Part shown: positions 1 through 64,000 of the stretch, piece after piece
Numbering within the stretch: position 1 is the stretch's first letter
Layout of the letters: each line of letters starts with the position of its first letter
Assembly (NCBI GenBank): GCA_902492015.1
Contig: CABUJR010000009.1
Location: forward strand, 32,344-96,343
Direction: 5' to 3'
Source: an uncultured Eubacteriales bacterium
Lineage (GTDB): Bacteria; Bacillota; Clostridia; TANB77; CAG-508
DNA length: 64,000 nucleotides
Notes under the pieces: model-generated
Database searches by the model: none
The model's input: the letters and a program-made list of their open reading frames with translations, nothing else
Told to the model about the DNA's origin: nothing
Made by a program: the position numbers and the translations under genes

Positions 1-496
1 TAAAAGCTTCAATTATACTTTGTTTAACAAATTCATCATTTGAAGCTATAACTAAAGCTGTTGGTATATCTAAAGAAACTTCTTCAGCATGGCTTGGTCC
101 TGAAAGTATTCCATATTTTATATTTGGTAATTCTTCTTCTATTACCTCATCCAAAGTCATTTGTGTTTCAGCTTCAAATCCCTTTGAACACATTACCAAT
201 ATTTGATTTTCTTTTATTATATTTTTATATTGATTTATTGTACTTCTAACAAACTTTGATGGTGTTACGTGAAGCACAATTTCTGCTCCTTCAAGTACTT
301 CATTAAAATCTGTTGAGCATATTACATTATCTGGAATAATAGCCTTTGGTAAAAATACGCATTTTTTTTCATTATTTATCATATTTTTTTCATCTTCACT
401 AAAAGACCAAATTTTTACATCATTTCCGTTTTTAGCTAAATAAATTCCTAAAGCAGCTCCCCAACTTCCACTACCTATTATTGCAATTTTCTTCAT
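1..496 (-). CDS. gpsA: NAD(P)H-dependent glycerol-3-phosphate dehydrogenase, N-terminal part (3' end lies beyond the window start)
   Basis: Not in the ORF track because there is no stop in the window. My reverse translation from ATG at 496-494 gives MKKIAIIGSGSWGAALGIYLAKNGNDVKIW...ILSGPSHAEEV, with a GxGxWG Rossmann motif. RBS AAGGAG lies upstream. Fits the conserved der-plsY-gpsA order. Confidence 0.85.
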   Translation of the reverse strand, partial: MKKIAIIGSGSWGAALGIYLAKNGNDVKIWSFSEDEKNMINNEKKCVFLPKAIIPDNVICSTDFNEVLEGAEIVLHVTPSKFVRSTINQYKNIIKENQILVMCSKGFEAETQMTLDEVIEEELPNIKYGILSGPSHAEEVSLDIPTALVIASNDEFVKQSIIEAF

Positions 497-532
497 TAAT
501 ATTCTCCTTTGTTTTCATTTTAACTAAAAAAT

Positions 533-1180
533 TTAGTTTTCTTGTTTTTTCTTAAAACTTATTTTATTTTCTGTTCCAGATATAATTCTTTTTAAATTAC
601 TTCTATGATTAAATATAACAAAAGCAGCAAGTAGTATTCCAAAAATAATAAAATTAAATTCGAATTCTATTCCTGCAATATAAGAATCTCTAATGAATAC
701 AGTTAGAACTGCAAACAAAACTGCTGCTGAAATTGAACCTAATGAAACCATTCTTGTTATTGCAATTAAAATAACTCCAAATAATAAACATATTAGTCCT
801 ATTTTCCAATTTATTAAAAGTATTACACCTAAACTTGTTGCAACTCCTTTTCCACCTCTAAACTCAAAAAAGATTGGAAAAGTATGTCCTATTACTACAA
901 ATAATGCAGCTATTTCTACTAATATTGCTGGACTTACTTCTTTTGCAAATTTTCCAATTATTAAAGCTATTAGTATTGAAACAACACCTTTTAATATATC
1001 ACATAATAAAGTTAGAGCAGCTGCTTTTTTTCCAACAGTTCTTAAAACATTTGTTGTACCTGCATTTCCGCTACCTTTTTCTCTTACATCAAATCCTGCC
1101 ATTTTTCTACTAATTAAAACTGAAAAATTTATGCTTCCTATCGCATAAGCGATAATTGCCATTATTATATATTTACTCAT
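533..1180 (-). CDS. plsY: Glycerol-3-phosphate acyltransferase PlsY
   Basis: 215 aa polytopic membrane protein with the GSGNAGTTNVLR motif typical of PlsY. Sits between der and gpsA. Confidence 0.9.
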   Translation of the reverse strand: MSKYIIMAIIAYAIGSINFSVLISRKMAGFDVREKGSGNAGTTNVLRTVGKKAAALTLLCDILKGVVSILIALIIGKFAKEVSPAILVEIAALFVVIGHTFPIFFEFRGGKGVATSLGVILLINWKIGLICLLFGVILIAITRMVSLGSISAAVLFAVLTVFIRDSYIAGIEFEFNFIIFGILLAAFVIFNHRSNLKRIISGTENKISFKKKQEN

Positions 1181-1282
1181 ATCTTTTCCTTTCTACTAAA
1201 TTTATATTAGTGCTTTCTTTTATAAAAGCATTATATACAAAAAGATATTAAAAAGCAAGCAAATCTCTTATGTTATACAGCT

Positions 1283-2614
1283 TTATTTTTCAAATTTTTC
1301 ACCTTTTTCTCTCACTATTAATCTAACTGGTGTACCCTCTAATCCAAAATTATTTCTAAAACAATTTATTAAATATCTTTGATAAGAAAAATGAAATAAA
1401 TCTTTATTATTAACAAAAATAACAAAAGTTGGTGGTTTTGAACAAGCTTGTGTTCCATATAATATTTTTAATCTTTTACCTTTATCTGTAGGTGGTTGTA
1501 CTACAGCTATTGCTTCATTTATTACTTCATTTATTACAGAAGTTGAAATTCTTTTTGCATTCTCTTCTGCAACATTATTTATCATTTCAAATAATTTATT
1601 AACTCTTTGTCCTGTTTTAGCTGAGATAAAAATAATTGGTGCATAAGAGGCATAAGATATTTGATTATATACTTCTTTTTTGTATTTTTCTAATGTTCCA
1701 GTTTCTTTTTCAACTTCATCCCATTTATTTACTACAATTATTATTCCTTTTCCAGCCTCATGTGCCTCACCTAAAATTTTAGCATCTTGGTCTGTAACAC
1801 CTTCTGTTGCATCAATTAAAACTAAACATACATCTGCTCTTTCTATTGCAAAAAGCGTTCTCATAACACTAAATTTTTCTATTGATTCGTTAACTTTTGC
1901 TTTTTTTCTAACTCCAGCTGTATCAATAAAAGTATATTTTCCAAATTCATTTTCAAACTCTGAATCTATAGCATCTCTAGTAGTTCCTGCAATATTACTT
2001 ACAATACTTCTATCTTCTCCTAAAATTTTATTTAATAATGAAGATTTTCCAACATTTGGCTTCCCTATTATTGCTACTTTAATTCTCTCTCCATCTTCAT
2101 CTGTATCACTTTTAGGTGGCAATTTTTCATAAATTGCATCTAATAAATCTCCTATTCCTATCGCGTTTGCAGCAGATACAGGTAAAGGATCTCCTATTCC
2201 TAGATTATAAAATTCATAAAGCTCAGCTGGTGGCTCTCCATAATTATCTGATTTATTACAAGCAAGTATAATAGGTTTATGTGATTTTTTTAGCATCATT
2301 GCAATTTCTTTATCTGAAGCTGTTACACCTTGTTTTATATCTGTCATAAATAATATTACATCAGCTACATTTATTGCAATATTAGCTTGTTCTCTCATTT
2401 GAGATAAAATTATATCATCTGTTTCAGGTTCAATTCCTCCTGTATCAATTAAAGTAAATTCTCTGTCTCTCCAAGAGGTTTCAGCATATACTCTATCTCT
2501 AGTAACACCTGGAACATCTTCTACTATTGATATTCTCTGTCCTACAACATAATTAAAAAATCTTGATTTTCCAACATTTGGTTTTCCTATTATTGCTACT
2601 ATTGGTTTAGACAT
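1283..2614 (-). CDS. der: Ribosome-associated GTPase Der/EngA
   Basis: Two tandem G domains, each with GKPNVGKS, DTGG/DTAG and NKSD/NKWD motifs, plus a C-terminal KH-like tail. Confidence 0.95.
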   Translation of the reverse strand: MSKPIVAIIGKPNVGKSRFFNYVVGQRISIVEDVPGVTRDRVYAETSWRDREFTLIDTGGIEPETDDIILSQMREQANIAINVADVILFMTDIKQGVTASDKEIAMMLKKSHKPIILACNKSDNYGEPPAELYEFYNLGIGDPLPVSAANAIGIGDLLDAIYEKLPPKSDTDEDGERIKVAIIGKPNVGKSSLLNKILGEDRSIVSNIAGTTRDAIDSEFENEFGKYTFIDTAGVRKKAKVNESIEKFSVMRTLFAIERADVCLVLIDATEGVTDQDAKILGEAHEAGKGIIIVVNKWDEVEKETGTLEKYKKEVYNQISYASYAPIIFISAKTGQRVNKLFEMINNVAEENAKRISTSVINEVINEAIAVVQPPTDKGKRLKILYGTQACSKPPTFVIFVNNKDLFHFSYQRYLINCFRNNFGLEGTPVRLIVREKGEKFEK

Positions 2615-2678
2615 TACATTTTTTTCCTTTCAAATTATTAGTTTACATATTATATAACATTTTTGATTATTTTGCAAG

Positions 2679-4343
2679 TTAATGCTTTTTAAAGACATAT
2701 ACTCCAAAAACTATTAAAGATATAATTGAAATTCCCAAAGAAATCTTCATAGCTGTTGTTCCAGTATATTCAACATCTAAACTAACATCATCATTTGCAC
2801 CCATTACAAATCCTAAAAAACCATTTTCTGTTTCAAAAGTTTGTACTTCAATTCCATCTAATCTAACTTCATATCCTGGATAATATATATATGGTAATTC
2901 AAAAATTGTATATTCTGATTCATAAGTCTTTATTTTTGCTGTATATGTAGTTTTATCTTTTGTTTCATTTTCTATTAAAGCTTTTCCTTCTAAAACATAA
3001 ATATTATCTTCTCTTGTTGCAATATAAAATCTATTTTTATAAGCATTTACTGGCAAATATTCAGCTTTTGCAGTACCTGCTACTGTTTCCACTTCTTTTC
3101 CAGATATACGTCCTAAATCAAAATCTGTTATATAAGGTAAATCTTCATTAAAACTTAAATATCCTATAAAAGCTGTTAAATATATTACAGCAATAACAGA
3201 AATGACAATAACATCTTTGTAATTGAAATTTCTTATAATTGTAAACATATTTATTGAACATACAAAACTAAAGAAAAATCCAGACATCATAAGAAATCTC
3301 CAAGGAAATTGAACTATGCTTGCTTGTTCAGGCAAATACTTCCAAGGGAAATACTTAGTTGACATCCATAATGTTAAAATTCCTAAAATTAAGAAAACTA
3401 CATAAGTTTCTTTTAAATCATCTCTTACCATTCTTATGGCCATTATAGAAAATGCTGCCATTATTATAATATGAAGTCCTAATTCAAAAACAAATGAACC
3501 ATCGTTTTCAGTAACAAATAATTGTTTAAGTTTTAAGCCATTATTGGCAGTTGATTCTGGACTTGACATCATCCCAGATTCATAAGCTTGATAATTAGTA
3601 AAAATATTGGTCTCAAGCATTGGAACCCAGAAAAAACTACTAATCAAAATTATAAAAACAATATTTAAAATTAACCCCTTTTTTACTCTTGTTTCTTTTA
3701 ATTTTGGTAAATTTACTACTAAATATATTAAACTAAAAAAAGCAACCATCAATGTTGAAATATTATGAGTTATAATAAGTCCAACCGCTCCAAAAGTTAA
3801 ATAATAATGATTTTCTGTTGTATAAAATAAATTATATAATCCTAAAAATACAAGAGGTATAAAAATAAATGAAACATACTCTCCTAAAGCATTTCTGATA
3901 TATAAGTCTGTTAAATGATATGGAAAAGTCATATATAAAATGCTTGCTAAGATTCCCACATTGTGATTTTTAGTAATTTCATACATAAATTTATACATTG
4001 TAAATCCAGAAAGTACCAAACACACAAAAACAAATAGTTTGTATGCTGATACTATATTATTACATATTAAGTTAAAAAAGATTATTCCATAACTTGAAAG
4101 TGGACCATAAAACAAATTCCAAGAATATCCAAAATTATTTGCAAAAGATGAAATTATATTTGGAAATACACCATCTTTTTTTATGCTTTCTAAAGTCCCA
4201 TAAGCTCTTGCTATATGTTGAACTCCATCATCAATATATACATCTAAACTCTTGCTTAATAATGGAATTCCTATTAAAAATCCCACTAAAATTATTATAA
4301 ATATATCTATTAATTTTCTATTTTTTAAAAGTTTCTCTTTCAC
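2679..4343 (-). CDS. Polytopic membrane protein with a C-terminal extracytoplasmic domain (GT-C-like glycosyltransferase candidate)
   Basis: 554 aa with many predicted TM helices over about 400 aa, then a soluble beta-rich region and a final TM. The family call is tentative. Confidence 0.5.
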   Translation of the reverse strand: MKEKLLKNRKLIDIFIIILVGFLIGIPLLSKSLDVYIDDGVQHIARAYGTLESIKKDGVFPNIISSFANNFGYSWNLFYGPLSSYGIIFFNLICNNIVSAYKLFVFVCLVLSGFTMYKFMYEITKNHNVGILASILYMTFPYHLTDLYIRNALGEYVSFIFIPLVFLGLYNLFYTTENHYYLTFGAVGLIITHNISTLMVAFFSLIYLVVNLPKLKETRVKKGLILNIVFIILISSFFWVPMLETNIFTNYQAYESGMMSSPESTANNGLKLKQLFVTENDGSFVFELGLHIIIMAAFSIMAIRMVRDDLKETYVVFLILGILTLWMSTKYFPWKYLPEQASIVQFPWRFLMMSGFFFSFVCSINMFTIIRNFNYKDVIVISVIAVIYLTAFIGYLSFNEDLPYITDFDLGRISGKEVETVAGTAKAEYLPVNAYKNRFYIATREDNIYVLEGKALIENETKDKTTYTAKIKTYESEYTIFELPYIYYPGYEVRLDGIEVQTFETENGFLGFVMGANDDVSLDVEYTGTTAMKISLGISIISLIVFGVYVFKKH

Positions 4344-4450
4344 TTTTATTTCCTCTTTTTGTATATTTTTATATTTTCTTATTTTAATATTTTGTATGTT
4401 ATACTTTAATACCTTAATATTTCAATATCCAATTCAAGATTAAAATTTAT

Positions 4451-4948
4451 TTAGTATGCTAACTGACCATTTAAAAATTCATCATTTTCAACCCAATCTT
4501 TTACATAATAAATTTTATATTCTTTTTTATTTTCTCTAACTATTACTTTTTCAATTCCTGCATTTATTATTAATTTTCTACACATTAAACAAGGAGCTGC
4601 TCCTTCTTCATATTTTGTATTATCTTCATATCTATATCCAACTAAGTATAATGTTGAACCAATCATTTCTTCTCTTGAAGCATTTATTATTGCGTTTTGT
4701 TCACTATGAACAGATCTACAAGCATCATATCCTCCGTGCCTTTGGTCTGGTAATAATTTTTTCTTTGTACAATATCCTATATCACAACAATTTTTTCTTC
4801 CTCTTGGTGCTCCTGAATATCCAGTTGAAATTATTTGGTCATGATTAACAATTACTGTTCCATATTTTTTTCTTAAACAAGTAGATCTTGAAGCAACTGT
4901 TTCTGCTATATCTAAATAATAATTTATTTTATCAATTCTTTTTTCCAT
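4451..4948 (-). CDS. dCMP deaminase (ComEB-type cytidine/deoxycytidylate deaminase)
   Basis: Zinc motifs HSEQNAI (HxE) and PCLMCRKLI (PCxxC). The 165-aa size fits. Confidence 0.85.
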   Translation of the reverse strand: MEKRIDKINYYLDIAETVASRSTCLRKKYGTVIVNHDQIISTGYSGAPRGRKNCCDIGYCTKKKLLPDQRHGGYDACRSVHSEQNAIINASREEMIGSTLYLVGYRYEDNTKYEEGAAPCLMCRKLIINAGIEKVIVRENKKEYKIYYVKDWVENDEFLNGQLAY

Positions 4949-5172
4949 AACAAACCACTTATTATATAAAAATATTTTCTCCTTATTTATATTTAGGTTT
5001 TTTAAGTTTACCTATAAACCAAAATTATACTAAAACAATATATAATATAGCATTAAAATAATATTATCTATAATAAAATTTTATTTTAAAAATACTATTT
5101 AAAATACTATATTTAATATTATATTTATTACAATTTTACTAGATTATTTTATAATAAAAAATATATATTGTC

Positions 5173-5205
5173 AAAAAAAAATTGTACTAGAATTAGTACA
5201 ATTTT
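5173..5205 (-). terminator. Rho-independent terminator after rpmF
   Basis: On the minus strand, a 10-bp stem AAUUGUACUA/UAGUACAAUU is followed by a U run. Confidence 0.8.
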
Positions 5206-5215
5206 TCTTTATTCT

Positions 5216-5404
5216 TTATTTATTATCAGCTTTTTTTGCAATTACTTCTTTACCATCATAGTAACCACAGTTAGAACATACAGTATGTGGTCTAACTGGT
5301 TGATGACAATGTGAGCAAGTTGATAAATTTTCTTCTTCTAATTTCCAAGTTGATCTTTTTGATCCTGTTCTAGCTTTTGACCATCTTCTTTTTGGTTGTG
5401 CCAT
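5216..5404 (-). CDS. rpmF: 50S ribosomal protein L32
   Basis: MAQPKRRWSKARTGSKRSTWKL N-terminus and a CxxC...CxxC zinc ribbon (CSHC...CSNC). Confidence 0.95.
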   Translation of the reverse strand: MAQPKRRWSKARTGSKRSTWKLEEENLSTCSHCHQPVRPHTVCSNCGYYDGKEVIAKKADNK

Positions 5405-5486
5405 TTAAAAATCCCTCCTTTAGTGACTATTTATATATGTCAAATTAAATTTTATTTCAAAGTTACTAAGATAGTATACAACCTAT

Positions 5487-6170
5487 TTATACATTTGTCA
5501 AGCTTTTTTTACTATTTTTAACATTGTTTGGAATTATAAAATGATTATTAGAAAAGGTCTCAAATTGGCTTTTTCCTCTTTCTAATACAATCTGGTTTTC
5601 TAGCTTTTTATTTTCTATTTTTAAAAATTGTATTTGTATTTTTATATCTCCAAATATACCTCTATTTTTTTCTTGATGTATTACTGGTAGATAACTTTGA
5701 CCTTTTGTTATTTTATTACATGCCATTATATAAATTTCTTCATCTGAAATATCTTCATTATTTTCTTTAAAATAATCTAATTTTATTTCTTTATATAAAT
5801 TTTGCATTTCATCTGTAAAATTTCCCGCAAGTTCTAAAATTGCACAGGAATATAAATCTGAAAGCATATCTTTAAATTCTGAATGTTCTTTATAACTAAT
5901 TTTTTCTGCTTCTAATAATTCCATTTTTAATTTTATATTTTTCATTCTTTCTATTTGAAGATTATTTTTTCCTGTTATACCACCCAAAAAAGACATTCCT
6001 TCTGATGAAATTACTGCTCTTTCATCCACATATTTTTTAACTTTTGCGTTTTTTATAACTTTTTGAACCTTCCAAAATAATCTTCTTCTATCATCATTTT
6101 CTAAGGTTTCTTTTTTACTCTCACATATTAAATTATCATTAATTTTAATATTTTCATCTATTGTGTTCAT
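5487..6170 (-). CDS. Hypothetical protein (charged, probably coiled-coil)
   Basis: 227-aa ORF with its own promoter-like element and RBS AGAAAGAGG. I recognise no family motif. It occupies the position where DUF177/YceD usually precedes rpmF but does not resemble it. Confidence 0.6.
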   Translation of the reverse strand: MNTIDENIKINDNLICESKKETLENDDRRRLFWKVQKVIKNAKVKKYVDERAVISSEGMSFLGGITGKNNLQIERMKNIKLKMELLEAEKISYKEHSEFKDMLSDLYSCAILELAGNFTDEMQNLYKEIKLDYFKENNEDISDEEIYIMACNKITKGQSYLPVIHQEKNRGIFGDIKIQIQFLKIENKKLENQIVLERGKSQFETFSNNHFIIPNNVKNSKKSLTNV

Positions 6171-6192
6171 TTTTAATACCTCTTTCTAAAAT

Positions 6193-6221
6193 ATTTTATC
6201 AATAGATTACTTATATTTCAA
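6193..6221 (-). promoter_or_regulatory. Sigma-A-type promoter for the 5487-6170 gene
   Basis: Minus strand reads TTGAAA-17 nt-TAAAAT, about 25 nt upstream of the RBS and ATG. Confidence 0.45.
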
Positions 6222-6367
6222 GATTTTTTTATAAAAAGAATATTTGATTTTTCGACTAAAAAAACTAGCATCTAACTTTATATTAATATTAAGCAAAACT
6301 TTATATAATATATTACATATTATATAAAATCTAAAATAAGAAACTAAAAAAGAGTTTTTCTACTATA

Positions 6368-6434
6368 GAACAAAAGTGGACATTATGATAATTGCAAAAG
6401 ACTAAATTTTATGCAAATGTCCACGTCTTTGTTC
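6368..6434. repeat. Dyad element copy A (GAACAAAAGTGGACAT ... ATGTCCACGTCTTTGTTC)
   Basis: Long imperfect inverted repeat around a core containing TAATTGCAAAA and TATGCAAAT. The same blocks occur at 45441-45505. A 5' partial copy is at 23942-23962. Confidence 0.7.
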
Positions 6435-6520
6435 GCCGCGCCAAGTTTTTTTAAAACTTGCGTGCAATATTGGGCGTAAGCCTTTATATAATAGGAAGTC
6501 TGGAGGACTTTCCTATTATG
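6435..6520. other. G+C-rich hairpin-dense intergenic segment (possible small structured RNA, strand unresolved)
   Basis: GCCGCGCCAAGTTTTTTTAAAACTTGCGTGC (CAAGTT/AACTTG stem), GGGCGTAAGCC, and hairpin ATAGGAAGTC-TGGAG-GACTTTCCTAT (6491-6517). By eye it is the most G+C-rich non-coding stretch in the window. Confidence 0.35.
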
Positions 6521-6585
6521 TAAAAAAGTGATTAATCTAAGTAAAATTTAATTTTTACCATAAATTAACCACTTTTATATTTTTC
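6520..6585. terminator. Bidirectional hairpin terminator just downstream of the deaminase-fold gene
   Basis: 13-position stem AAAAGTGATTAAT / ATTAACCACTTTT with one mismatch and a large loop. T/A runs on both sides. It starts 15 nt after the stop at 6600. Confidence 0.55.
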
Positions 6586-6599
6586 TAATAATTTAACAT

Positions 6600-9122
6600 T
6601 TATATTTTATTTTTATCTACAGCTATTTCTGGATGATCTTTTAATATTTCTTGTGCTAAATTATCTTTTATTTTAAAACTTTTTACATATCCATCTAAAG
6701 AGTCTGCTTTATCTTTTAAAGCTTCTACTTCAGAATTTACATATATTTTAGCTTTTCCTTTTCCGTTTTTTGCTTCTTGAACTAAATTTGAAACTGGTGA
6801 ATTTCCATCAAAAGCTAATACAATAGAGTTTCTTCTTTCAAAGATTTCATAATTAAAACTTTTATAAATTCCCATTTCTTCACTTTCAGTTGAAATTCTA
6901 ATACCATTTACATCTTCTTTTAATAAATTATCGACTTCTTCTGCTGAAACTTCTTTTGGTATTATTGCATCAATTTCAAATTTTTTATTCATTTCATTTG
7001 ATGCATCTACTATTGCTTTTTCATAGCCACTTAATTTATGTCCTACTACGAAATAGACTTTTTCATTATTTAAATTCTTTACTAAATCTCTTATGACATT
7101 TTTACCATTTTCATCTAATTCAGTTTTTCTATTTTTAGCATTGAAACTTCCTCCAGCAACTATAATAGGAATTTTGTCTTCTGGTAATTTTTTAATTTTT
7201 CCTTTTAATTTTGATTCAGAATCAATTTTAGAGTTTATTCTCATTTCTATTACATTATTTTTGCTATTTTCTATATTTTTATTTTCTTCTTCTATTACAG
7301 CCTCTTTTATTGTTCTTCCTGCCAAAAATTTATTAAATTTTTCTTTCTTTTCTTCAAAATATTTTTTACTATGTTCTATTATTTCATCTTCTACTTTTCT
7401 CATGCTTTCAAAATCTTTTTCATTTAATCCTAAGATATTTGTAAGTGCTAATTGTTCATCTATTGTGTCTGTTCCATACATTCCACAACCATCTGTTCCT
7501 TGAACACATTTAATATTATTTTCTAAATATTGTTTTAATGGATGTTTTTCAAGTGCAGTTAAATTATTTAACCTTACATTAGAAGTTAATTGAAATTCAA
7601 GTACAGCACCTGTTTCTTGCATTTCTTTTATTAATTCTTTTCCTTCTTTAGAATTCAAATCTGCTGTATATAATCCATGTCCTAATCTAAATCTTGGCAT
7701 TTTTTGACCTGGTTTTAAAGAATCTTTTATACATTGAATCGATTTTCTTACATTATCTCTTAAACAATCATTTTCACCAGCATGTATTCTTATTGTAAAT
7801 CCTGGATCTTCTTCAACTGCATATTGAACTAATTCATTAATTACTGGTTTTAAATCTGTTATATCATTAATCTCTTCACCTATAAAGTCACTTCCAACAA
7901 CATAAGGGCTTTTAGCAACAGCTTTTAAAACATCTAGATTTTCTCTTAGATAATTACTACTTGTTTTTTGATCTTTTATTATTGTAAGTGGAATTCTTCT
8001 TATTCCTAATAAAAATCTTATTGCAACACCTGTTTCTTTTTCTATTTGAGGCATTATATCATGTAGTTCTTGTAATAACTTCACAGCAGGTTCTCCCACT
8101 TTTGCCAAATCTGTATCTGTTATTTCAACATAAGAAACATGTTGTTTCTGATATTCTCTTGCTATCCACAAAAATTTATCTTGTCTTAAAGTATTATTTT
8201 TATATGGACTATTTTCTTTTTTATCTTCTATTATCTTTTTTAAATAATTTACTATATCTTTTTCTGGAATATTTTCTATATTTTTAGAATTTATTTTTAT
8301 TTTTTTATCTGAAAATTTTGCCTTACAAAAAACATATCTATAAATGTAAACTTTTTCTAAGTTAGTAAATACTGCCTGACCGTCTTTAAGTAATCCCAAA
8401 CTGTTTCTTATTTTAGATATGTTGTATTCTGAGTTTTCCAAATTATTTAAAATTAAATCTGCAAAATTGATAAAAGTATTATCATCTATTTTTCTTGTTA
8501 AATACTTACCAGTTAATTCACTATTTTCAAATTGTTTTTCAATCTCTTTTCTATCTTTTAAAATTGCTTTTTCTTGTTTTTCAGTAATTTTTAAATCTAA
8601 TTTTTTTATGTAGTATAATGGATATTTAATTTGATGATATATTCCTAAAGCAATTAAAACATCTGGTGTTAAATTTGCATTCATGTGAGTATGTAAATCT
8701 GTTTTAAACTTAGATTTTTTAAATATATAAGATTTAACTATTGATTTTTTTATATCGAATTTATAGTCTTTTGTTTGTGACATTAAAGTCTTAGTAATAG
8801 CAGGTATTTTAGCTTTTACTTCTATTACATCTTCATAAATATTTGCTATTTTCATACCTGCTAATCTGAATATATAAACATCTTCATTATCACCATTTAT
8901 TGAAGCTGGTATTGTATCTGTGATTATCTTTAAACCATTTTCATCTCTTGAAGTTTCTAAGTTACATAATTTTGCTAAATTTGTTATTAAATTGCCACTT
9001 TTTTGATTAGGAGTTCTTATAATATATGTAAGTTCATCTTCTACATTTGTTTTATATAATTCAACCACAATGTCTTTTTCTTTATCAATATAGAATTTAT
9101 TAAAATATTTTAAATTTTCCAT
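6600..9122 (-). CDS. Multidomain protein: unknown N-terminal domain, adenosine/AMP-deaminase-fold metallohydrolase with a long insertion, and a C-terminal LOG/SLOG-like Rossmann domain
   Basis: Deaminase-type motifs appear in canonical order: DLHTHMN (HxH), SDFIGEE, IRIHAGEND (HAGE), RLGHGLY, QGTDGCG. The C-terminus (IPIIVAGGSF...VYFVVGHKLSGYEKAIVDA...IVLAFDGNSPVSNLVQEA) resembles LOG/SLOG Rossmann domains. It has its own promoter and terminator. Confidence 0.7.
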   Translation of the reverse strand: MENLKYFNKFYIDKEKDIVVELYKTNVEDELTYIIRTPNQKSGNLITNLAKLCNLETSRDENGLKIITDTIPASINGDNEDVYIFRLAGMKIANIYEDVIEVKAKIPAITKTLMSQTKDYKFDIKKSIVKSYIFKKSKFKTDLHTHMNANLTPDVLIALGIYHQIKYPLYYIKKLDLKITEKQEKAILKDRKEIEKQFENSELTGKYLTRKIDDNTFINFADLILNNLENSEYNISKIRNSLGLLKDGQAVFTNLEKVYIYRYVFCKAKFSDKKIKINSKNIENIPEKDIVNYLKKIIEDKKENSPYKNNTLRQDKFLWIAREYQKQHVSYVEITDTDLAKVGEPAVKLLQELHDIMPQIEKETGVAIRFLLGIRRIPLTIIKDQKTSSNYLRENLDVLKAVAKSPYVVGSDFIGEEINDITDLKPVINELVQYAVEEDPGFTIRIHAGENDCLRDNVRKSIQCIKDSLKPGQKMPRFRLGHGLYTADLNSKEGKELIKEMQETGAVLEFQLTSNVRLNNLTALEKHPLKQYLENNIKCVQGTDGCGMYGTDTIDEQLALTNILGLNEKDFESMRKVEDEIIEHSKKYFEEKKEKFNKFLAGRTIKEAVIEEENKNIENSKNNVIEMRINSKIDSESKLKGKIKKLPEDKIPIIVAGGSFNAKNRKTELDENGKNVIRDLVKNLNNEKVYFVVGHKLSGYEKAIVDASNEMNKKFEIDAIIPKEVSAEEVDNLLKEDVNGIRISTESEEMGIYKSFNYEIFERRNSIVLAFDGNSPVSNLVQEAKNGKGKAKIYVNSEVEALKDKADSLDGYVKSFKIKDNLAQEILKDHPEIAVDKNKI

Positions 9123-9173
9123 TATTATAATAATCCTTCCTTTCTCTTATTTAAAGCAACTTGTTAATTCTAT

Positions 9174-9202
9174 ATTATAGCAGAATTTTAAGCACTTTGC
9201 AA
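9174..9202 (-). promoter_or_regulatory. Sigma-A promoter of the deaminase-fold gene
   Basis: Minus strand reads TTGCAA-17 nt (agtgcttaaaattctgc)-TATAAT, followed by RBS AAGGAAGGA and the ATG at 9122. Confidence 0.65.
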
Positions 9203-9259
9203 GCATTTTACACAATTTTCACAAAACATGAGTTTTATAATAATAAACTTACCCTATTA

Positions 9260-9294
9260 CAAAAAATAAGAAAATAGAATATTTCTATTTTCTT
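9260..9294 (-). terminator. Rho-independent terminator after the HD gene
   Basis: Perfect 12-bp stem AAGAAAATAGAA/TTCTATTTTCTT with a 3-nt loop and a U run on the minus strand. Confidence 0.8.
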
Positions 9295-9441
9295 ATTTCA
9301 TTTTTATATATTATTTTATATTTATATGTCTTATAACTTATATCTTCTTATATTTCATTTTCTAAAACTTTCATTTTATATTCTAAATATCTTCAAAATT
9401 TTATATTTTTAAATTTTCACTTTTATATACTTATTTTAAAA

Positions 9442-10236
9442 TTAAATAATATTATTTGTTCTTTCTACTAAATATTCATTTGCTACTCTTCTCATGTTAC
9501 AAATTCTTTCAATTGTTTCAGGATTTTTGTATTTTATTTTATCAAACATTTTATTTACCAAATCATTTTCCTTTAAATACATAAGTCCTTCTGCAAAATT
9601 ATAATCAAATATAAAGGAAATATATGAAACCCAACTATCTAAATATGTTTCTCTATCATCTATTTTCAGTTGTTTTTTATTCATAAAATCTTCATATATT
9701 TTATCTGAAATAGTATCTGCATAAATTTTTTCCATATCTTCTGTTCCTAAAATAACACTTAGTTTTTCAGTTAGTTTAACTCTAAAGTTATCTGTTTTAT
9801 CATTATCTCTAATAAGTTTTGCATGTAATAATTCTTTTTCATTTAAATTATCTTCTATTTTATATTTATTATGATTTAAAATTGCTTTATATATTATATT
9901 ATCATACGCAGAATCTGCTATAAATTTTCTTATTAAATTATCTTCAAATAAAATTTTAACTCCAAATTTTGCATGATCAAAATATTTAGTATCAGCTTTA
10001 TCGAAAACATTTTCTATTACTTTAGATTGTTCAAATCTACCTATATCATGTAATAAAGCTATTAATTCAGACAATCTTGTATCTTCTTCATTTAAGTTTA
10101 ATTTATCTGCTAAATTTTTGCTAGCTTCTACTACACCATATGTATGTGTTACTTTTAATTTTACTCTTTCATCCTCTAAATTATAATCTTTTAAATATTC
10201 CTTAAATTCTTTTTGAGCTTTTAGTAAATCTATCAT
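9442..10236 (-). CDS. HD-domain metal-dependent phosphohydrolase
   Basis: H...LHDIGRFEQ HD motif plus downstream FDHAKFG and NHNK helices. 264 aa. RBS AGGAGAG lies 23 nt after the upstream gene's stop. Confidence 0.75.
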   Translation of the reverse strand: MIDLLKAQKEFKEYLKDYNLEDERVKLKVTHTYGVVEASKNLADKLNLNEEDTRLSELIALLHDIGRFEQSKVIENVFDKADTKYFDHAKFGVKILFEDNLIRKFIADSAYDNIIYKAILNHNKYKIEDNLNEKELLHAKLIRDNDKTDNFRVKLTEKLSVILGTEDMEKIYADTISDKIYEDFMNKKQLKIDDRETYLDSWVSYISFIFDYNFAEGLMYLKENDLVNKMFDKIKYKNPETIERICNMRRVANEYLVERTNNII

Positions 10237-10259
10237 TTTAATACATCTCTCCTAATATC

Positions 10260-11003
10260 TTAAAGTTTAAAATTAAATTTTTTATTTTTAATATTACTAT
10301 CTTCTTGTGATGCTTCAATCATAATTTTTTGCTCTCTTTCCTTATCTAATCTATTTGATATCATAAGCATATTATCATCTATATTATTTATTACTCTTGC
10401 ATATTTAATAAGATTTTTAGATTCTGTTTTTCCTATATTTGGATTTTTATACTTTAATTTATGTTCTATACTTGCCCAAAAGTCCATTCCTAAAGTTCTT
10501 AGTTGTATTTCTACTTTTACAAACATTATACCTGAAGAAAAATTTACTGGTACTTCTGTAATTAAATGATAACTCATATATCCACTTTGTTTTGGCTTTT
10601 TCATAAAGTCTTTTCTATTTAAAATTCTTATGTCTTGGAAATCTTCTATTATTTCTACTAGCTTATATACATCTTTTTTAAAATTACAAACTATTCTAAT
10701 TCCTGCAATATCATTTATTTTTTCAAACATATTTTCATAAGTTAATTCACAATTTTTTCTTTTCAATTTTTCAATTATAGTTTCTGGTTTTTTTAATCTA
10801 GTTGTAACATATTCTATAGGTTCATAGTTTGAAAAAATTTTAAGCTCATCCTGAAGAATTTCCATTTTTGTTTTTATCTCTTTTAGAGCTGAACTATATA
10901 AGAACATTACCTTTTTAAAATTTTCATCATTTATATCTATTAATTCTTTATTAACAAGATTACCTTCGATATTTATCAAATATTCATTTTCATTTTCTGA
11001 CAT
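10260..11003 (-). CDS. Small alarmone synthetase (RelP/RelQ-type GTP pyrophosphokinase)
   Basis: DIAGIRIVCNF, SGYMSYHLI and VEIQLRTLGMDFWASIEHKLKYK are the RelA/SpoT synthetase-domain signatures. No hydrolase or regulatory domains. Confidence 0.85.
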   Translation of the reverse strand: MSENENEYLINIEGNLVNKELIDINDENFKKVMFLYSSALKEIKTKMEILQDELKIFSNYEPIEYVTTRLKKPETIIEKLKRKNCELTYENMFEKINDIAGIRIVCNFKKDVYKLVEIIEDFQDIRILNRKDFMKKPKQSGYMSYHLITEVPVNFSSGIMFVKVEIQLRTLGMDFWASIEHKLKYKNPNIGKTESKNLIKYARVINNIDDNMLMISNRLDKEREQKIMIEASQEDSNIKNKKFNFKL

Positions 11004-11263
11004 GTAATCACCCTTCCTTTTACTATTACTATTAAGTTCTAGACTTAAATAATATATTTCTTTTGTGTTTGTTTATGAAAGTATTTTATATATGATTTAT
11101 TAAATTAACATTAAATATTTGTAAACTTCTTGTGAACAAATATGTTATATTTATTTGCATTTTTTTAATATACACACTTTTTTCATATCTATTATATCTT
11201 ATTTTATAAAAATTTAAAATGATTTACTAAAATAAATTTAATTATTTTAATAAATCATTTTTA

Positions 11264-12544
11264 TCACATATTAATATAAATTATACTCATTATAGTTAGA
11301 CAAATTGCAGTTAAGTATATCTGAAATTTTAATAATTTATTATCTTCTTTTTGTAATCCTATTCCAAGAAAAGTTGTTGCTATAAAAAATGGCAACATCA
11401 TATATCTAGAATGCATTGAGCAAGTATATGGCATTGATATATTTAAATAAAAATATGATGCCCACCATGCTATAAAAGTATATATAAGTAATCTATTTTT
11501 TGAATTATATTTTATCATATAATATATAGAATTTATTGATAATATTATTACTAATATTGCCATAATTAAGAGAAAAAAATAATTCTCTAGTTCTAAGCCA
11601 TAAGTTATAGAAGAATATACTAAATAATTCCAAATATTTACACTACTAATTTCTAATAAATTTGGTATACCAAATCTATTCCAAATACTTTCTTCCGCAA
11701 TACTTAAATAATCATAAGGTTGTATTATTCCTAGTGTATTTAATCCTCTAAACATACTATATATATGGAACCATAATCCTAAAACTCCAACTATAATGAT
11801 AAAAAATAATAATTCAAATAATAATTTTTTTATACTTTTATCATTATTTACAAACTCAGCAAGCTTTTTAAAATAAATATATACTGCTGGGATTATCATT
11901 ACAGCTATAGAAGTTTTTGTCATTAGCCCTAATCCAATTGATAATGCTATTATAATAGCATTTTTCATACTTGAATTTTTATTCCATTTTATCAAATACA
12001 ATAAACATATTGTGCAAAATAATGTAACAAGTTCATCATTATTTAATGACCCTGACATAATTACATATAAAGGATAAAAAGAAAAAATTAACATTGGAAT
12101 TATCTTATACTTATCCTCTATTTCTAATTCTTTTAAAATTTTGTATAAAACAACTAGCATAATAATTGAATAGATTAAAGGTACTATTTGCATACTTTCT
12201 AATTTAAAACTACTCACATCAGAAAAAGCATCCATTATTTTAAGCCATGATGCCATTATAAAATGATGTAAAGGTGGATGATAGAATTGTCCAATAATTT
12301 TATTTGGAAGTTCTTTATAAGTATATAAGTGTAATATATAGTTTATATGCCTCCCTTTATTGGGCTCTTCTGAGAAATTATGATATAAATTATCATAATC
12401 TTCTTCAGAATTTAAACTTTCAATCCCCATATCTGACTGATATGTTGATATATCTGTTTTATAAATAAAATTAATTCTAATTAATACTGCAAAAATAATT
12501 ATTAAAATTAAAATAAATTTATATTTATCAATTACTTTTTTCAT
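11264..12544 (-). CDS. GT-C fold membrane glycosyltransferase-like protein (ArnT/PMT family 39-like)
   Basis: 426 aa with about 11 TM helices. The first extracytoplasmic loop after TM1 is rich in D/E (SEEDYDNLYHNFSEE). Confidence 0.5.
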   Translation of the reverse strand: MKKVIDKYKFILILIIIFAVLIRINFIYKTDISTYQSDMGIESLNSEEDYDNLYHNFSEEPNKGRHINYILHLYTYKELPNKIIGQFYHPPLHHFIMASWLKIMDAFSDVSSFKLESMQIVPLIYSIIMLVVLYKILKELEIEDKYKIIPMLIFSFYPLYVIMSGSLNNDELVTLFCTICLLYLIKWNKNSSMKNAIIIALSIGLGLMTKTSIAVMIIPAVYIYFKKLAEFVNNDKSIKKLLFELLFFIIIVGVLGLWFHIYSMFRGLNTLGIIQPYDYLSIAEESIWNRFGIPNLLEISSVNIWNYLVYSSITYGLELENYFFLLIMAILVIILSINSIYYMIKYNSKNRLLIYTFIAWWASYFYLNISMPYTCSMHSRYMMLPFFIATTFLGIGLQKEDNKLLKFQIYLTAICLTIMSIIYINM

Positions 12545-12573
12545 AATATCTCCAAAACATTCATAAATTTTAT

Positions 12574-13176
12574 CTATATATTTTGAATTATAAAATCTAT
12601 AACATCGTCATCATTATTATCATCTTTATCCTTTTTTTCTCTCTCATCTAACTCAACTAAATACTTATTATATTTTGGCATAATAGTTATGGAATCTAAA
12701 GGATAACCTGGATTTCTTTTTTCACAAGGCTTATCTACAAAATAGAAATTGCCTTTGCTCCAAGAATATTCTTTCTTTTTAATACCATCATATATTACCA
12801 TACCATATACCCATTTTGCTGTTAATTTTTCACCATATTCTTTTACTAATCCAGTATAATATTCAATCATTTCATCATCTGTTAATCTTTTACCATTTAC
12901 TCTTCTTACATGTGTTCCTGGTTGTTTTTCTTTTGGAAGTTCTTCTATAAATAAATTATTATCCATTCCTATTGTTACTATATTTGTTGCATCAAAATAA
13001 CCTTTTGCTTTTATATATGCATTTTCTAAAGCATTTTTTCCATTTTCTTCTATATCAACATCTACATCAATATCTTTTAATGTTAATAAATCAATATTTT
13101 TCATTTTTAATCTGTCAGCATATTTTTTTACTTTTGCTGGATTTGATGTTGCAAATAGTACTGTTTTTCTTTCCAT
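12574..13176 (-). CDS. HAM1/ITPase-like non-canonical purine NTP pyrophosphatase paralogue
   Basis: The N-terminus VLFATSNPAKVKKY mirrors the ATxNxxKxxE start of RdgB/HAM1. 200 aa with an acidic tail. Confidence 0.55.
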   Translation of the reverse strand: MERKTVLFATSNPAKVKKYADRLKMKNIDLLTLKDIDVDVDIEENGKNALENAYIKAKGYFDATNIVTIGMDNNLFIEELPKEKQPGTHVRRVNGKRLTDDEMIEYYTGLVKEYGEKLTAKWVYGMVIYDGIKKKEYSWSKGNFYFVDKPCEKRNPGYPLDSITIMPKYNKYLVELDEREKKDKDDNNDDDVIDFIIQNI

Positions 13177-13204
13177 AATTTTTCTCCTTCTATTTTTTAA
13201 TTTA

Positions 13205-14836
13205 TTAATATATTTTCTTAAATAATTCTGCCTTTTTCTTATCTATATATTTACTTATTATAAAATTAATCAAAATAACTAAGATTAAGATTGCAACTAA
13301 AAATGCTATTGGAGTTACAATTAATTTAGAGATTATAAAAATTACTCCTGAAACTAAAAAAGTATAAAAAAGTTCATACATTATATTAGTATTTTGTTTC
13401 ATCATTGTATATTCACTACTCCAATTCATTTGAGGATTTTTTAAATCTATTAATAACTTACATTTTTCTCCAATAATATTCAAAACGCTTAAAGTTATAA
13501 ATATTATACAACTTAAGAAAAAATTATTATTAAAGATAAAAAATAATATGCTTATTAACAAACTTGCTAAAGTATTAATTAATGTTCCTAATCTTATTTT
13601 TATTTTAAATTGCTTATATAAATCTATAGGCAAAAATTTAATTACTATTGCATTATTACTATCTCTTGATATAGCAATTATAGAACTAAAATTTAACATA
13701 TAAAAAACTTGTCCAACAATTAAAAATATTGATATTCCTAAAGAAGAATCAACGATATTTTCAAAAGATTCAATTAAATCTAATCCAACTAATTTTGCAA
13801 ATTGAATTAAAAATAAAACTATAGCCAAAATGCATATTGGATAAATAAGTGGCATAATAATGCATTGTATACAAAAAATTGGCGTTCTTATTAAAGTTTT
13901 CCATTCTTTTAATGTGTAAGATTTATCAATTTTTTTGTCTTGAAAATCTTTTAAACTTAATTCTCTAGACTTGTATTTTTGATTTTTATCACTATTTATT
14001 GTTGCACCTATTGCACCTTTTAAATATATTTTAGATATTATAAAAACTATTATAAAATAGCAAATTATGCTTTCCAAATAATATATTATTAAATTTTTTA
14101 AACCTTCGAAATTTGCATAATTTAGCATAGTATTCATAATTGGTTTTATCAATATAAAATAATCAGCAATGCTTTCAGCTAGTCCATTTGTTCTTAATAT
14201 CATGTTTTGAAAGCTAGTTATTGTTATTTTTTGATCATTACTAAGCCCCATAATTACAAATCCTATTAAAAACATTGCAATAATTATTGTTATATAAAGA
14301 ACTTTACTCTTGTTTTTAATAAAATTAGTAAACCTCATGATAATTGCAATCAGCAGTGAAGTAATAAGTATTGGAATTACTGGAATTATTAAAAGCACCA
14401 AAATCATATATAAATAAAAAAGAAAATTTGCTTTTGTTAATATTCCATACACTATCATAGGTATTCCAAGCATTATTATTTCCATTTGATATTCAGAAAT
14501 TATCATATTAAAAAATTTAGCATGTAAAATATCTTTTGGATATATTGGCATTCTTAGTAATAATTTCAAATCTTTTGAAAAATATAATAAATTTAAACTT
14601 TCAAAAATACTTTTAGTAAATAATATCAAAAAATTCATTAATAATAAAATATTTACAAAAGCATAAGCCTGATTAATTTTAATTAACTGCTTTGTTACAG
14701 TATAACTAAATAAAATCATCATTGCACTTAAAAACAAAAACACTATTCCAAAGGCTATCCCACCTAAAACTAAACTTCTTTTTGATGTATCTGATCTTTT
14801 AGAATTTTTAAAAATTACTCCAGTTAAACTTTTCAT
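13205..14836 (-). CDS. ABC exporter permease (ABC-2-like multi-pass membrane protein)
   Basis: 543 aa with at least 10 TM helices. Lies 6 nt downstream of the ABC ATPase gene. Confidence 0.65.
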   Translation of the reverse strand: MKSLTGVIFKNSKRSDTSKRSLVLGGIAFGIVFLFLSAMMILFSYTVTKQLIKINQAYAFVNILLLMNFLILFTKSIFESLNLLYFSKDLKLLLRMPIYPKDILHAKFFNMIISEYQMEIIMLGIPMIVYGILTKANFLFYLYMILVLLIIPVIPILITSLLIAIIMRFTNFIKNKSKVLYITIIIAMFLIGFVIMGLSNDQKITITSFQNMILRTNGLAESIADYFILIKPIMNTMLNYANFEGLKNLIIYYLESIICYFIIVFIISKIYLKGAIGATINSDKNQKYKSRELSLKDFQDKKIDKSYTLKEWKTLIRTPIFCIQCIIMPLIYPICILAIVLFLIQFAKLVGLDLIESFENIVDSSLGISIFLIVGQVFYMLNFSSIIAISRDSNNAIVIKFLPIDLYKQFKIKIRLGTLINTLASLLISILFFIFNNNFFLSCIIFITLSVLNIIGEKCKLLIDLKNPQMNWSSEYTMMKQNTNIMYELFYTFLVSGVIFIISKLIVTPIAFLVAILILVILINFIISKYIDKKKAELFKKIY

Positions 14837-14842
14837 ATAAAA

Positions 14843-15565
14843 CTACTCCTCTATAATTTTCAAAAATGACTCTTCTAAGGAATCTGGTGTTTTATATTTT
14901 TCTTTTAGTTCTTCAGTTGTACCAACAAATATAATTTTTCCTTTATCTATTACGGCAATTTTATCACATAATTTTTCTGCTACTTCTAAAACATGTGTTG
15001 AGAAAAATACTGTATTTCCTTTCCTACTATGTTCTTTCATTAAACTTTTCAAAGTATATGAAGCTTTAGGGTCTAAACCAGTCATTGGCTCATCTAAAAT
15101 CCAATTTTTAGGATTATATAAAAGTACACTTATTATAAGTAATTTTTGTTTCATTCCATGTGAGTAACTCTGGATTCTATCTCTAAGTTGATTATAAATT
15201 CCAAATTCTCTTGCAAGTCTTTGTACTTTATCTAACCTTTCTACAGGAGGTACTTTATAAACATCACCAATAAAATTTAAATATTCAAGTCCTGTTAATT
15301 TTTCAAAAGCGTCTGGTGTATCTGGTACAAACCCAAATAGCTTTTTGGCTTCTATTGGATTTTCTTTTATGCTTTTTCCATCAATAAGTATATCTCCCTC
15401 ATCAATGTCTAAAACTCCTGTAATCATTTCTATTGTTGTAGTTTTTCCAGCACCATTCGGACCAATAAACCCAAATACAATTCCATCATCTATTTTTAAA
15501 TTCATTTTATCAATAACTTTTTCATTTTTCACATAAGATTGACTTACATTTTTAATCTCTATCAT
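14843..15565 (-). CDS. ABC transporter ATP-binding protein
   Basis: Walker A GPNGAGKTT, signature-like YSHGMKQKL, Walker B WILDEP. Confidence 0.9.
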   Translation of the reverse strand: MIEIKNVSQSYVKNEKVIDKMNLKIDDGIVFGFIGPNGAGKTTTIEMITGVLDIDEGDILIDGKSIKENPIEAKKLFGFVPDTPDAFEKLTGLEYLNFIGDVYKVPPVERLDKVQRLAREFGIYNQLRDRIQSYSHGMKQKLLIISVLLYNPKNWILDEPMTGLDPKASYTLKSLMKEHSRKGNTVFFSTHVLEVAEKLCDKIAVIDKGKIIFVGTTEELKEKYKTPDSLEESFLKIIEE

Positions 15566-15574
15566 TTGTTTCTC

Positions 15575-16978
15575 CTAATTTATAACTGTTATATTTAAAA
15601 CTTTATTAAAATTCATATTAATCATCTCAATACTGATATTCTCATAACTAAAACTTCTCTTTTTTAGATTCTTCATATTATTAATACATTTAAAAAAATT
15701 ATTATTTTTAATCTGAAGAGCAAATTCTTTTTCATGTCTATTAGGAACAAATATTATAGTATATTCTTTTAATCCCGCTTCTCCTTCAAATTCTCTAATA
15801 AGTTTAAATAATTCATCATAGATTTTAATTGTTAATTCCAAATCCGCTATTGTTCTCATTAATGGAGCTGTATATCTCATTAGTTTAATATTATACATAT
15901 CGTCAATAAATCTATCTTTATCTATATTAAGTTTATTTAATATATCATCTATTTTTATTTGTAAATTTTCATAACTAATGCATCCTGATGTATCACATAT
16001 TCTTTCAATAACAACTTTTCTTCTATCTCTACAATGTTCTTTATTTTCTGTTATTTCTTTAAAAAACATGTAACATTCTTTTGTTCTTTTATATTTTCCA
16101 ACATCCATTAATATTTCATCAACTGCTATAATATCCCCATATCCCATTAGAAATAAAATTTCAGGGACTTGATACTTAACACTGTCAATATTAGGAATAT
16201 TTTGTATCAAATTTTTGTATGAATTTTCAACAAATTCATCACTTCCCTCAGTTGATAAGGTTGATATTAAAGTATGATAAGAAACTAAAATCTCCATTAC
16301 TTTTATAAAATCTTCTAATTCAATATTTATTTTAAGCTCTTTTAATTTTTCCTTAGTTAAACCTATTTCTGATAAAACTTGAAAAACATATTTTGCACCT
16401 AGTATATCATGATTTGAAATACTTTCTATTACTCCTATGTCATGAATTAGACAAAATATTTTTAATATAAATTTTGATTCTTTAGTTAATTTTTTATATA
16501 TTTTATTTAACTCTTCAATTTGATTTTTATTTTCCTTGTTTTTATTAAAATTAATTAATTCTTTATTTAATGGAATATTATAATTTGAAATTTGATAAGC
16601 ATATATAGTGTGAGCCATCCACCCATTCATTTTATAAGTATTTGTCCCACCTCGTATTATTTTATTTTCCTCTTTTAAAATTTCACTTAATTTATCTATA
16701 TAATTTTCATTTTTATCATATTTACTATATAGTATCCATAATAATTTTGCAGAATTTTGATCTAATAATAAATTAATAAAATTCTGTTTTAAAACTTCAA
16801 AATCAATATTTATATTATTTAAAAATAAATTAAAATTTTTTCGTTCTTTTTCTCTAAATATATCTTGATTTTCTTTGTTTTCGATATTTTTTAATTTTAA
16901 TGCAATATTTTTATAATATTTATCATAATTAAATTCAAGTTCTTTTTTAGTTATATTTTTTATACCATAAATATCCAT
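15575..16978 (-). CDS. HD-domain protein (GlnD-type HD region without a nucleotidyltransferase domain)
   Basis: MAHTIY...CLIHDIGV...NHDILGAKY...VSYHTLI pattern. 467 aa. Confidence 0.55.
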   Translation of the reverse strand: MDIYGIKNITKKELEFNYDKYYKNIALKLKNIENKENQDIFREKERKNFNLFLNNINIDFEVLKQNFINLLLDQNSAKLLWILYSKYDKNENYIDKLSEILKEENKIIRGGTNTYKMNGWMAHTIYAYQISNYNIPLNKELINFNKNKENKNQIEELNKIYKKLTKESKFILKIFCLIHDIGVIESISNHDILGAKYVFQVLSEIGLTKEKLKELKINIELEDFIKVMEILVSYHTLISTLSTEGSDEFVENSYKNLIQNIPNIDSVKYQVPEILFLMGYGDIIAVDEILMDVGKYKRTKECYMFFKEITENKEHCRDRRKVVIERICDTSGCISYENLQIKIDDILNKLNIDKDRFIDDMYNIKLMRYTAPLMRTIADLELTIKIYDELFKLIREFEGEAGLKEYTIIFVPNRHEKEFALQIKNNNFFKCINNMKNLKKRSFSYENISIEMINMNFNKVLNITVIN

Positions 16979-16987
16979 TTTACCACT

Positions 16988-17704
16988 CTATATTTCATAC
17001 ATTATATTTTCTTTAATTTCTTTTTCTAAAAATTTATTATCCTTAAATTCTATCTTATATGCTTTAGCAGTATCAATGCTTTTTATAACTTTGAATTTAT
17101 TATTAATAATCTCTAATGCTGTTCCATTATCTAAAGCTATTCCTGGTAATTTTTTATTTTTAATTGCCTCATAGAATTGTTTTCTTTTTTCTTCATTTTT
17201 CTCATTATAATGTACACAATTTATTGCAGGAATTATTCCCATTCCTTCTATTAGTTCATAATTATACCTATACCAACAATATGAACCCGCACTAAAACCA
17301 GACATAATAATTCCATTTTCATAAGCTTCTTTTAACACATAATCTAAATTAGTTCTTTTCCATTCAGAAAGCATAAATCTAGTATTTCCACCACCTATAT
17401 ATACGATATCTGTGGTTAAAACCTTCTCTTTCATTTCTTCAAAATTTTCTTTTCCTATTATTTCTAATTTATCAACAATACAACCTAAATTTTCATAAAT
17501 ATTTTTTATTGCTTCATAATAAAAATGATTTTCTTTTGAGGCTGTTCCTATAAATAATAATTTGGGATTACTTTTATTAGACAATTTTACTATTTCTTTA
17601 TCAATGTTTCCAGTTTGATAAATTTCTTGATTAGAATCTTTTGTATCAAAGTTATAACCTTTAATTAATCCGCCTCCTATGGTAATTAGCTTTTTATCCA
17701 TCAA
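16988..17704 (-). CDS. Peptidase S51 family (dipeptidase E-like)
   Basis: LLFIGTAS...IYIGGGNT...MSGFSAGSYCW matches the S51 layout, including the nucleophile Ser. Confidence 0.7.
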   Translation of the reverse strand: MMDKKLITIGGGLIKGYNFDTKDSNQEIYQTGNIDKEIVKLSNKSNPKLLFIGTASKENHFYYEAIKNIYENLGCIVDKLEIIGKENFEEMKEKVLTTDIVYIGGGNTRFMLSEWKRTNLDYVLKEAYENGIIMSGFSAGSYCWYRYNYELIEGMGIIPAINCVHYNEKNEEKRKQFYEAIKNKKLPGIALDNGTALEIINNKFKVIKSIDTAKAYKIEFKDNKFLEKEIKENIMYEI

Positions 17705-17713
17705 ACATCTCTC

Positions 17714-18364
17714 CTATAATTCTTTCTGCATAATCCATTTAATATCTTCTATAGATTTATCTATATTAAACCTACCATTTCCTATTGGATAAAATACAGA
17801 ATAAAATTTGTATTCTCTAGAATTAATTTTTCTTTTAAAAAGTTTTTTTCTACATGTAGATACAGAAATCTTTTCATTTAAAACTATCGAACTCACTTGA
17901 TTTCCAAACAAAATTACGACTTTAGGATTTACTAACTCTATTTCTCTTTCTAATAATTCTAAATATTCTTTATAAACGCTGTCTGGTAGTGGTCTTGCAT
18001 CCACTTGTGTACATTTTCCTAAATTAGTAATAAAATATTTGTTTTCTTCTACGTTTTTATAAACTTCATCTGCAAATTCTTCAGTCCATTCTATAGGTTT
18101 CATACTTTTAATTTTTTTATAAATATTTTCATCAACCAAATTTAAACTATAAAATAAGTCCCAGATATTTTTAGTTCCAATCCAAGGGGATTTTCTTCCT
18201 AACCAATTTTTATTAGAAGCTATATTTCTGCCAGTTGGATTCATAAAAACAAAACAAATATCTGGATTTGATGTGCAACCACCATTATATATTGAATCTA
18301 ATTCTTTTGCGCCATATTTTTCTTGAAGTTTATCATATTCTGTTTTTAAATCTTCTAATTTCAT
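17714..18364 (-). CDS. Uracil-DNA glycosylase superfamily protein (non-family-1)
   Basis: CFVFMNPTGRN lies at the motif-A position and FYPIGNGRF at motif-B. The size is typical of UDG-fold proteins. The subfamily is unclear. Confidence 0.5.
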   Translation of the reverse strand: MKLEDLKTEYDKLQEKYGAKELDSIYNGGCTSNPDICFVFMNPTGRNIASNKNWLGRKSPWIGTKNIWDLFYSLNLVDENIYKKIKSMKPIEWTEEFADEVYKNVEENKYFITNLGKCTQVDARPLPDSVYKEYLELLEREIELVNPKVVILFGNQVSSIVLNEKISVSTCRKKLFKRKINSREYKFYSVFYPIGNGRFNIDKSIEDIKWIMQKEL

Positions 18365-18376
18365 AAATTCACCAAA

Positions 18377-19519
18377 TTATTTTTCACTTATTAATTCTCT
18401 AGTCTTTTCTTTTATTTCTTTATCATATTCTAAAATATCTTCTACTGTTTTTAATTCTCTTTTTTCATACATATTCATAACTTTTTCTAGCATATTTGGA
18501 ATATCAGTATATTTTATTTTTTTATTTAAAAAGCTATCTACTAATACTTCATTTGCTGCATTTAAAACTACTTGAAAACTATGACCTTTTTCTATTGCCT
18601 CATAAGCAAGTTTTAAACACTTAAATTTCTTAAGATCAGGTTTTTCAAATTTTAAATCAACTATCTCAAATAAATCTAATTTTTCAATATTATTTTTTAA
18701 TCTATTTGGAAAATTTAAAGCATAAGCTATTGGTATTTGCATAGATTTTGGACCAATATTTGCCATAATTGTTCCATCTTTAAATTGAACCATTGAATGA
18801 ACTAAACTTTTTCTGTGTACTACTACCTCTATTTGACTAGGTTCTACATTAAATAACCATTTAGCCTCAATTATTTCAAACCCCTTATTCATCATAGTAG
18901 AAGAGTCTATTGTTACTTTAGGTCCCATGCTCCAAGTTGGATGATTTAAAGCTTCTTCAACAGTTATTTTATCTGAAATTTCTTTATCAAAAAATGGTCC
19001 TCCTGATGCTGTTAATAATATTTTATCAATTTTATTGGTTTCTTCACCATTTAGACATTGCATTATCGCACTATGTTCACTGTCTACAGTAAGTAATTTA
19101 CTGTTGTTTTCTTTTGCTGTTTTCATTATAAGTTCTCCACCTGCAACTAGCACTTCTTTATTAGCAAGAGCAACTGTTTTTCCATTTTTAATCATATTAT
19201 AAGTTGGCTTAAGTCCTGCAATACCAACAAGAGCAGAAATTGAAATATCAAAATCTGTTAAATTTGATATTTCTTCCATTCCATCATCACCATAATATAT
19301 ATTTATGCTTTTAAAATTATCTTTTAAAATTTCAGCATTTTCTTTTGATATTATATAAACATTTTTAGGCTTAAACTCATTAATTTGTTCTATAAGTTTT
19401 TTTATATTTCTACCTGCAACTAAAGTTACTACCTCAAACAAATCTGGATTTTCTCTAATAACTTGTAGTGTGCTTTCTCCTATTGAGCCTGTTGAACCAA
19501 ATATTGCAACTTTTTTCAT
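18377..19519 (-). CDS. dxr: 1-deoxy-D-xylulose 5-phosphate reductoisomerase
   Basis: GSTGSIGESTL NADPH motif, LANKE, SEHSA and NHPTWSMG blocks. Confidence 0.95.
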   Translation of the reverse strand: MKKVAIFGSTGSIGESTLQVIRENPDLFEVVTLVAGRNIKKLIEQINEFKPKNVYIISKENAEILKDNFKSINIYYGDDGMEEISNLTDFDISISALVGIAGLKPTYNMIKNGKTVALANKEVLVAGGELIMKTAKENNSKLLTVDSEHSAIMQCLNGEETNKIDKILLTASGGPFFDKEISDKITVEEALNHPTWSMGPKVTIDSSTMMNKGFEIIEAKWLFNVEPSQIEVVVHRKSLVHSMVQFKDGTIMANIGPKSMQIPIAYALNFPNRLKNNIEKLDLFEIVDLKFEKPDLKKFKCLKLAYEAIEKGHSFQVVLNAANEVLVDSFLNKKIKYTDIPNMLEKVMNMYEKRELKTVEDILEYDKEIKEKTRELISEK

Positions 19520-19532
19520 TTTTTCTCCTTTT

Positions 19533-20111
19533 CTATATATCTTTTATTTTATTTTTTATCATCTCTAATGCTTTTCTTCTTGCACTTATTTCATTTTTTT
19601 CTTCACTAGTAATTTCGGCTAAAGTTTTGCCATTTTCTAATTCAAATATTTCATCAAATCCAAATCCATTATTTCCTCTTACACTTTCTGAAATATAACC
19701 ATTTATTGTAGCAACAGCTGAATAAACCTTATTACCGTCTGCAAAAGCTATTGCTGTTGTAAATTTAGCCTTTCTATTTTCTTTTTCTATACCATTTAAT
19801 TTTTTTATAATTTCAATATTTCTATCTCTATCTGTTCCACAATGCCATCTTTTAGTAAATACTCCAGGAAAACCATCTAAACATTCTATTTCTATACCAG
19901 AGTCATCTGAAAGACATGGTTTTCCTCCTAATTTTTTAGAAATCTCTACTGCTTTTTTTATAGCATTACCTTCAAAAGTTTCTTTATCTTCATCAACTTC
20001 GATATTTACTCCTATTTCTTTTATAGAAATTATTTTAAAATCATTTAATATGTTTTGTGCTTCCTCTATTTTTCCTTTATTTCCTGAAGCTATAATTATT
20101 TCATTCTCCAT
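19533..20111 (-). CDS. rdgB: dITP/XTP pyrophosphatase (RdgB/HAM1)
   Basis: IIASGNKGKIEE, DDSGIE, GFPGVFTKRW, GFGFDEIF and SARRKA are canonical HAM1 blocks. Confidence 0.9.
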   Translation of the reverse strand: MENEIIIASGNKGKIEEAQNILNDFKIISIKEIGVNIEVDEDKETFEGNAIKKAVEISKKLGGKPCLSDDSGIEIECLDGFPGVFTKRWHCGTDRDRNIEIIKKLNGIEKENRKAKFTTAIAFADGNKVYSAVATINGYISESVRGNNGFGFDEIFELENGKTLAEITSEEKNEISARRKALEMIKNKIKDI

Positions 20112-20148
20112 TTTATTTTCCTTTCCAAATTTTGTGACACATATAAAA

Positions 20149-20682
20149 CTAATGTACTAAAATTCTTTCTCCTGTTTTTATTTCAGATTTTATATCATTT
20201 TTATAAATACTAAATATTCCAACACATATTAAGATTATATCTCCAAGAACTAAAAACCAACTCTTATAATATGTATAATATATTCCATATGTAATTCCAG
20301 TAGTAATACCAGAAATTCTTACTAGTTTCATACTAGTTTGCCATAAGCAAAATGTTCTTATAATTGATCCTATTGTTGGAAATAGGGAAATCGTTCCATT
20401 CCAAGTATATATACAATTAGAAATTATAATGCTCTCAAAAAAAACTAATAAAAACAAATAAATAGTTTTACTTATTTTTTTATTTTGCATAAATATAATA
20501 GTTCTTATAAAATTCATTATGCTTAAAAAAGCTCCTGTACGTGCATTTATAGTAAAATCATATATTGCTTCAAATAAACAATTCAAAGACTGTACCGCTA
20601 ATGCTTTATTTCTTTTTTTTATACATATACTAATTATTAGTGCTAAAAAAGCTAGAATACTTAATATCATTTCTTTCTCCAT
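20149..20682 (-). CDS. YgjV-like small inner membrane protein
   Basis: 177 aa, 5-6 TM, with a Q...TGAF...NFIRTIIF pattern. A paralogue is at 21546-22100. Confidence 0.55.
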   Translation of the reverse strand: MEKEMILSILAFLALIISICIKKRNKALAVQSLNCLFEAIYDFTINARTGAFLSIMNFIRTIIFMQNKKISKTIYLFLLVFFESIIISNCIYTWNGTISLFPTIGSIIRTFCLWQTSMKLVRISGITTGITYGIYYTYYKSWFLVLGDIILICVGIFSIYKNDIKSEIKTGERILVH

Positions 20683-20767
20683 ATCTTTTGTTTGCGGTAT
20701 TATTCTATCATATTATCATAAAAAAATAAATATTTGTTTTTTATTTTACAATACTTTTATTTATTAT

Positions 20768-20799
20768 AAAAAGAAAAAGTCCGGTGTCAGAACACCGAA
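20768..20799 (-). terminator. Rho-independent terminator after the 20814-21470 gene
   Basis: Minus strand reads UCGGUGU-ucug-ACACCGG followed by ACUUUUUCUUUUU. Confidence 0.75.
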
Positions 20800-20813
20800 C
20801 TTGATGAAGTGCA

Positions 20814-21470
20814 TTAGAAATACTTAGAAATGAACCATACAGTCATCACAGCTACTTCGTGCGTAGTTTTATCTCTGTACGGATGACTATTTCGAAATTG
20901 CATGAATTCCATATTATTCATTATAGAATTTTTAGGATTCTCTCTTCGTTCATATACTGGAAGCTCTGAACTATCTTCTTTGATAATCAAATGCTGCGTA
21001 AAAAACATTCTGATAATATGGAGAGGATTTTGCATAATGATTTCTAGCTTATAATTCAGATATCTTCTCCCATATCTGCTAACTAGCATCTGATTACATT
21101 CTTTTTCCCTTCCCAATACCAGATATAACGCAATCATAGTATTTTTTAGAATCTCCCGTAAATTCTTTGTTATATGGGTATTGTTCTCATGCATATAAAC
21201 TTGGTGGTAACACTCTTCCAAATTGTTACCATAATATTTCATAAATTTTTCCACTTTGGTAGTAAAATCTTTTTCTTCAGAAGAGAGTTCATAAATTATT
21301 TCTTCTTCTGGAATGATTTCCTTCCAAGTATCCCTTACTGCTTGAGCTAAGTGGCTCACTAAAAAGCCTTTTTCATTAGCAAGTTCTACAAGTTGCTCAA
21401 TCTTACTCCGCAGTTCTTCATCGCTTAAAATAGCTTCACTTTTTTGGTATATTGCTGCTACTTTCTTCAT
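20814..21470 (-). CDS. Hypothetical all-alpha protein with a C-terminal R-x4-H motif (HEPN-like candidate)
   Basis: 218-aa ORF, visibly richer in G+C than both neighbours. It has its own terminator. YRDKTTHE lies near the C-terminus. Confidence 0.6.
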   Translation of the reverse strand: MKKVAAIYQKSEAILSDEELRSKIEQLVELANEKGFLVSHLAQAVRDTWKEIIPEEEIIYELSSEEKDFTTKVEKFMKYYGNNLEECYHQVYMHENNTHITKNLREILKNTMIALYLVLGREKECNQMLVSRYGRRYLNYKLEIIMQNPLHIIRMFFTQHLIIKEDSSELPVYERRENPKNSIMNNMEFMQFRNSHPYRDKTTHEVAVMTVWFISKYF

Positions 21471-21545
21471 AAAGCATCCTCCATTATTTTACATAATTAG
21501 TCATCAAATTATATTATAGCATCTTATATAAAAAATTTCAAATTT

Positions 21546-22100
21546 TTACTTATTAAAATTGTTGTTTTGTTTGTTTTTTTCTATTCTGTATCCATTTATT
21601 GATGAAATAAGTAAAACCCCTTCTAAAATTATTCCGAATAATGAATTTATGTATATATTATATAATAGCCATAATCCCTCTGCTGGAATACCTAATAATT
21701 TATACATTTTTGTGTCTTTTTGCCATACAGAATATGTATAAGTCATTGTTGCAAAAACAGATAATAAACTTAAAATACCATCATAAGTAAATATAGCAGA
21801 AATAATAGATATTAAATATAAAATAACTAATATTATAATATCTTTTTTAGTAATTTCATCCTTTTTATTATTCTTTTTTTCATCAACTAAAAAAATTATA
21901 TTTCTGATTAATGCTATAAAACACATTGCAAGACCTGTATAAGCATTTAATAATATGTATGCAATAGCATTTGCTATAACTGATAAAAAGCTTAAAATTA
22001 ATACATTTTTTCTGTTTTTAGCATAATATGAAATTGCAAGTAATGCATACATTAAAACTGTAAAAAATTGTGAAAATATATAGTTTACAGTAAATTCCAT
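21546..22100 (-). CDS. YgjV-like small inner membrane protein (second paralogue)
   Basis: 184 aa with the same TM layout and the TGLA...LIRNIIF and WQ motifs seen in 20149-20682. Confidence 0.55.
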   Translation of the reverse strand: MEFTVNYIFSQFFTVLMYALLAISYYAKNRKNVLILSFLSVIANAIAYILLNAYTGLAMCFIALIRNIIFLVDEKKNNKKDEITKKDIIILVILYLISIISAIFTYDGILSLLSVFATMTYTYSVWQKDTKMYKLLGIPAEGLWLLYNIYINSLFGIILEGVLLISSINGYRIEKNKQNNNFNK

Positions 22101-22109
22101 TTTTCCCCC

Positions 22110-22610
22110 TTATAATTTTTTCATAAAAATATCTCTTAAAAATTTTTCGTTTACAGTAGTTGTTTTTACATATTCAAGCCCTACTTTTTCCAAAGACTTT
22201 TTACTTGCAATATTCTCTGGATGTGCCATTGAAATTATATAATCAAACCCCATTTGTTTAGCCAAATCACTTTGAATTCTCATTAGCTCTGTTATTAATC
22301 CTTTTCCTCTATATTCAGGTAATACTAAATTACCTCCAAGTTCACAAACTTTGTTTCCATTTAAACCTAAAATATCTATATATTCTTTTAAAAAATCTTC
22401 TCTTATATATAGTTGTGTCATTGCAACTAATTTTTCATTATCATAAGCTCCATACAAAGGTGCATAAGTCTTATCAAACATACTATCTAATTCCCATTTT
22501 TCATAAGGAATAAAATAATCTTCTTTTTCTAAATTATTCAATACTGTACTAATTAAATTCAATAATTGTTTTTCATCTTTTTTCTCAATTTCTTTAAATA
22601 TAAAATTCAT
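22110..22610 (-). CDS. GNAT family N-acetyltransferase
   Basis: The acetyl-CoA motif region VLPEYRGKGLITELM matches the R/Q-x-x-G-x-G/A pattern. Confidence 0.8.
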   Translation of the reverse strand: MNFIFKEIEKKDEKQLLNLISTVLNNLEKEDYFIPYEKWELDSMFDKTYAPLYGAYDNEKLVAMTQLYIREDFLKEYIDILGLNGNKVCELGGNLVLPEYRGKGLITELMRIQSDLAKQMGFDYIISMAHPENIASKKSLEKVGLEYVKTTTVNEKFLRDIFMKKL

Positions 22611-22626
22611 TTTTCTTTTCTCCTTT

Positions 22627-23847
22627 TCACTCTAATATTTTTTTCAAATCTATCGCATATTTTTTTAAACTTTGAAAACAATTATATGCTTTTTCTACTT
22701 CTTTTTTATTTATACTTATATATCCTCTTTCTTTATTTCCACTAGGTAAATCTGCTATTAATATTTCTTTATCTATTCCGTCCCAGCCGTCTCCTACTAT
22801 ATTTAAGAGTTCTGGTTCTTTTTCTTTTACCTCATCATAATCTACAAACATTGTATTTATATTACTTTGCATATATATTTTCAGAGTTTTATTGTTTTTA
22901 AATTCTTTTATTTTATTTTTACTAAAAATAAATATTCTTTCTAAATTAACTCCTCTATTTGCAACTTCTAAATTTATACTTCTAAAATTCATTTCTAAAG
23001 GTTCTTCTGTCCACTCATCTTCCATCATAGTTGATGCGCACCACATACAAGATTCTTTAGTTAACCCCTCAAAATAATTAGTTATTGCTCTATAAAACTC
23101 TCCTGTTTCTAGTCCTTTAGTTCTACCATTTTTATCAAATTCTAAATATTCTCCATCTGTTTGTATACAAGCTCCAGTTGTTCCTTTAAAATTCAACAAT
23201 AAACTTACTATATCTTCTGCAATTTGTTTATAATTTAATAGGACATTTTCTGTTAGTGGTATTTTTATATTCAAAGTATTTATTCTTAAGCCTATATTTA
23301 ATTTAAAGTCTTTGCTAAGTTTTTCTTCTAATTTACTTGTCAAATTATTCTCGAGTAAAACTATACTAGAACTTGAATTCATTTTATTTGCAAAATATGT
23401 TACAATACTTTCTTTATATTTTTTAAAAGAATTATTTTCGTTTTCTAAATCTATAAAAATAAGTCCTTCATAATACTTACTTGTTTGTTTTAATGTTTCA
23501 TCTACTTTGTGTTTATTTGAATAATCTATTTTATAGGTTTTTATATCTTGATATATATCATCTCTATTTGTAATTATTTCTATAATAAAACCAGATTTTT
23601 TTAATAATGGTACTAGATAATTTATAATATTTTTTTCTGGGTTTACTATCATAACTCTTTTCTTAGTATTTATATATTTAGAAATTTTACTTCTCTTATC
23701 TGATGGTTTCATTGTTCCTTCTGGTATTAACCATACCATACCATTTTTTATTGCCCCATCAATTCTCTCTTCTTTACAAAGTTTTATAATTCTTCTTTCT
23801 GATATTTCCCATATTTCTGATAATTGTTTTGCTGTAAGATATCCCAT
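22627..23847 (-). CDS. DNA-binding protein: N-terminal MerR/excisionase-type HTH plus large uncharacterised C-terminal domains
   Basis: LTAKQLSEIWEISERRIIKLCKEERIDGAIKNG is a helix-turn-helix. I moved the start to the second ATG (MGYLTAKQL) because AAAGGAG lies 5 nt upstream of it. Confidence 0.65.
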   Translation of the reverse strand: MGYLTAKQLSEIWEISERRIIKLCKEERIDGAIKNGMVWLIPEGTMKPSDKRSKISKYINTKKRVMIVNPEKNIINYLVPLLKKSGFIIEIITNRDDIYQDIKTYKIDYSNKHKVDETLKQTSKYYEGLIFIDLENENNSFKKYKESIVTYFANKMNSSSSIVLLENNLTSKLEEKLSKDFKLNIGLRINTLNIKIPLTENVLLNYKQIAEDIVSLLLNFKGTTGACIQTDGEYLEFDKNGRTKGLETGEFYRAITNYFEGLTKESCMWCASTMMEDEWTEEPLEMNFRSINLEVANRGVNLERIFIFSKNKIKEFKNNKTLKIYMQSNINTMFVDYDEVKEKEPELLNIVGDGWDGIDKEILIADLPSGNKERGYISINKKEVEKAYNCFQSLKKYAIDLKKILE

Positions 23848-23898
23848 AAAATCTCCTTTCATATAGTTCCGTGTTCAGAACAATACCAATTTGTATAT

Positions 23899-23927
23899 AT
23901 TTTATACCGAATTCGGAACAATGTCAA
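23899..23927 (-). promoter_or_regulatory. Sigma-A promoter of the HTH gene with the palindrome CCGAATTCGG in its spacer
   Basis: Minus strand reads TTGACA-17 nt (ttgttCCGAATTCGGta)-TAAAAT. The 10-bp perfect palindrome is at 23907-23916. Confidence 0.55.
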
Positions 23928-23941
23928 TAGTTAATTTTTTA

Positions 23942-23962
23942 GAACAAAAGTAAACATCATAA
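23942..23962. repeat. Partial (5' arm) copy of the GAACAAAAGT dyad element
   Basis: GAACAAAAGTAAACATCATAA compared with copy A GAACAAAAGTGGACATTATGATAA. No matching 3' arm was found. Confidence 0.4.
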
Positions 23963-23963
23963 C

Positions 23964-24005
23964 ATATAAAAACTCCTGAAACAACATAAGCTATTTCAAG
24001 AGTTT
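23964..24005 (-). terminator. Rho-independent terminator after the nitroreductase frame
   Basis: Minus strand has an 11-bp stem AACUCUUGAAA/UUUCAGGAGUU (one G-U pair) followed by UUUUAU. Confidence 0.7.
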
Positions 24006-24014
24006 TAATTTTTA

Positions 24015-24584
24015 TTAATATTTATCTAAATGTATAATTTCTTCTAAAGTTTTTAATTCTTTTTCTGGTATTTGCTCTTCACTATCTTTATATCCTAAAG
24101 CTATAAGAGCAACTAATTCTATATTTTCTGGTAAATTTAAAAGCTTTCTTGTGTAATCTTTATCTTTTATATGGCTTTCATTATATAAAAAACAACTTAA
24201 TATACAAGTACCTATTCCAAAACTTTCAGCAGATAATATAATATTTTGGATTGATAAAGAAGAACTTACTACATATTCTTTATATTTTGGATCATTATCT
24301 TTATTAGCACAAACTGCTATAATAACTGGTGCTTTTCTTATAAATTGTCTATCTTCATATTCTAGGGATAATTTCTCTTTTATAGTTTTATCTTTTATTA
24401 TAATAAATTCTGAAACCTGACATTTTTTATTAGGCTTTCCGCCGAAAGATGCATTTCTTCCACAATCTATTATAGTTTTTAATACATTATCATCAATTTC
24501 CTTATCTAAGTATTTTCTATGGCTTCTTCTGTTTAAAATTAAATCAACTATACTATTATCTTTAACAGTATTCTTATACCTTTT
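24015..24584 (-). pseudogene. Nitroreductase-family reading frame with no ATG/GTG/TTG anywhere in frame
   Basis: Absent from the ORF track. My translation of the 189-codon open frame gives ...SIVDLILNRRSHRKYLDKEIDDNVLKTIIDCGRNASFGG...APVIIAVCANKD...SLSIQNIILSAESFGIGTC...LIALGYKD...HLDKY*. It is bounded upstream by TAA at 24585-24587. Confidence 0.5.
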
Positions 24585-24615
24585 TTAAATTCTTTTTTTA
24601 TATTCTCTATTACTT

Positions 24616-24667
24616 CTAATAATTCTTGTTTATCATTACTGCTAATAATTCTTGTTTATCATTACTG
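24616..24667. repeat. Perfect 26-bp tandem duplication (2 copies)
   Basis: CTAATAATTCTTGTTTATCATTACTG occurs at 24616-24641 and again at 24642-24667. It lies in the 3' end of the HIT gene. Confidence 0.95.
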
Positions 24668-25083
24668 CTAAAATTATTCTTTGCATATTCTGTAATTTCT
24701 TTTATATTAAAAACACTTTTTTGAAATTTTTCCATCCAACTATGTATAGGAACTATCCATATATGAAAATGTTTAGAACGTTCTTCTTGTATTATTAGAA
24801 CTTCTTGTGAAATTTCTATTTTTTTTATTATTTCTATAGTTTTATTTAATATTTCAAAAATTTTGTTTCTCTCATTTGATGATAATTCATTCATGCTTTT
24901 TATATGTTTTTTTATTCCTAAAACCATAAAACCTTTTATTGGGATAACTGGATCTGCTGACACATTTATAAAACCATCATCATATACATATCCTCCTGGT
25001 GGAATTAATTTATGATTTGCAATATCACATCCTAAACACTCAAATTCAAACTCGTTTCCAAAAATATCTATATCTTTATGCAT
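24616..25083 (-). CDS. HIT (histidine triad) family nucleotide hydrolase/transferase; C-terminus altered by the 26-bp duplication
   Basis: The histidine triad is KHFHIWIVP. The present stop is created at the end of the second repeat copy. Confidence 0.7.
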   Translation of the reverse strand: MHKDIDIFGNEFEFECLGCDIANHKLIPPGGYVYDDGFINVSADPVIPIKGFMVLGIKKHIKSMNELSSNERNKIFEILNKTIEIIKKIEISQEVLIIQEERSKHFHIWIVPIHSWMEKFQKSVFNIKEITEYAKNNFSSNDKQELLAVMINKNY

Positions 25084-25101
25084 ATAATTTCCTTTCTATA
25101 T

Positions 25102-25668
25102 TTATAAATTAAATTTTTCTTTTATCATTTTAGCAACTTCTTCTGCCGATATATTTTCATTATTTATTTTTATGTAATTTTTAAATATTTTATCCCCTTC
25201 TCCTATATCTGAATTTAATTTATGTTTTGTCATAGAACGAAAAATATCATTTTGGCTCCACTCTAAATCTCGTTTAGATGCTTTATGTTTTAACCTATTT
25301 TCAGTCTTATTTCTTTCTAATCTTTTTTCTAATGAAGCTTCAAGTTCCACTACATAAGATTCTTCAAAAAGTTCCATCCAACTATCTGTTTCTGCTTTTT
25401 CAGTTTCAAAATCCCTTCCGAAGTCAAAACATCCTGTAAAAATAATTCCTTTTTCATTACTCTTAGAAAATTCTTTAAAAACTTCATATCTTATTAATTT
25501 GTTCATCTTATGGTATATACTTTTATCATAATCAAAAATTAATCTGACCATCTCTATTGTCATATGATTAAAAAACAGCTTGTAACCTGTAATTTTAGAA
25601 AGTTCTTGTCCAACAGTCATTTTTCCAACTGCTTGTGGACCAATTATTAAAACAAATTTAGGCATCAT
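25102..25668 (-). CDS. P-loop NTPase / small-molecule kinase-like protein
   Basis: Walker A is IIGPQAVGKMTVG. I moved the start to MMPKF because GAGGTGG lies directly upstream. It follows the upstream HD gene (stop at 25676) within a few nt. Confidence 0.55.
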   Translation of the reverse strand: MMPKFVLIIGPQAVGKMTVGQELSKITGYKLFFNHMTIEMVRLIFDYDKSIYHKMNKLIRYEVFKEFSKSNEKGIIFTGCFDFGRDFETEKAETDSWMELFEESYVVELEASLEKRLERNKTENRLKHKASKRDLEWSQNDIFRSMTKHKLNSDIGEGDKIFKNYIKINNENISAEEVAKMIKEKFNL

Positions 25669-25675
25669 ACCACCT

Positions 25676-26305
25676 CTAAATATCATATTTTTTTAAATCT
25701 TCAATATATTTTTTTATTGATTCATCATTTATTTCTTCTTTTTTTATATTACAATAATTCATTACTTGTTTTTCTATTCCTAAAGCACATTCTATTAGTG
25801 CATTTGCCTTTTCTTCATTTGACCATACAGATAGAGGTTTGTTTTTATATCTTACTTTACAATCTTCTAATCTTTCTTTAATATCTATAACCCCATCTAG
25901 TGCAACTCTTTGATCACAATATGCACATATTTTTCTCTCATAAGAATCTGAAGCTAAAGTTTCTGCATTTTTCCTTGACCTTTTTCCATCTAAAATAGTT
26001 ATTTCTTTTTCTGATAGCCCCTCCATTTTTCCTATTTCTAAATTAATTTCATGGTCATTTGTACCATATATATCAAAATATTGTTTCCTAATTCTAATAA
26101 ATTCTTTATCATCTGAAAAATCTTCTGGAATTTTTACCATATTTCCCATATCATGTAATAAACACACTCTTATTATTGCTTTTTTGTCAATTTCAGGTCC
26201 TATCCAATTATCTATTATCAAATTACTACATGCAGATACTCTAAGCATATGCATTTGAAGATTTTTTGGAAGATGATATTTTTTATAAATCTCTAATATA
26301 TTCAT
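25676..26305 (-). CDS. HD-domain phosphohydrolase
   Basis: H...LLHDMGNM motif. 209 aa. Confidence 0.65.
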   Translation of the reverse strand: MNILEIYKKYHLPKNLQMHMLRVSACSNLIIDNWIGPEIDKKAIIRVCLLHDMGNMVKIPEDFSDDKEFIRIRKQYFDIYGTNDHEINLEIGKMEGLSEKEITILDGKRSRKNAETLASDSYERKICAYCDQRVALDGVIDIKERLEDCKVRYKNKPLSVWSNEEKANALIECALGIEKQVMNYCNIKKEEINDESIKKYIEDLKKYDI

Positions 26306-26386
26306 AACTTATACCCCATATTTAATAAATTTTATTCTTTTATATTAAATTTATTTTTTATTTTACACTAACTTTTCTTTAATATT

Positions 26387-26863
26387 TTATTTTTCGTTCA
26401 ACTTTCCATATTCTATAAGATTATATTTAATAAGTGTATCTCCATCATATTCAAATTTTATAGTAAAAAAATTATCATCTTTTTGTAACTTTTCTACAAA
26501 AATTTTATCACCTTCCCATGTGTTTAATCTTAAAACTTCTTTTTTATCAATCCACTCTAAATCTCCTTCATCACATTCTATAATTTCACCATCGAAATCA
26601 TTTGATGTAAATAGAAACATGTATTCAGTTTCCCAAGTTTTTGATATATAACTTATAATACCTCTTAATTTATATGAATTCAATTTAAGCCCAGTTTCTT
26701 CTTTTACTTCTCTTATAATACATTCTTCAGGGCTTTCACCTTCTTCAAATTTTCCGCCAATTCCTAGCCATTTATTCTCATTTATATCATTTTTCTTTTT
26801 AGTTCTATGTAGCATTAAATATTTATTCTCTTTTTCTAGATAGCATAATGTGGATAATATCAT
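26387..26863 (-). CDS. NUDIX hydrolase (MutT-like)
   Basis: NUDIX box GGKFEEGESPEECIIREVKEETGL. Confidence 0.85.
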   Translation of the reverse strand: MILSTLCYLEKENKYLMLHRTKKKNDINENKWLGIGGKFEEGESPEECIIREVKEETGLKLNSYKLRGIISYISKTWETEYMFLFTSNDFDGEIIECDEGDLEWIDKKEVLRLNTWEGDKIFVEKLQKDDNFFTIKFEYDGDTLIKYNLIEYGKLNEK

Positions 26864-26925
26864 ATTATTTCTCCTATAATTTTAATTTGCAAAAATATAT
26901 TTATGTATTTTTCAAAATTAAAAAT

Positions 26926-27441
26926 TTATTTTTCGTTGTTTATAAGCTTTTTTATATCATCTCTTACATATTCCCATCTATTTCTCATAAACATATCATT
27001 TTTATAAATATCTTCTATTTCATCAAAAGTTGCAAATTTTATTTCAGAAACCTCTTCTTTTCTTAGTTTTACTTTATTTGTGTCAACATCTTGTTTTACT
27101 AAATATACATCTAGCCATAAATTTGGTAACTTATAACGTTGAATTTTTGTAGCACTATCTAAGTTCAAATTTATGCCTAATTCTTCATTTGCTTCTCTAT
27201 TTAAAGCTTCTAAGATTTCTTCTCCTTTTATTACAGAACCACCAACTGTCATTGACCATACATTAGGCTCTCTCTTTTTTTGAGGTGAGCGTTTTTGAAT
27301 TAATATTTTATTTTCACTATTTATAATCCATGCATCAACTCCTTGATGATAATTACCTTCTTGCCATGTTCTTTTATCTTCTTTTTCTAAAACTAATCCT
27401 GTAAAATTTCCTTTTTCATCCAATATATCCCATAATTCCAT
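26926..27441 (-). CDS. NUDIX hydrolase
   Basis: NUDIX box GGSVIKGEEILEALNREANEELGI. Confidence 0.8.
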   Translation of the reverse strand: MELWDILDEKGNFTGLVLEKEDKRTWQEGNYHQGVDAWIINSENKILIQKRSPQKKREPNVWSMTVGGSVIKGEEILEALNREANEELGINLNLDSATKIQRYKLPNLWLDVYLVKQDVDTNKVKLRKEEVSEIKFATFDEIEDIYKNDMFMRNRWEYVRDDIKKLINNEK

Positions 27442-27478
27442 GATTCATATCCTCTCATATCTTATTATTACAATTAAA

Positions 27479-28159
27479 TTAATTACTTAAGAATTCTTTT
27501 ACAAAATTTATATCTTCATAAGTAGTAATTTTTATATTTGTATAATCAGCTTCTATAATCTTTACATCATGATTATCTTTTTCAAGAAGCATACAATCAT
27601 CTGTTACATCTGAATTCTGATATTTTTCATGTGTGTCTAATAATACTTTCCTATTAAAAGCTTGTGGTGTTTGAATTATCCAAGTATTTGCTCTTTGAGT
27701 TGTATTTATTACAATATTATTTTCATCTGTTATTTTAATAGTATCTTTTGATTTTACTCCAACTGTAACACCTTTATAAGTTTCCAAGTTTTCAATGCAG
27801 CCAGTTATATATTCTTGCCTAATAACTGGTCTTGCACCATCATGAATAATTACTAAATCAGAATTAGCTTCTTTTATACAATTATAAACAGAATCTTTTC
27901 TTGTTTTTCCACCAACAACAAATTTTACGTTTTTATTTGATTTTTCTTTTAAAACTATATCTTTCACTTTTTCAAGTTCATCTTCTTTTGCTGCAACTAT
28001 TATGTTATCAATATAATCATTTTGGTCAAATGCATTTAAGCTGTATGATAATACTGTTTTACCATTTATGTTTTCAAAATTTTTATTTCTATTTTGACCA
28101 TATCTTGTACTATTACCTGCTACTAAAATTATTGCTGAAACTGTTTTTCCGTTTATCAT
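27479..28159 (-). CDS. ispD: 2-C-methyl-D-erythritol 4-phosphate cytidylyltransferase
   Basis: AIILVAGNSTRYG P-loop-like motif, VIIHDGARP and IIQTPQAF blocks. Start set at MINGKT because GGAGG lies 5 nt upstream, 14 nt after the ispE stop. Confidence 0.9.
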   Translation of the reverse strand: MINGKTVSAIILVAGNSTRYGQNRNKNFENINGKTVLSYSLNAFDQNDYIDNIIVAAKEDELEKVKDIVLKEKSNKNVKFVVGGKTRKDSVYNCIKEANSDLVIIHDGARPVIRQEYITGCIENLETYKGVTVGVKSKDTIKITDENNIVINTTQRANTWIIQTPQAFNRKVLLDTHEKYQNSDVTDDCMLLEKDNHDVKIIEADYTNIKITTYEDINFVKEFLSN

Positions 28160-28172
28160 ATTTTCCTCCAAA

Positions 28173-29027
28173 CTATAAATTACTAGATATTGCGAAATAT
28201 ATCTCATATTTATCTTTCAAATTTTTATATGCTTTTTTTATACCTTCTTTGGTATCAAAAATTCCATATATACAAGAACCTGAACCAGTCATTAAACTCC
28301 CACAAGCTCCTTCTTCCACTAATACATCTTTTATCTCATTTAAAATTGATTTATCTTCTATAGCCTCTTCAAAAACATTATACATATTTTTAGATAATAA
28401 ATTTATATCACTATTTTCTAAAGCTTTAATTATTTCTTTACTAGTACTTTTTTGAATTATAGAATTTCTTTCATCAATTTTTTTATACATTTCTTTTGTA
28501 CTGCAAGACATATTTGGTTTTATTATTAAGATATAATATTTAAAATTAGTATCAATTTTAGTTACTATATCTCCAATTCCTTCTGCTAATATTGCTTTAT
28601 CATATAAACATGGAACAACATCAGCTCCAAGATTTTTAGCTATACTTTCAATCTTCTCTTTAGATAAATTCAAATTAAATAATTTATTAATTCCTAAAAT
28701 AAAACTTGCACAATCTGTACTTCCGCCACCTAATCCAGCTTTCATAGGAATTTTTTTATTTAAAACAACTTTAATTCCAGAAACATTTTTATATTTACTT
28801 TTTAAGCTTTCATACGCTTTATAAATAATATTATCTTTATTGTTTAATTCTTCAAAATTTGTTTCTAAAATAAATTCATCTGTTTTTAATTTGTATATGT
28901 AAAGTTCATCATATAAAGAAATCTTTTGAAAAACAGAATTTATATTATGGTAATTATCTGGTCGTTTTTCTGTTATTTCTAAATTTAAATTAATTTTTGC
29001 CCTTGGTTTTAAATATATTTTTTCCAC
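28173..29027 (-). CDS. ispE: 4-diphosphocytidyl-2-C-methyl-D-erythritol kinase
   Basis: GHMP kinase motif IPMKAGLGGGSTDCA, a KINLNL N-terminus and MTGSGSC. Confidence 0.9.
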   Translation of the reverse strand: MEKIYLKPRAKINLNLEITEKRPDNYHNINSVFQKISLYDELYIYKLKTDEFILETNFEELNNKDNIIYKAYESLKSKYKNVSGIKVVLNKKIPMKAGLGGGSTDCASFILGINKLFNLNLSKEKIESIAKNLGADVVPCLYDKAILAEGIGDIVTKIDTNFKYYILIIKPNMSCSTKEMYKKIDERNSIIQKSTSKEIIKALENSDINLLSKNMYNVFEEAIEDKSILNEIKDVLVEEGACGSLMTGSGSCIYGIFDTKEGIKKAYKNLKDKYEIYFAISSNL

Positions 29028-29043
29028 AATTTACTCCTACTAA

Positions 29044-29508
29044 TTATTCTACTGTTAAACATGTAAAAACACTTATTCCATTTCCTTTTCCAAATTCAGT
29101 TAATCCCTCGCCAGAAGTTGCAGTTATGCCTATACAATTTTCATCTATATTTAATACTCTTGCAATATTTTTTCTCATTTCTTCTATTTTAGGTGTTATT
29201 TTCGGAACCTTACATTCTATTGAAATTGATAAATGAACTATTTTTTCTTTTAAATACCTTAAAGCTTCTATTAAATATGCTTCACTATCTACAATTCCAC
29301 TTTGACACATTTGGTCAGATATTTTTCCTAAAATATTTTTACAAGTTATTCCAGAAATAGCATTTGTTATTGCATGAAATACTACATCTCCATCACTATT
29401 TGCAAGAATTGAAAAATCCTCTTCAAATTCCACTCCTGCAAGTATTAATTTTTTTTCTTTGTTATTATAATCAATTCTATGACTATCTTGTCCTATTGCT
29501 ACTTTCAT
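29044..29508 (-). CDS. ispF: 2-C-methyl-D-erythritol 2,4-cyclodiphosphate synthase
   Basis: IGQDSHR, SDGDVVFHAITNA and TATSGEGLTEFG blocks. 154 aa. Confidence 0.9.
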   Translation of the reverse strand: MKVAIGQDSHRIDYNNKEKKLILAGVEFEEDFSILANSDGDVVFHAITNAISGITCKNILGKISDQMCQSGIVDSEAYLIEALRYLKEKIVHLSISIECKVPKITPKIEEMRKNIARVLNIDENCIGITATSGEGLTEFGKGNGISVFTCLTVE

Positions 29509-29625
29509 AAATTTCTCCTATTTTTATAATTTATTTTATTAATTTTATAAAGTCTATCATAAATTGGCAAAAAAATAAAGCATATTATATCACAATACAC
29601 TTTATTTCTTAATTTTCAATTATAA

Positions 29626-30072
29626 TTAATTTTTATTTTCATATTTATCTTTTAAAAAACTCTTTAATTCCACTTCATCTGAAAATATTTTATCAAAAAT
29701 TAAATACAAAGAGTCTGTTACATCATATTCACCAATAGCATAACATTTTTTACCTTGTCCATAAGCAACTCCAGACTCAATATGTGCAGACTTTCCTGCT
29801 GGTAAAACTAATAATAAATTTTTAGCATTTTCTAATCCTTCCATATCATGTTTAAAAATTGTTTTAACAGTATCACCATATAAATCCAACTTTTCAAAAG
29901 TATCTGCTAATTTTTTATCATGTAAATTGAGACCCGCCTCAGCATGTGATACTTCATTTTTTAAAAAGCAATAATGAGAAATCTTAAATTCATCAAATAT
30001 ATCACAAATTTTTAATATTTTTTCTCTATTTCTAGTTCTTCCTGCAATAAAAAATTCATATTTCTTTTCCAT
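29626..30072 (-). CDS. Nucleoside 2-deoxyribosyltransferase-like / Rcl-like Rossmann protein (tentative)
   Basis: FFIAGR at the N-terminus and LLLVLPAGKSAHIESGVAYGQGKK resemble the NDT/Rcl fold. The start abuts the stop of the upstream NUDIX gene. Confidence 0.4.
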   Translation of the reverse strand: MEKKYEFFIAGRTRNREKILKICDIFDEFKISHYCFLKNEVSHAEAGLNLHDKKLADTFEKLDLYGDTVKTIFKHDMEGLENAKNLLLVLPAGKSAHIESGVAYGQGKKCYAIGEYDVTDSLYLIFDKIFSDEVELKSFLKDKYENKN

Positions 30073-30558
30073 TTATTTTTCCTCCATTTTATAATTTACA
30101 CCTAAAACATTTTCATCATCATCTACTTGTATATGAATTTTAAAATTATATTTATCATTGATTAAACTTTTGATAAAAAAATTATTTAAAAGTATTATGC
30201 TAGATAATAGTTTTTCTTTGTTTAATAATTCTTTTATTTCTATCATCTCAGAAGTATTTGTTTCAAACTCTTTCAATTCACCATGATATTCATTACAAAT
30301 AAATACTTTTAAATCAAATATTCTATCTGGATATTCAACAAGCATATTACCTTTATATTTTAGATTTTCTATTTCAAGTCCAGTTTCTTCTCTTATTTCT
30401 CTTATAACCGCTTGTTCAGGTGTTTCACCATCTTCTATTTTTCCACCTGGTATTTCATAATATCCAGCTTTTCTATTTTCTTCTTTATATTTTGTCACTA
30501 CTACTTTATTATCTTTAATTAAATAACATCTAACTGCTTTTCTTATTGGCTTATTCAT
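30073..30558 (-). CDS. NUDIX hydrolase
   Basis: NUDIX box GGKIEDGETPEQAVIREIREETGL. Confidence 0.85.
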   Translation of the reverse strand: MNKPIRKAVRCYLIKDNKVVVTKYKEENRKAGYYEIPGGKIEDGETPEQAVIREIREETGLEIENLKYKGNMLVEYPDRIFDLKVFICNEYHGELKEFETNTSEMIEIKELLNKEKLLSSIILLNNFFIKSLINDKYNFKIHIQVDDDENVLGVNYKMEEK

Positions 30559-30584
30559 GGCTTGACCTCCTACTCGAACTATAA

Positions 30585-31139
30585 TTAATATAAATAACCT
30601 ACTATATCTTCAAATGTATCATATCCACTTTCAGTATTTATGTGCCCAGCATTTGGTATTAAAATTTGCTCTGTTGCAATTTTATCTGCAAAATCTTTTT
30701 CTGCTTCATATTTTACATATGGATCATTATCTGAGTAAAAACAAATTATTTCATTAGCATAATTTTTTATATCTTCTAAATTATCAAAATACATCGTTCT
30801 GTTTACTGTATCATATTCTTCATTTATTCCTAAATAATTATTAAATCCACATACAAATATCAATTTTTTAACTTTAATTTTATTTTCAACTAAAAATTTT
30901 GAAATAAACACAGGTGCAATACTATGTCCTATAATTGTAGTATTTTCATTTATCAAACCTATATCTAAATAATGATTTAATAATCTGCTCCAATTATCAT
31001 AATTTTGATATTTCACTCCAATTGGAAAATCTGGTACATAAACTTCTTTTTCTTCAGCTTCTATAAAATCATGTAACCAAGGAATCCAATTTGAATATGG
31101 ACTACTAAATGAACCATGTATTATAAAATAATTTTCCAT
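30585..31139 (-). CDS. Alpha/beta serine hydrolase (YdeN/RBBP9-like)
   Basis: IIHGSFSSP, GHSIA nucleophile elbow and a late GH. 184 aa. Confidence 0.6.
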   Translation of the reverse strand: MENYFIIHGSFSSPYSNWIPWLHDFIEAEEKEVYVPDFPIGVKYQNYDNWSRLLNHYLDIGLINENTTIIGHSIAPVFISKFLVENKIKVKKLIFVCGFNNYLGINEEYDTVNRTMYFDNLEDIKNYANEIICFYSDNDPYVKYEAEKDFADKIATEQILIPNAGHINTESGYDTFEDIVGYLY

Positions 31140-31178
31140 TTAAATTTCCTCCTATTATTTTTATATTTTCTTTATTAA

Positions 31179-31835
31179 CTATTCAATTTCAATACTTTCA
31201 TCATTTTCTAGTATCTCATATTCTACTTCATTTTTTTCAAACATCTCTTTAATAAAATCGAAGTTTGGAGGAAATTTCGGATTATCCATATGAACTGGTA
31301 TTGTTAAAGTAGCACCTATTTCTTTTGCATATAAAGATGCTTCAAATGCTGACATAGTTAAACCACAACCAGTTACTGGTATGCACAATATATCTGCTTT
31401 ATAATTATTCTTAAAACATATTGTATCACTAGTAGTATATAATCTATTTTCTCCATCATCTATTATATATCCTACATTTTCGTGTATCTCTCCTGCACCT
31501 TTTAATAATGGCTGGTATCCATGTACTGCATGTACTACTTCAATTTTTATATCCCTTAATTCAATAATATCATTTTCTTTAATAATATTTATATTTAATG
31601 TTTTATTTGCCTCTTGTACTTCTTTAGTTGAATATATTGTTATATTTTTATTTAAATTTTCTAAAACTTCTGTGTTACAATGGTCTGCATGTTTATGAGT
31701 TATTAAAATAATATCCGTTTCCTTCCATATGTTAAAATACTCTTCTTTGTATTTCAATGTACCTGGGTCTATTAATACCTTTTTTCCTTTCATTTCAATT
31801 AATAAACATGATTGTGGAAATTTTGTAATTTTCAT
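31179..31835 (-). CDS. MBL-fold metallo-hydrolase
   Basis: ITHKHADH (HxHxDH) motif plus later His residues. Confidence 0.75.
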   Translation of the reverse strand: MKITKFPQSCLLIEMKGKKVLIDPGTLKYKEEYFNIWKETDIILITHKHADHCNTEVLENLNKNITIYSTKEVQEANKTLNINIIKENDIIELRDIKIEVVHAVHGYQPLLKGAGEIHENVGYIIDDGENRLYTTSDTICFKNNYKADILCIPVTGCGLTMSAFEASLYAKEIGATLTIPVHMDNPKFPPNFDFIKEMFEKNEVEYEILENDESIEIE

Positions 31836-31892
31836 AATTAATCAAACACCTTTCTTTCTATATATTTTTTATAACATAATAACAAACTTATA

Positions 31893-32432
31893 TTACTTAT
31901 TTCTTAAATTAAACTTATTTATCATATCTTTTGTAGCAAACCCATCAGGAGATTTTACTTTTTCTAAAAATACAATTCCATCTAAATGATCACATTCATG
32001 TTGTATATCTCTTGCTGTAAATCCATTTACTTTTTTTACTATTTTTTCTCCATTCTCATTATAATATGTTACTTCAATACTCTTATATCTTTCTACTTTT
32101 CCTCTAATAGATGGAACACTCAAACAGCCTTCATATTCAATATTTGTTTCATCTGATATTTTTTTCCATGTTGGATTTATCATTACAGTAATTGGAACTT
32201 CTTCACACTCTTGATATGTACATTTTTCTTTATCAACTTTAATAACTACTATTCTTCTATCTATTCCCACTTGTGGTGCTGCAATTCCAAATCCTTCTGT
32301 AAAATTTAATGTTTCTTTCAAATCTTCAATTTCTTCTAATATCTCTTCATTAATGTTATTTATATTAACTTCTTTGCAATTAATAGACAAAATTGGATCA
32401 CCAACTTCTCTTATTTTTAATACTTTTCCCAT
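31893..32432 (-). CDS. def: Peptide deformylase
   Basis: The three canonical motifs are present: GIAAPQVG, EGCLSVP and HECDHLDG. Confidence 0.93.
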   Translation of the reverse strand: MGKVLKIREVGDPILSINCKEVNINNINEEILEEIEDLKETLNFTEGFGIAAPQVGIDRRIVVIKVDKEKCTYQECEEVPITVMINPTWKKISDETNIEYEGCLSVPSIRGKVERYKSIEVTYYNENGEKIVKKVNGFTARDIQHECDHLDGIVFLEKVKSPDGFATKDMINKFNLRNK

Positions 32433-32448
32433 TTATTTACTCCTTGTT

Positions 32449-33348
32449 CTACTCTGCTTGTTTGATAATTTCTTTTCTTAACCAAACTTCTTCACATTCA
32501 AAATAATATTCTTTCATTTTTCCATCTAATAATTTTTGTATTGTCTGTAAAATTGAATAACTTGAAGCTATAATATAACTTTTACCTTCTTCTAAACATA
32601 TTAGATTTAATATCCATTCATCTTCATATTGATTTAATGTATTAAATATTAATTCTTTATTACTCAAAATTTTATTCTTATTCCATAATGTTAATTGTGA
32701 AAAAACACTTGGTAACTTTTCACTTACAACTCCTATTTTAGTATCATTTTCTAAAGCTTTTTTTACGTCTTTTTCTATAATTTTCTGACAATCTAAAAAG
32801 TATTTGCTTGCATAGCTTTCTCCGTTTTCAATTATTTTTTCTAATTTTTTATATGCTATTTTATCCCTATTAGTTGTTATCTTTGCTTTAAAATTTAATG
32901 TATTATCTAAAATTGCTGACATCATTAAATAAGCAATATCTTTTGTTATTTTATCCTGCAGATTTTCTTTTTCATATAATTCAAAAATTGTTGTTACTAC
33001 TGCACCTACAAATTCTATTTTTGAATTATCTCCTAATCTGTTTTTCCAATAATCTTCAAATCCAGTATGATGATCTATTATTTCAATAATTTTATTTTCT
33101 TTTACAATATTATCAAAAAAATTCTTATCTGATACATCAACTATAATAAACTCATCATTATCTGTTGGTATATAATTATCTAGTTTTGTTGATAATCTCA
33201 ATAAATTCTCAGTTATACTTTCATTTAAATTTGCTGTACTAATAGCCTTACTATCTTCTCCTTTTAATTTTAGTAAATTACTATATGCTATACACCCTGC
33301 ATAGGCATCAATATCTATATATCTAGATCCAGATGTTACAACTTTCAT
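32449..33348 (-). CDS. DHH family phosphoesterase
   Basis: DIDAYAG (DxD) and IIDHHTG (DHH) motifs. 299 aa. Confidence 0.65.
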   Translation of the reverse strand: MKVVTSGSRYIDIDAYAGCIAYSNLLKLKGEDSKAISTANLNESITENLLRLSTKLDNYIPTDNDEFIIVDVSDKNFFDNIVKENKIIEIIDHHTGFEDYWKNRLGDNSKIEFVGAVVTTIFELYEKENLQDKITKDIAYLMMSAILDNTLNFKAKITTNRDKIAYKKLEKIIENGESYASKYFLDCQKIIEKDVKKALENDTKIGVVSEKLPSVFSQLTLWNKNKILSNKELIFNTLNQYEDEWILNLICLEEGKSYIIASSYSILQTIQKLLDGKMKEYYFECEEVWLRKEIIKQAE

Positions 33349-33452
33349 AAAAATTCCCCTTATTATATTCTTTTAAAACAACTTAAATATATTGTGCGTA
33401 TTATTTTCTTTAAAGTATTAGTTATTTGATTTCTAAATAGATTATCTTTTTA

Positions 33453-34196
33453 TTAATAATTAATAGCTTCTTTTATTAATTCTCTTAAATATGGTCTTTT
33501 ATAATTATGTAAATTATCTAATTCTTTCAACGCATTTTCTCTTTTTAAAAAGATTAATTTATTAAATTCTACTTCTAAATTATTTTTAAGTAAATATTCT
33601 TTATATTCTTCAAACTCTCTATTTAATTTATCTTTAGTTTGATTTATCTTACCAATTGCTATAAAGCCATACGCATTTCTTGTTTCATTTGGATATTCTA
33701 TAAATTCTATTTTATAATCTATATCTTTTAAATTTAAGTTTAATTCTTCTTTTAGTTCTCTCTTAATATTAGATTCAATATTTATTACTCCATTTTCATC
33801 GATATCTGCAACATCTATGCCTCCTCCTGATATCTGTAAACCATATGGTATTGAAGTTGTAGAATCCATTTCCCCTACAACAAAATAATTGTCTTTTGTT
33901 AACAATAAAATTCCTCCCCAAGGTGAACAACATCTATATTTTTCTTGTTGAATTCCAACTCTCTCATCATACAAATAATGAGAATAATCTGATTTAACAG
34001 CTAACATTTCAATAGTATTTTCTGTTTCCATTATTTTTTCTATAACATATTCCTGTCCATTATATAAATTTGGATTTTCTTTTACAGTTTCTTTCCAAAA
34101 TTTTGATATGTTTTCTTTAAGTTCGTTTGGCAAATTGATTTTCCTATCTTCGAATTTTAATGTAATAGCTTTATCTAATCTTACAATTCTACTCAT
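33453..34196 (-). CDS. Divergent NUDIX-like protein
   Basis: GGGIDV...IKRELKEELNL matches only the REUxEExGU half of the NUDIX box. Confidence 0.45.
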   Translation of the reverse strand: MSRIVRLDKAITLKFEDRKINLPNELKENISKFWKETVKENPNLYNGQEYVIEKIMETENTIEMLAVKSDYSHYLYDERVGIQQEKYRCCSPWGGILLLTKDNYFVVGEMDSTTSIPYGLQISGGGIDVADIDENGVINIESNIKRELKEELNLNLKDIDYKIEFIEYPNETRNAYGFIAIGKINQTKDKLNREFEEYKEYLLKNNLEVEFNKLIFLKRENALKELDNLHNYKRPYLRELIKEAINY

Positions 34197-34259
34197 TTTA
34201 CCTCCTATACACTTTTTAATATATTTTATTATGTAAATTCAGAACGTAATTATAAGACT

Positions 34260-34841
34260 TTACACAATTGCTTGCTCTTTTATAAATCTATATATTTCAC
34301 CCCAATTACTAACTTCTTTTAAATATTCATTCTGTTCTAATTTTTTCATTTCTTTATCTCTAAAATATATAGTTTTTACTCCATTCTCTGATAATTTTTT
34401 ACAAACATCATAAGAATCATCTATCATAATATCTATATTTTCTTTTAATGCAACTTCTAATTTATCATTTTGTTTCCAATAATATTTATTGAATATAATT
34501 CCTTCTTCTTCAAACTTTTCCATTGCAACATCTTTCATTTCTTCTACCATTCCACCTCTTGCTGATATTACAATAAGTTCATATCCTTCTTTTTGTAGCA
34601 TATTAACTACATCCTTTGCTCCTGGTATTAATGATGTTTGCTTAGATAATTTCAAAAAATATTTATTAACAAAATTCATTTTTTCTTGCTCAGTCCAGTC
34701 ATATCTATTTTGTACATGAAGTTCATTTCTGTTAATAACTCCTCTTTTTTTGAGTTCTATAAAATCATATAGTTCTCCATAAGTTTTCAATACTCTTTCA
34801 TAATCTAATATTACTCCATCTACATCTATTCCTATTTTCAT
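34260..34841 (-). CDS. HAD-superfamily hydrolase (nucleotidase-like)
   Basis: Begins with the IGIDVDGVI DxD motif. Also has VISARG and MIDDS motifs. Confidence 0.6.
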   Translation of the reverse strand: MKIGIDVDGVILDYERVLKTYGELYDFIELKKRGVINRNELHVQNRYDWTEQEKMNFVNKYFLKLSKQTSLIPGAKDVVNMLQKEGYELIVISARGGMVEEMKDVAMEKFEEEGIIFNKYYWKQNDKLEVALKENIDIMIDDSYDVCKKLSENGVKTIYFRDKEMKKLEQNEYLKEVSNWGEIYRFIKEQAIV

Positions 34842-34940
34842 AATCTCATACCTCTAATTTTTTCTTATACTTACACTACACTTATTTTATAAAAATTTGT
34901 GCTTTTTTCTATGCTTGTAGAAATTTGATTCTATTATTTC

Positions 34941-36299
34941 TTAACTCTCCAAATATTTTATCAATGTTTTTATTGTTTTTTCACAAGAACTAATATACAT
35001 TTTCTCATTTGTGGTATGAAAGTTTTCTATTATACTTCCAATTGAAATCATATCTAAATCTTTTATTTTACTTTGAAATATGCTACATTCTAATCCGCCA
35101 TGTGTAATTTCAAACTTAGGATATTCTTTATTTATTTTAAAATAACTTTTCTTATACTCTTCTTTTAAACTCGTATTAATATTTGGTATCCATGCTGAAT
35201 CTTGGTAAACTTCCTCTACTGTAAAATTATTTGATTTAGATAATAAAATATTTTCATTATTATATTTTTGTAGTTCTTCATTTCTTATGCTTCTTAATAT
35301 TCCAGTTATAATAATTTCATTATTTATGCTATTTATTATACCTATATTTCCTGATGTAATTATATCATCTTTTTCATGTGTAATAACTCCTTGTTTCAAA
35401 TTTATTATTTCATGAACTATTTTTTTAGTATCTTCCATAGAAAAAGCAAATTCATATTGTGTTTTTTCAATTTCTATGTTATTACTCATTATTATTTTTG
35501 TTTCTAAATTTCTATCACTTGCTTTTACAATACATTCACATGATGTTGCTATGTCATTTTCAAGTTCACCACCATTAATTTCAGAAATTAATATATCACA
35601 TTCATCTTGCAATTTATTTATTAATTTAGCCATTACTCTTATTGCATTATTACTACTTCTCTCAATTTCTACTCCGGAATTTCCACCTTTTATATTTTTG
35701 ACTTTTAACTTATATGCTTGAAAATCACTAATAATCTTGTTTGCTCTTAAAGTATATTTATTACATATATCAGCATCACATCCTATAACAATTGAATCAT
35801 CTTTGCAATTATCTAAATTAATTAATTTCTTTCCTTTTAACTTTGAGTAATCAAATTTCATAGCACCTTTAAAAGTTGTTTCCTCTTCAGTTGTAAATAA
35901 ACATTCTAAATCTGGATGTTTTATTTTATTGCTCTCCAATATTAATAACATAATAGCAAGTCCTATTCCTTGATCTGCTCCTAATGAAGTATCTTTTGCA
36001 AATATAACATCTCCTTTTTTTAATATTTTAATTGGGTCCTCTTCAAAATTATGATTACTATCTTTTTCTTTTACACATACCATATCTATATGTGCTTGCA
36101 ATATTATTGGATTATTATTGGTTTTGTTGCCTTTTTTCTTTATTAATACATTGTTATTTCTATCTCTATAACATTCTAAATTATGCTTTTTAGCAAACAC
36201 CTCCAAAAAGTTAGCAAATTTTTCTTCTTTTCCCGATATTCTTGGAATTTGTGATATCTCATAAAATATTTCTAAAAATCTTTTGGTTATTATATCCAT
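34941..36299 (-). CDS. pepD: Aminoacyl-histidine (Xaa-His) dipeptidase, M20 family
   Basis: FYEISQIPRISGKEEKF, LQAHIDMV, GADQGIG and TTEEETTFKGA blocks. Start set at MDIITKRF because GAGGA lies 5 nt upstream, 1 nt after the ROK stop. Confidence 0.8.
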   Translation of the reverse strand: MDIITKRFLEIFYEISQIPRISGKEEKFANFLEVFAKKHNLECYRDRNNNVLIKKKGNKTNNNPIILQAHIDMVCVKEKDSNHNFEEDPIKILKKGDVIFAKDTSLGADQGIGLAIMLLILESNKIKHPDLECLFTTEEETTFKGAMKFDYSKLKGKKLINLDNCKDDSIVIGCDADICNKYTLRANKIISDFQAYKLKVKNIKGGNSGVEIERSSNNAIRVMAKLINKLQDECDILISEINGGELENDIATSCECIVKASDRNLETKIIMSNNIEIEKTQYEFAFSMEDTKKIVHEIINLKQGVITHEKDDIITSGNIGIINSINNEIIITGILRSIRNEELQKYNNENILLSKSNNFTVEEVYQDSAWIPNINTSLKEEYKKSYFKINKEYPKFEITHGGLECSIFQSKIKDLDMISIGSIIENFHTTNEKMYISSCEKTIKTLIKYLES

Positions 36300-36300
36300 A

Positions 36301-37203
36301 TCAATCCTCATATTTTTCTTCATTTTTATATATTGTATTTACTCCATATTTTGCTAAAAGTGCTGCACCAATTACTCCTGGTTGTTCAAATGAAGCTACA
36401 TCTATAATTGTATTTTTTGCTAGTGGATGGGCTTTTCCCTTAAAATCATTAATAACATCTATTAAAAAAATATCTTTCGACTTAATAACGCCTCCACCTA
36501 AAATTATTATATCTGGGTTAATAGTTGAAGAAATATTTAATAATAAAACAGTTAAATTTCTTTTAAATTCTTCAATAATTTCTTTGGCTATTGGATTGTT
36601 TCTTTTGGCCAATTCAAACAATTCTGTTGTACTTTTTATATCTATTTTTTCTTTAGCTTTTTTTAATAATGCTGTACCACTTATTAAAGAATTACTAGTA
36701 TTTTTACCATCTAGTATCATTCTTGCAAAATATGCTCCTAGATTATTGCTTCCATGATATATTTTTGATTTAATTACCAATCCTCCGCCTAATCCCGTAC
36801 TTATGGTTATATAGCAAACAATTTCATGATTCTTTCCTCTCCCTTTAATTGCCTCAGCATAAGTTGCTACTCTTGCATCATTTTCAAGAAATATTGGTTT
36901 ATTAAAATCTTGTTTTAATTTTTCTACTAAAGGAAATTTATTTAAAATACTTATATTTTTAGAAGTTACTATTTGTCCAAATTGTTGATTTATCGCCCCT
37001 GGTGCACCAATACCTATAGCTTTTGCTTGCTCATAATTTGGAACTTTCTCTATTAATTTTTTTATTTTTACATACAAATCTTCAGAAGTTATAACATTTT
37101 CAAAAGTTAATTCTTTATATAAAAATATAATATTGTCTTTTTCATTAATTGCACCAATTCTAATATTAGTACCTCCAATGTCTATTCCTATATATTCAAT
37201 CAT
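36301..37203 (-). CDS. ROK family sugar kinase (glucokinase-like)
   Basis: IGIDIGGTNIRIG, ENDARVATYAE and TGLGGG motifs. Confidence 0.85.
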   Translation of the reverse strand: MIEYIGIDIGGTNIRIGAINEKDNIIFLYKELTFENVITSEDLYVKIKKLIEKVPNYEQAKAIGIGAPGAINQQFGQIVTSKNISILNKFPLVEKLKQDFNKPIFLENDARVATYAEAIKGRGKNHEIVCYITISTGLGGGLVIKSKIYHGSNNLGAYFARMILDGKNTSNSLISGTALLKKAKEKIDIKSTTELFELAKRNNPIAKEIIEEFKRNLTVLLLNISSTINPDIIILGGGVIKSKDIFLIDVINDFKGKAHPLAKNTIIDVASFEQPGVIGAALLAKYGVNTIYKNEEKYED

Positions 37204-37426
37204 ACTACCACTTCCCCTTGTATTATAATAAATTATCCTTTAATTAATCTTCTTTTATGGTTTTTACTATATCACAAATTTATATTTTCCTCAATAAATT
37301 CGCTAAATTTGACATTAAATATATTAGATTTTTGATAAAAAAATAAAGCGCATTTTTTTAAGCACTTTACTTAGTTTTTATTATATTTATAATAGTTCTT
37401 TCTTTACATCTAACTAATTATTTATT

Positions 37427-38137
37427 TTATTTTCTTTGATATATTTTGCCCTTAAAGTCTTTTCTATCTTTAAATTCTTCGCATTTTTCATTTATATAAA
37501 ATTCAACTTTCATTCCTAAATTATTACCTAATGTTTTTGGAATGTCAATTGATTTTGGAATAGTATATAATGCCTCTTTTCCTTTCAAATCAGTCATTAT
37601 ATAATCTATTTGCAAAGCTCCATTTTTTATCTTAATTGTATAATTTTCTATATATTGAATTGGAGATACTGTACCTAAAAAACGAGATTTACATATATCT
37701 ACTTTATCTGAAATTGTTAAAAATGAAGTAATTTCATCTGTATCTGTTCCTCCATTTCCATGATTTTTTATTGCATTAGTAATTTTTTTTATATCTCTAT
37801 TATCGATAAAATCTAATTTTTTCAAAAATGTTTTTGCCATTTTTGCTCCATTTTCAGCATGTCCATTTTTTCCATTTATCATTCCTATATCATGAATTAA
37901 TCCTGCTATATAACCTAATATACAGATATCTTTGCTACAATTATATTCTTTTAATAAGTTATATACATTATTCGCTACTCTATTCATGTGCTCAATACCA
38001 TGATCAAGTGCAACACTATTATTAAAACTGGAAGATATTGCAAATTCATTTTCTATATTAGATATTTTTTCCATCCAGCTTTTATATTCATCATCAAAAA
38101 TTATGTTTTCTTTTATATTTAATAGTTCATCATCCAT
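37427..38137 (-). CDS. HD-domain phosphohydrolase
   Basis: GIEHMNRVA...GLIHDIGM...GHAENG pattern. Start set at MDDELL because AAGGGGA lies 6 nt upstream. The track's start is a TTG inside the RBS region. Confidence 0.65.
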   Translation of the reverse strand: MDDELLNIKENIIFDDEYKSWMEKISNIENEFAISSSFNNSVALDHGIEHMNRVANNVYNLLKEYNCSKDICILGYIAGLIHDIGMINGKNGHAENGAKMAKTFLKKLDFIDNRDIKKITNAIKNHGNGGTDTDEITSFLTISDKVDICKSRFLGTVSPIQYIENYTIKIKNGALQIDYIMTDLKGKEALYTIPKSIDIPKTLGNNLGMKVEFYINEKCEEFKDRKDFKGKIYQRK

Positions 38138-38167
38138 TCTAAATCCCCTTATTTTAAGCAATTAAAT

Positions 38168-38737
38168 TTATAATAATTCTTTTTTTACATCTAACCAATT
38201 ATTTACTCTTATTACTCCTTTTTCTTTAAGTTCTTTATCAGTTAATTTTTTATTTCTAAACTCTGTAAATAATAACTTCTTATCACAATTTTCTAAATTA
38301 GATAGTCTATCATCAATACCTATATCATATCTTATTTTGGTTTTATCTGTCATAAATATAAAGTTATTTGTATCAATAAATGGTAACCAATAATGTAGAT
38401 AATCAAACTTGTTTTTTAGATTAGTAGATGCATCAATTACATCTCCTTTCCAAATATAAGTTGTTGCAATATAAACATCATATTTTTTATTTAATTCTTT
38501 TATTACTTCAACACAATTAGATAATGGCTTAATATAATCTTCATTATCATTTTTATATAAATTTTTATATTTATATGTTTTTTTAAATTCTTCTTCTTTG
38601 CCCTTTATTAAATCCTGTCTATTTTGACTATCCAATTTGTTAAAATCCACTTTTCCTAAAAATTCTATTAGGAACTCAGAAAATTTTCCTACTACAATAA
38701 CTTCATCCATATCAATCATAATAGATTTCTTATACAT
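38168..38737 (-). CDS. 5'(3')-deoxyribonucleotidase-like HAD hydrolase (NT5C family)
   Basis: MIDMDEVIV DxD motif and a late GIDDR motif. The size is typical of NT5C. Confidence 0.65.
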   Translation of the reverse strand: MYKKSIMIDMDEVIVVGKFSEFLIEFLGKVDFNKLDSQNRQDLIKGKEEEFKKTYKYKNLYKNDNEDYIKPLSNCVEVIKELNKKYDVYIATTYIWKGDVIDASTNLKNKFDYLHYWLPFIDTNNFIFMTDKTKIRYDIGIDDRLSNLENCDKKLLFTEFRNKKLTDKELKEKGVIRVNNWLDVKKELL

Positions 38738-38838
38738 TTTTAACTTTCCTCATTTTTTTATTTTTATAACTTATTAACTATGCTTATACTCTTTGATCTT
38801 ATCATATATTCATCTTTATATATTGTAATTTTTCACTA

Positions 38839-39415
38839 CTATTTTATTTGTTCATACCATTTTGCAAACTCTTGCATTGCTTGTACTGAACCATCAACTT
38901 TTCTTCTGTTTTCTCTTTCTTCTGAATCCATCTCAGCTAAAGTTTTTTCAAATCCTTTTGGCTTAAAAATATACCACAAATCGGACCATTTCTCTGGTCT
39001 ATCTAATCCTTGAATACTATTTGCTAAAATTCCGTGGATGCTTTCCATAAAAATAATGTATTTCTTTCCCATCATGGTATGCTAAACACTCATTAAATGC
39101 ACATGTTCTGTTTTGTTTATTTTCCATTAATTTTAAGATACCATTTATTCCTATTGTATCTAGTGAAAAATTTACAAACGCTCTCGGAAAACCATTTAAT
39201 TCATCAATTCTAAAATCTGTATCAAGAGCTATACAAGGTCTTTTTACTATTTCATAAGCTTGTTTAACTTTTGCTGTTGCTATTACTTTTATATCATCAC
39301 TTCTAGGTTCATCTAATTCATAATTAAAAGTTCTAAATTTTAAATTTTTAAAATACTTTTCTGCTGATTTTATTTTTCCGGTATTGTGAGTTACAAAAAC
39401 TATTTCATTATCCAT
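38839..39415 (-). pseudogene. HAM1/ITPase-like gene interrupted by a frameshift (or a sequencing error)
   Basis: ORF 39017-39415 (IVFVTHNTGKIKSAE...DELNGFPRAF) carries the N-terminal HAM1 blocks. ORF 38839-39075 in another frame carries the C-terminal part (WYIFKPKGFEKTLAEMDSEERE). The frames overlap at 39017-39075 around GGAAAG. Confidence 0.6.
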
Positions 39416-39522
39416 TTTATATTTTCTCCTTTATATGTTGACACTTTAACTTTTCTAAAGTTCACCTAAAAATAGATGAACTCTTTCAAATACTTTGAAA
39501 CCGTAGATAATTATTGATGATT

Positions 39523-40092
39523 CTATATATTCTTATTTTTTATATAATCTCCTTTAAATTCACTTGCTAAAATATCCATCTCAATACTATCATAATATTT
39601 TCCATTAATAAATTTACATTTTCTTCGTCTTCCATATTCTTTAAACCCACATTTTTGGTAACATTTTAATGCTCTTTCATTAAAACTCATTAAGTCTAGT
39701 TTTATATTATTTAGATTTAGATAATTAAATCCATAATCTAATACCATCTTAATTGCTTCGGTTCCATATCCTTCGTTTCTATAATCTTTATCTCCTATAA
39801 AAATTCCTAAAGTAGCTGTTCTATTGATACAATCATAATTTTCCAATCCTACTGTACCTATCAATTTATCTTCCTTTAATGTTACTATAAAAAAATTATA
39901 ATTTTTATTTAAATTCTCTTCAAAATATTGTCTTTCTCCTTCTAATGTAATTATGTAGCTGCTACGTCCAATATAGTCTGTTGTTTCAAAATCATTCAAC
40001 CACTCTGTAAATTTTTCTATATCTTCATTGTTTCGAGGAGATAAATATATCCTTTCTCCTACTAATTTTTTAAAATATTTCATTTTTATCAA
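39523..40092 (-). CDS. GNAT N-acetyltransferase (RimJ/RimL-like)
   Basis: IFIGDKDYRNEGYGTEAIKMVLDYGF acetyl-CoA motif region. Confidence 0.8.
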   Translation of the reverse strand: MIKMKYFKKLVGERIYLSPRNNEDIEKFTEWLNDFETTDYIGRSSYIITLEGERQYFEENLNKNYNFFIVTLKEDKLIGTVGLENYDCINRTATLGIFIGDKDYRNEGYGTEAIKMVLDYGFNYLNLNNIKLDLMSFNERALKCYQKCGFKEYGRRRKCKFINGKYYDSIEMDILASEFKGDYIKNKNI

Positions 40093-40101
40093 CTCCTATT
40101 T

Positions 40102-40566
40102 TTATATTTGCATTGAATATGCTATATTCTTTACTTTGAATCCAAATTCTTCATAAACTCTTATTGCACTTTTATTTTCTTCATTAACTGTTAAGTATAA
40201 ATCTGTACAATTATTTTCTCTTCCAAATTCTTTTACTTTATTTAATAGTATCTTACCTATTTCTTTTCCTCTATTTTTTTCATCTACACATATTGATTCA
40301 ATTTGTAACTGTTTTCTATATCTCATACTAGAATTATTTTTTTCTTTTATATTGAAAGTAATATATCCTACAATTTCATTTTGTATTTTTGCTATAAATA
40401 TTTCTTTAGCTTGTATTATTTCTTCAAAATTTTCTTTATTAATTACTTCATCTACACTAAAAAACAAATCTGGTCTCCATTTTACATGTAGTTCATGAAC
40501 TTGTTTTGCTAATCTATTTACTTCTTTAAAATCTTCTAATTTGGGGATTTCTATTTTTACTTCCAT
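40102..40566 (-). CDS. GNAT N-acetyltransferase
   Basis: VDEKNRGKEIGKILL motif and a C-terminal YEEFGF. Confidence 0.8.
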   Translation of the reverse strand: MEVKIEIPKLEDFKEVNRLAKQVHELHVKWRPDLFFSVDEVINKENFEEIIQAKEIFIAKIQNEIVGYITFNIKEKNNSSMRYRKQLQIESICVDEKNRGKEIGKILLNKVKEFGRENNCTDLYLTVNEENKSAIRVYEEFGFKVKNIAYSMQI

Positions 40567-40732
40567 TATGTTTTTCTCTCCTTTATTTAATACAAATAGC
40601 TAATAGGTTAAAATACTTTTGCTATTTTTATTACTTTTCTTGATATTTTCCCCGCTCCTCAATTCCTATTGAGCTATTGCTTTTTTATCTAAATCTTTAA
40701 ATACACTATATGCTTTTAACACATTTTTCTCC

Positions 40733-41404
40733 TTAAACAACTTTTCTATTTATTGTTATTTCACTTACCTCAATCATTTTAGGTAAATTTAATATATATA
40801 ACATTAAATCTGCAATATCTGCGGGATTCATCCATTCTTCTGGATGTTCTATTTCTTTTCCAGTCCATTTCGTGTGCATTCTAGTATTCATTCCACCAAC
40901 ATTAAATTGTATTACTCTGCAATTATATTTCTTTAATTCTAGTTGTAAATTATAACTTGTTCCACGAATTGCCCATTTTGAAGTTGTATATGCAATTTGA
41001 TCTGGATAACCTGCTTTTGTTCCAATAGTTGAACCTACATTTAAAATATCAGCTCCACTTTCTTTTATTAAAGTTATTAGTTGTGTAATTAAATAAATTG
41101 GCGCTAATACATTTACTTTCATTAAATCATCTAGTACATCATAAGTAACTTCTTCTAATTTCTGTACTCCTGGTAACCCTGCACAATTTATTACTGCATC
41201 TATTTTCTTATATTTTTCTTTAATGATACTACAAGTATTTTCTATTGATTTTTCATCTGTCAAATCTGTTTTTATAAAATCACATTCATATTTAGGTTGT
41301 GTTCTGCATAAAGCAATTATATTTATATTTTTTTCTTTTAAACACTTTAAAGCAAATTCTTTTCCTAATCCATCACTTGCTCCTGTTAAAACAATATTTT
41401 TCAT
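40733..41404 (-). CDS. Short-chain dehydrogenase/reductase (SDR)
   Basis: TGASDGLGKE (TGxxxGxG), NCAG and YTTSK (YxxxK) motifs. Confidence 0.85.
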   Translation of the reverse strand: MKNIVLTGASDGLGKEFALKCLKEKNINIIALCRTQPKYECDFIKTDLTDEKSIENTCSIIKEKYKKIDAVINCAGLPGVQKLEEVTYDVLDDLMKVNVLAPIYLITQLITLIKESGADILNVGSTIGTKAGYPDQIAYTTSKWAIRGTSYNLQLELKKYNCRVIQFNVGGMNTRMHTKWTGKEIEHPEEWMNPADIADLMLYILNLPKMIEVSEITINRKVV

Positions 41405-41462
41405 TAAATCTTTCCTCCCATTAACAGTATCTTCTATTACAAATATATTTCTAGAATTAAAA

Positions 41463-42839
41463 TTACCTGTCTTGTTTTAGTTGTAGCACTGTCACACACT
41501 CCACATGTTTACTAAAAGGGAACATATCGCATATAGCCAATTTCTTTAATTCATACTTTTCCTCTAATATTTTTAAATCTCTTCCAAGTGTTGCTGGGTT
41601 ACAACTCACATAAATAATTTTATTTGGCTCGATTTGCATTATAGTTTCAAGTGCTGTTTTATCACAACCTTTTCTTGGTGGATCTACAAAAACAGCATCT
41701 GGTTTTATATTTCTTTTCTTTATAAATTCAGGTAATGCTTTTTCTACATCACCAACAAAAAATTCTGCATTTTCAATATTATTTAATTTTGCATTATTTT
41801 TTGCATCCTCAATAGCTTCAGGAATTGTTTCAATTCCATATAATTTTTTTGCATTTTTAGATGCAAAAATTCCTATTGTTCCTATTCCACAATATAGGTC
41901 AAATATTGTTTCATTTCCAGAAAGTTCTGCATATTCTATTGCTTTATTATAAAGCTTTTCTGTTTGAATAGGATTCACTTGGTAAAAAGAAAGTGGAGAT
42001 ATTTTAAATTTGAACTCTCCTAAATAATCATATATATATCCTTCTCCATATAATATTTTAGTTTTTTTACCAAGTATAACATTTGTATTTTTATTATTTA
42101 TATTTTTTACTATTGTTTTTACCTCTGGATATTTTTTGGTGATATATTCTACTAACTCTTTTTCTTTACCAAAACTTTCTGTATTACTTACTAAAGTAAT
42201 CATTACTTCATTTGTTTTTTTACCTATTCTAATTACTATATGTCTTAAACTACCTTTCAATTTTTCCTCATTATACACACTTATATTATTTTTTAATATA
42301 AATTCATATATACTATTTGCAATTTTTTGACTTAAAAAATCTTGAATTTTACATTCTTTAGTTTCAATAATTCTATGACTTCTTTCTGCAAAAACTCCCA
42401 TTACTGGTTTGCCATTTTCATCTACTCCTATTGGATATTGAAGTTTATTTCTATAATTATAAGGATTTTTCATTTTTAATATTTCTGAAACTTTTATATT
42501 TCTTCCTAATGCTTTTCCCAAAGTTACTTCTACCGCATTTTTCTTCATTTCTACTGTAGCTTCATAACTTATGTGTCTCATACTACAACCGCCACATTTT
42601 GAATAAGTAGCACAATCTGGGGCTATTCTAAATTGTGATGACTCTAAAATTTCTATAATTTTTCCAAATGCATGTGAATTTGTTACTTTTAAAATTTTTA
42701 TCTTAATTTTTTCACCTTTTATCGCCTTTGGTATAAACACAGTAATTCCATCAATCTTAGCTATTCCTTCTCCTTGAAAGCCATTATCTATTATATTCAC
42801 AATATATTCTTGATTTTTAGTAAGCATAATTTTCTCCAT
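41463..42839 (-). CDS. 23S rRNA (uracil-C5)-methyltransferase, RlmD/RumA family
   Basis: N-terminal TRAM domain, Fe-S Cys cluster CATYSKCGGCSMRH, SAM motif DLYCGIGTIG, and DPPRKG with a catalytic Cys (VSCNPAT). Confidence 0.88.
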   Translation of the reverse strand: MEKIMLTKNQEYIVNIIDNGFQGEGIAKIDGITVFIPKAIKGEKIKIKILKVTNSHAFGKIIEILESSQFRIAPDCATYSKCGGCSMRHISYEATVEMKKNAVEVTLGKALGRNIKVSEILKMKNPYNYRNKLQYPIGVDENGKPVMGVFAERSHRIIETKECKIQDFLSQKIANSIYEFILKNNISVYNEEKLKGSLRHIVIRIGKKTNEVMITLVSNTESFGKEKELVEYITKKYPEVKTIVKNINNKNTNVILGKKTKILYGEGYIYDYLGEFKFKISPLSFYQVNPIQTEKLYNKAIEYAELSGNETIFDLYCGIGTIGIFASKNAKKLYGIETIPEAIEDAKNNAKLNNIENAEFFVGDVEKALPEFIKKRNIKPDAVFVDPPRKGCDKTALETIMQIEPNKIIYVSCNPATLGRDLKILEEKYELKKLAICDMFPFSKHVECVTVLQLKQDR

Positions 42840-42860
42840 TTATATTTTTATTCTTTATAT

Positions 42861-43337
42861 TTATCTTTCTCCTCGTGTTCTTCCTCCACTACTTCTAGTT
42901 CTGCCTTGTCTTTCCTTTTCTTTCTCTTTTTGTTTTACTCCACCAGATTTTTCTCTTTCATCTCTATTTTGGATAAGCTCTTTTTCTTCTCTTTGTCTTT
43001 CTTTTTGTTTATACTCTTTTCCTATTGTAACTATTCTATTTATTATTTCAAAATTACATCTTATTCTTTCATTAAAAGTTTGGCTATCTCTTTCTAATAT
43101 TTTCTTCTTTTTTCTTTTTAGTTTTTCTAAATAATTTCTATCTACTATATTTAGTTTTTCAAGTTCTTGCTCAAACTCTTCTAATTCTTCCATAGTCTTA
43201 ATTTCTTTTATCTGCTTTTTAATTTTTTGAAGTTCTCTTATCTCTGGATCTTTTGAATTTAGTAAACTAGCAAGTTTTCTTGAATTTTTAATATTTAATA
43301 ATCTTGAAATTAAACCTTCATCTTTTCTCTTTTTCAT
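42861..43337 (-). CDS. Hypothetical highly charged K/E/R-rich protein with an RGG-like tail
   Basis: 158-aa ORF between rnr and the rRNA methyltransferase gene. Low-complexity coiled-coil-like sequence ending RQGRTRSSGGRTRGER. Confidence 0.5.
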   Translation of the reverse strand: MKKRKDEGLISRLLNIKNSRKLASLLNSKDPEIRELQKIKKQIKEIKTMEELEEFEQELEKLNIVDRNYLEKLKRKKKKILERDSQTFNERIRCNFEIINRIVTIGKEYKQKERQREEKELIQNRDEREKSGGVKQKEKEKERQGRTRSSGGRTRGER

Positions 43338-43407
43338 AAATTTCTTTCCTTAAATAAAAACTTAAAATATATTTACATTATAATTTTACAAGTACTGCTT
43401 TTTTACA

Positions 43408-45405
43408 TTATTCTGATTGTATTTCATCTTTAAAATACAAATTGTATTCTACTTCATTTTTATCTTCTACAAGTTCAAAAGCAACTTTTCTTAACATTTT
43501 ATTTGCCTCAATTACTCTTACCCTTACACTATCACCAATTTTGAATACTCTTTTTGTTCTTTCTCCAACTAAAGTTTTTCTATTTTCATCATATATAAAA
43601 TACTCATTTCCCATATTTTCAAATCTTATCAAGCCCTCAACTGTACTTTCTAATTCAACAAACATACCAAAAGAAGTAATTGATGAAACAATTCCATAAT
43701 ACTCTTCTCCAATTTTATCTTCCATAAATTCTGCTTTTTTAATATCTTCAGCATCTCTTTCTGCCTTAGTTGCCAATCTCTCACAGTCTGAAGATGTTTC
43801 TGCGTATTTTTTCGCTTTTACTTTTAATTCTTCCACTCTTTCTGTACCTAAGTTATAATTTTTTTCTATATATTCTGAAATAATTCTGTGTATAAATAAA
43901 TCTGGATACCTTCTTATTGGTGAAGTAAAGTGACAATAATATTTACTTGCAATTCCAAAATGTCCTTTATTTTCACTTTCATATTTTGCTATTTTTAAAG
44001 TTCTTAATATTAAAGTTGAAATTACTTTTTCATATTCTGTTCCTTTTAATTTTTCAAGAACATCAGAAAAAGCCTTTGGTCTTATATTATCTTTATTTAC
44101 TTTTATTTTTTCTCCTATATTAAATAAGAATTTATTGGTTTCTTCTATTTTATCATAATCTGGTTCTTCATGTACTCTATAAATAAATGGGGCTTCTAAC
44201 CAGTAAAATTTTTCTGCAATAGATTCATTTGCTGTAAGCATAAATTGTTCTATTATTTCATTAGCAAATGTAGTCTCATATTTTTTTACTTCTAAAGCTT
44301 TTCCAGTATCATCTAAAATAATTTTACTTTCTGGAATATCTAAGTTTAAATACCCTTGAGAAAGTCTTCTATTTTTTAATACTAATGCAAGCTCTTCCAT
44401 AAGCTTAAATTCATCGATATATTTGCTATATTTTTCAGTAACTTTTTCATCTAAATTATTCAAAATTTTATTTACATCTGTATATGACATTCTCTCTGTT
44501 ACATTTATCACAGATTTAAAAACATCTGATGAAATAACATTTCCCTTTTCATTTATTTCCATACTGCAAGTAATAGCAAATCTGTCCTTTCCGGCATTTA
44601 AACTACAAATGCCATTAGAAAGTTCAAAAGGAAGCATTGGTATAACTCTATCAAACATGTATATGCTTGTTCCTCTTTTTATTGCTTCATTATCCAAATT
44701 ACTATTCTCTTTAACATAATAACTAACATCAGCTATATGAACATTTAAAATATATTTTCCAGCTTCGTTTTTATAAACTGCTACTGCATCATCCAAATCT
44801 TTTGCATCTTCTCCGTCTATTGTAAAAACTATATCATCTCTTAAATCTTTTCTATTTTTTATATCATTTTTATCTATTTCTTGAGGAATATTTTTAGCTT
44901 CTTCAAGTACAAAACTTGGAAATTCATTTGGAAGATCAAATTCTTTTATTACTGAAAGCATGTCTACTCCAGCTTGATTAATATTTCCAATGATTTCTAT
45001 TATTTCTCCTTCAGCATTTTTCCCATTTTCTGGGTATTTAGTAATTTTTACGATTACTTTATCATTATTTTTAGCCTCTTTACATTTTCTTTTTGGTATA
45101 TAAACATCTGTTGCAAATTTTTTATCATCTGGAACAACAAATCCAAAATTTTTAGACTTTTGAAATATCCCAACTAAACTTTCCTTTTCTCTTTTTACAA
45201 TTCTAACAACTTTAGCTTCTGCTCTTCTATTTTCTTCTTTTTGCTTGTAAATTACAACTTCAACAGTATCACCATTTAAAGCTCCCTTTACACTTTTTTG
45301 TGGAACAAATAAATCTTCTTTTTCTCCTTCTATTTCAACAAAGCCATATCCTTTTTCATTAGCTCTAAAAATTCCTTCTATTTTTTTATTTTTCTTTTTT
45401 CCCAT
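43408..45405 (-). CDS. rnr: Ribonuclease R
   Basis: N-terminal cold-shock-like OB folds, RNB domain blocks (FTIDGEDAKDLDDAV, HFGIASKYYCHFTSPIRRYPD) and a C-terminal S1 domain. Confidence 0.93.
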   Translation of the reverse strand: MGKKKNKKIEGIFRANEKGYGFVEIEGEKEDLFVPQKSVKGALNGDTVEVVIYKQKEENRRAEAKVVRIVKREKESLVGIFQKSKNFGFVVPDDKKFATDVYIPKRKCKEAKNNDKVIVKITKYPENGKNAEGEIIEIIGNINQAGVDMLSVIKEFDLPNEFPSFVLEEAKNIPQEIDKNDIKNRKDLRDDIVFTIDGEDAKDLDDAVAVYKNEAGKYILNVHIADVSYYVKENSNLDNEAIKRGTSIYMFDRVIPMLPFELSNGICSLNAGKDRFAITCSMEINEKGNVISSDVFKSVINVTERMSYTDVNKILNNLDEKVTEKYSKYIDEFKLMEELALVLKNRRLSQGYLNLDIPESKIILDDTGKALEVKKYETTFANEIIEQFMLTANESIAEKFYWLEAPFIYRVHEEPDYDKIEETNKFLFNIGEKIKVNKDNIRPKAFSDVLEKLKGTEYEKVISTLILRTLKIAKYESENKGHFGIASKYYCHFTSPIRRYPDLFIHRIISEYIEKNYNLGTERVEELKVKAKKYAETSSDCERLATKAERDAEDIKKAEFMEDKIGEEYYGIVSSITSFGMFVELESTVEGLIRFENMGNEYFIYDENRKTLVGERTKRVFKIGDSVRVRVIEANKMLRKVAFELVEDKNEVEYNLYFKDEIQSE

Positions 45406-45440
45406 TTCCTCATCATAATCCTTTTATAATTTATTAAAAA

Positions 45441-45505
45441 GAACAAAACTACACATTATATAATTGCAAAAAATAACTTCCTATGCAAATATTAAAGTTT
45501 TGTTC
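45441..45505. repeat. Dyad element copy B in the secG-rnr spacer
   Basis: GAACAAAACT...ACATTAT.TAATTGCAAAA...TATGCAAAT...AGTTTTGTTC. On the minus strand the hairpin is followed by UUUUU, 35 nt before the rnr ATG. Confidence 0.7.
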
Positions 45506-45552
45506 TAAGTTTCAAAATTTTTATATGTAAATTTTGTTTTTATATTATAAAT

Positions 45553-45582
45553 ATAAAAAGCAGTATTAAATAATACTGCTTC
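45553..45582 (-). terminator. Rho-independent terminator after secG
   Basis: Stem AAGCAGUAUUA/UAAUACUGCUU followed by UUUUAU on the minus strand. Confidence 0.8.
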
Positions 45583-45597
45583 TACTTTATATTAATC

Positions 45598-45846
45598 TTA
45601 AACAACATATATAATTCCTAAAGCAATTGTTAGAACAGCAAAAACAATCATTAATGTAATTGTTGCTCTCTTCATTCTTCCTTCTGTTGTTTTTCCTTTA
45701 TTTTTTTCATAAAAATTATTTGCAGAAGCACCAACAATAGTTCCTGAAGCTCCACCATCTTCTTTAGATTGTTTAAATACTAAGACTACTAAAGCTGCAC
45801 ATACTATTGCATATATTCCCATTATAATATATTTTACTATTTCCAT
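45598..45846 (-). CDS. secG: Preprotein translocase subunit SecG
   Basis: 82 aa with two TM helices around a Gly-rich loop (KEDGGASGTIVGAS). Shows the typical secG-rnr linkage. Confidence 0.85.
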   Translation of the reverse strand: MEIVKYIIMGIYAIVCAALVVLVFKQSKEDGGASGTIVGASANNFYEKNKGKTTEGRMKRATITLMIVFAVLTIALGIIYVV

Positions 45847-45989
45847 TTCCGCATGACCTCCAATTTTCTTCCGTTTGTTAACTATTATAGTTTACCATAT
45901 CAAAAAATAAAAATCAATTATTTTTAGCAAAAATTATAAAATAATATGACAATCTGCTCTTATTTATATGAAATATCTTTAGTTTTTAT

Positions 45990-46877
45990 TTAATTTTTAT
46001 ACCATGCTTTTACTATATCTGTTGGTATTTTAAGATTTCCTTTTCCCTTTCCCATTGATATAAGTGGTTTATTATCTCCATGATAATCACTTCCACCACT
46101 TTTAAACAACTTATTTTTATCACAATATTTATTTAAATACTCTATATTTTCTTCTGAAAAATCACTATGGTAACATTCTAACCCATCTATCTCATAATTA
46201 TTTACAAGTTCATCTAATTCTTCCTTAATATTTTTCATCCATTTATATATAAATATATGTGGCAAAAATACTAATCCATCACAAGCTTTAATTGCATCAA
46301 CTGCTTCTTTAACACTTGGATAATCTTCTGATTTATCTAAATACCATATCGTTTTTGAATTACAATAATATTTTTTAGAAAAAGTTTGCACACCTTCGTT
46401 CCAAAAATCTTCTGGTAATTTTGCTTCATTTTCCTTATGTTTTTTTATTTCATCATATATAGTTTTTCCTCCCCAATCATTTTCAGGATTCCATACGATT
46501 TCAGTTCTTGGTGTCATCACCAAATTTAATCTTTCACATACATCATATAATTTATTAAAATATTTTATTTCTATAGTTTTTCTGTCTTTATCTTTGTAAT
46601 ATTCTTCTACCCATTTTTTCATTTTTTCATAATCATAGTTATATCCTAATACTTCTATTGTACTTCCTTTATAAAAACATTTTATTTCAATTCCTTTAAT
46701 AATTTTTCCAGAATAATATTCATTTATATCAATATCTTTTAATTCTTCGTAAGCTAAACATTTATCATGATCAGTAATTGAAATATAATCTAATTTTAAA
46801 TCTTCTGCTTGTTTTAAAATTTCTTTAACTGTCTTTGTTCCATCTGAATGTGTAGTATGTAAATGTAAATCAATCAT
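45990..46877 (-). CDS. PHP-domain phosphoesterase (TrpH/YciV-like)
   Basis: IDLHLHTTHSDG, ITDHD and GGSDYHG motifs. Start set at MIDLHLH because GGAGAGG lies upstream and the ATG is 1 nt after the zeta-family gene's stop. Confidence 0.75.
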   Translation of the reverse strand: MIDLHLHTTHSDGTKTVKEILKQAEDLKLDYISITDHDKCLAYEELKDIDINEYYSGKIIKGIEIKCFYKGSTIEVLGYNYDYEKMKKWVEEYYKDKDRKTIEIKYFNKLYDVCERLNLVMTPRTEIVWNPENDWGGKTIYDEIKKHKENEAKLPEDFWNEGVQTFSKKYYCNSKTIWYLDKSEDYPSVKEAVDAIKACDGLVFLPHIFIYKWMKNIKEELDELVNNYEIDGLECYHSDFSEENIEYLNKYCDKNKLFKSGGSDYHGDNKPLISMGKGKGNLKIPTDIVKAWYKN

Positions 46878-46878
46878 A

Positions 46879-47874
46879 TTATTTTTCCTCTCCTTCTTTT
46901 TCCTTTTCTTTTCTAACAGATAATTCAATTATTGACTCTAATTTTTTAAGTTCTTCATTTTCTTCTTCAGTCATACCAAATCCTTCCATCTTCTCTCTGA
47001 TTTGCTTTACTCTTTCTTCATAACCAGAAACATGTTCTTTAAAATTTTTAACTCTAAGTTCCCTCATAGCTCCAATGGCATTCCCAAATCTTTTCACATT
47101 ACTCGAATTTAAACTATCATACTCCAAATTTGGAAAATCTATTTCTCTTTTTCCTCTAGAGTGAACTAACATTCTTATATTTCTTTTTTCTAGTTCAGGT
47201 ATAATTTTATCTAATGCATAGTATCTTTTATCATGTGCTGCAACACTAACTAACCTTGCAACTCCTCCCACTTCTTTCATTTTTATATATCTTTCAAAAT
47301 CTGACAATAAAGATTCTTCTCTTGGTACTGCCATTAAAGTTACCCATAAATCATGTACTTTACTTTCTTCCATCTGATCTAATGCTAGTGTATCTCCTAA
47401 TGTATTTTCTATTATAATACTTTGTTTTTGTTTTATTGATTCTTCTATTAAATCTTTTCTCATTTCTTTTACTACTGGATCTGTAAGTTCAGAAGCACTT
47501 TCTGGAAAATCCATAGCGATTTTATAACTTCCTGGAACGCAAAATCTATAAAAATCTGCATTATTAACTACAGCATCCATTTGATAAAGAGTTCTTAAAA
47601 CACCTTTGTACATTGGTAATAAAGCTGATTTTCCAGCGCCAGGTTGTCCACCTGTAATTACTGCTATTGGTTTTCTTTTATCAGAAACTTTGCTTTTTGA
47701 AGACTTTGTTTCCAATTTAGCTAAAATTGCACAAAATGGTTGATAATATTTTTGAATATAATCTTTCCATTCATCAACTGTTGTAATACTACCTGAAATA
47801 TCTTCCATTCTCTTATCTATTGTGTAACTAAAATTATTAGTTTCTGCTTTTTTTACTACTTTACTATTTTCCAT
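46879..47874 (-). CDS. Zeta-toxin-family P-loop kinase with a charged C-terminal tail
   Basis: The Walker A ITGGQPGAGKSAL is nearly identical to the zeta/PezT GGQPG(A/S)GK(S/T) motif. 331 aa. Overlaps the upstream small ORF by 11 nt. Confidence 0.7.
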   Translation of the reverse strand: MENSKVVKKAETNNFSYTIDKRMEDISGSITTVDEWKDYIQKYYQPFCAILAKLETKSSKSKVSDKRKPIAVITGGQPGAGKSALLPMYKGVLRTLYQMDAVVNNADFYRFCVPGSYKIAMDFPESASELTDPVVKEMRKDLIEESIKQKQSIIIENTLGDTLALDQMEESKVHDLWVTLMAVPREESLLSDFERYIKMKEVGGVARLVSVAAHDKRYYALDKIIPELEKRNIRMLVHSRGKREIDFPNLEYDSLNSSNVKRFGNAIGAMRELRVKNFKEHVSGYEERVKQIREKMEGFGMTEEENEELKKLESIIELSVRKEKEKEGEEK

Positions 47875-48067
47875 TATTGTGTACTTCCTCCTTTAGCTGT
47901 TTTCCATATTCTGTTATTACTTTATTTATAGTGTCTTCATCTCCAGAATATACTAAATCTCTTTCTTTCAAGAGTTCTTTCATTTTTTGTGCATTAAACA
48001 TATTTTTTGAAAATTCCATTGCTAATATTTCTGTTGCAACAGAAATGTCTTTGGTATTGATTTTCAT
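47864..48067 (-). CDS. Small protein upstream of the zeta-family kinase (antitoxin candidate)
   Basis: 67 aa, helical and acidic. Its stop overlaps the kinase start (ATGGAAAATAG). No recognisable family. Confidence 0.5.
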   Translation of the reverse strand: MKINTKDISVATEILAMEFSKNMFNAQKMKELLKERDLVYSGDEDTINKVITEYGKQLKEEVHNNGK

Positions 48068-48279
48068 AAGCTGTCTTCCTTTCTAAATTTATTTTTATAA
48101 ATACTATCATAGTAAAAAAAACCACTCAATAATTTTCACCAGCATTTCATTTTTCTAAACTTTTTTTCATTTTCTAGTCATAAATAATTCAATAAAATTT
48201 TACATTTTTTATAATTTACTGAACTTTAAAGTCAATTTTTCATAATATATATTATATAAACTAAAAAGGAGGTTTTTTT

Positions 48280-48615
48280 ATGCGTAATTGTAATCGAAGA
48301 TGTAATTGGAATTCAAGTCGTAATTCAAATTATAGAAACAGCATGAATTCTTGCAGATGTCAAAATTTTGGAAATTGCTGTAATTCTGGAATTTATGCTG
48401 ATATATGTAATAATAACACTACTTCATCTGTCTTTCCTGAAAACTATTTGTATGGTCATGCTTATACACCAAACCAGACAATGACAAATATATTTGTTCC
48501 TGAAATTGGACTAAATAATGGAACTATTTTTCCTGAATTAGTTAGTCCTTACTCACCAGGGCAATCTATGGACTTTATTAACTATTTAAGAGAAGGAGGT
48601 GTTCATTGTGAATAA
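48280..48615 (+). CDS. cotJA: Spore coat-associated protein CotJA with a Cys/Asn/Arg-rich N-terminal extension
   Basis: The C-terminal half (YGHAYTPNQTMTNIFVPEIGLNNGTIFPELVSPY) matches the CotJA signature. A strong RBS AAAGGAGG is present. Confidence 0.8.
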   Translation: MRNCNRRCNWNSSRNSNYRNSMNSCRCQNFGNCCNSGIYADICNNNTTSSVFPENYLYGHAYTPNQTMTNIFVPEIGLNNGTIFPELVSPYSPGQSMDFINYLREGGVHCE

Positions 48616-48877
48616 TTGCTCTTGTAATAATATGAATAAAGAAAAAATGCTTCAAGAAATAATGAGTCTAAACTTTGCAGTTAATGATTTGGTTTTATAT
48701 TTAGACACACATCCTTGTGATCAAAGAGCAATTTGTATGCACAATGAATATAGTGAAAAAGTTGTTGCTCTTACTGAAGAATATCAAAGATTATATGGTC
48801 CATTAACTGTTAATTTCACTTCTGATACTTGGGATTGGATTGACGAGCCATGGCCTTGGGAAAGGGGGGCTTATTAA
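48599..48877 (+). CDS. cotJB: Spore coat protein CotJB
   Basis: LQEIMSLNFAVNDLVLYLDTHP...EEYQRLYGPLT and WPWE are typical of CotJB. Confidence 0.85.
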   Translation: MFIVNNCSCNNMNKEKMLQEIMSLNFAVNDLVLYLDTHPCDQRAICMHNEYSEKVVALTEEYQRLYGPLTVNFTSDTWDWIDEPWPWERGAY

Positions 48878-49488
48878 TGTATTATTATGTAAAAAGTTTA
48901 CAATATCCAATAAATATAAAATGTAGAAATCCAAAACTTGCTAAAAATATAATTTCACAATATGGTGGTCCTGATGGAGAACTTGGAGCTTCTCTTAGAT
49001 ATTTATCTCAAAGGTTTGGAATGCCAGATCAAAAATCAAAAGCAATATTAAATGATGTTGGAACTGAAGAATTAGCACATTTAGAAATGGTTGGTACTTT
49101 GGTTCACCAATTAACAGACGGAGCAAGTGCTGAAGAACTAATGCAAGCAGGTATGGGAGACTATTATACAGATCATGGCTGGGGTGTTTATCCTCAAGCT
49201 GCTGCAGGTTATCCATATACAGCTGCAAGTATGGCTGTAAAAGGAGACCCTGTTGCAGATTTAACAGAGGACTTGGCTGCTGAGCAAAAAGCTCGTGCAA
49301 CTTATGAAAAACTTATAGATATTTGTAAAGATGACAAAGACGTTGTTGATGTTTTACGATATTTAAGAGAACGTGAAGTTGTTCATTTTCAAAGATTTGG
49401 AGAAGCATTAAACGACGTTCAAGAAAAATTATATCAAAAAAATAAATTTTATATGAATAATTGTAATGGAAATTATAACTATAGATAA
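48877..49488 (+). CDS. cotJC: Spore coat protein CotJC (manganese catalase family)
   Basis: YGGPDGELGASLRYLSQRF, EELAHLEMV and EVVHFQRFGEAL blocks. Start set at MYYYVKSLQYP, overlapping the cotJB stop (TAATG). Confidence 0.88.
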   Translation: MYYYVKSLQYPINIKCRNPKLAKNIISQYGGPDGELGASLRYLSQRFGMPDQKSKAILNDVGTEELAHLEMVGTLVHQLTDGASAEELMQAGMGDYYTDHGWGVYPQAAAGYPYTAASMAVKGDPVADLTEDLAAEQKARATYEKLIDICKDDKDVVDVLRYLREREVVHFQRFGEALNDVQEKLYQKNKFYMNNCNGNYNYR

Positions 49489-49551
49489 AATTTAAATAAT
49501 AAAATATTTAAATTTTATATTAATTAAATAAGGTATAAATTTTATTTTTAT

Positions 49552-49620
49552 AAATACACCTTGCAATCAGTATGATTATAATCTATAACATGCTCTTGTC
49601 TAGGTGTATTTCAAATATTT
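49552..49620 (+). terminator. Possible terminator hairpin after cotJC
   Basis: 10-bp stem AAATACACCT/AGGTGTATTT with a 40-nt loop, followed by CAAATATTTTT. The geometry is weak. Confidence 0.3.
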
Positions 49621-49696
49621 TTCTAATTTATTTTTAAAAATTATTGCCTAAAAAAATAATACATTATATAATTTATTTGATTTGGAGAAATGTTAT

Positions 49697-51433
49697 ATGA
49701 AAAAAAGAAACAGTAATAAATTAAATAATAAATTTAATTCTAAAACTTCTGATATTACCTCAAATACTAATGTTAATAGTATTAGTATCATTAGCGATAA
49801 AAATACCGATAACCTTACTAATAACAAGTTACAGAAATTGACAAATTTTTTTCTTAAACACGGCACGCTAATAATTTCTATAATCGTTGGTCTTATTGGT
49901 CTTTTATCAATTTTTATAACTGCATATTTTAATTCTACTTTTTATCATCCTGAGGAAAAGACTTCTTTTAAGTTTAGTTTTGGAATTATAGAAATTGTTT
50001 TAACTATTTTTGTGACAATATTAATTTTAATAATAAACAGGAAAATACTAAAAAAAATACCTTCTACTCTTATTTTAATTCCTATTAGTATAGTATCTCT
50101 TATATTATACTTTTACTGGGTAAATGCACTAAAATTAAATCCTGAAACTGATCAAAAGTTAATTCATGAAATGGCTCTTACCCTTTTAAGTGGAAATATT
50201 GGAAATTATAATGATATTTCTCAATACCTATTTTTATATCCATATCAATTTGCATTAACTTTTGTTATTTCTTTGATTTACAAAATATTTGGAGAAAACT
50301 TTTTATATGTGCAATACCTAAACTGTATATGTTCTTTTATTAATATGTTTTTGATTTTTTATATTTCAAAAATAATTTTTAAAAAAGAGAATATTCAAAA
50401 AATTTTAGCTTTATTAATTGGTGGATTTTCTCTTTACTGGATGTTTTTTAATGTTCATTTTTATGGGAACATTATTGGATTAACATTAGCCCTTACATCA
50501 ATTTTATTTACACTTTTATATCTAGATAAAAGAAGCTTTTACTTTTTAATCCCTGCTGGAATTTTTTCTTGTTTAGCAATATTAATAAAGACTAATTATT
50601 TTATATTTTTGTGTGCAATTATTTTAATTTTACTTTTAGATATAATAAAAAAATGGAACTATAAATTTTTATTAATCTTTCCAATTTTTATATTTTCCTT
50701 TTTTATAATAAATTTTGGATATAAACAAATTGTAAAATACTATAATATTAATGATTCTTCTGGTGTTCCTATGATTAATTATATTTATATGGGAATGGCT
50801 CCACAAACTAGTCTATCTCCTGGTTGGTATACTGGAGATAATGTCAAAATTTATACAGATAGCAATTTTAACAAAGAAAAAAATAATGAAATAGTTTCAG
50901 AATTAATCTCTAATAGATTAAATTATTTTATAAAAAATCCAAAAGAATTTCTTACTTATTACGCTCAAAAAATTGGATCAACTTGGCTTAATCCTACTTT
51001 TCAAACTATATGGTGTTCTCTTCCTGGAACACGTTATAGATGGTATCCAGAATATGCTCATTATTTAGGATACCATGAAAAAGTATTAAGTATGGTTGGA
51101 GGAAATTTATATAAAATAGAAGAAAATTACTGTAATATATATCAAATATTAATATTTATTTTTGCAAGTTTAGGAATATTTAAAATAAAATCAAATACTG
51201 ATAATTTAAAACTATATTTAATACCAATAACTTTTTTAGGTGGATTTTTGTTTCATATATTATGGGAAACTAAAGCAATTTATGTTGTTCAATATTATTT
51301 TATCTTGCTACCTTATTCCGCTTTTGGCATAGATTATTTATACGAAAAATTATTTAAAACGAAAATTAAAAAATCTAAACAGCCTTTAAAAAACGATAAT
51401 AATAATAACGATACTACTGCTGACAATACATAG
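49697..51433 (+). CDS. GT-C fold membrane glycosyltransferase-like protein (ArnT/PMT-like)
   Basis: About 578 aa with many TM helices. Start set at MKKRNSNK because TGGAGAA lies 8 nt upstream. The track's start is a TTG within the RBS. Confidence 0.5.
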   Translation: MKKRNSNKLNNKFNSKTSDITSNTNVNSISIISDKNTDNLTNNKLQKLTNFFLKHGTLIISIIVGLIGLLSIFITAYFNSTFYHPEEKTSFKFSFGIIEIVLTIFVTILILIINRKILKKIPSTLILIPISIVSLILYFYWVNALKLNPETDQKLIHEMALTLLSGNIGNYNDISQYLFLYPYQFALTFVISLIYKIFGENFLYVQYLNCICSFINMFLIFYISKIIFKKENIQKILALLIGGFSLYWMFFNVHFYGNIIGLTLALTSILFTLLYLDKRSFYFLIPAGIFSCLAILIKTNYFIFLCAIILILLLDIIKKWNYKFLLIFPIFIFSFFIINFGYKQIVKYYNINDSSGVPMINYIYMGMAPQTSLSPGWYTGDNVKIYTDSNFNKEKNNEIVSELISNRLNYFIKNPKEFLTYYAQKIGSTWLNPTFQTIWCSLPGTRYRWYPEYAHYLGYHEKVLSMVGGNLYKIEENYCNIYQILIFIFASLGIFKIKSNTDNLKLYLIPITFLGGFLFHILWETKAIYVVQYYFILLPYSAFGIDYLYEKLFKTKIKKSKQPLKNDNNNNDTTADNT

Positions 51434-51467
51434 CTTTTTATAAAGTTTATAAAAAATCATTTTGCAT

Positions 51468-51516
51468 AAAAAGCATGAAACTGTACTTCATTTTTTATAG
51501 TTTCATGCTTTTTTAT
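51468..51516. terminator. Bidirectional rho-independent terminator between convergent genes
   Basis: Stem AGCATGAAACT/AGTTTCATGCT flanked by an A run and a T run. Confidence 0.8.
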
Positions 51517-51588
51517 ATAATATGAAAATTCTCTTAACTTTCTATTTGTTATTATATTATACTCTATTTTTTATCTTTTCTATCAAAA

Positions 51589-53364
51589 CTATTCTACAAT
51601 TATAGCTTGTGAAAATAAAGTTTTCCAGTTACTAATAAATTTACTTCTACTTTGTTTTACATTTTTTCCAGCTGATGGATCATTTAGATAAACATAATTT
51701 TCATCAAATCCTACCAAAACTGCACAATGTTCGCCAACTAATTCTTGAAAACTTCCACTACCATCTTCATAATTCCACACAACTCCTTTAGTCAAGTTAC
51801 CTCCATTTTTTACACACCAAACTACTACAGGATTACCTTTACTTACTTGATTAAATAATTCATTTTCTGAAGATCCAGATATATTCTTCACTCTAGAACC
51901 AGCATATACTTGCATTGCTTCAGCTATTGGTTTTGCAAAAACTCCATAAGAACCTTTGCTTAATCCCCTGCTTGGATGTCCAACAAACTCTTCAAAAGGA
52001 TTTGCACCATACCATAATCCATCTTGACCTTTGTATTTCTTGCTCCCATTTTTTGTATTATCAATAATATTTTGTACAGAAACATCATATCCTTTATATT
52101 TTAGTAACATAGCTGCAGAAACAGCTTCACATCCTGTTGGATATCCCAAAGAAATTTGATTTAAATATGGCACATTTTTTATATGATAACTTGTAATAAT
52201 ATTATCACTAGATATTTCAAATGTATCATCAGTATTTAATGGTTTTTCATCCAAATAATAATTTGATTTTATTAGTGTATATCCAACTATTCCATCTGAA
52301 TTTCTAACTTTTTTCCAACCATTTTTACTGTCTTGAAGAAATTCTATTTCTTCATATCTTTTTGTAGTTGCTAAAATTTCATAGTCTGTACTTCCTCCAG
52401 TTCTTATATTGTAATTACCATTAGCAAACTTTTTAACATTATCTGGAGCTGTTTTTTCTACTCTTATATTACAAATTGCCTTTTTTTCTCCCTCATCTGT
52501 ACTAGCTGTTATTGTGGCAGATCCTTCTCCTACTGCTTTTATTTTTCTATTTTTAATGGTTACAACACCATTATCTGAACTTTCCCAATTAACATCTGTA
52601 AAAGTTGCCTCAAGTGGTGTAATTTTTGAATTTATAATATATTCTTGTCCTTTTCCTAGTGTAACTTCTGTATCATCTAATTGAATTTTATCTACTGGTA
52701 TTTTAGTTACCTCAATATCAAATGTTTTTAAAACATTTTCTTTATAATCTTTTATTTGTATAGTACTTTTTCCTATAGCATTTGCAATTATATTTCCATC
52801 TGTATCTATATTCAATATATTAATATCACTTGACTCATATTGTAATTCTTGATAAGTCGCATTTTCAGGCAAGACCTTTATATTTAATTTATGAACATTA
52901 CCAAGTTCAATAGTTTCTACTAAATTTTGAATTTCAACTTCTTTTATATTTATTAAACACTCTATCTCAATTTTATTACTTTTCAATTTTTCATTTTCTG
53001 CATAAATTATAGTTTTACCTATTGACTTTCCTATTAATTTGCCTTCTTTTATTTCAGCTACTTCTGTATTCGAACTTTTCCAAACTAAGTCGTTTTCATC
53101 AGAGATTCTACTTTTGTTTTCAGGAAAGAATTTTACATTAATATCTAGATTTTCACCAATTTCAATCTCTGATTTTTCAACAGAAATTTCGATTTGCTCT
53201 ACTCTATTCTGTTTAATTAATTTGTTTAAATTTGGTATAATGAAGCATTTTAAAGAAACCAAAATAGTGCAAATAATAAGAATAAATAAAATTACTTTTT
53301 TTATATTTAATTTTCTATGATCTTTTATCATGTTTTTTTTACCTATTGCCACATTTACCTCCAT
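51589..53364 (-). CDS. Membrane-anchored or secreted protein: three Big_2 Ig-like repeats, an SH3b-like domain and a C39-like cysteine peptidase domain
   Basis: N-terminal TM helix. Repeated W(K/E)SSxxxVAxI...GxxxI motifs. NIRTGGSTDYEIL...GWKKV is SH3-like. GYPTGCEAVSAAMLL carries the Cys and GEHCAVLVGFD the His. Confidence 0.65.
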   Translation of the reverse strand: MEVNVAIGKKNMIKDHRKLNIKKVILFILIICTILVSLKCFIIPNLNKLIKQNRVEQIEISVEKSEIEIGENLDINVKFFPENKSRISDENDLVWKSSNTEVAEIKEGKLIGKSIGKTIIYAENEKLKSNKIEIECLINIKEVEIQNLVETIELGNVHKLNIKVLPENATYQELQYESSDINILNIDTDGNIIANAIGKSTIQIKDYKENVLKTFDIEVTKIPVDKIQLDDTEVTLGKGQEYIINSKITPLEATFTDVNWESSDNGVVTIKNRKIKAVGEGSATITASTDEGEKKAICNIRVEKTAPDNVKKFANGNYNIRTGGSTDYEILATTKRYEEIEFLQDSKNGWKKVRNSDGIVGYTLIKSNYYLDEKPLNTDDTFEISSDNIITSYHIKNVPYLNQISLGYPTGCEAVSAAMLLKYKGYDVSVQNIIDNTKNGSKKYKGQDGLWYGANPFEEFVGHPSRGLSKGSYGVFAKPIAEAMQVYAGSRVKNISGSSENELFNQVSKGNPVVVWCVKNGGNLTKGVVWNYEDGSGSFQELVGEHCAVLVGFDENYVYLNDPSAGKNVKQSRSKFISNWKTLFSQAIIVE

Positions 53365-53475
53365 AATTAAAGTAAATTTATTATTAAAATCTTATATATA
53401 TATTGTCATAAAATTGCAAAAAGTTACAACTCAATTATTTTTATACTATTTATATTAATAATTATATATAAACTT

Positions 53476-53519
53476 AAAAAAAGAAACAAGCAGTCTCAAA
53501 ATATCTTTTGAAACTGCTT
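53476..53519 (-). terminator. Rho-independent terminator after the 53555-53980 gene
   Basis: Minus strand has the stem AAGCAGUUUCAAAA/UUUUGAGACUGCUU followed by GUUUCUUUUUUU. Confidence 0.75.
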
Positions 53520-53554
53520 ATTATGTTTTACACCAATTCGGCACTCTGCTACTT

Positions 53555-53980
53555 TTACTTCATTATGATCTTGACAGCCACAGTCTTGTTTGCCCATGGC
53601 TTATGTGCTTCACCTTCTAAACAGATTTCCCCCTTATATGGTTCCTCTGCCGCAACATAGAGTTCTTCCGTTCCCGCCGGATGGTCGTGAAGTGGGATTT
53701 CTCCATTCGTAGTATCAAGATATTCAATATTTACTTTGTAATTGTACTCATGAATATCAATACTGTCAAAATAGTGGAGAACCCCAGGATCGTCTCCCGG
53801 TTTGGGTTCAAGGTCTTTTTCATCGAATTCAACCTGCATTTCAATATCTGGTGAAAAAACCATGATTTCACCTCTTGTGAATTCGACTACTTTCCGTTTA
53901 AAGTCAGCCCTATAAGAGCCAAACTCTGGAAAGAAGATTACTACGTTTTTAGGATCTTTCACAAATACCTTAAAAATCAT
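53555..53980 (-). CDS. Hypothetical protein, possibly cupin-like
   Basis: 141-aa ORF, clearly richer in G+C than its surroundings by eye. PLHDHPAGTEELYV resembles cupin motif 1. Confidence 0.55.
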   Translation of the reverse strand: MIFKVFVKDPKNVVIFFPEFGSYRADFKRKVVEFTRGEIMVFSPDIEMQVEFDEKDLEPKPGDDPGVLHYFDSIDIHEYNYKVNIEYLDTTNGEIPLHDHPAGTEELYVAAEEPYKGEICLEGEAHKPWANKTVAVKIIMK

Positions 53981-54143
53981 ATCTTGCCCTCCTGTTTCTT
54001 ATTAAGGTTAGTAGCTTCTAAGCTTTTCGCTTATATCTATTATAGCATAATTTTTTTATTAAATAAAGTATAGGATTTTTTCAAAAATATAGTAGCTAAT
54101 AAAGCATCTTATATTTAAATCACTTTACTAACTACTTTACATT

Positions 54144-54770
54144 CTATCTTATAAAACTTGTTTTTTGTGTAACATTATTAGGATGGTTAATATTATTTTT
54201 CTTTCCAGCTTCAATACAATTTAAAAGCCATGCCATATTTTTTCCTAAATTATACATAGTTTGCATTCCTTCTAAATCTTGCACAGTTTCTTCTGGATTG
54301 TTACCATGAATATTGTTCCAATAAGTTGAAGATACTATTGGCATTTGGCTTATTGTAAAATATTTGTTTAAAACATCAAAAGATGCTGTTGTTCCACCTC
54401 TTCTCGCACTTGCAATACTTGCGCCTGGTTTAAATTCAAAATTCTTTTTGCCTGCATAAAAAACTCTATCTAATACAGATAGTATTCTTCCTGTTGGATG
54501 TGCATAATATACTGGTGTTCCAAAAATAAACCCATCACTTGTTTTAGCTTTTTCTATAATTTCATTTGCTATATCATCAAATACACATTTTCCTTGATGC
54601 CCTTCTTTAAAACAAGTTTTACAACCAATACAATCTGCGGTTGCTTTATTTCCTAAATGAATTATCTCTGTTTCAATATTTTCTTCATTTAAACTTTCAG
54701 CAACCTTGCTTAATGCAGTATATGTACAACTCTTTTCATTTGGACTACCATTAATCAATAAAACTTTCAT
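54144..54770 (-). CDS. Flavodoxin-like NAD(P)H-dependent FMN reductase / iron-sulfur flavoprotein-like
   Basis: VLLINGSP N-terminus, Cys cluster CIGCKTCF...C and FGTPVYY. Confidence 0.7.
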   Translation of the reverse strand: MKVLLINGSPNEKSCTYTALSKVAESLNEENIETEIIHLGNKATADCIGCKTCFKEGHQGKCVFDDIANEIIEKAKTSDGFIFGTPVYYAHPTGRILSVLDRVFYAGKKNFEFKPGASIASARRGGTTASFDVLNKYFTISQMPIVSSTYWNNIHGNNPEETVQDLEGMQTMYNLGKNMAWLLNCIEAGKKNNINHPNNVTQKTSFIR

Positions 54771-54851
54771 ATCAAACCTCCACTTTTTATATTTTATTAA
54801 TTTTTTTTATTTTTATGTAAAAATTAAATCATAATATAAAATTTTTATAGA

Positions 54852-54881
54852 AAAATGAAAAAAGAGATTCCTCTCTTTTTC
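54852..54881 (-). terminator. Rho-independent terminator after the alcohol dehydrogenase gene
   Basis: Stem AAAAGAGA/UCUCUUUU with a 4-nt loop and a U run on the minus strand. Confidence 0.7.
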
Positions 54882-54889
54882 CATAAAAA

Positions 54890-56050
54890 TTATAAACACA
54901 TTTTTAATATATTTAATACATCTTCTGCTGTTAATGGGACATAAGCACTTTGCAAATCTCTGTGTTCTACAACAGCTTTACTCATTTTCTCTAATAGCAT
55001 ATCATCAATACCTAGTTTTCCAAGGTTCATAGGAATTCCGCAATCTTTAAAGAATTTTTCTGTTGCATCAATTCCTTTATTTGCTACAGAAAATTTATCT
55101 TCTTCTAATTCAATATTCCAAACATTAACTGCATAATCTACAAATTTATCTACAGTTTTCTCAGATAAAATATATTTCATCCATCTAGGAGTTACTATTG
55201 CTAAACCTACTCCATGAGTAATATCATAAAAAGCACTTAATTCATGCTCTATTGGGTGACAGGTCCATGAACCAGCTTTTCCTGAACCACAAAGTCCATT
55301 TAATGCTAAACTTGATGCCCACATTAAATTACTACGAGCTTCATAATTATTTGGTTCTCTAAGAGCAATAGGACAATATTTAATACAAGTCTTTAAAATT
55401 CCTTCTGAAATTTTATCTTGTAAAAAAGCTCCTTCTGTTACCTTAAAATAATTTTCAATAACATGACTCATTATATCTGCTGTTCCAGCGGCTGTTTGTA
55501 TACTTGGCAAAGAAAATGTAAATTCTGGATCTAATATAGAAGCTTTTGGATACATATTTTCTGAAGAAGTTCCTAATTTTTCATTTGTTTCTGGATTAGA
55601 AATTACTGCTGCTTTATTCATTTCAGAACCTGTTGCAGCAATAGTAAGCACAGTAACTATTGGTAACACTTTATCTATTTTAGATTTATCTTTAACTAAA
55701 TCCCATGCATCTCCTTGATAATAATATCCGGCTCCAATTACTTTTGAACAATCTATTGTACTTCCACCACCAACAGCTAAAATTACATCTACATTATTTT
55801 TTCTGCATAATTCAACACCTTTTCTAACTGTACCAATTCTTGGATTTGGTTCTATTCCAGATAATTCTGTTATATTAAAGTCTTTTAATAAATTGCATAC
55901 TTTGTCATATATACCATTTCTTTTTATACTTCCTCCTCCATAAGTAAGAAGTACATTTTTTCCATATTTATTTAAAATAGTTGCCAATTTATCTATTTGA
56001 CCTTTACCAAAATAAATTTTAGTTGGTGCATAAAATATAAAATTTTCCAT
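54890..56050 (-). CDS. Iron-containing (group III) alcohol dehydrogenase, butanol-dehydrogenase/YqhD-like
   Basis: LAVGGGSTIDCSK, TGSEMN and the metal-binding His region (SHVIENYF, CHPIEHELS). Start set at MENFIF because GAGAGGA lies upstream. Confidence 0.88.
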   Translation of the reverse strand: MENFIFYAPTKIYFGKGQIDKLATILNKYGKNVLLTYGGGSIKRNGIYDKVCNLLKDFNITELSGIEPNPRIGTVRKGVELCRKNNVDVILAVGGGSTIDCSKVIGAGYYYQGDAWDLVKDKSKIDKVLPIVTVLTIAATGSEMNKAAVISNPETNEKLGTSSENMYPKASILDPEFTFSLPSIQTAAGTADIMSHVIENYFKVTEGAFLQDKISEGILKTCIKYCPIALREPNNYEARSNLMWASSLALNGLCGSGKAGSWTCHPIEHELSAFYDITHGVGLAIVTPRWMKYILSEKTVDKFVDYAVNVWNIELEEDKFSVANKGIDATEKFFKDCGIPMNLGKLGIDDMLLEKMSKAVVEHRDLQSAYVPLTAEDVLNILKMCL

Positions 56051-56118
56051 AATAATTCCTCTCAAAATACATTTAGTTTTTCATAAGTAAATTAAGTTTT
56101 AATTAATAACTTATTTTT

Positions 56119-57453
56119 TTACTTTTTTTCTTCTTTATTTTCTTCTTCACCTACTTCTACTGGTTGGACTTTGCATGCTTTTATTTTTGTTATTCTTTTA
56201 TCTTTTACTTTTTCAATCTTATAAATTACTTTATCAGTTTCAATAGTAGTTTTTTCATTTTCATCTGGAATTTTTCCAAGCTCTTCAACTAAATATCCAG
56301 AAATTGTGTCATAATCTCCCTCAGGAATTTCTATATCTAGGATTTTTTCAACCTCAGACACAGAAACACTTCCATTAAAAATAAAAGTATTCTCATCAAT
56401 TTTTTCATAAAGTTTTTGAACTATATCGTATTCATCATAGATTTCTCCAACAATTTCTTCTAAAATATCTTCCATTGTAACTATTCCAGCTGTTCCGCCA
56501 TATTCATCTACTACTATTGCAATTTGTTTTCTATTTTTTCTTAATTCTTCAAATAATTCATTTAATGGTTTAGTTTCTGGAACAAAATATGCTTCTTTTA
56601 TTAAATTTTTAATTTTAACATTTTTGTTTTTAGTTGATAATAAAATATCTTTAATATATACAACACCTTTTATTTCATCTATTGTTTCATCATATACAGG
56701 TATTCTACTATATCTAAATTCATCATCTTCTGTTATTTCCTCAACAACTTTAGAAATAGATAAATTCATATCCACTGCATAAATTTGAGTTCTTGGAATC
56801 ATTATTTCAGATACAGTTTTGTCATTAAATTCAAAAACATTATTTATCATTTCTTTTTCTTCTTTATCTATTGCACCCTTTTCTTCTCCAACATCTACCA
56901 TCATTCTAATTTCTTCTTCTGTTACAGTTTCTTCATCATTTGCAGAAACGCCAAAAATTTTAGAAACTAAATTTGTTGAAAAAGTTAAAAATTTAACAAA
57001 TGGTGCTGTTGCAACAGATATTGCTTTTATTATTCCTATAGTTCCAAATGCAATTTTTTCAGAATTTTTCATTGCAATTCTTTTTGGTACTAATTCACCA
57101 AATATCAATGTAAAATAAGACAATATGATAGTAATTAATACTATCGCTATACTATTCCATACACCTAAACTTATCGCTGGTACTAAGTTATGTAAAATAG
57201 GTGCTAATTCACTTGCAAAAGCTTCTGATGCAAAAGCACTAGATAAAAATCCAGCTAATGTAATTCCTATTTGTATTGTTGCTAAAAATTTACTAGGGTT
57301 TTCTAGCATCCCCTTTATTTTTTTTGCCTTTTTATTTCCCTCTTTGGCTTGTAAATCTATTTTCGCGTCATTTAACGATATAAAAGCTATTTCTGCTGCA
57401 GCAAAAAAAGCATTTGCAAAAATTAGAATTACTAATAATACTATTTGTGTCAT
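56119..57453 (-). CDS. CNNM/TlyC-family membrane protein (DUF21, CBS pair, CorC_HlyC)
   Basis: Four N-terminal TM helices, GELVPKR, a CBS pair and a C-terminal transporter-associated domain. Confidence 0.85.
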   Translation of the reverse strand: MTQIVLLVILIFANAFFAAAEIAFISLNDAKIDLQAKEGNKKAKKIKGMLENPSKFLATIQIGITLAGFLSSAFASEAFASELAPILHNLVPAISLGVWNSIAIVLITIILSYFTLIFGELVPKRIAMKNSEKIAFGTIGIIKAISVATAPFVKFLTFSTNLVSKIFGVSANDEETVTEEEIRMMVDVGEEKGAIDKEEKEMINNVFEFNDKTVSEIMIPRTQIYAVDMNLSISKVVEEITEDDEFRYSRIPVYDETIDEIKGVVYIKDILLSTKNKNVKIKNLIKEAYFVPETKPLNELFEELRKNRKQIAIVVDEYGGTAGIVTMEDILEEIVGEIYDEYDIVQKLYEKIDENTFIFNGSVSVSEVEKILDIEIPEGDYDTISGYLVEELGKIPDENEKTTIETDKVIYKIEKVKDKRITKIKACKVQPVEVGEEENKEEKK

Positions 57454-57464
57454 TTTCTTCTCCT

Positions 57465-57668
57465 TTAAATTTTTTTACTTAAATTTTTTCCTCTGCCGCA
57501 ATTTGGATTAGACAAAGGACATTTTCTAAAACAATTATTACAATGAATATATGCTAAATAATTAGATTTATCTCTTTTTATTTTTTCTACTTCTTCTTTT
57601 GTTTCAATTATTTTATCATATATATTGTATTCATCTTTATATTTATCACTAATTAAAGTTCCTTCCAA
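57465..57668 (-). CDS. Small four-cysteine protein (TTG start)
   Basis: 67 aa ending in HCNNCFRKCPLSNPNCGRG. RBS AGGAG lies 5 nt upstream of the TTG and overlaps the fprA stop. The next gene starts 11 nt after its stop. Confidence 0.55.
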   Translation of the reverse strand: MEGTLISDKYKDEYNIYDKIIETKEEVEKIKRDKSNYLAYIHCNNCFRKCPLSNPNCGRGKNLSKKI

Positions 57669-57677
57669 AGCTTACTC

Positions 57678-58847
57678 CTATTTTTTTAGAATATTCTCTG
57701 CTAATTCATTTAATTTTTTTCTTGACTCTGAGTTTAAAGTTGATTTTATAGTAACCATTGGTTCACAAATTTCAATGTTTTTCATTGTATCAACAAGTTC
57801 TTTCATGCATTTTCCAGCAGTTGGTGCCCATGAGCCATTTTCAATTAAACCAATTCTTTTATTTTGATAATTTTTTCCACTTAAATGATGTAAAAATTGT
57901 TCCATTGGTGGAAATACTCCAAAATTATAACTTGAAGCTGCCAAAACAACCTTATCATATCTAAATGCATCTTCTATAGCTTCAGCCATATCATCTCTTG
58001 TTAAATCAGTTATTGCTACTTTGTTTGCCCCTTTTTCTTTTAAAATTTCTGCAAGTTCTTTTGCTGCATTAGCTGTATTTCCATAAATTGAAGCATAAGC
58101 AATAAATACTCCATCATCTTCTGATTTATAACTACTCCATATATCATATTTTCCAATATAATATTCTAAATTTTCTTTTAATATTGGTCCATGTAATGGG
58201 CATATCATTTTTACTTCTAGTCCTGCTAATTTTTTTAGTAAATTTTGTACCTGAAAACCATATTTTCCTACTATATTAAAATAATATCTTCTTGCTTCAC
58301 AAGTCCAGTCTTCTTCTGTATCTAATGTTCCAAATTTTCCAAAACCATCTGCTGAAAAAAGTATTTTTTCTGTTTTTTCATAAGTGACCATTACTTCTGG
58401 CCAATGTACCATTGGTGCCATAAAAAATTGTAAAATATGTTTTCCAATATTTATTTCGTCACCTTCTTTAACAACAACTTTTCTTTCTTCTAAATTTTCA
58501 ATCTCAAAAAATTGTGGCAACATTGAAAAAGTTTTTTCATTTCCTATAATTTTCATACCAGGATATTTATTTGCTAAAAGCCCAATATTATATGCATGGT
58601 CTGGTTCCAAATGAGATACTACCAAATAATCTGGTAAATCTTTTTCTAATGCTTTTTCTAAATTTTCAAGCCATTCATCTGTTTTTCTTCTATCAATAGT
58701 ATCCATTATAACTGTTTTTTCATCTTTTATAAGATAAGAATTATATGATATTCCATTAGGAACAACATATTGTGATTCAAATAAATCTATATCTTTATCA
58801 TCAGCTCCTATATATATAATGTCTTCTGAAATTGTTATGTCTTTCAT
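57678..58847 (-). CDS. Flavodiiron protein (FprA-type, MBL-like plus flavodoxin domains)
   Basis: Diiron motif SHLEPDH, MVHWPE, and a C-terminal flavodoxin-like domain (IAYASIYGNT). Confidence 0.88.
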   Translation of the reverse strand: MKDITISEDIIYIGADDKDIDLFESQYVVPNGISYNSYLIKDEKTVIMDTIDRRKTDEWLENLEKALEKDLPDYLVVSHLEPDHAYNIGLLANKYPGMKIIGNEKTFSMLPQFFEIENLEERKVVVKEGDEINIGKHILQFFMAPMVHWPEVMVTYEKTEKILFSADGFGKFGTLDTEEDWTCEARRYYFNIVGKYGFQVQNLLKKLAGLEVKMICPLHGPILKENLEYYIGKYDIWSSYKSEDDGVFIAYASIYGNTANAAKELAEILKEKGANKVAITDLTRDDMAEAIEDAFRYDKVVLAASSYNFGVFPPMEQFLHHLSGKNYQNKRIGLIENGSWAPTAGKCMKELVDTMKNIEICEPMVTIKSTLNSESRKKLNELAENILKK

Positions 58848-58989
58848 AAAAACTTTTTATCCTTTCTATTTTTTTGTTATTATATTATAATATTTGCTAA
58901 AAATCAACAAATTAAACCTTGTAGAATTTTCAAATTTTTGTGTACTAAGCGATAATTATATAAATTGAAATTAATAGCCAATTTTTTCT

Positions 58990-59568
58990 TTAATTTTCAA
59001 AATTTTCCATAAAATTATTAATATTATCTTCATCAACTCTCATAGCTAAAATTGTTTCTTCTATTAATTTATCCAAATCCCAGCCAAGCATTTCAGCACC
59101 ATTTTCTATAACCTCTCTTGAACAACCTGCTGCAAATTTTTCGTTTTTAAATTTCTTTTTTACAGATTTTAATTCCAAATCTTGTACACTTTTAGATGGT
59201 CTCATTATAGCAACAGCTCCAATTAATCCTGTTAATTCATCTGTTGCATATAGAATTTTTTCCATCTCATGTTCTGGTTTTATATCTACTTTTAATCCAT
59301 AACCATGGCTTGCTGTTGCACGAATTATTTTTTCATCTATATTTTTTTGTCTCATTATTTCTTGACTTTTAGTACAATGTTCTTCTGGATATTTTTCAAA
59401 ATCCAAATCATGTAATAAACCAACAATTCCCCAAAAATCTTTCTCATCTTCATATCCAAATTTTTCTGCAAAATATTTCATAACTCCTTCTACTGTTAGA
59501 GCATGTCTAATATGAAATTTTTCTGAATTATATTCTCTTAGTAAATTCCAAGCCTCTTCTCTTTCCAT
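58990..59568 (-). CDS. HD/HDIG-domain hydrolase
   Basis: HIRHALTVEGV...GLLHDLDFE...ASHGYG pattern. 192 aa. Confidence 0.7.
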   Translation of the reverse strand: MEREEAWNLLREYNSEKFHIRHALTVEGVMKYFAEKFGYEDEKDFWGIVGLLHDLDFEKYPEEHCTKSQEIMRQKNIDEKIIRATASHGYGLKVDIKPEHEMEKILYATDELTGLIGAVAIMRPSKSVQDLELKSVKKKFKNEKFAAGCSREVIENGAEMLGWDLDKLIEETILAMRVDEDNINNFMENFEN

Positions 59569-59644
59569 TAATTACTTTCCTTTCTTCATACAAAATTACA
59601 TATAATATATTAACATAAATTTAATACAAAAACAATTATAGTAT

Positions 59645-59696
59645 AAAAAAAAGGCATCAATTTTTCTTGGATTTTCAAGTAATTGTTGATGCCTTT
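59645..59696 (-). terminator. Rho-independent terminator after tcdA
   Basis: Stem AAGGCAUCAA/UUGAUGCCUU followed by a run of eight U on the minus strand. Confidence 0.75.
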
Positions 59697-59709
59697 TAAT
59701 TCTTATTTA

Positions 59710-60423
59710 CTAAAATTTTATTATATCTTTAATAACCTCACCTGCAATTATTAATCCTGCAACTGATGGAACAAAAGAAATACTTGCTGGAGTTTGTCTT
59801 TTGGGTAAATCACTATTCGTATTTTCTTTATAATCTATTTTTGTAGGTTCTTCTTTTGAATATAGAACTTTTAATTTTTTTATCCCCCTATTTTTTAGCT
59901 CTTTTCTCATAACTTTTGCTAAAGGACAAACCGAAGTTTTAAAAATATCTGTAACCTCAAATAGTGTTGGATCTAATTTATTTCCTGTTCCCATACAAGA
60001 TATTATTGGTATATTTAATTTATTTGCTCTTATAACTAATTCTATTTTAGCAGTTACTGTATCTACTGCATCTACTATATATGAAACATTTTCATCAATT
60101 ATATTTTTGCTTTCTGGAGTAAAAAATTCTTGATAAATTTCAATATTAGCTTTTGGATTTATATCTAAAATTCTCTGTTTTGCAACTTCAACTTTTGGAT
60201 TATTTATAGTTTTATGTGTAGCAATAATTTGTCTGTTTATATTACTTTCTGAAATATTATCATTATCTACTAAAATAAAATTTTCTACACCAGCTCTTGC
60301 CAAACCTTCTACCACATAAGAACCTACTCCACCAATTCCAAAAACTGCAACTTTGGATTTATTTAATTTTTTTACTCCATCTTTTCCAATTAATAGTTCT
60401 GTTCTAGAAAATTGATTTTCCAT
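59710..60423 (-). CDS. tcdA: tRNA threonylcarbamoyladenosine dehydratase (ThiF/E1-like)
   Basis: FGIGGVGSYVVEGLARAGV Rossmann motif, DNDNISESNINRQ. 237 aa. Confidence 0.8.
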   Translation of the reverse strand: MENQFSRTELLIGKDGVKKLNKSKVAVFGIGGVGSYVVEGLARAGVENFILVDNDNISESNINRQIIATHKTINNPKVEVAKQRILDINPKANIEIYQEFFTPESKNIIDENVSYIVDAVDTVTAKIELVIRANKLNIPIISCMGTGNKLDPTLFEVTDIFKTSVCPLAKVMRKELKNRGIKKLKVLYSKEEPTKIDYKENTNSDLPKRQTPASISFVPSVAGLIIAGEVIKDIIKF

Positions 60424-60514
60424 ATACTACTCCTCTTATACAATTACTGTTTTTAATATACTAAAATCACTTTAAATCTCTGTATATATTTTTGCTTCAC
60501 TATTCAATTTACTT

Positions 60515-60721
60515 TTAAATAAATTTAGTAACTTCATATCCTGCTTCTTTTATAGTTTCTTCTATTACTTTATTATCTATTTCTTTATTTGAAGAAATTA
60601 TAACTTCTTTTGTTTCTAAATTAACTTCTACCGTTTCTACTCCATCAATTTCTTTTAATGCCTTTTCAACATTCATTTTGCAATGATTACAACTCATTCC
60701 ATCAACAATTAATTTTTTCAT
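60515..60721 (-). CDS. CopZ-like HMA metallochaperone module, in frame within copA but with its own RBS and ATG
   Basis: AAGGAGG (60730-60736) lies 8 nt upstream of the ATG at 60721. The product is MKKLIVDGMSCNHCKMNVEKAL..., 68 aa. Confidence 0.5.
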   Translation of the reverse strand: MKKLIVDGMSCNHCKMNVEKALKEIDGVETVEVNLETKEVIISSNKEIDNKVIEETIKEAGYEVTKFI

Positions 60722-63154
60722 AATTTTTTCCTCCTTATTATTTAAAGTTTCAAAACTGTTATTCTCTATACTAATATTACACTTTCCAGAATTACAATTT
60801 TTAAATTTGCTTTTAAAATTTTTTAACCTTAATGCGTTTAACACTACGCAAACTGAACTTAAACTCATTGCTCCAGCTCCAATCATTGGATTTAATTTTA
60901 AGCCAAAACTTAAATAAAATACACCTGCTGCAACTGGTATCCCAATTATATTATAGAAAAATGCCCAAAATAAACTCATTTTTATATTATTAATAACTTT
61001 TTTACTTAAATCTATTGCAGAAACTACAGATGTTAAGTCATTATTAACTAAAACGATATCAGCAGACTCGACAGCAATATCTGTTCCAGAACCTATTGCA
61101 ATCCCTACATCACTTTTTACCAATGCTGGGCTATCATTAATACCATCTCCTACAAAAACAACTTTTTTTCCTGTAGATTGCAAGCTCGCAACTTCCTTTT
61201 CCTTATCTTGTGGCATAACTTCTGAAATTACTTTATCTATTCCTAAGCTTTTTCCAATATTTTCTGCTACATTTTTATTATCTCCAGTTATCATTATAAC
61301 TTCAACATTTCTATTTTTTAGTTCACTAATTGCTGTTTTTGAAGTTGGTTTTATTGTATCTGCAACTGCAATTATTCCTAATAATCGATTTTCTTTTGAA
61401 AAATACAATAAAGTTTTTCCTTTTTTTGAAAGCTCTTCAGATTTTGATAAAACTTCTTCTAAATTAATATTATTTTCTTGCATAAAAGCTATATTGCCAC
61501 CAAAATATTGAATTCCATCTATTTTTCCTTTTACTCCTCTACCTGAAACAGCTTCAAATTCTTTAACTTCATATAAATCTATATTATTTTCTCTAGTTTT
61601 TTCAATTATAGCTTCTGCAAGGGGATGTTCTGAATTTTTTTCTAAACTTCCAGCAATTTTTAACAAATTATTTTTAGAAGCTAAATCATTATTTTTATTT
61701 AAAACAACTTTTACTTTACTTTTTTGAGCCATTGCCTCATTAATTAAATCTTGATTTGTTATTATATCTATTACCTTAGGTCTGCCTTCAGTTATTGTTC
61801 CTGTTTTATCTAAAACAACAGTATCAACTTTATGAAGCAATTCTAAACTTTCAGCTGATTTTATTAGTATTCCAAGTTCAGCTCCTTTTCCTGTTCCAAC
61901 CATAATAGCAACAGGTGTTGCAAGACCTAAAGCACATGGACAAGAAATAACTAAAACTGCTATTCCTATACTTAAAGCAAATTCGAAACTCTGTCCATTT
62001 ATAAGCCAAAATATAGTTGCAATTAACGCTATAATAATAACAATAGGAACAAAAACACCACTTACTTTATCTGCTAATCTTGAAATTGGAGCTTTTGAAT
62101 TTGATGCCTCTTCTACTAATTTTATAATTTGTGCAAGAGTTGTATCATCACCAACTTCTGTTGCTTTCATTTTAAAATAGCCATTTTTATTTATAGTACC
62201 TGAAATAACTTTATCATTTACAGACTTTTGCACAGGTATACTCTCACCCGTAATACTTGATTCATCAATACTAGATTCACCTTCCATAATAATTCCATCA
62301 ACAGGTATCGAAAATCCTGGTTTTATAACAACTATATCTTCTTTAGCTATATCTTTAACTTCAACTTCAATTTCTTTTTCATCTTCTAATATAATAGCTG
62401 TTTTAGGTGCTAAATTAATAAGTTTATTAATTGCTTCACTAGTTTTCCCTTTTGATTTTGTTTCTAAGTATTTTCCAACAGTAACTAAAGTTAAAATAGT
62501 TCCTGCAGATTCAAAATATAAATCACTTGAAAATCTTGAAACTAGGTTTAAATCATTATGTCCTAACCCATAACCTATCATATAAATTGCATATATCCCA
62601 TATATAATAGCAGAAGAACTACCTATTGCAATAAGAGAATCCATATTAGGACTTAGTTTAAATAATCTTTTAAACCCAACAATAAAATAATTTCTATTAA
62701 CATATATAATTGGAATTAATAATAAAATTTGAGTAAATCCAAATGTAATTGCATTTTCAGATCCATGAAATAAATTTTGAATTAACTTTGGAACCTGAAT
62801 TCCAAACCAATCATAAAACATATGATACATTGCAACATACATTAAAGGAATCCAAAAACATATTGATGTTATTAATCTTTTTTTCATTGATTTAATTGTA
62901 TCATTACTTTTACTTTTTTCTTTATTTTCTACATTTTTATCAGATATTAAATTTGCTCCATATCCTGCATTTTGAACAGCACTTATTATTTTAGTACTAT
63001 CTAAAAGTTTTTCATCATATTCTACTACCATATTATTTGATAATAAGTTTACATTTACATTTTTGATTCCATTTAATTTTTCTACAGCTTTCTGTACATG
63101 TGAAGAGCAACTACTACAAGTCATTCCTTGTATATCAAACTTTTCCTTTTTCAT
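60515..63154 (-). CDS. copA: Copper-translocating P1B-type ATPase with an N-terminal HMA domain and an additional C-terminal HMA domain
   Basis: GMTCSSC, TGES, CPC (SCPCALGLATP), DKTGT, GDGINDSP, and a terminal GMSCNHC domain. Start set at MKKEKF because GGGAGGA lies upstream. The track's start is a GTG inside the RBS. Confidence 0.92.
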   Translation of the reverse strand: MKKEKFDIQGMTCSSCSSHVQKAVEKLNGIKNVNVNLLSNNMVVEYDEKLLDSTKIISAVQNAGYGANLISDKNVENKEKSKSNDTIKSMKKRLITSICFWIPLMYVAMYHMFYDWFGIQVPKLIQNLFHGSENAITFGFTQILLLIPIIYVNRNYFIVGFKRLFKLSPNMDSLIAIGSSSAIIYGIYAIYMIGYGLGHNDLNLVSRFSSDLYFESAGTILTLVTVGKYLETKSKGKTSEAINKLINLAPKTAIILEDEKEIEVEVKDIAKEDIVVIKPGFSIPVDGIIMEGESSIDESSITGESIPVQKSVNDKVISGTINKNGYFKMKATEVGDDTTLAQIIKLVEEASNSKAPISRLADKVSGVFVPIVIIIALIATIFWLINGQSFEFALSIGIAVLVISCPCALGLATPVAIMVGTGKGAELGILIKSAESLELLHKVDTVVLDKTGTITEGRPKVIDIITNQDLINEAMAQKSKVKVVLNKNNDLASKNNLLKIAGSLEKNSEHPLAEAIIEKTRENNIDLYEVKEFEAVSGRGVKGKIDGIQYFGGNIAFMQENNINLEEVLSKSEELSKKGKTLLYFSKENRLLGIIAVADTIKPTSKTAISELKNRNVEVIMITGDNKNVAENIGKSLGIDKVISEVMPQDKEKEVASLQSTGKKVVFVGDGINDSPALVKSDVGIAIGSGTDIAVESADIVLVNNDLTSVVSAIDLSKKVINNIKMSLFWAFFYNIIGIPVAAGVFYLSFGLKLNPMIGAGAMSLSSVCVVLNALRLKNFKSKFKNCNSGKCNISIENNSFETLNNKEEKIMKKLIVDGMSCNHCKMNVEKALKEIDGVETVEVNLETKEVIISSNKEIDNKVIEETIKEAGYEVTKFI

Positions 63155-63191
63155 ATTTCCTCCCACTTAAGTATTTTATAATTATTATTGC

Positions 63192-63476
63192 TTATTGTAA
63201 TTTTTTTATTAATTTCATTACATCTGCTAATATCTCTGTATTACCTTGTTTTATATCTCTTACTACACACGAATTAAGATGCATCTCTAAAATATTGTTT
63301 CCTAAACTTTTTAAAGCATTATTAACAGCAGATATTTGTATTAATACATCATCACAATATCTATCATCAGAAATCATCTGACTAATTCCTCTTATTTGCC
63401 CCTCGATTATATTTAATCTCTTAATTAACCTATCCTTTTCTTCTTCTGTTCTCTTAGTTTTCTTATCCAAATTCAT
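63192..63476 (-). CDS. csoR: Copper-sensing transcriptional repressor CsoR
   Basis: RLNIIEGQIRGISQMI and the C...H...C ligand pattern (YCDDV...MHLNSC). Start moved to MNLDKK because the upstream 45 nt of the track ORF are the promoter. Confidence 0.85.
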   Translation of the reverse strand: MNLDKKTKRTEEEKDRLIKRLNIIEGQIRGISQMISDDRYCDDVLIQISAVNNALKSLGNNILEMHLNSCVVRDIKQGNTEILADVMKLIKKLQ

Positions 63477-63492
63477 CACCTCTTCGAAAAAG

Positions 63493-63521
63493 ATTATATA
63501 CCTATACGGGGTATATGTCAA
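63493..63521 (-). promoter_or_regulatory. Consensus sigma-A promoter of csoR-copA with a CsoR-type operator in the spacer
   Basis: Minus strand reads TTGACA-tATACCCCGTATAGGTA-TATAAT with a 17-nt spacer. The pseudo-palindrome ATACC...GGTAT with a G/C tract resembles known CsoR boxes. Confidence 0.7.
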
Positions 63522-63623
63522 TATGTATTATTTTTATTATATAATAAAAGTTAACATTATAATAATTACCAAATTAAAAATTCCCCATATTTGGAGAATT
63601 TTAATAAAATCATCTAACTAAAA

Positions 63624-64000
63624 TTATTCTATTTCATCATATTCATCTAAAAAATGATAAAATTTATCACCTTTTCTATAAGAAATGATTGTATCTAAAT
63701 TAACATTTTGTACACTATTAAAAATATTTATATCTATATTGTCATAATCTTTTTTCATATTTTTTATAAGTTGCTTCATTTCTTCTCTTTTAGATTTACC
63801 ATCTTCATTATAATTTGCATGATATTCTTCAGTAAATCTGCAAGCACATTCTATAAATTCTAACTTATTTCTATCTCTCCATGCTAAAATATCATCTTCT
63901 TTTACAAAATATAATGGTCTTATTAGTTCCATACCAGGGTGTGATGTGCTTTTAACTTTAGGCATCATAGTTTGCATTTGTGAACCATAAAACATTCCCA
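63624..64000 (-). CDS. PP-loop ATPase, TtcA-like tRNA thiolation enzyme, C-terminal part (5' end beyond the window)
   Basis: FYGSQMQTMMPKVKS...LIRPLYFVKEDDILAW...IECACRF resembles the C-terminal half of TtcA-family proteins. The frame stays open to the window edge. Confidence 0.6.
   Translation of the reverse strand, partial: GMFYGSQMQTMMPKVKSTSHPGMELIRPLYFVKEDDILAWRDRNKLEFIECACRFTEEYHANYNEDGKSKREEMKQLIKNMKKDYDNIDINIFNSVQNVNLDTIISYRKGDKFYHFLDEYDEIE

Follow-up and report, generated by a model that had tools for sequence, protein, structure and literature searches.

A deaminase-family protein with a C-terminal SLOG-like domain in uncultured gut Clostridia

Related deaminases and sensor-domain proteins

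The ordinary adenosine deaminases (Add/ADA, PF00962; Salmonella 6n9m, Vibrio 6n91, Plasmodium 2pgf) are TIM-barrel proteins of about 340 aa, and the same superfamily includes the eukaryote-type AMP deaminases and ADGF proteins (9nte, 3lgd), which are large, regulated and equipped with extra domains. In the type III CRISPR-associated protein Cad1 (9c6c, 9ebt, 8z3k), an ADA domain is fused to an N-terminal CARF sensor, and RdrB of RADAR, which has RdrA as its partner, is a large adenosine-deaminase-fold protein. LSDAT-like domains are also found in TRPM2, which combines them with NUDIX as ADP-ribose modules. The Kongming system is a three-gene operon, KomA-KomB-KomC, made up of ADA, HAM1 and SIR2, where KomB is a catalytically dead HAM1 (bioRxiv 10.1101/2024.12.20.629578). 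In Thoeris ThsA, the SLOG domain serves as a sensor (PMC11204291, PMC7272460), and SLOG domains of the LOG clade cleave N-glycosidic bonds of AMP derivatives (PMC9503650).

The gene considered here, called ADA-SLOG, is located at 6600..9122 on the minus strand of the window, that is, the whole stretch of 64,000 nucleotides that was analysed. It is a complete ORF of 840 aa with an ATG start (ORF call, Pfam, AF2), and the host belongs to an uncultured low-GC gut Clostridia lineage (Ca. Scatovivens / Clostridium sp. CAG:575-like). A full-text literature search for SLOG/LSDAT together with deaminase found this fusion nowhere described; the survey of Burroughs et al. from 2015, which is said to define SLOG/LSDAT, was outside the reach of that search.

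The protein shares the TIM barrel with Add/ADA, which are also its closest sequence-profile matches. The HxH, HAGE, GHG-His and metal Asp are kept, and the alignment is good along the first helix behind HxH. Compared with Add/ADA, the protein is extended at both ends, by the N-terminal and the SLOG-like C-terminal domain, and its lid is enlarged by an insert of about 105 aa. With Cad1 it has in common that a Rossmann-like domain of the nucleotide-sensor type is fused to an ADA domain, and the two ADA domains can be superposed (Foldseek E~3e-8). However, the sensor-type domain is here C-terminal and SLOG/LSDAT-like, the profile likeness is weak (3e-5), and the gene has a conserved housekeeping position instead of a type III CRISPR context. 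Like RdrB, it is a large protein of the adenosine-deaminase fold, but there is no RdrA partner, and no RdrB match was obtained in PADLOC (E<=1), in the PDB sequence searches or among the top 50 Foldseek matches. The structural comparison with RdrB and Cad1 that had been proposed for this protein recovered, among these top 50, the latter but not the former. As in Kongming, there is an ADA-family enzyme, with adenine nucleotides as its putative substrates, and HAM1-family genes lie in the same region of the genome. The operon itself is absent, with no SIR2 detected and the Ham1-like genes being 3.5-30 kb off and not co-conserved. The catalytic histidines of KomA are residues 15 and 17, as in an ADA of ordinary size, while here they are H144 and H146. 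Finally, the AMP deaminase and ADGF structures 9nte and 3lgd give the longest structural alignments (ca 510-520 columns, TMq 0.33-0.35 in Foldseek), but their accessory domains are different.

We consider it about an even chance that ADA-SLOG is a vertically inherited, allosterically regulated adenine-nucleotide deaminase. In such an enzyme, the TIM-barrel core would deaminate an adenine nucleoside or, likelier, an adenine nucleotide with a 5' substituent (AMP/dAMP/ATP type), giving the inosine form, and the C-terminal LSDAT/SLOG-like Rossmann domain would set the activity by allostery or oligomerisation, together with the N-terminal domain and the helical lid. The enzyme could then be a bacterial functional analogue of the regulated AMP deaminases, with a role in the adenylate-to-inosinate balance or in purine salvage. 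If the SLOG-type regulation is true, this would be the first bacterial enzyme of the adenosine-deaminase family under that class of sensor, and a counterpart to the CARF-controlled Cad1, but within core metabolism.

Domain layout and the deaminase core

The AF2 model, for which the 81-sequence alignment was used as input, has a pLDDT of 91.9 and a pTM of 0.92; a single-sequence calculation gave a pLDDT of only 37. It starts with a confident beta-rich domain (aa 1-135, 8718..9122, minus strand as for all parts of the gene), which is 78% conserved in the clade. The first 150 or so residues had been described as unrecognisable, and searches with the first ca 135 aa against Pfam and NCBIfam indeed returned no match. 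The amidohydrolase TIM-barrel domain follows (aa 136-600, 7323..8717), interrupted by a helical insert (aa 172-320, 8163..8609). A linker of long helices (aa 601-648, 7179..7322) then leads to the C-terminal Rossmann-like domain (aa 649-830, 6633..7178). Within the clade, the conservation is even across the domains, 74-78%, and lowest in the linker, 58%. The architecture proposed in the preliminary description, a deaminase fold with an insert, an N-terminus of unknown type and a SLOG-like C-terminus, stands. The insert after the HxH motif is, on the other hand, smaller than the ca 200 aa suggested there. The first helix after HxH in ADA is kept to about aa 171, and the Pfam match restarts at aa 321, corresponding to profile position 78. 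Between these points there are 149 aa here and about 44 in ADA, which gives a net insert of ca 105 aa.

The deaminase assignment comes from Pfam A_deaminase (PF00962), which matches the protein with 64.7 bits (cut-off 27, E=1e-17) and likewise matches every one of the family members (45/45). No match to Pfam AMP_deaminase was found for the 840-aa protein. The motifs occur at 142-146 (DLHTH), 411-417 (SDFIGEE), 445-450 (RIHAGE), 480-483 (LGHG) and 543-545 (TDG), and H144, H146, D412, E417, H447, E450, H482 and D544 are invariant in both the 45- and the 81-sequence family alignments. Six of these residues (H144, H146, H447, E450, H482, D544) align with the metal and catalytic residues of the Plasmodium and murine ADA. 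This confirms the earlier claim that the metal and catalytic motifs are complete and in canonical order, and within the adenosine/AMP-deaminase superfamily the protein is predicted to be a Zn-dependent aminohydrolase of the adenine ring that is competent for catalysis.

Two differences from ADA bear on the substrate. D19 of ADA contacts the ribose 5'-OH, and its equivalent here is N148, with Asn, Ala, Ser or Thr at this position across the family. The lack of an Asp would fit a 5'-substituted substrate. The residue equivalent to D296, the second Asp of the DD motif that makes the N7 contact in ADA, is G545, and it is Gly throughout the family, which indicates that the substrate may be unusual. 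The NCBIfam equivalogs for adenosine deaminase are also far under all their cut-offs, the best one giving 48 bits against 216.55, and the existing annotation as adenosine deaminase probably claims too much.

When the whole model was submitted to Foldseek, only deaminases were obtained among the top 50 matches, the best of them being human ADAL, ADA and AMP deaminases with E-values from 5.6e-11 to 1e-8. With the family profile, the best matches are bacterial and Plasmodium ADA (E of ca 1e-19 to 1e-20), and Cad1 is far weaker at 3e-5.

The top structural match, human ADAL (8qch, E=5.6e-11), brings up the option that the protein sanitises the nucleotide pool in the manner of ADAL/MAPDA. It would turn adenine nucleotides that are modified or damaged, such as N6-methyl-AMP, into IMP, and the extra domains would select the substrate. 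This option would also agree with the presence of the Arabidopsis N6-mAMP deaminase among the profile matches (ca 2e-11) and with the D19 position, where ADAL also lacks an Asp. The window is furthermore rich in pool-sanitising genes, with three Ham1-like ORFs, two NUDIX genes and one UDG-fold ORF. However, the structural matches to ADAL and ADA are nearly tied, the ADAL enzymes have about 350 aa and no extra domains, the present family is without the second Asp of the DD motif, and across genomes ADA-SLOG shows no linkage to the Ham1 and NUDIX genes. We judge this option to be rather improbable. The three HAM1-like genes and the UDG-fold gene had been noticed in the preliminary description and are indeed present, but the idea that they detoxify the deaminase product receives no support from linkage. 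The Ham1-like and UDG-fold ORFs, at the above distances of 3.5-30 kb, share no operon with ADA-SLOG, and the Ham1 genes look monocistronic.

The C-terminal Rossmann-like domain

Residues 651-829 form, in the AF2 model, an alternating beta/alpha Rossmann-like fold of seven beta-alpha units with a pLDDT of about 90, and the Rossmannoid three-layer alpha/beta fold expected of SLOG is thus predicted to be present. The class is less easily read from the window protein, which has no match to the SLOG/LOG Pfam models at E<=1. When the C-terminal segments of 27 homologues were considered, LSDAT_prok was matched by 17 of them, with a best E of 6.4e-6 and all under the gathering cut-off of 25.4 bits. 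Further sub-cut-off matches were to LSDAT_euk (5), LDcluster4 (2) and YAcAr (2). The assignment as SLOG of the LSDAT type comes only from these sub-cut-off Pfam matches in the sequences of distant homologues.

Searches of the PDB with profiles of the full alignment and of the C-terminal alignment gave no significant SLOG structure; with the latter profile, the TRPM2-like 6co7 came out on top (E=0.13). Similarly, the Foldseek search of BFVD yielded nothing significant and no viral homologue, with phage DprA, a SLOG member, as a weak match (E=0.04). When a large protein database was searched with the C-terminal domain, in single-sequence and in profile form, all matches were fragments of the same ADA-fusion family, and no architecture other than the ADA fusion was recovered for this SLOG subtype.

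The glycine-rich loops after strands 2 and 4 are VGHKLSGYEK and DGNSPVSNLVQ in the window clade, which are degenerate forms of TGGTNxGVEK and GGGxVVxDxIQ in the distant members. TGGTNxGVEK is common to the distant members and the N-terminal LSDAT of TRPM2-like 6co7. Compared with LSDAT and ThsA SLOG domains, the alpha/beta sandwich is the same, but the Pfam matches are below cut-off and the loops of the window clade have decayed. Nucleotide binding may have been altogether lost in this clade. The clade also has an invariant motif of its own in this domain, GIYKSFNYEIFER at aa 751-763. As to the LOG/SLOG-like Rossmann domain put forward in the preliminary description, the fold is borne out by AF2 and SLOG membership is suggested by the distant homologues, but the LOG relation and the glycine loops are not recovered.

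The same loops bear on a scenario with two activities, where the deaminase and a C-terminal catalytic domain, a LOG-like N-glycosidase or an ADP-ribose-processing domain, would act successively, with AMP/IMP or NAD/ADP-ribose derivatives as examples of substrates. There is precedent in the glycosidases of the LOG clade (PMC9503650), and LSDAT-like and NUDIX domains occur together in distant relatives, a pairing that recalls TRPM2. In addition, GGGxVVxDxIQ of the distant homologues contains an acidic residue, which we take, from a hand alignment of motifs, to correspond to the position of the catalytic Glu of LOG. In the window clade, however, this position is an invariant Asn (N779) and GGG has become DGN. 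There is also no match to LOG (PF03641) at any threshold, neither for the window protein nor for the 27 C-terminal segments. Such a bifunctional enzyme appears very improbable to us.

Genomic position, inheritance and function

More than 5600 homologues were found, of which the best 120 are all about 840 aa long with identities of 70-96%. One uncultured group of gut Clostridia has full-length orthologues (62-86% identity) in 80 or more of its species-level genomes. In the window, the neighbours of ADA-SLOG are an HD gene upstream, a small alarmone synthetase (SAS) gene and, downstream, the gene of an unknown 227-aa protein; roughly half of the closest genomes have the SAS gene immediately upstream. 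The gene order ADA-SLOG, the 227-aa hypothetical, rpmF, dCMP deaminase, PTPS-like, Der and PlsY is kept in ca 17-19 of the fetched loci, some of which are repeat assemblies of one genome. In other genera the gene is found with HtrA-M23-CDA-deaminase upstream or with ylxM-ffh-rimM-trmD downstream. Its pairwise identities correlate with those of Der (r=0.61) and dCMP deaminase (r=0.68), and its GC content is like that of the surroundings. In this lineage, ADA-SLOG appears to be a fixed, vertically inherited chromosomal gene, and judged by synteny and breadth of occurrence it would count as a core gene of the clade. It had been asked whether the gene is spread in a patchy, island-like manner; in this clade it is instead found, in many species, at conserved places among housekeeping genes, which by the yardstick set in the preliminary description speaks against the immune reading. 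A hotspot of mobile elements adjoins the gene on its 3' side in one species.

The alternative put forward in the preliminary description is a single-polypeptide immune sensor-effector. Here, the SLOG-like domain would respond to a nucleotide, either a signal or one derived from phage, by switching on the deaminase, which would convert ATP/dATP (or dAMP) to inosine nucleotides and thereby cause growth arrest or poison phage replication, like Cad1, RdrB and KomA. The domain logic does parallel that of Cad1 (CARF plus ADA). Cad1 structures are also recovered in the Foldseek match given above, and the only PADLOC match of the protein is CARF_ADA at 1.3e-8. The SLOG sensors of Thoeris ThsA (PMC11204291, PMC7272460), the surroundings of the distant homologues described below and the hotspot in the one species point in the same direction. 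However, the PADLOC match covers aa 319-563 and is confined to the deaminase part, and the deaminase is nearer to ordinary ADA than to Cad1, with RdrB undetected. Domain and PADLOC scans found no TIR, cyclase, Cas10, RdrA or SIR2 gene in the neighbourhood or the window. Specifically, PADLOC gave no Cas match in the window and no defence-system SIR2 match among the window ORFs of >=100 aa, there is no Pfam SIR2 among the scanned ORFs from 533 to 30072, and TIR is absent from the neighbours in the window and in 80 related loci clustered by neighbour. A ThsA-type effector has a TIR (ThsB) or signal-synthase partner, which the window gene is without. Adding the degenerate glycine loops, the lack of a viral homologue, and a housekeeping position kept across many species with divergence that tracks the neighbouring genes, we regard the immune sensor-effector as unlikely. 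The housekeeping surroundings and the stable inheritance make a regulated purine enzyme likelier than a mobile anti-phage weapon, and the regulated adenine-nucleotide deaminase that we prefer may derive from an accessory module by domestication.

The relatives at about 30% identity behave differently, being patchily distributed. The neighbours of some of them include an ICEA/Dam R-M pair with KilA-N, serine recombinases, CHAT and an integrase-like gene, and in two cases NUDIX is fused or adjacent. A conflict-system role is possible for these relatives. Neither the N-terminal domain nor the 227-aa downstream protein shows similarity to the PGDYG and 150-aa neighbours of the distant homologues. 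PADLOC matches to mad2/mad3 near the distant homologues were discounted, because the same models match ordinary window genes too. One can speculate that the broad family (ADA core plus LSDAT-type SLOG, sometimes NUDIX) makes up a class of conflict-system effectors not described before, in which one protein both senses a nucleotide and acts as the deaminase. The gut-Clostridia copy would then be an innate immune or stress effector that has become fixed in the chromosome, or a domesticated descendant controlling the adenine-nucleotide pool in answer to an intracellular nucleotide signal, for which an alarmone from the upstream small alarmone synthetase would be one candidate. We find this doubtful.

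Human and animal gut metagenomes are rich in this protein, with thousands of homologues, and its lineage is without cultured representatives. Its product (IMP, ITP or dITP) and its switch matter for the purine economy of these organisms, and the case also bears on how immune-type modules turn into housekeeping genes.

Finally, we turn to the expression of the gene, which had been described as monocistronic with its own promoter and terminator. The promoter-like TTGCAA-17-(TG)TATAAT lies ca 50 nt before the ATG, at 9174..9202 (minus strand). It is no more than a match to the consensus, and with 49 such sites against 50.8 expected in DNA this rich in A and T, their number does not exceed chance. 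Rfam gave nothing for the window and the 429-nt downstream spacer, with no purine riboswitch or purine-regulatory RNA upstream, a point against the purine-enzyme reading. Right after the stop codon there are two stable hairpins (6483..6575, minus strand), the first followed by a U-run (z=-5.6), and a perfect AT-rich hairpin with a U-run (9257..9299, minus strand) closes off the upstream HD gene, setting it apart from ADA-SLOG. With terminator-like hairpins at both places, monocistronic expression is plausible.

Deaminase core and predicted structure

The deaminase gene is one ORF running from 9122 to 6600 on the minus strand, in very AT-rich DNA (21-28% GC across the window) with composition and strand bias uniform around the locus. 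Its 840-aa product matches Pfam A_deaminase (PF00962) with E=1e-17 and 64.7 bits (gathering score 27); the best score against the NCBIfam adenosine-deaminase equivalog models, 48 bits, is far under their 216.55 cut-off. The deaminase motifs listed in the preliminary description are all found, in the order claimed there. H144, H146, D412, E417, H447, E450, H482 and D544 do not vary in family alignments of 45 and of 81 sequences, and they match the metal and catalytic positions in ADA from Plasmodium, Vibrio, Salmonella and mouse. The insert described after the HxH motif is present, but it is smaller than the 200 residues proposed: the ADA alignment is kept to ca aa 171 and picks up at aa 321 (Pfam position 78), which gives a net insert of ca 105 residues.

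The AlphaFold2 model (81-sequence alignment as input; mean pLDDT 91.9, pTM 0.92) has four parts. A beta-rich domain forms the N-terminus (aa 1 to ca 135). The TIM-barrel deaminase follows (ca 136-600), its helical region enlarged behind the first helix; then come a linker of two long helices and, as the C-terminal domain, seven alternating beta-alpha units (aa 651-829). A Foldseek search of the PDB returned human ADAL (5.6e-11), ADA and AMP deaminases/ADGF, with the immune protein Cad1 further down (ca 3e-8) and RdrB absent among the 50 matches listed. The family profile, run against PDB sequences, likewise placed ordinary ADA at the top (ca 1e-19 to 1e-20) and Cad1 at ca 3e-5, and gave no match to RdrB.

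In ADA, the Asp that follows HxH (HxHLDG) binds the ribose 5'-OH. Here it is replaced by Asn148, and by Ala, Ser, Thr or Asn in the rest of the family; in the DD motif, Gly545 takes the place of the second Asp, and this position is Gly throughout the family. The loss of the first Asp would fit a 5'-phosphorylated substrate, and the near-tie with the ADAL and AMPD structures points in the same direction. The best-supported reading, held with intermediate confidence, is that of a deaminase of adenine nucleosides or nucleotides that is catalytically active and passed on vertically. Such an enzyme would serve purine interconversion in small-genome gut Clostridia, with its activity tuned by the accessory domains. 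A sanitising role like that of ADAL, the N6-methyl-AMP deaminase type, is less likely, and we regard it as improbable.

The C-terminal SLOG-like domain

Searched with the SLOG/LOG Pfam models, the window protein itself gives zero matches. Its distant full-length homologues (ca 22-32% identity, 750-1070 aa) carry clear KxPIlItGAS, YFVTGGTNxGVEK, IAIGGGxVVxDxIQ and GASTDKA motifs in the aligned C-terminal region. When 27 homologue C-terminal segments were excised and compared with Pfam, 17 matched LSDAT_prok (best 6.4e-6), five LSDAT_euk, two LDcluster4 and two YAcAr, all below the curated cut-offs; all four are SLOG families. One family member also matched Nuc_deoxyri_tr2. The top PDB profile match of the domain is weak (E=0.13) and lies on the TGGTNTGV motif of a TRPM2-like channel, and a BFVD search gave a weak match to phage DprA. 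From the homologue motifs, the sub-threshold Pfam matches and these two weak similarities we conclude that the domain probably belongs to the SLOG superfamily, as a divergent, LSDAT-like subtype. In protein-database searches with the domain, this subtype was found fused to ADA only, and full-text literature searches, with the founding SLOG paper outside their scope, returned no description of an ADA-SLOG/LSDAT fusion. We class the protein as a putative regulated member of the adenosine-deaminase family whose domain architecture had not been characterised before.

In the window clade, that is, the close orthologues in uncultured gut Clostridia, the domain has degenerate glycine loops (VGHKLSGYEK, DGNSPVSNLVQ, ALKDKA). 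The domain is nevertheless predicted to be functional, since it is as well conserved as the catalytic core (74% vs 78%) and has an invariant clade-specific motif, GIYKSFNYEIFER; the ancestral ligand may no longer be bound. The protein could also be bifunctional, with a catalytic SLOG domain, but this is less likely still and in our view very improbable, as N779 stands in place of an acidic residue which our hand alignment places opposite the catalytic Glu of LOG.

Genomic context of orthologues and distant relatives

The homologues scored number more than 5600; each of the best 120 is ca 840 aa long, with 70-96% identity. A one-genome-per-species scan gave at least 595 matching stretches. Uncultured gut Clostridia, among them Ca. 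Scatovivens, Clostridium sp. CAG:575, 28_12 and 26_21, account for every one of the top 80 (62-86% identity). In the closest group (≥75% identity) the gene is followed by a gene for a 227-aa protein, rpmF, a dCMP-deaminase-like gene, a PTPS-related membrane protein, Der and PlsY; this order is kept in ca 17-19 fetched loci, some of them repeat assemblies of one genome. The 227-aa protein (5487-6170, minus strand) has no family match and is the next gene downstream, on the same strand, in 18/18 closest loci; genera further away lack it, and it shows no relation to the small partner proteins encoded beside distant homologues. In the window, rpmF (ribosomal protein L32; ca 5150-5340, minus strand), below the ORF length filter, lies between it and the dCMP-deaminase-like gene. 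The 62-71% identity group has different conserved arrangements, also of housekeeping type: directly upstream are HtrA-like (18 loci), M23 (14) and TadA/GuaD-like CDA deaminase genes (13), with PheT upstream in 6 loci and ylxM-ffh-rimM-trmD-rplS downstream in 6-7.

Pairwise identities of the deaminase track those of its neighbours (Spearman 0.61 for Der, 0.68 for the dCMP deaminase), and PADLOC found no Cas, TIR, SIR2 or RdrA within the window, only generic matches. By the preliminary description's own standard for refutation, this conserved synteny, the correlated identities and the missing partners argue against an island-borne immune gene in the window clade. The wider idea of a single-polypeptide immune sensor-effector has in its favour the architectural parallel to Cad1 and the variable contexts of the distant relatives; with a degenerate sensor and neither partner nor island in the window clade, we consider it unlikely. 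The one PADLOC match of the protein, a weak one to the CARF_ADA model (1.3e-8), spans aa 319-563, the deaminase part only. The Kongming system (KomA-KomB-KomC; bioRxiv 10.1101/2024.12.20.629578) was ruled out, as PADLOC detected no SIR2 gene in the window.

The group at ca 30% identity is patchy (Ignavibacteriales, Christensenellaceae, assorted metagenomes) and its contexts vary. A Nudt16-like NUDIX gene lies directly downstream of one homologue (L087, 11213-11737), and in another (P0358; L090, 7001-9601) a NUDIX domain is fused after the SLOG-like domain, with a CHAT protease nearby; this pairing of LSDAT and NUDIX recalls TRPM2. One locus has an ICEA/Dam R-M pair and KilA-N, another an integrase-like gene amid hypotheticals, and four have serine recombinases. 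A PGDYG-domain (PF14083) protein is encoded immediately upstream at five loci (L087, L094, L100, L101, L112), with a related 233-aa protein at three more (L095, L096, L113), and may have been a partner in the ancestral system. A conserved protein of ca 150 aa looks operonic, as its ORF overlaps the homologue's stop codon in four loci (L100 5795-6268, L101 3314-3760, L102 3104-3562, L109 9486-9944); extra paralogues occur nearby. Housekeeping neighbours are found as well, and part of the PADLOC matches there are generic. Taken together, these contexts hint, short of proof, at an ancestry that was accessory and possibly conflict-related.

For one orthologue (P0112), three different 3' flanks were seen across samples (L004, L005 and L006, downstream of 10550), with DUF2207 genes, a RepA_N/relaxase element, or an integrase and prophage; this marks an integration hotspot adjoining the gene.

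Expression signals and neighbouring genes of the window

The promoter-like site previously assigned to the gene exists (TTGCAA-17-TATAAT with an extended -10 TG, ca 50 nt upstream of the ATG), but such sites occur at chance frequency in the window DNA (49 found vs 50.8 expected). Terminator-like hairpins are present on both sides: the upstream HD gene ends in a perfect AT-rich hairpin and U-run, and just past the deaminase stop codon lie two stable hairpins (z=-5.6). Monocistronic transcription is thus plausible. The spacer at 6171-6599 is unusually long, 429 nt compared to ca 90 nt for the equivalent spacer of locus L001, and contains a pair of strong hairpins together with a stretch of relatively high GC; Rfam gave no match for it, and to 45440-45505 it shows only a short similarity. 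No Rfam families, purine riboswitches included, are present.

Directly upstream are an HDIG-domain phosphohydrolase (9442-10236, minus strand) and a YjbM/RelQ-like small alarmone synthetase (10260-11003, minus strand). The synthetase is adjacent in nine of the closest loci. The HD gene is adjacent in 5-7 loci, two of them from more distant genera (L043, L084). A connection to alarmones is possible.

Finally, the Ham1 and UDG-fold genes suggested as detoxifiers of the product are real, but neither an operon nor conservation across genomes links them to the deaminase gene, and the same holds for the NUDIX genes. The Ham1/RdgB-like ORFs, all on the minus strand, are a bona fide RdgB (19533-20111), a divergent copy (12574-13176) and a truncated one of 132 aa (39017-39415). 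With the two NUDIX genes (26387-26863, 26926-27441) and the family-4-like UDG (17714-18364), they amount to an unusual density of pool-sanitising genes for 64 kb.
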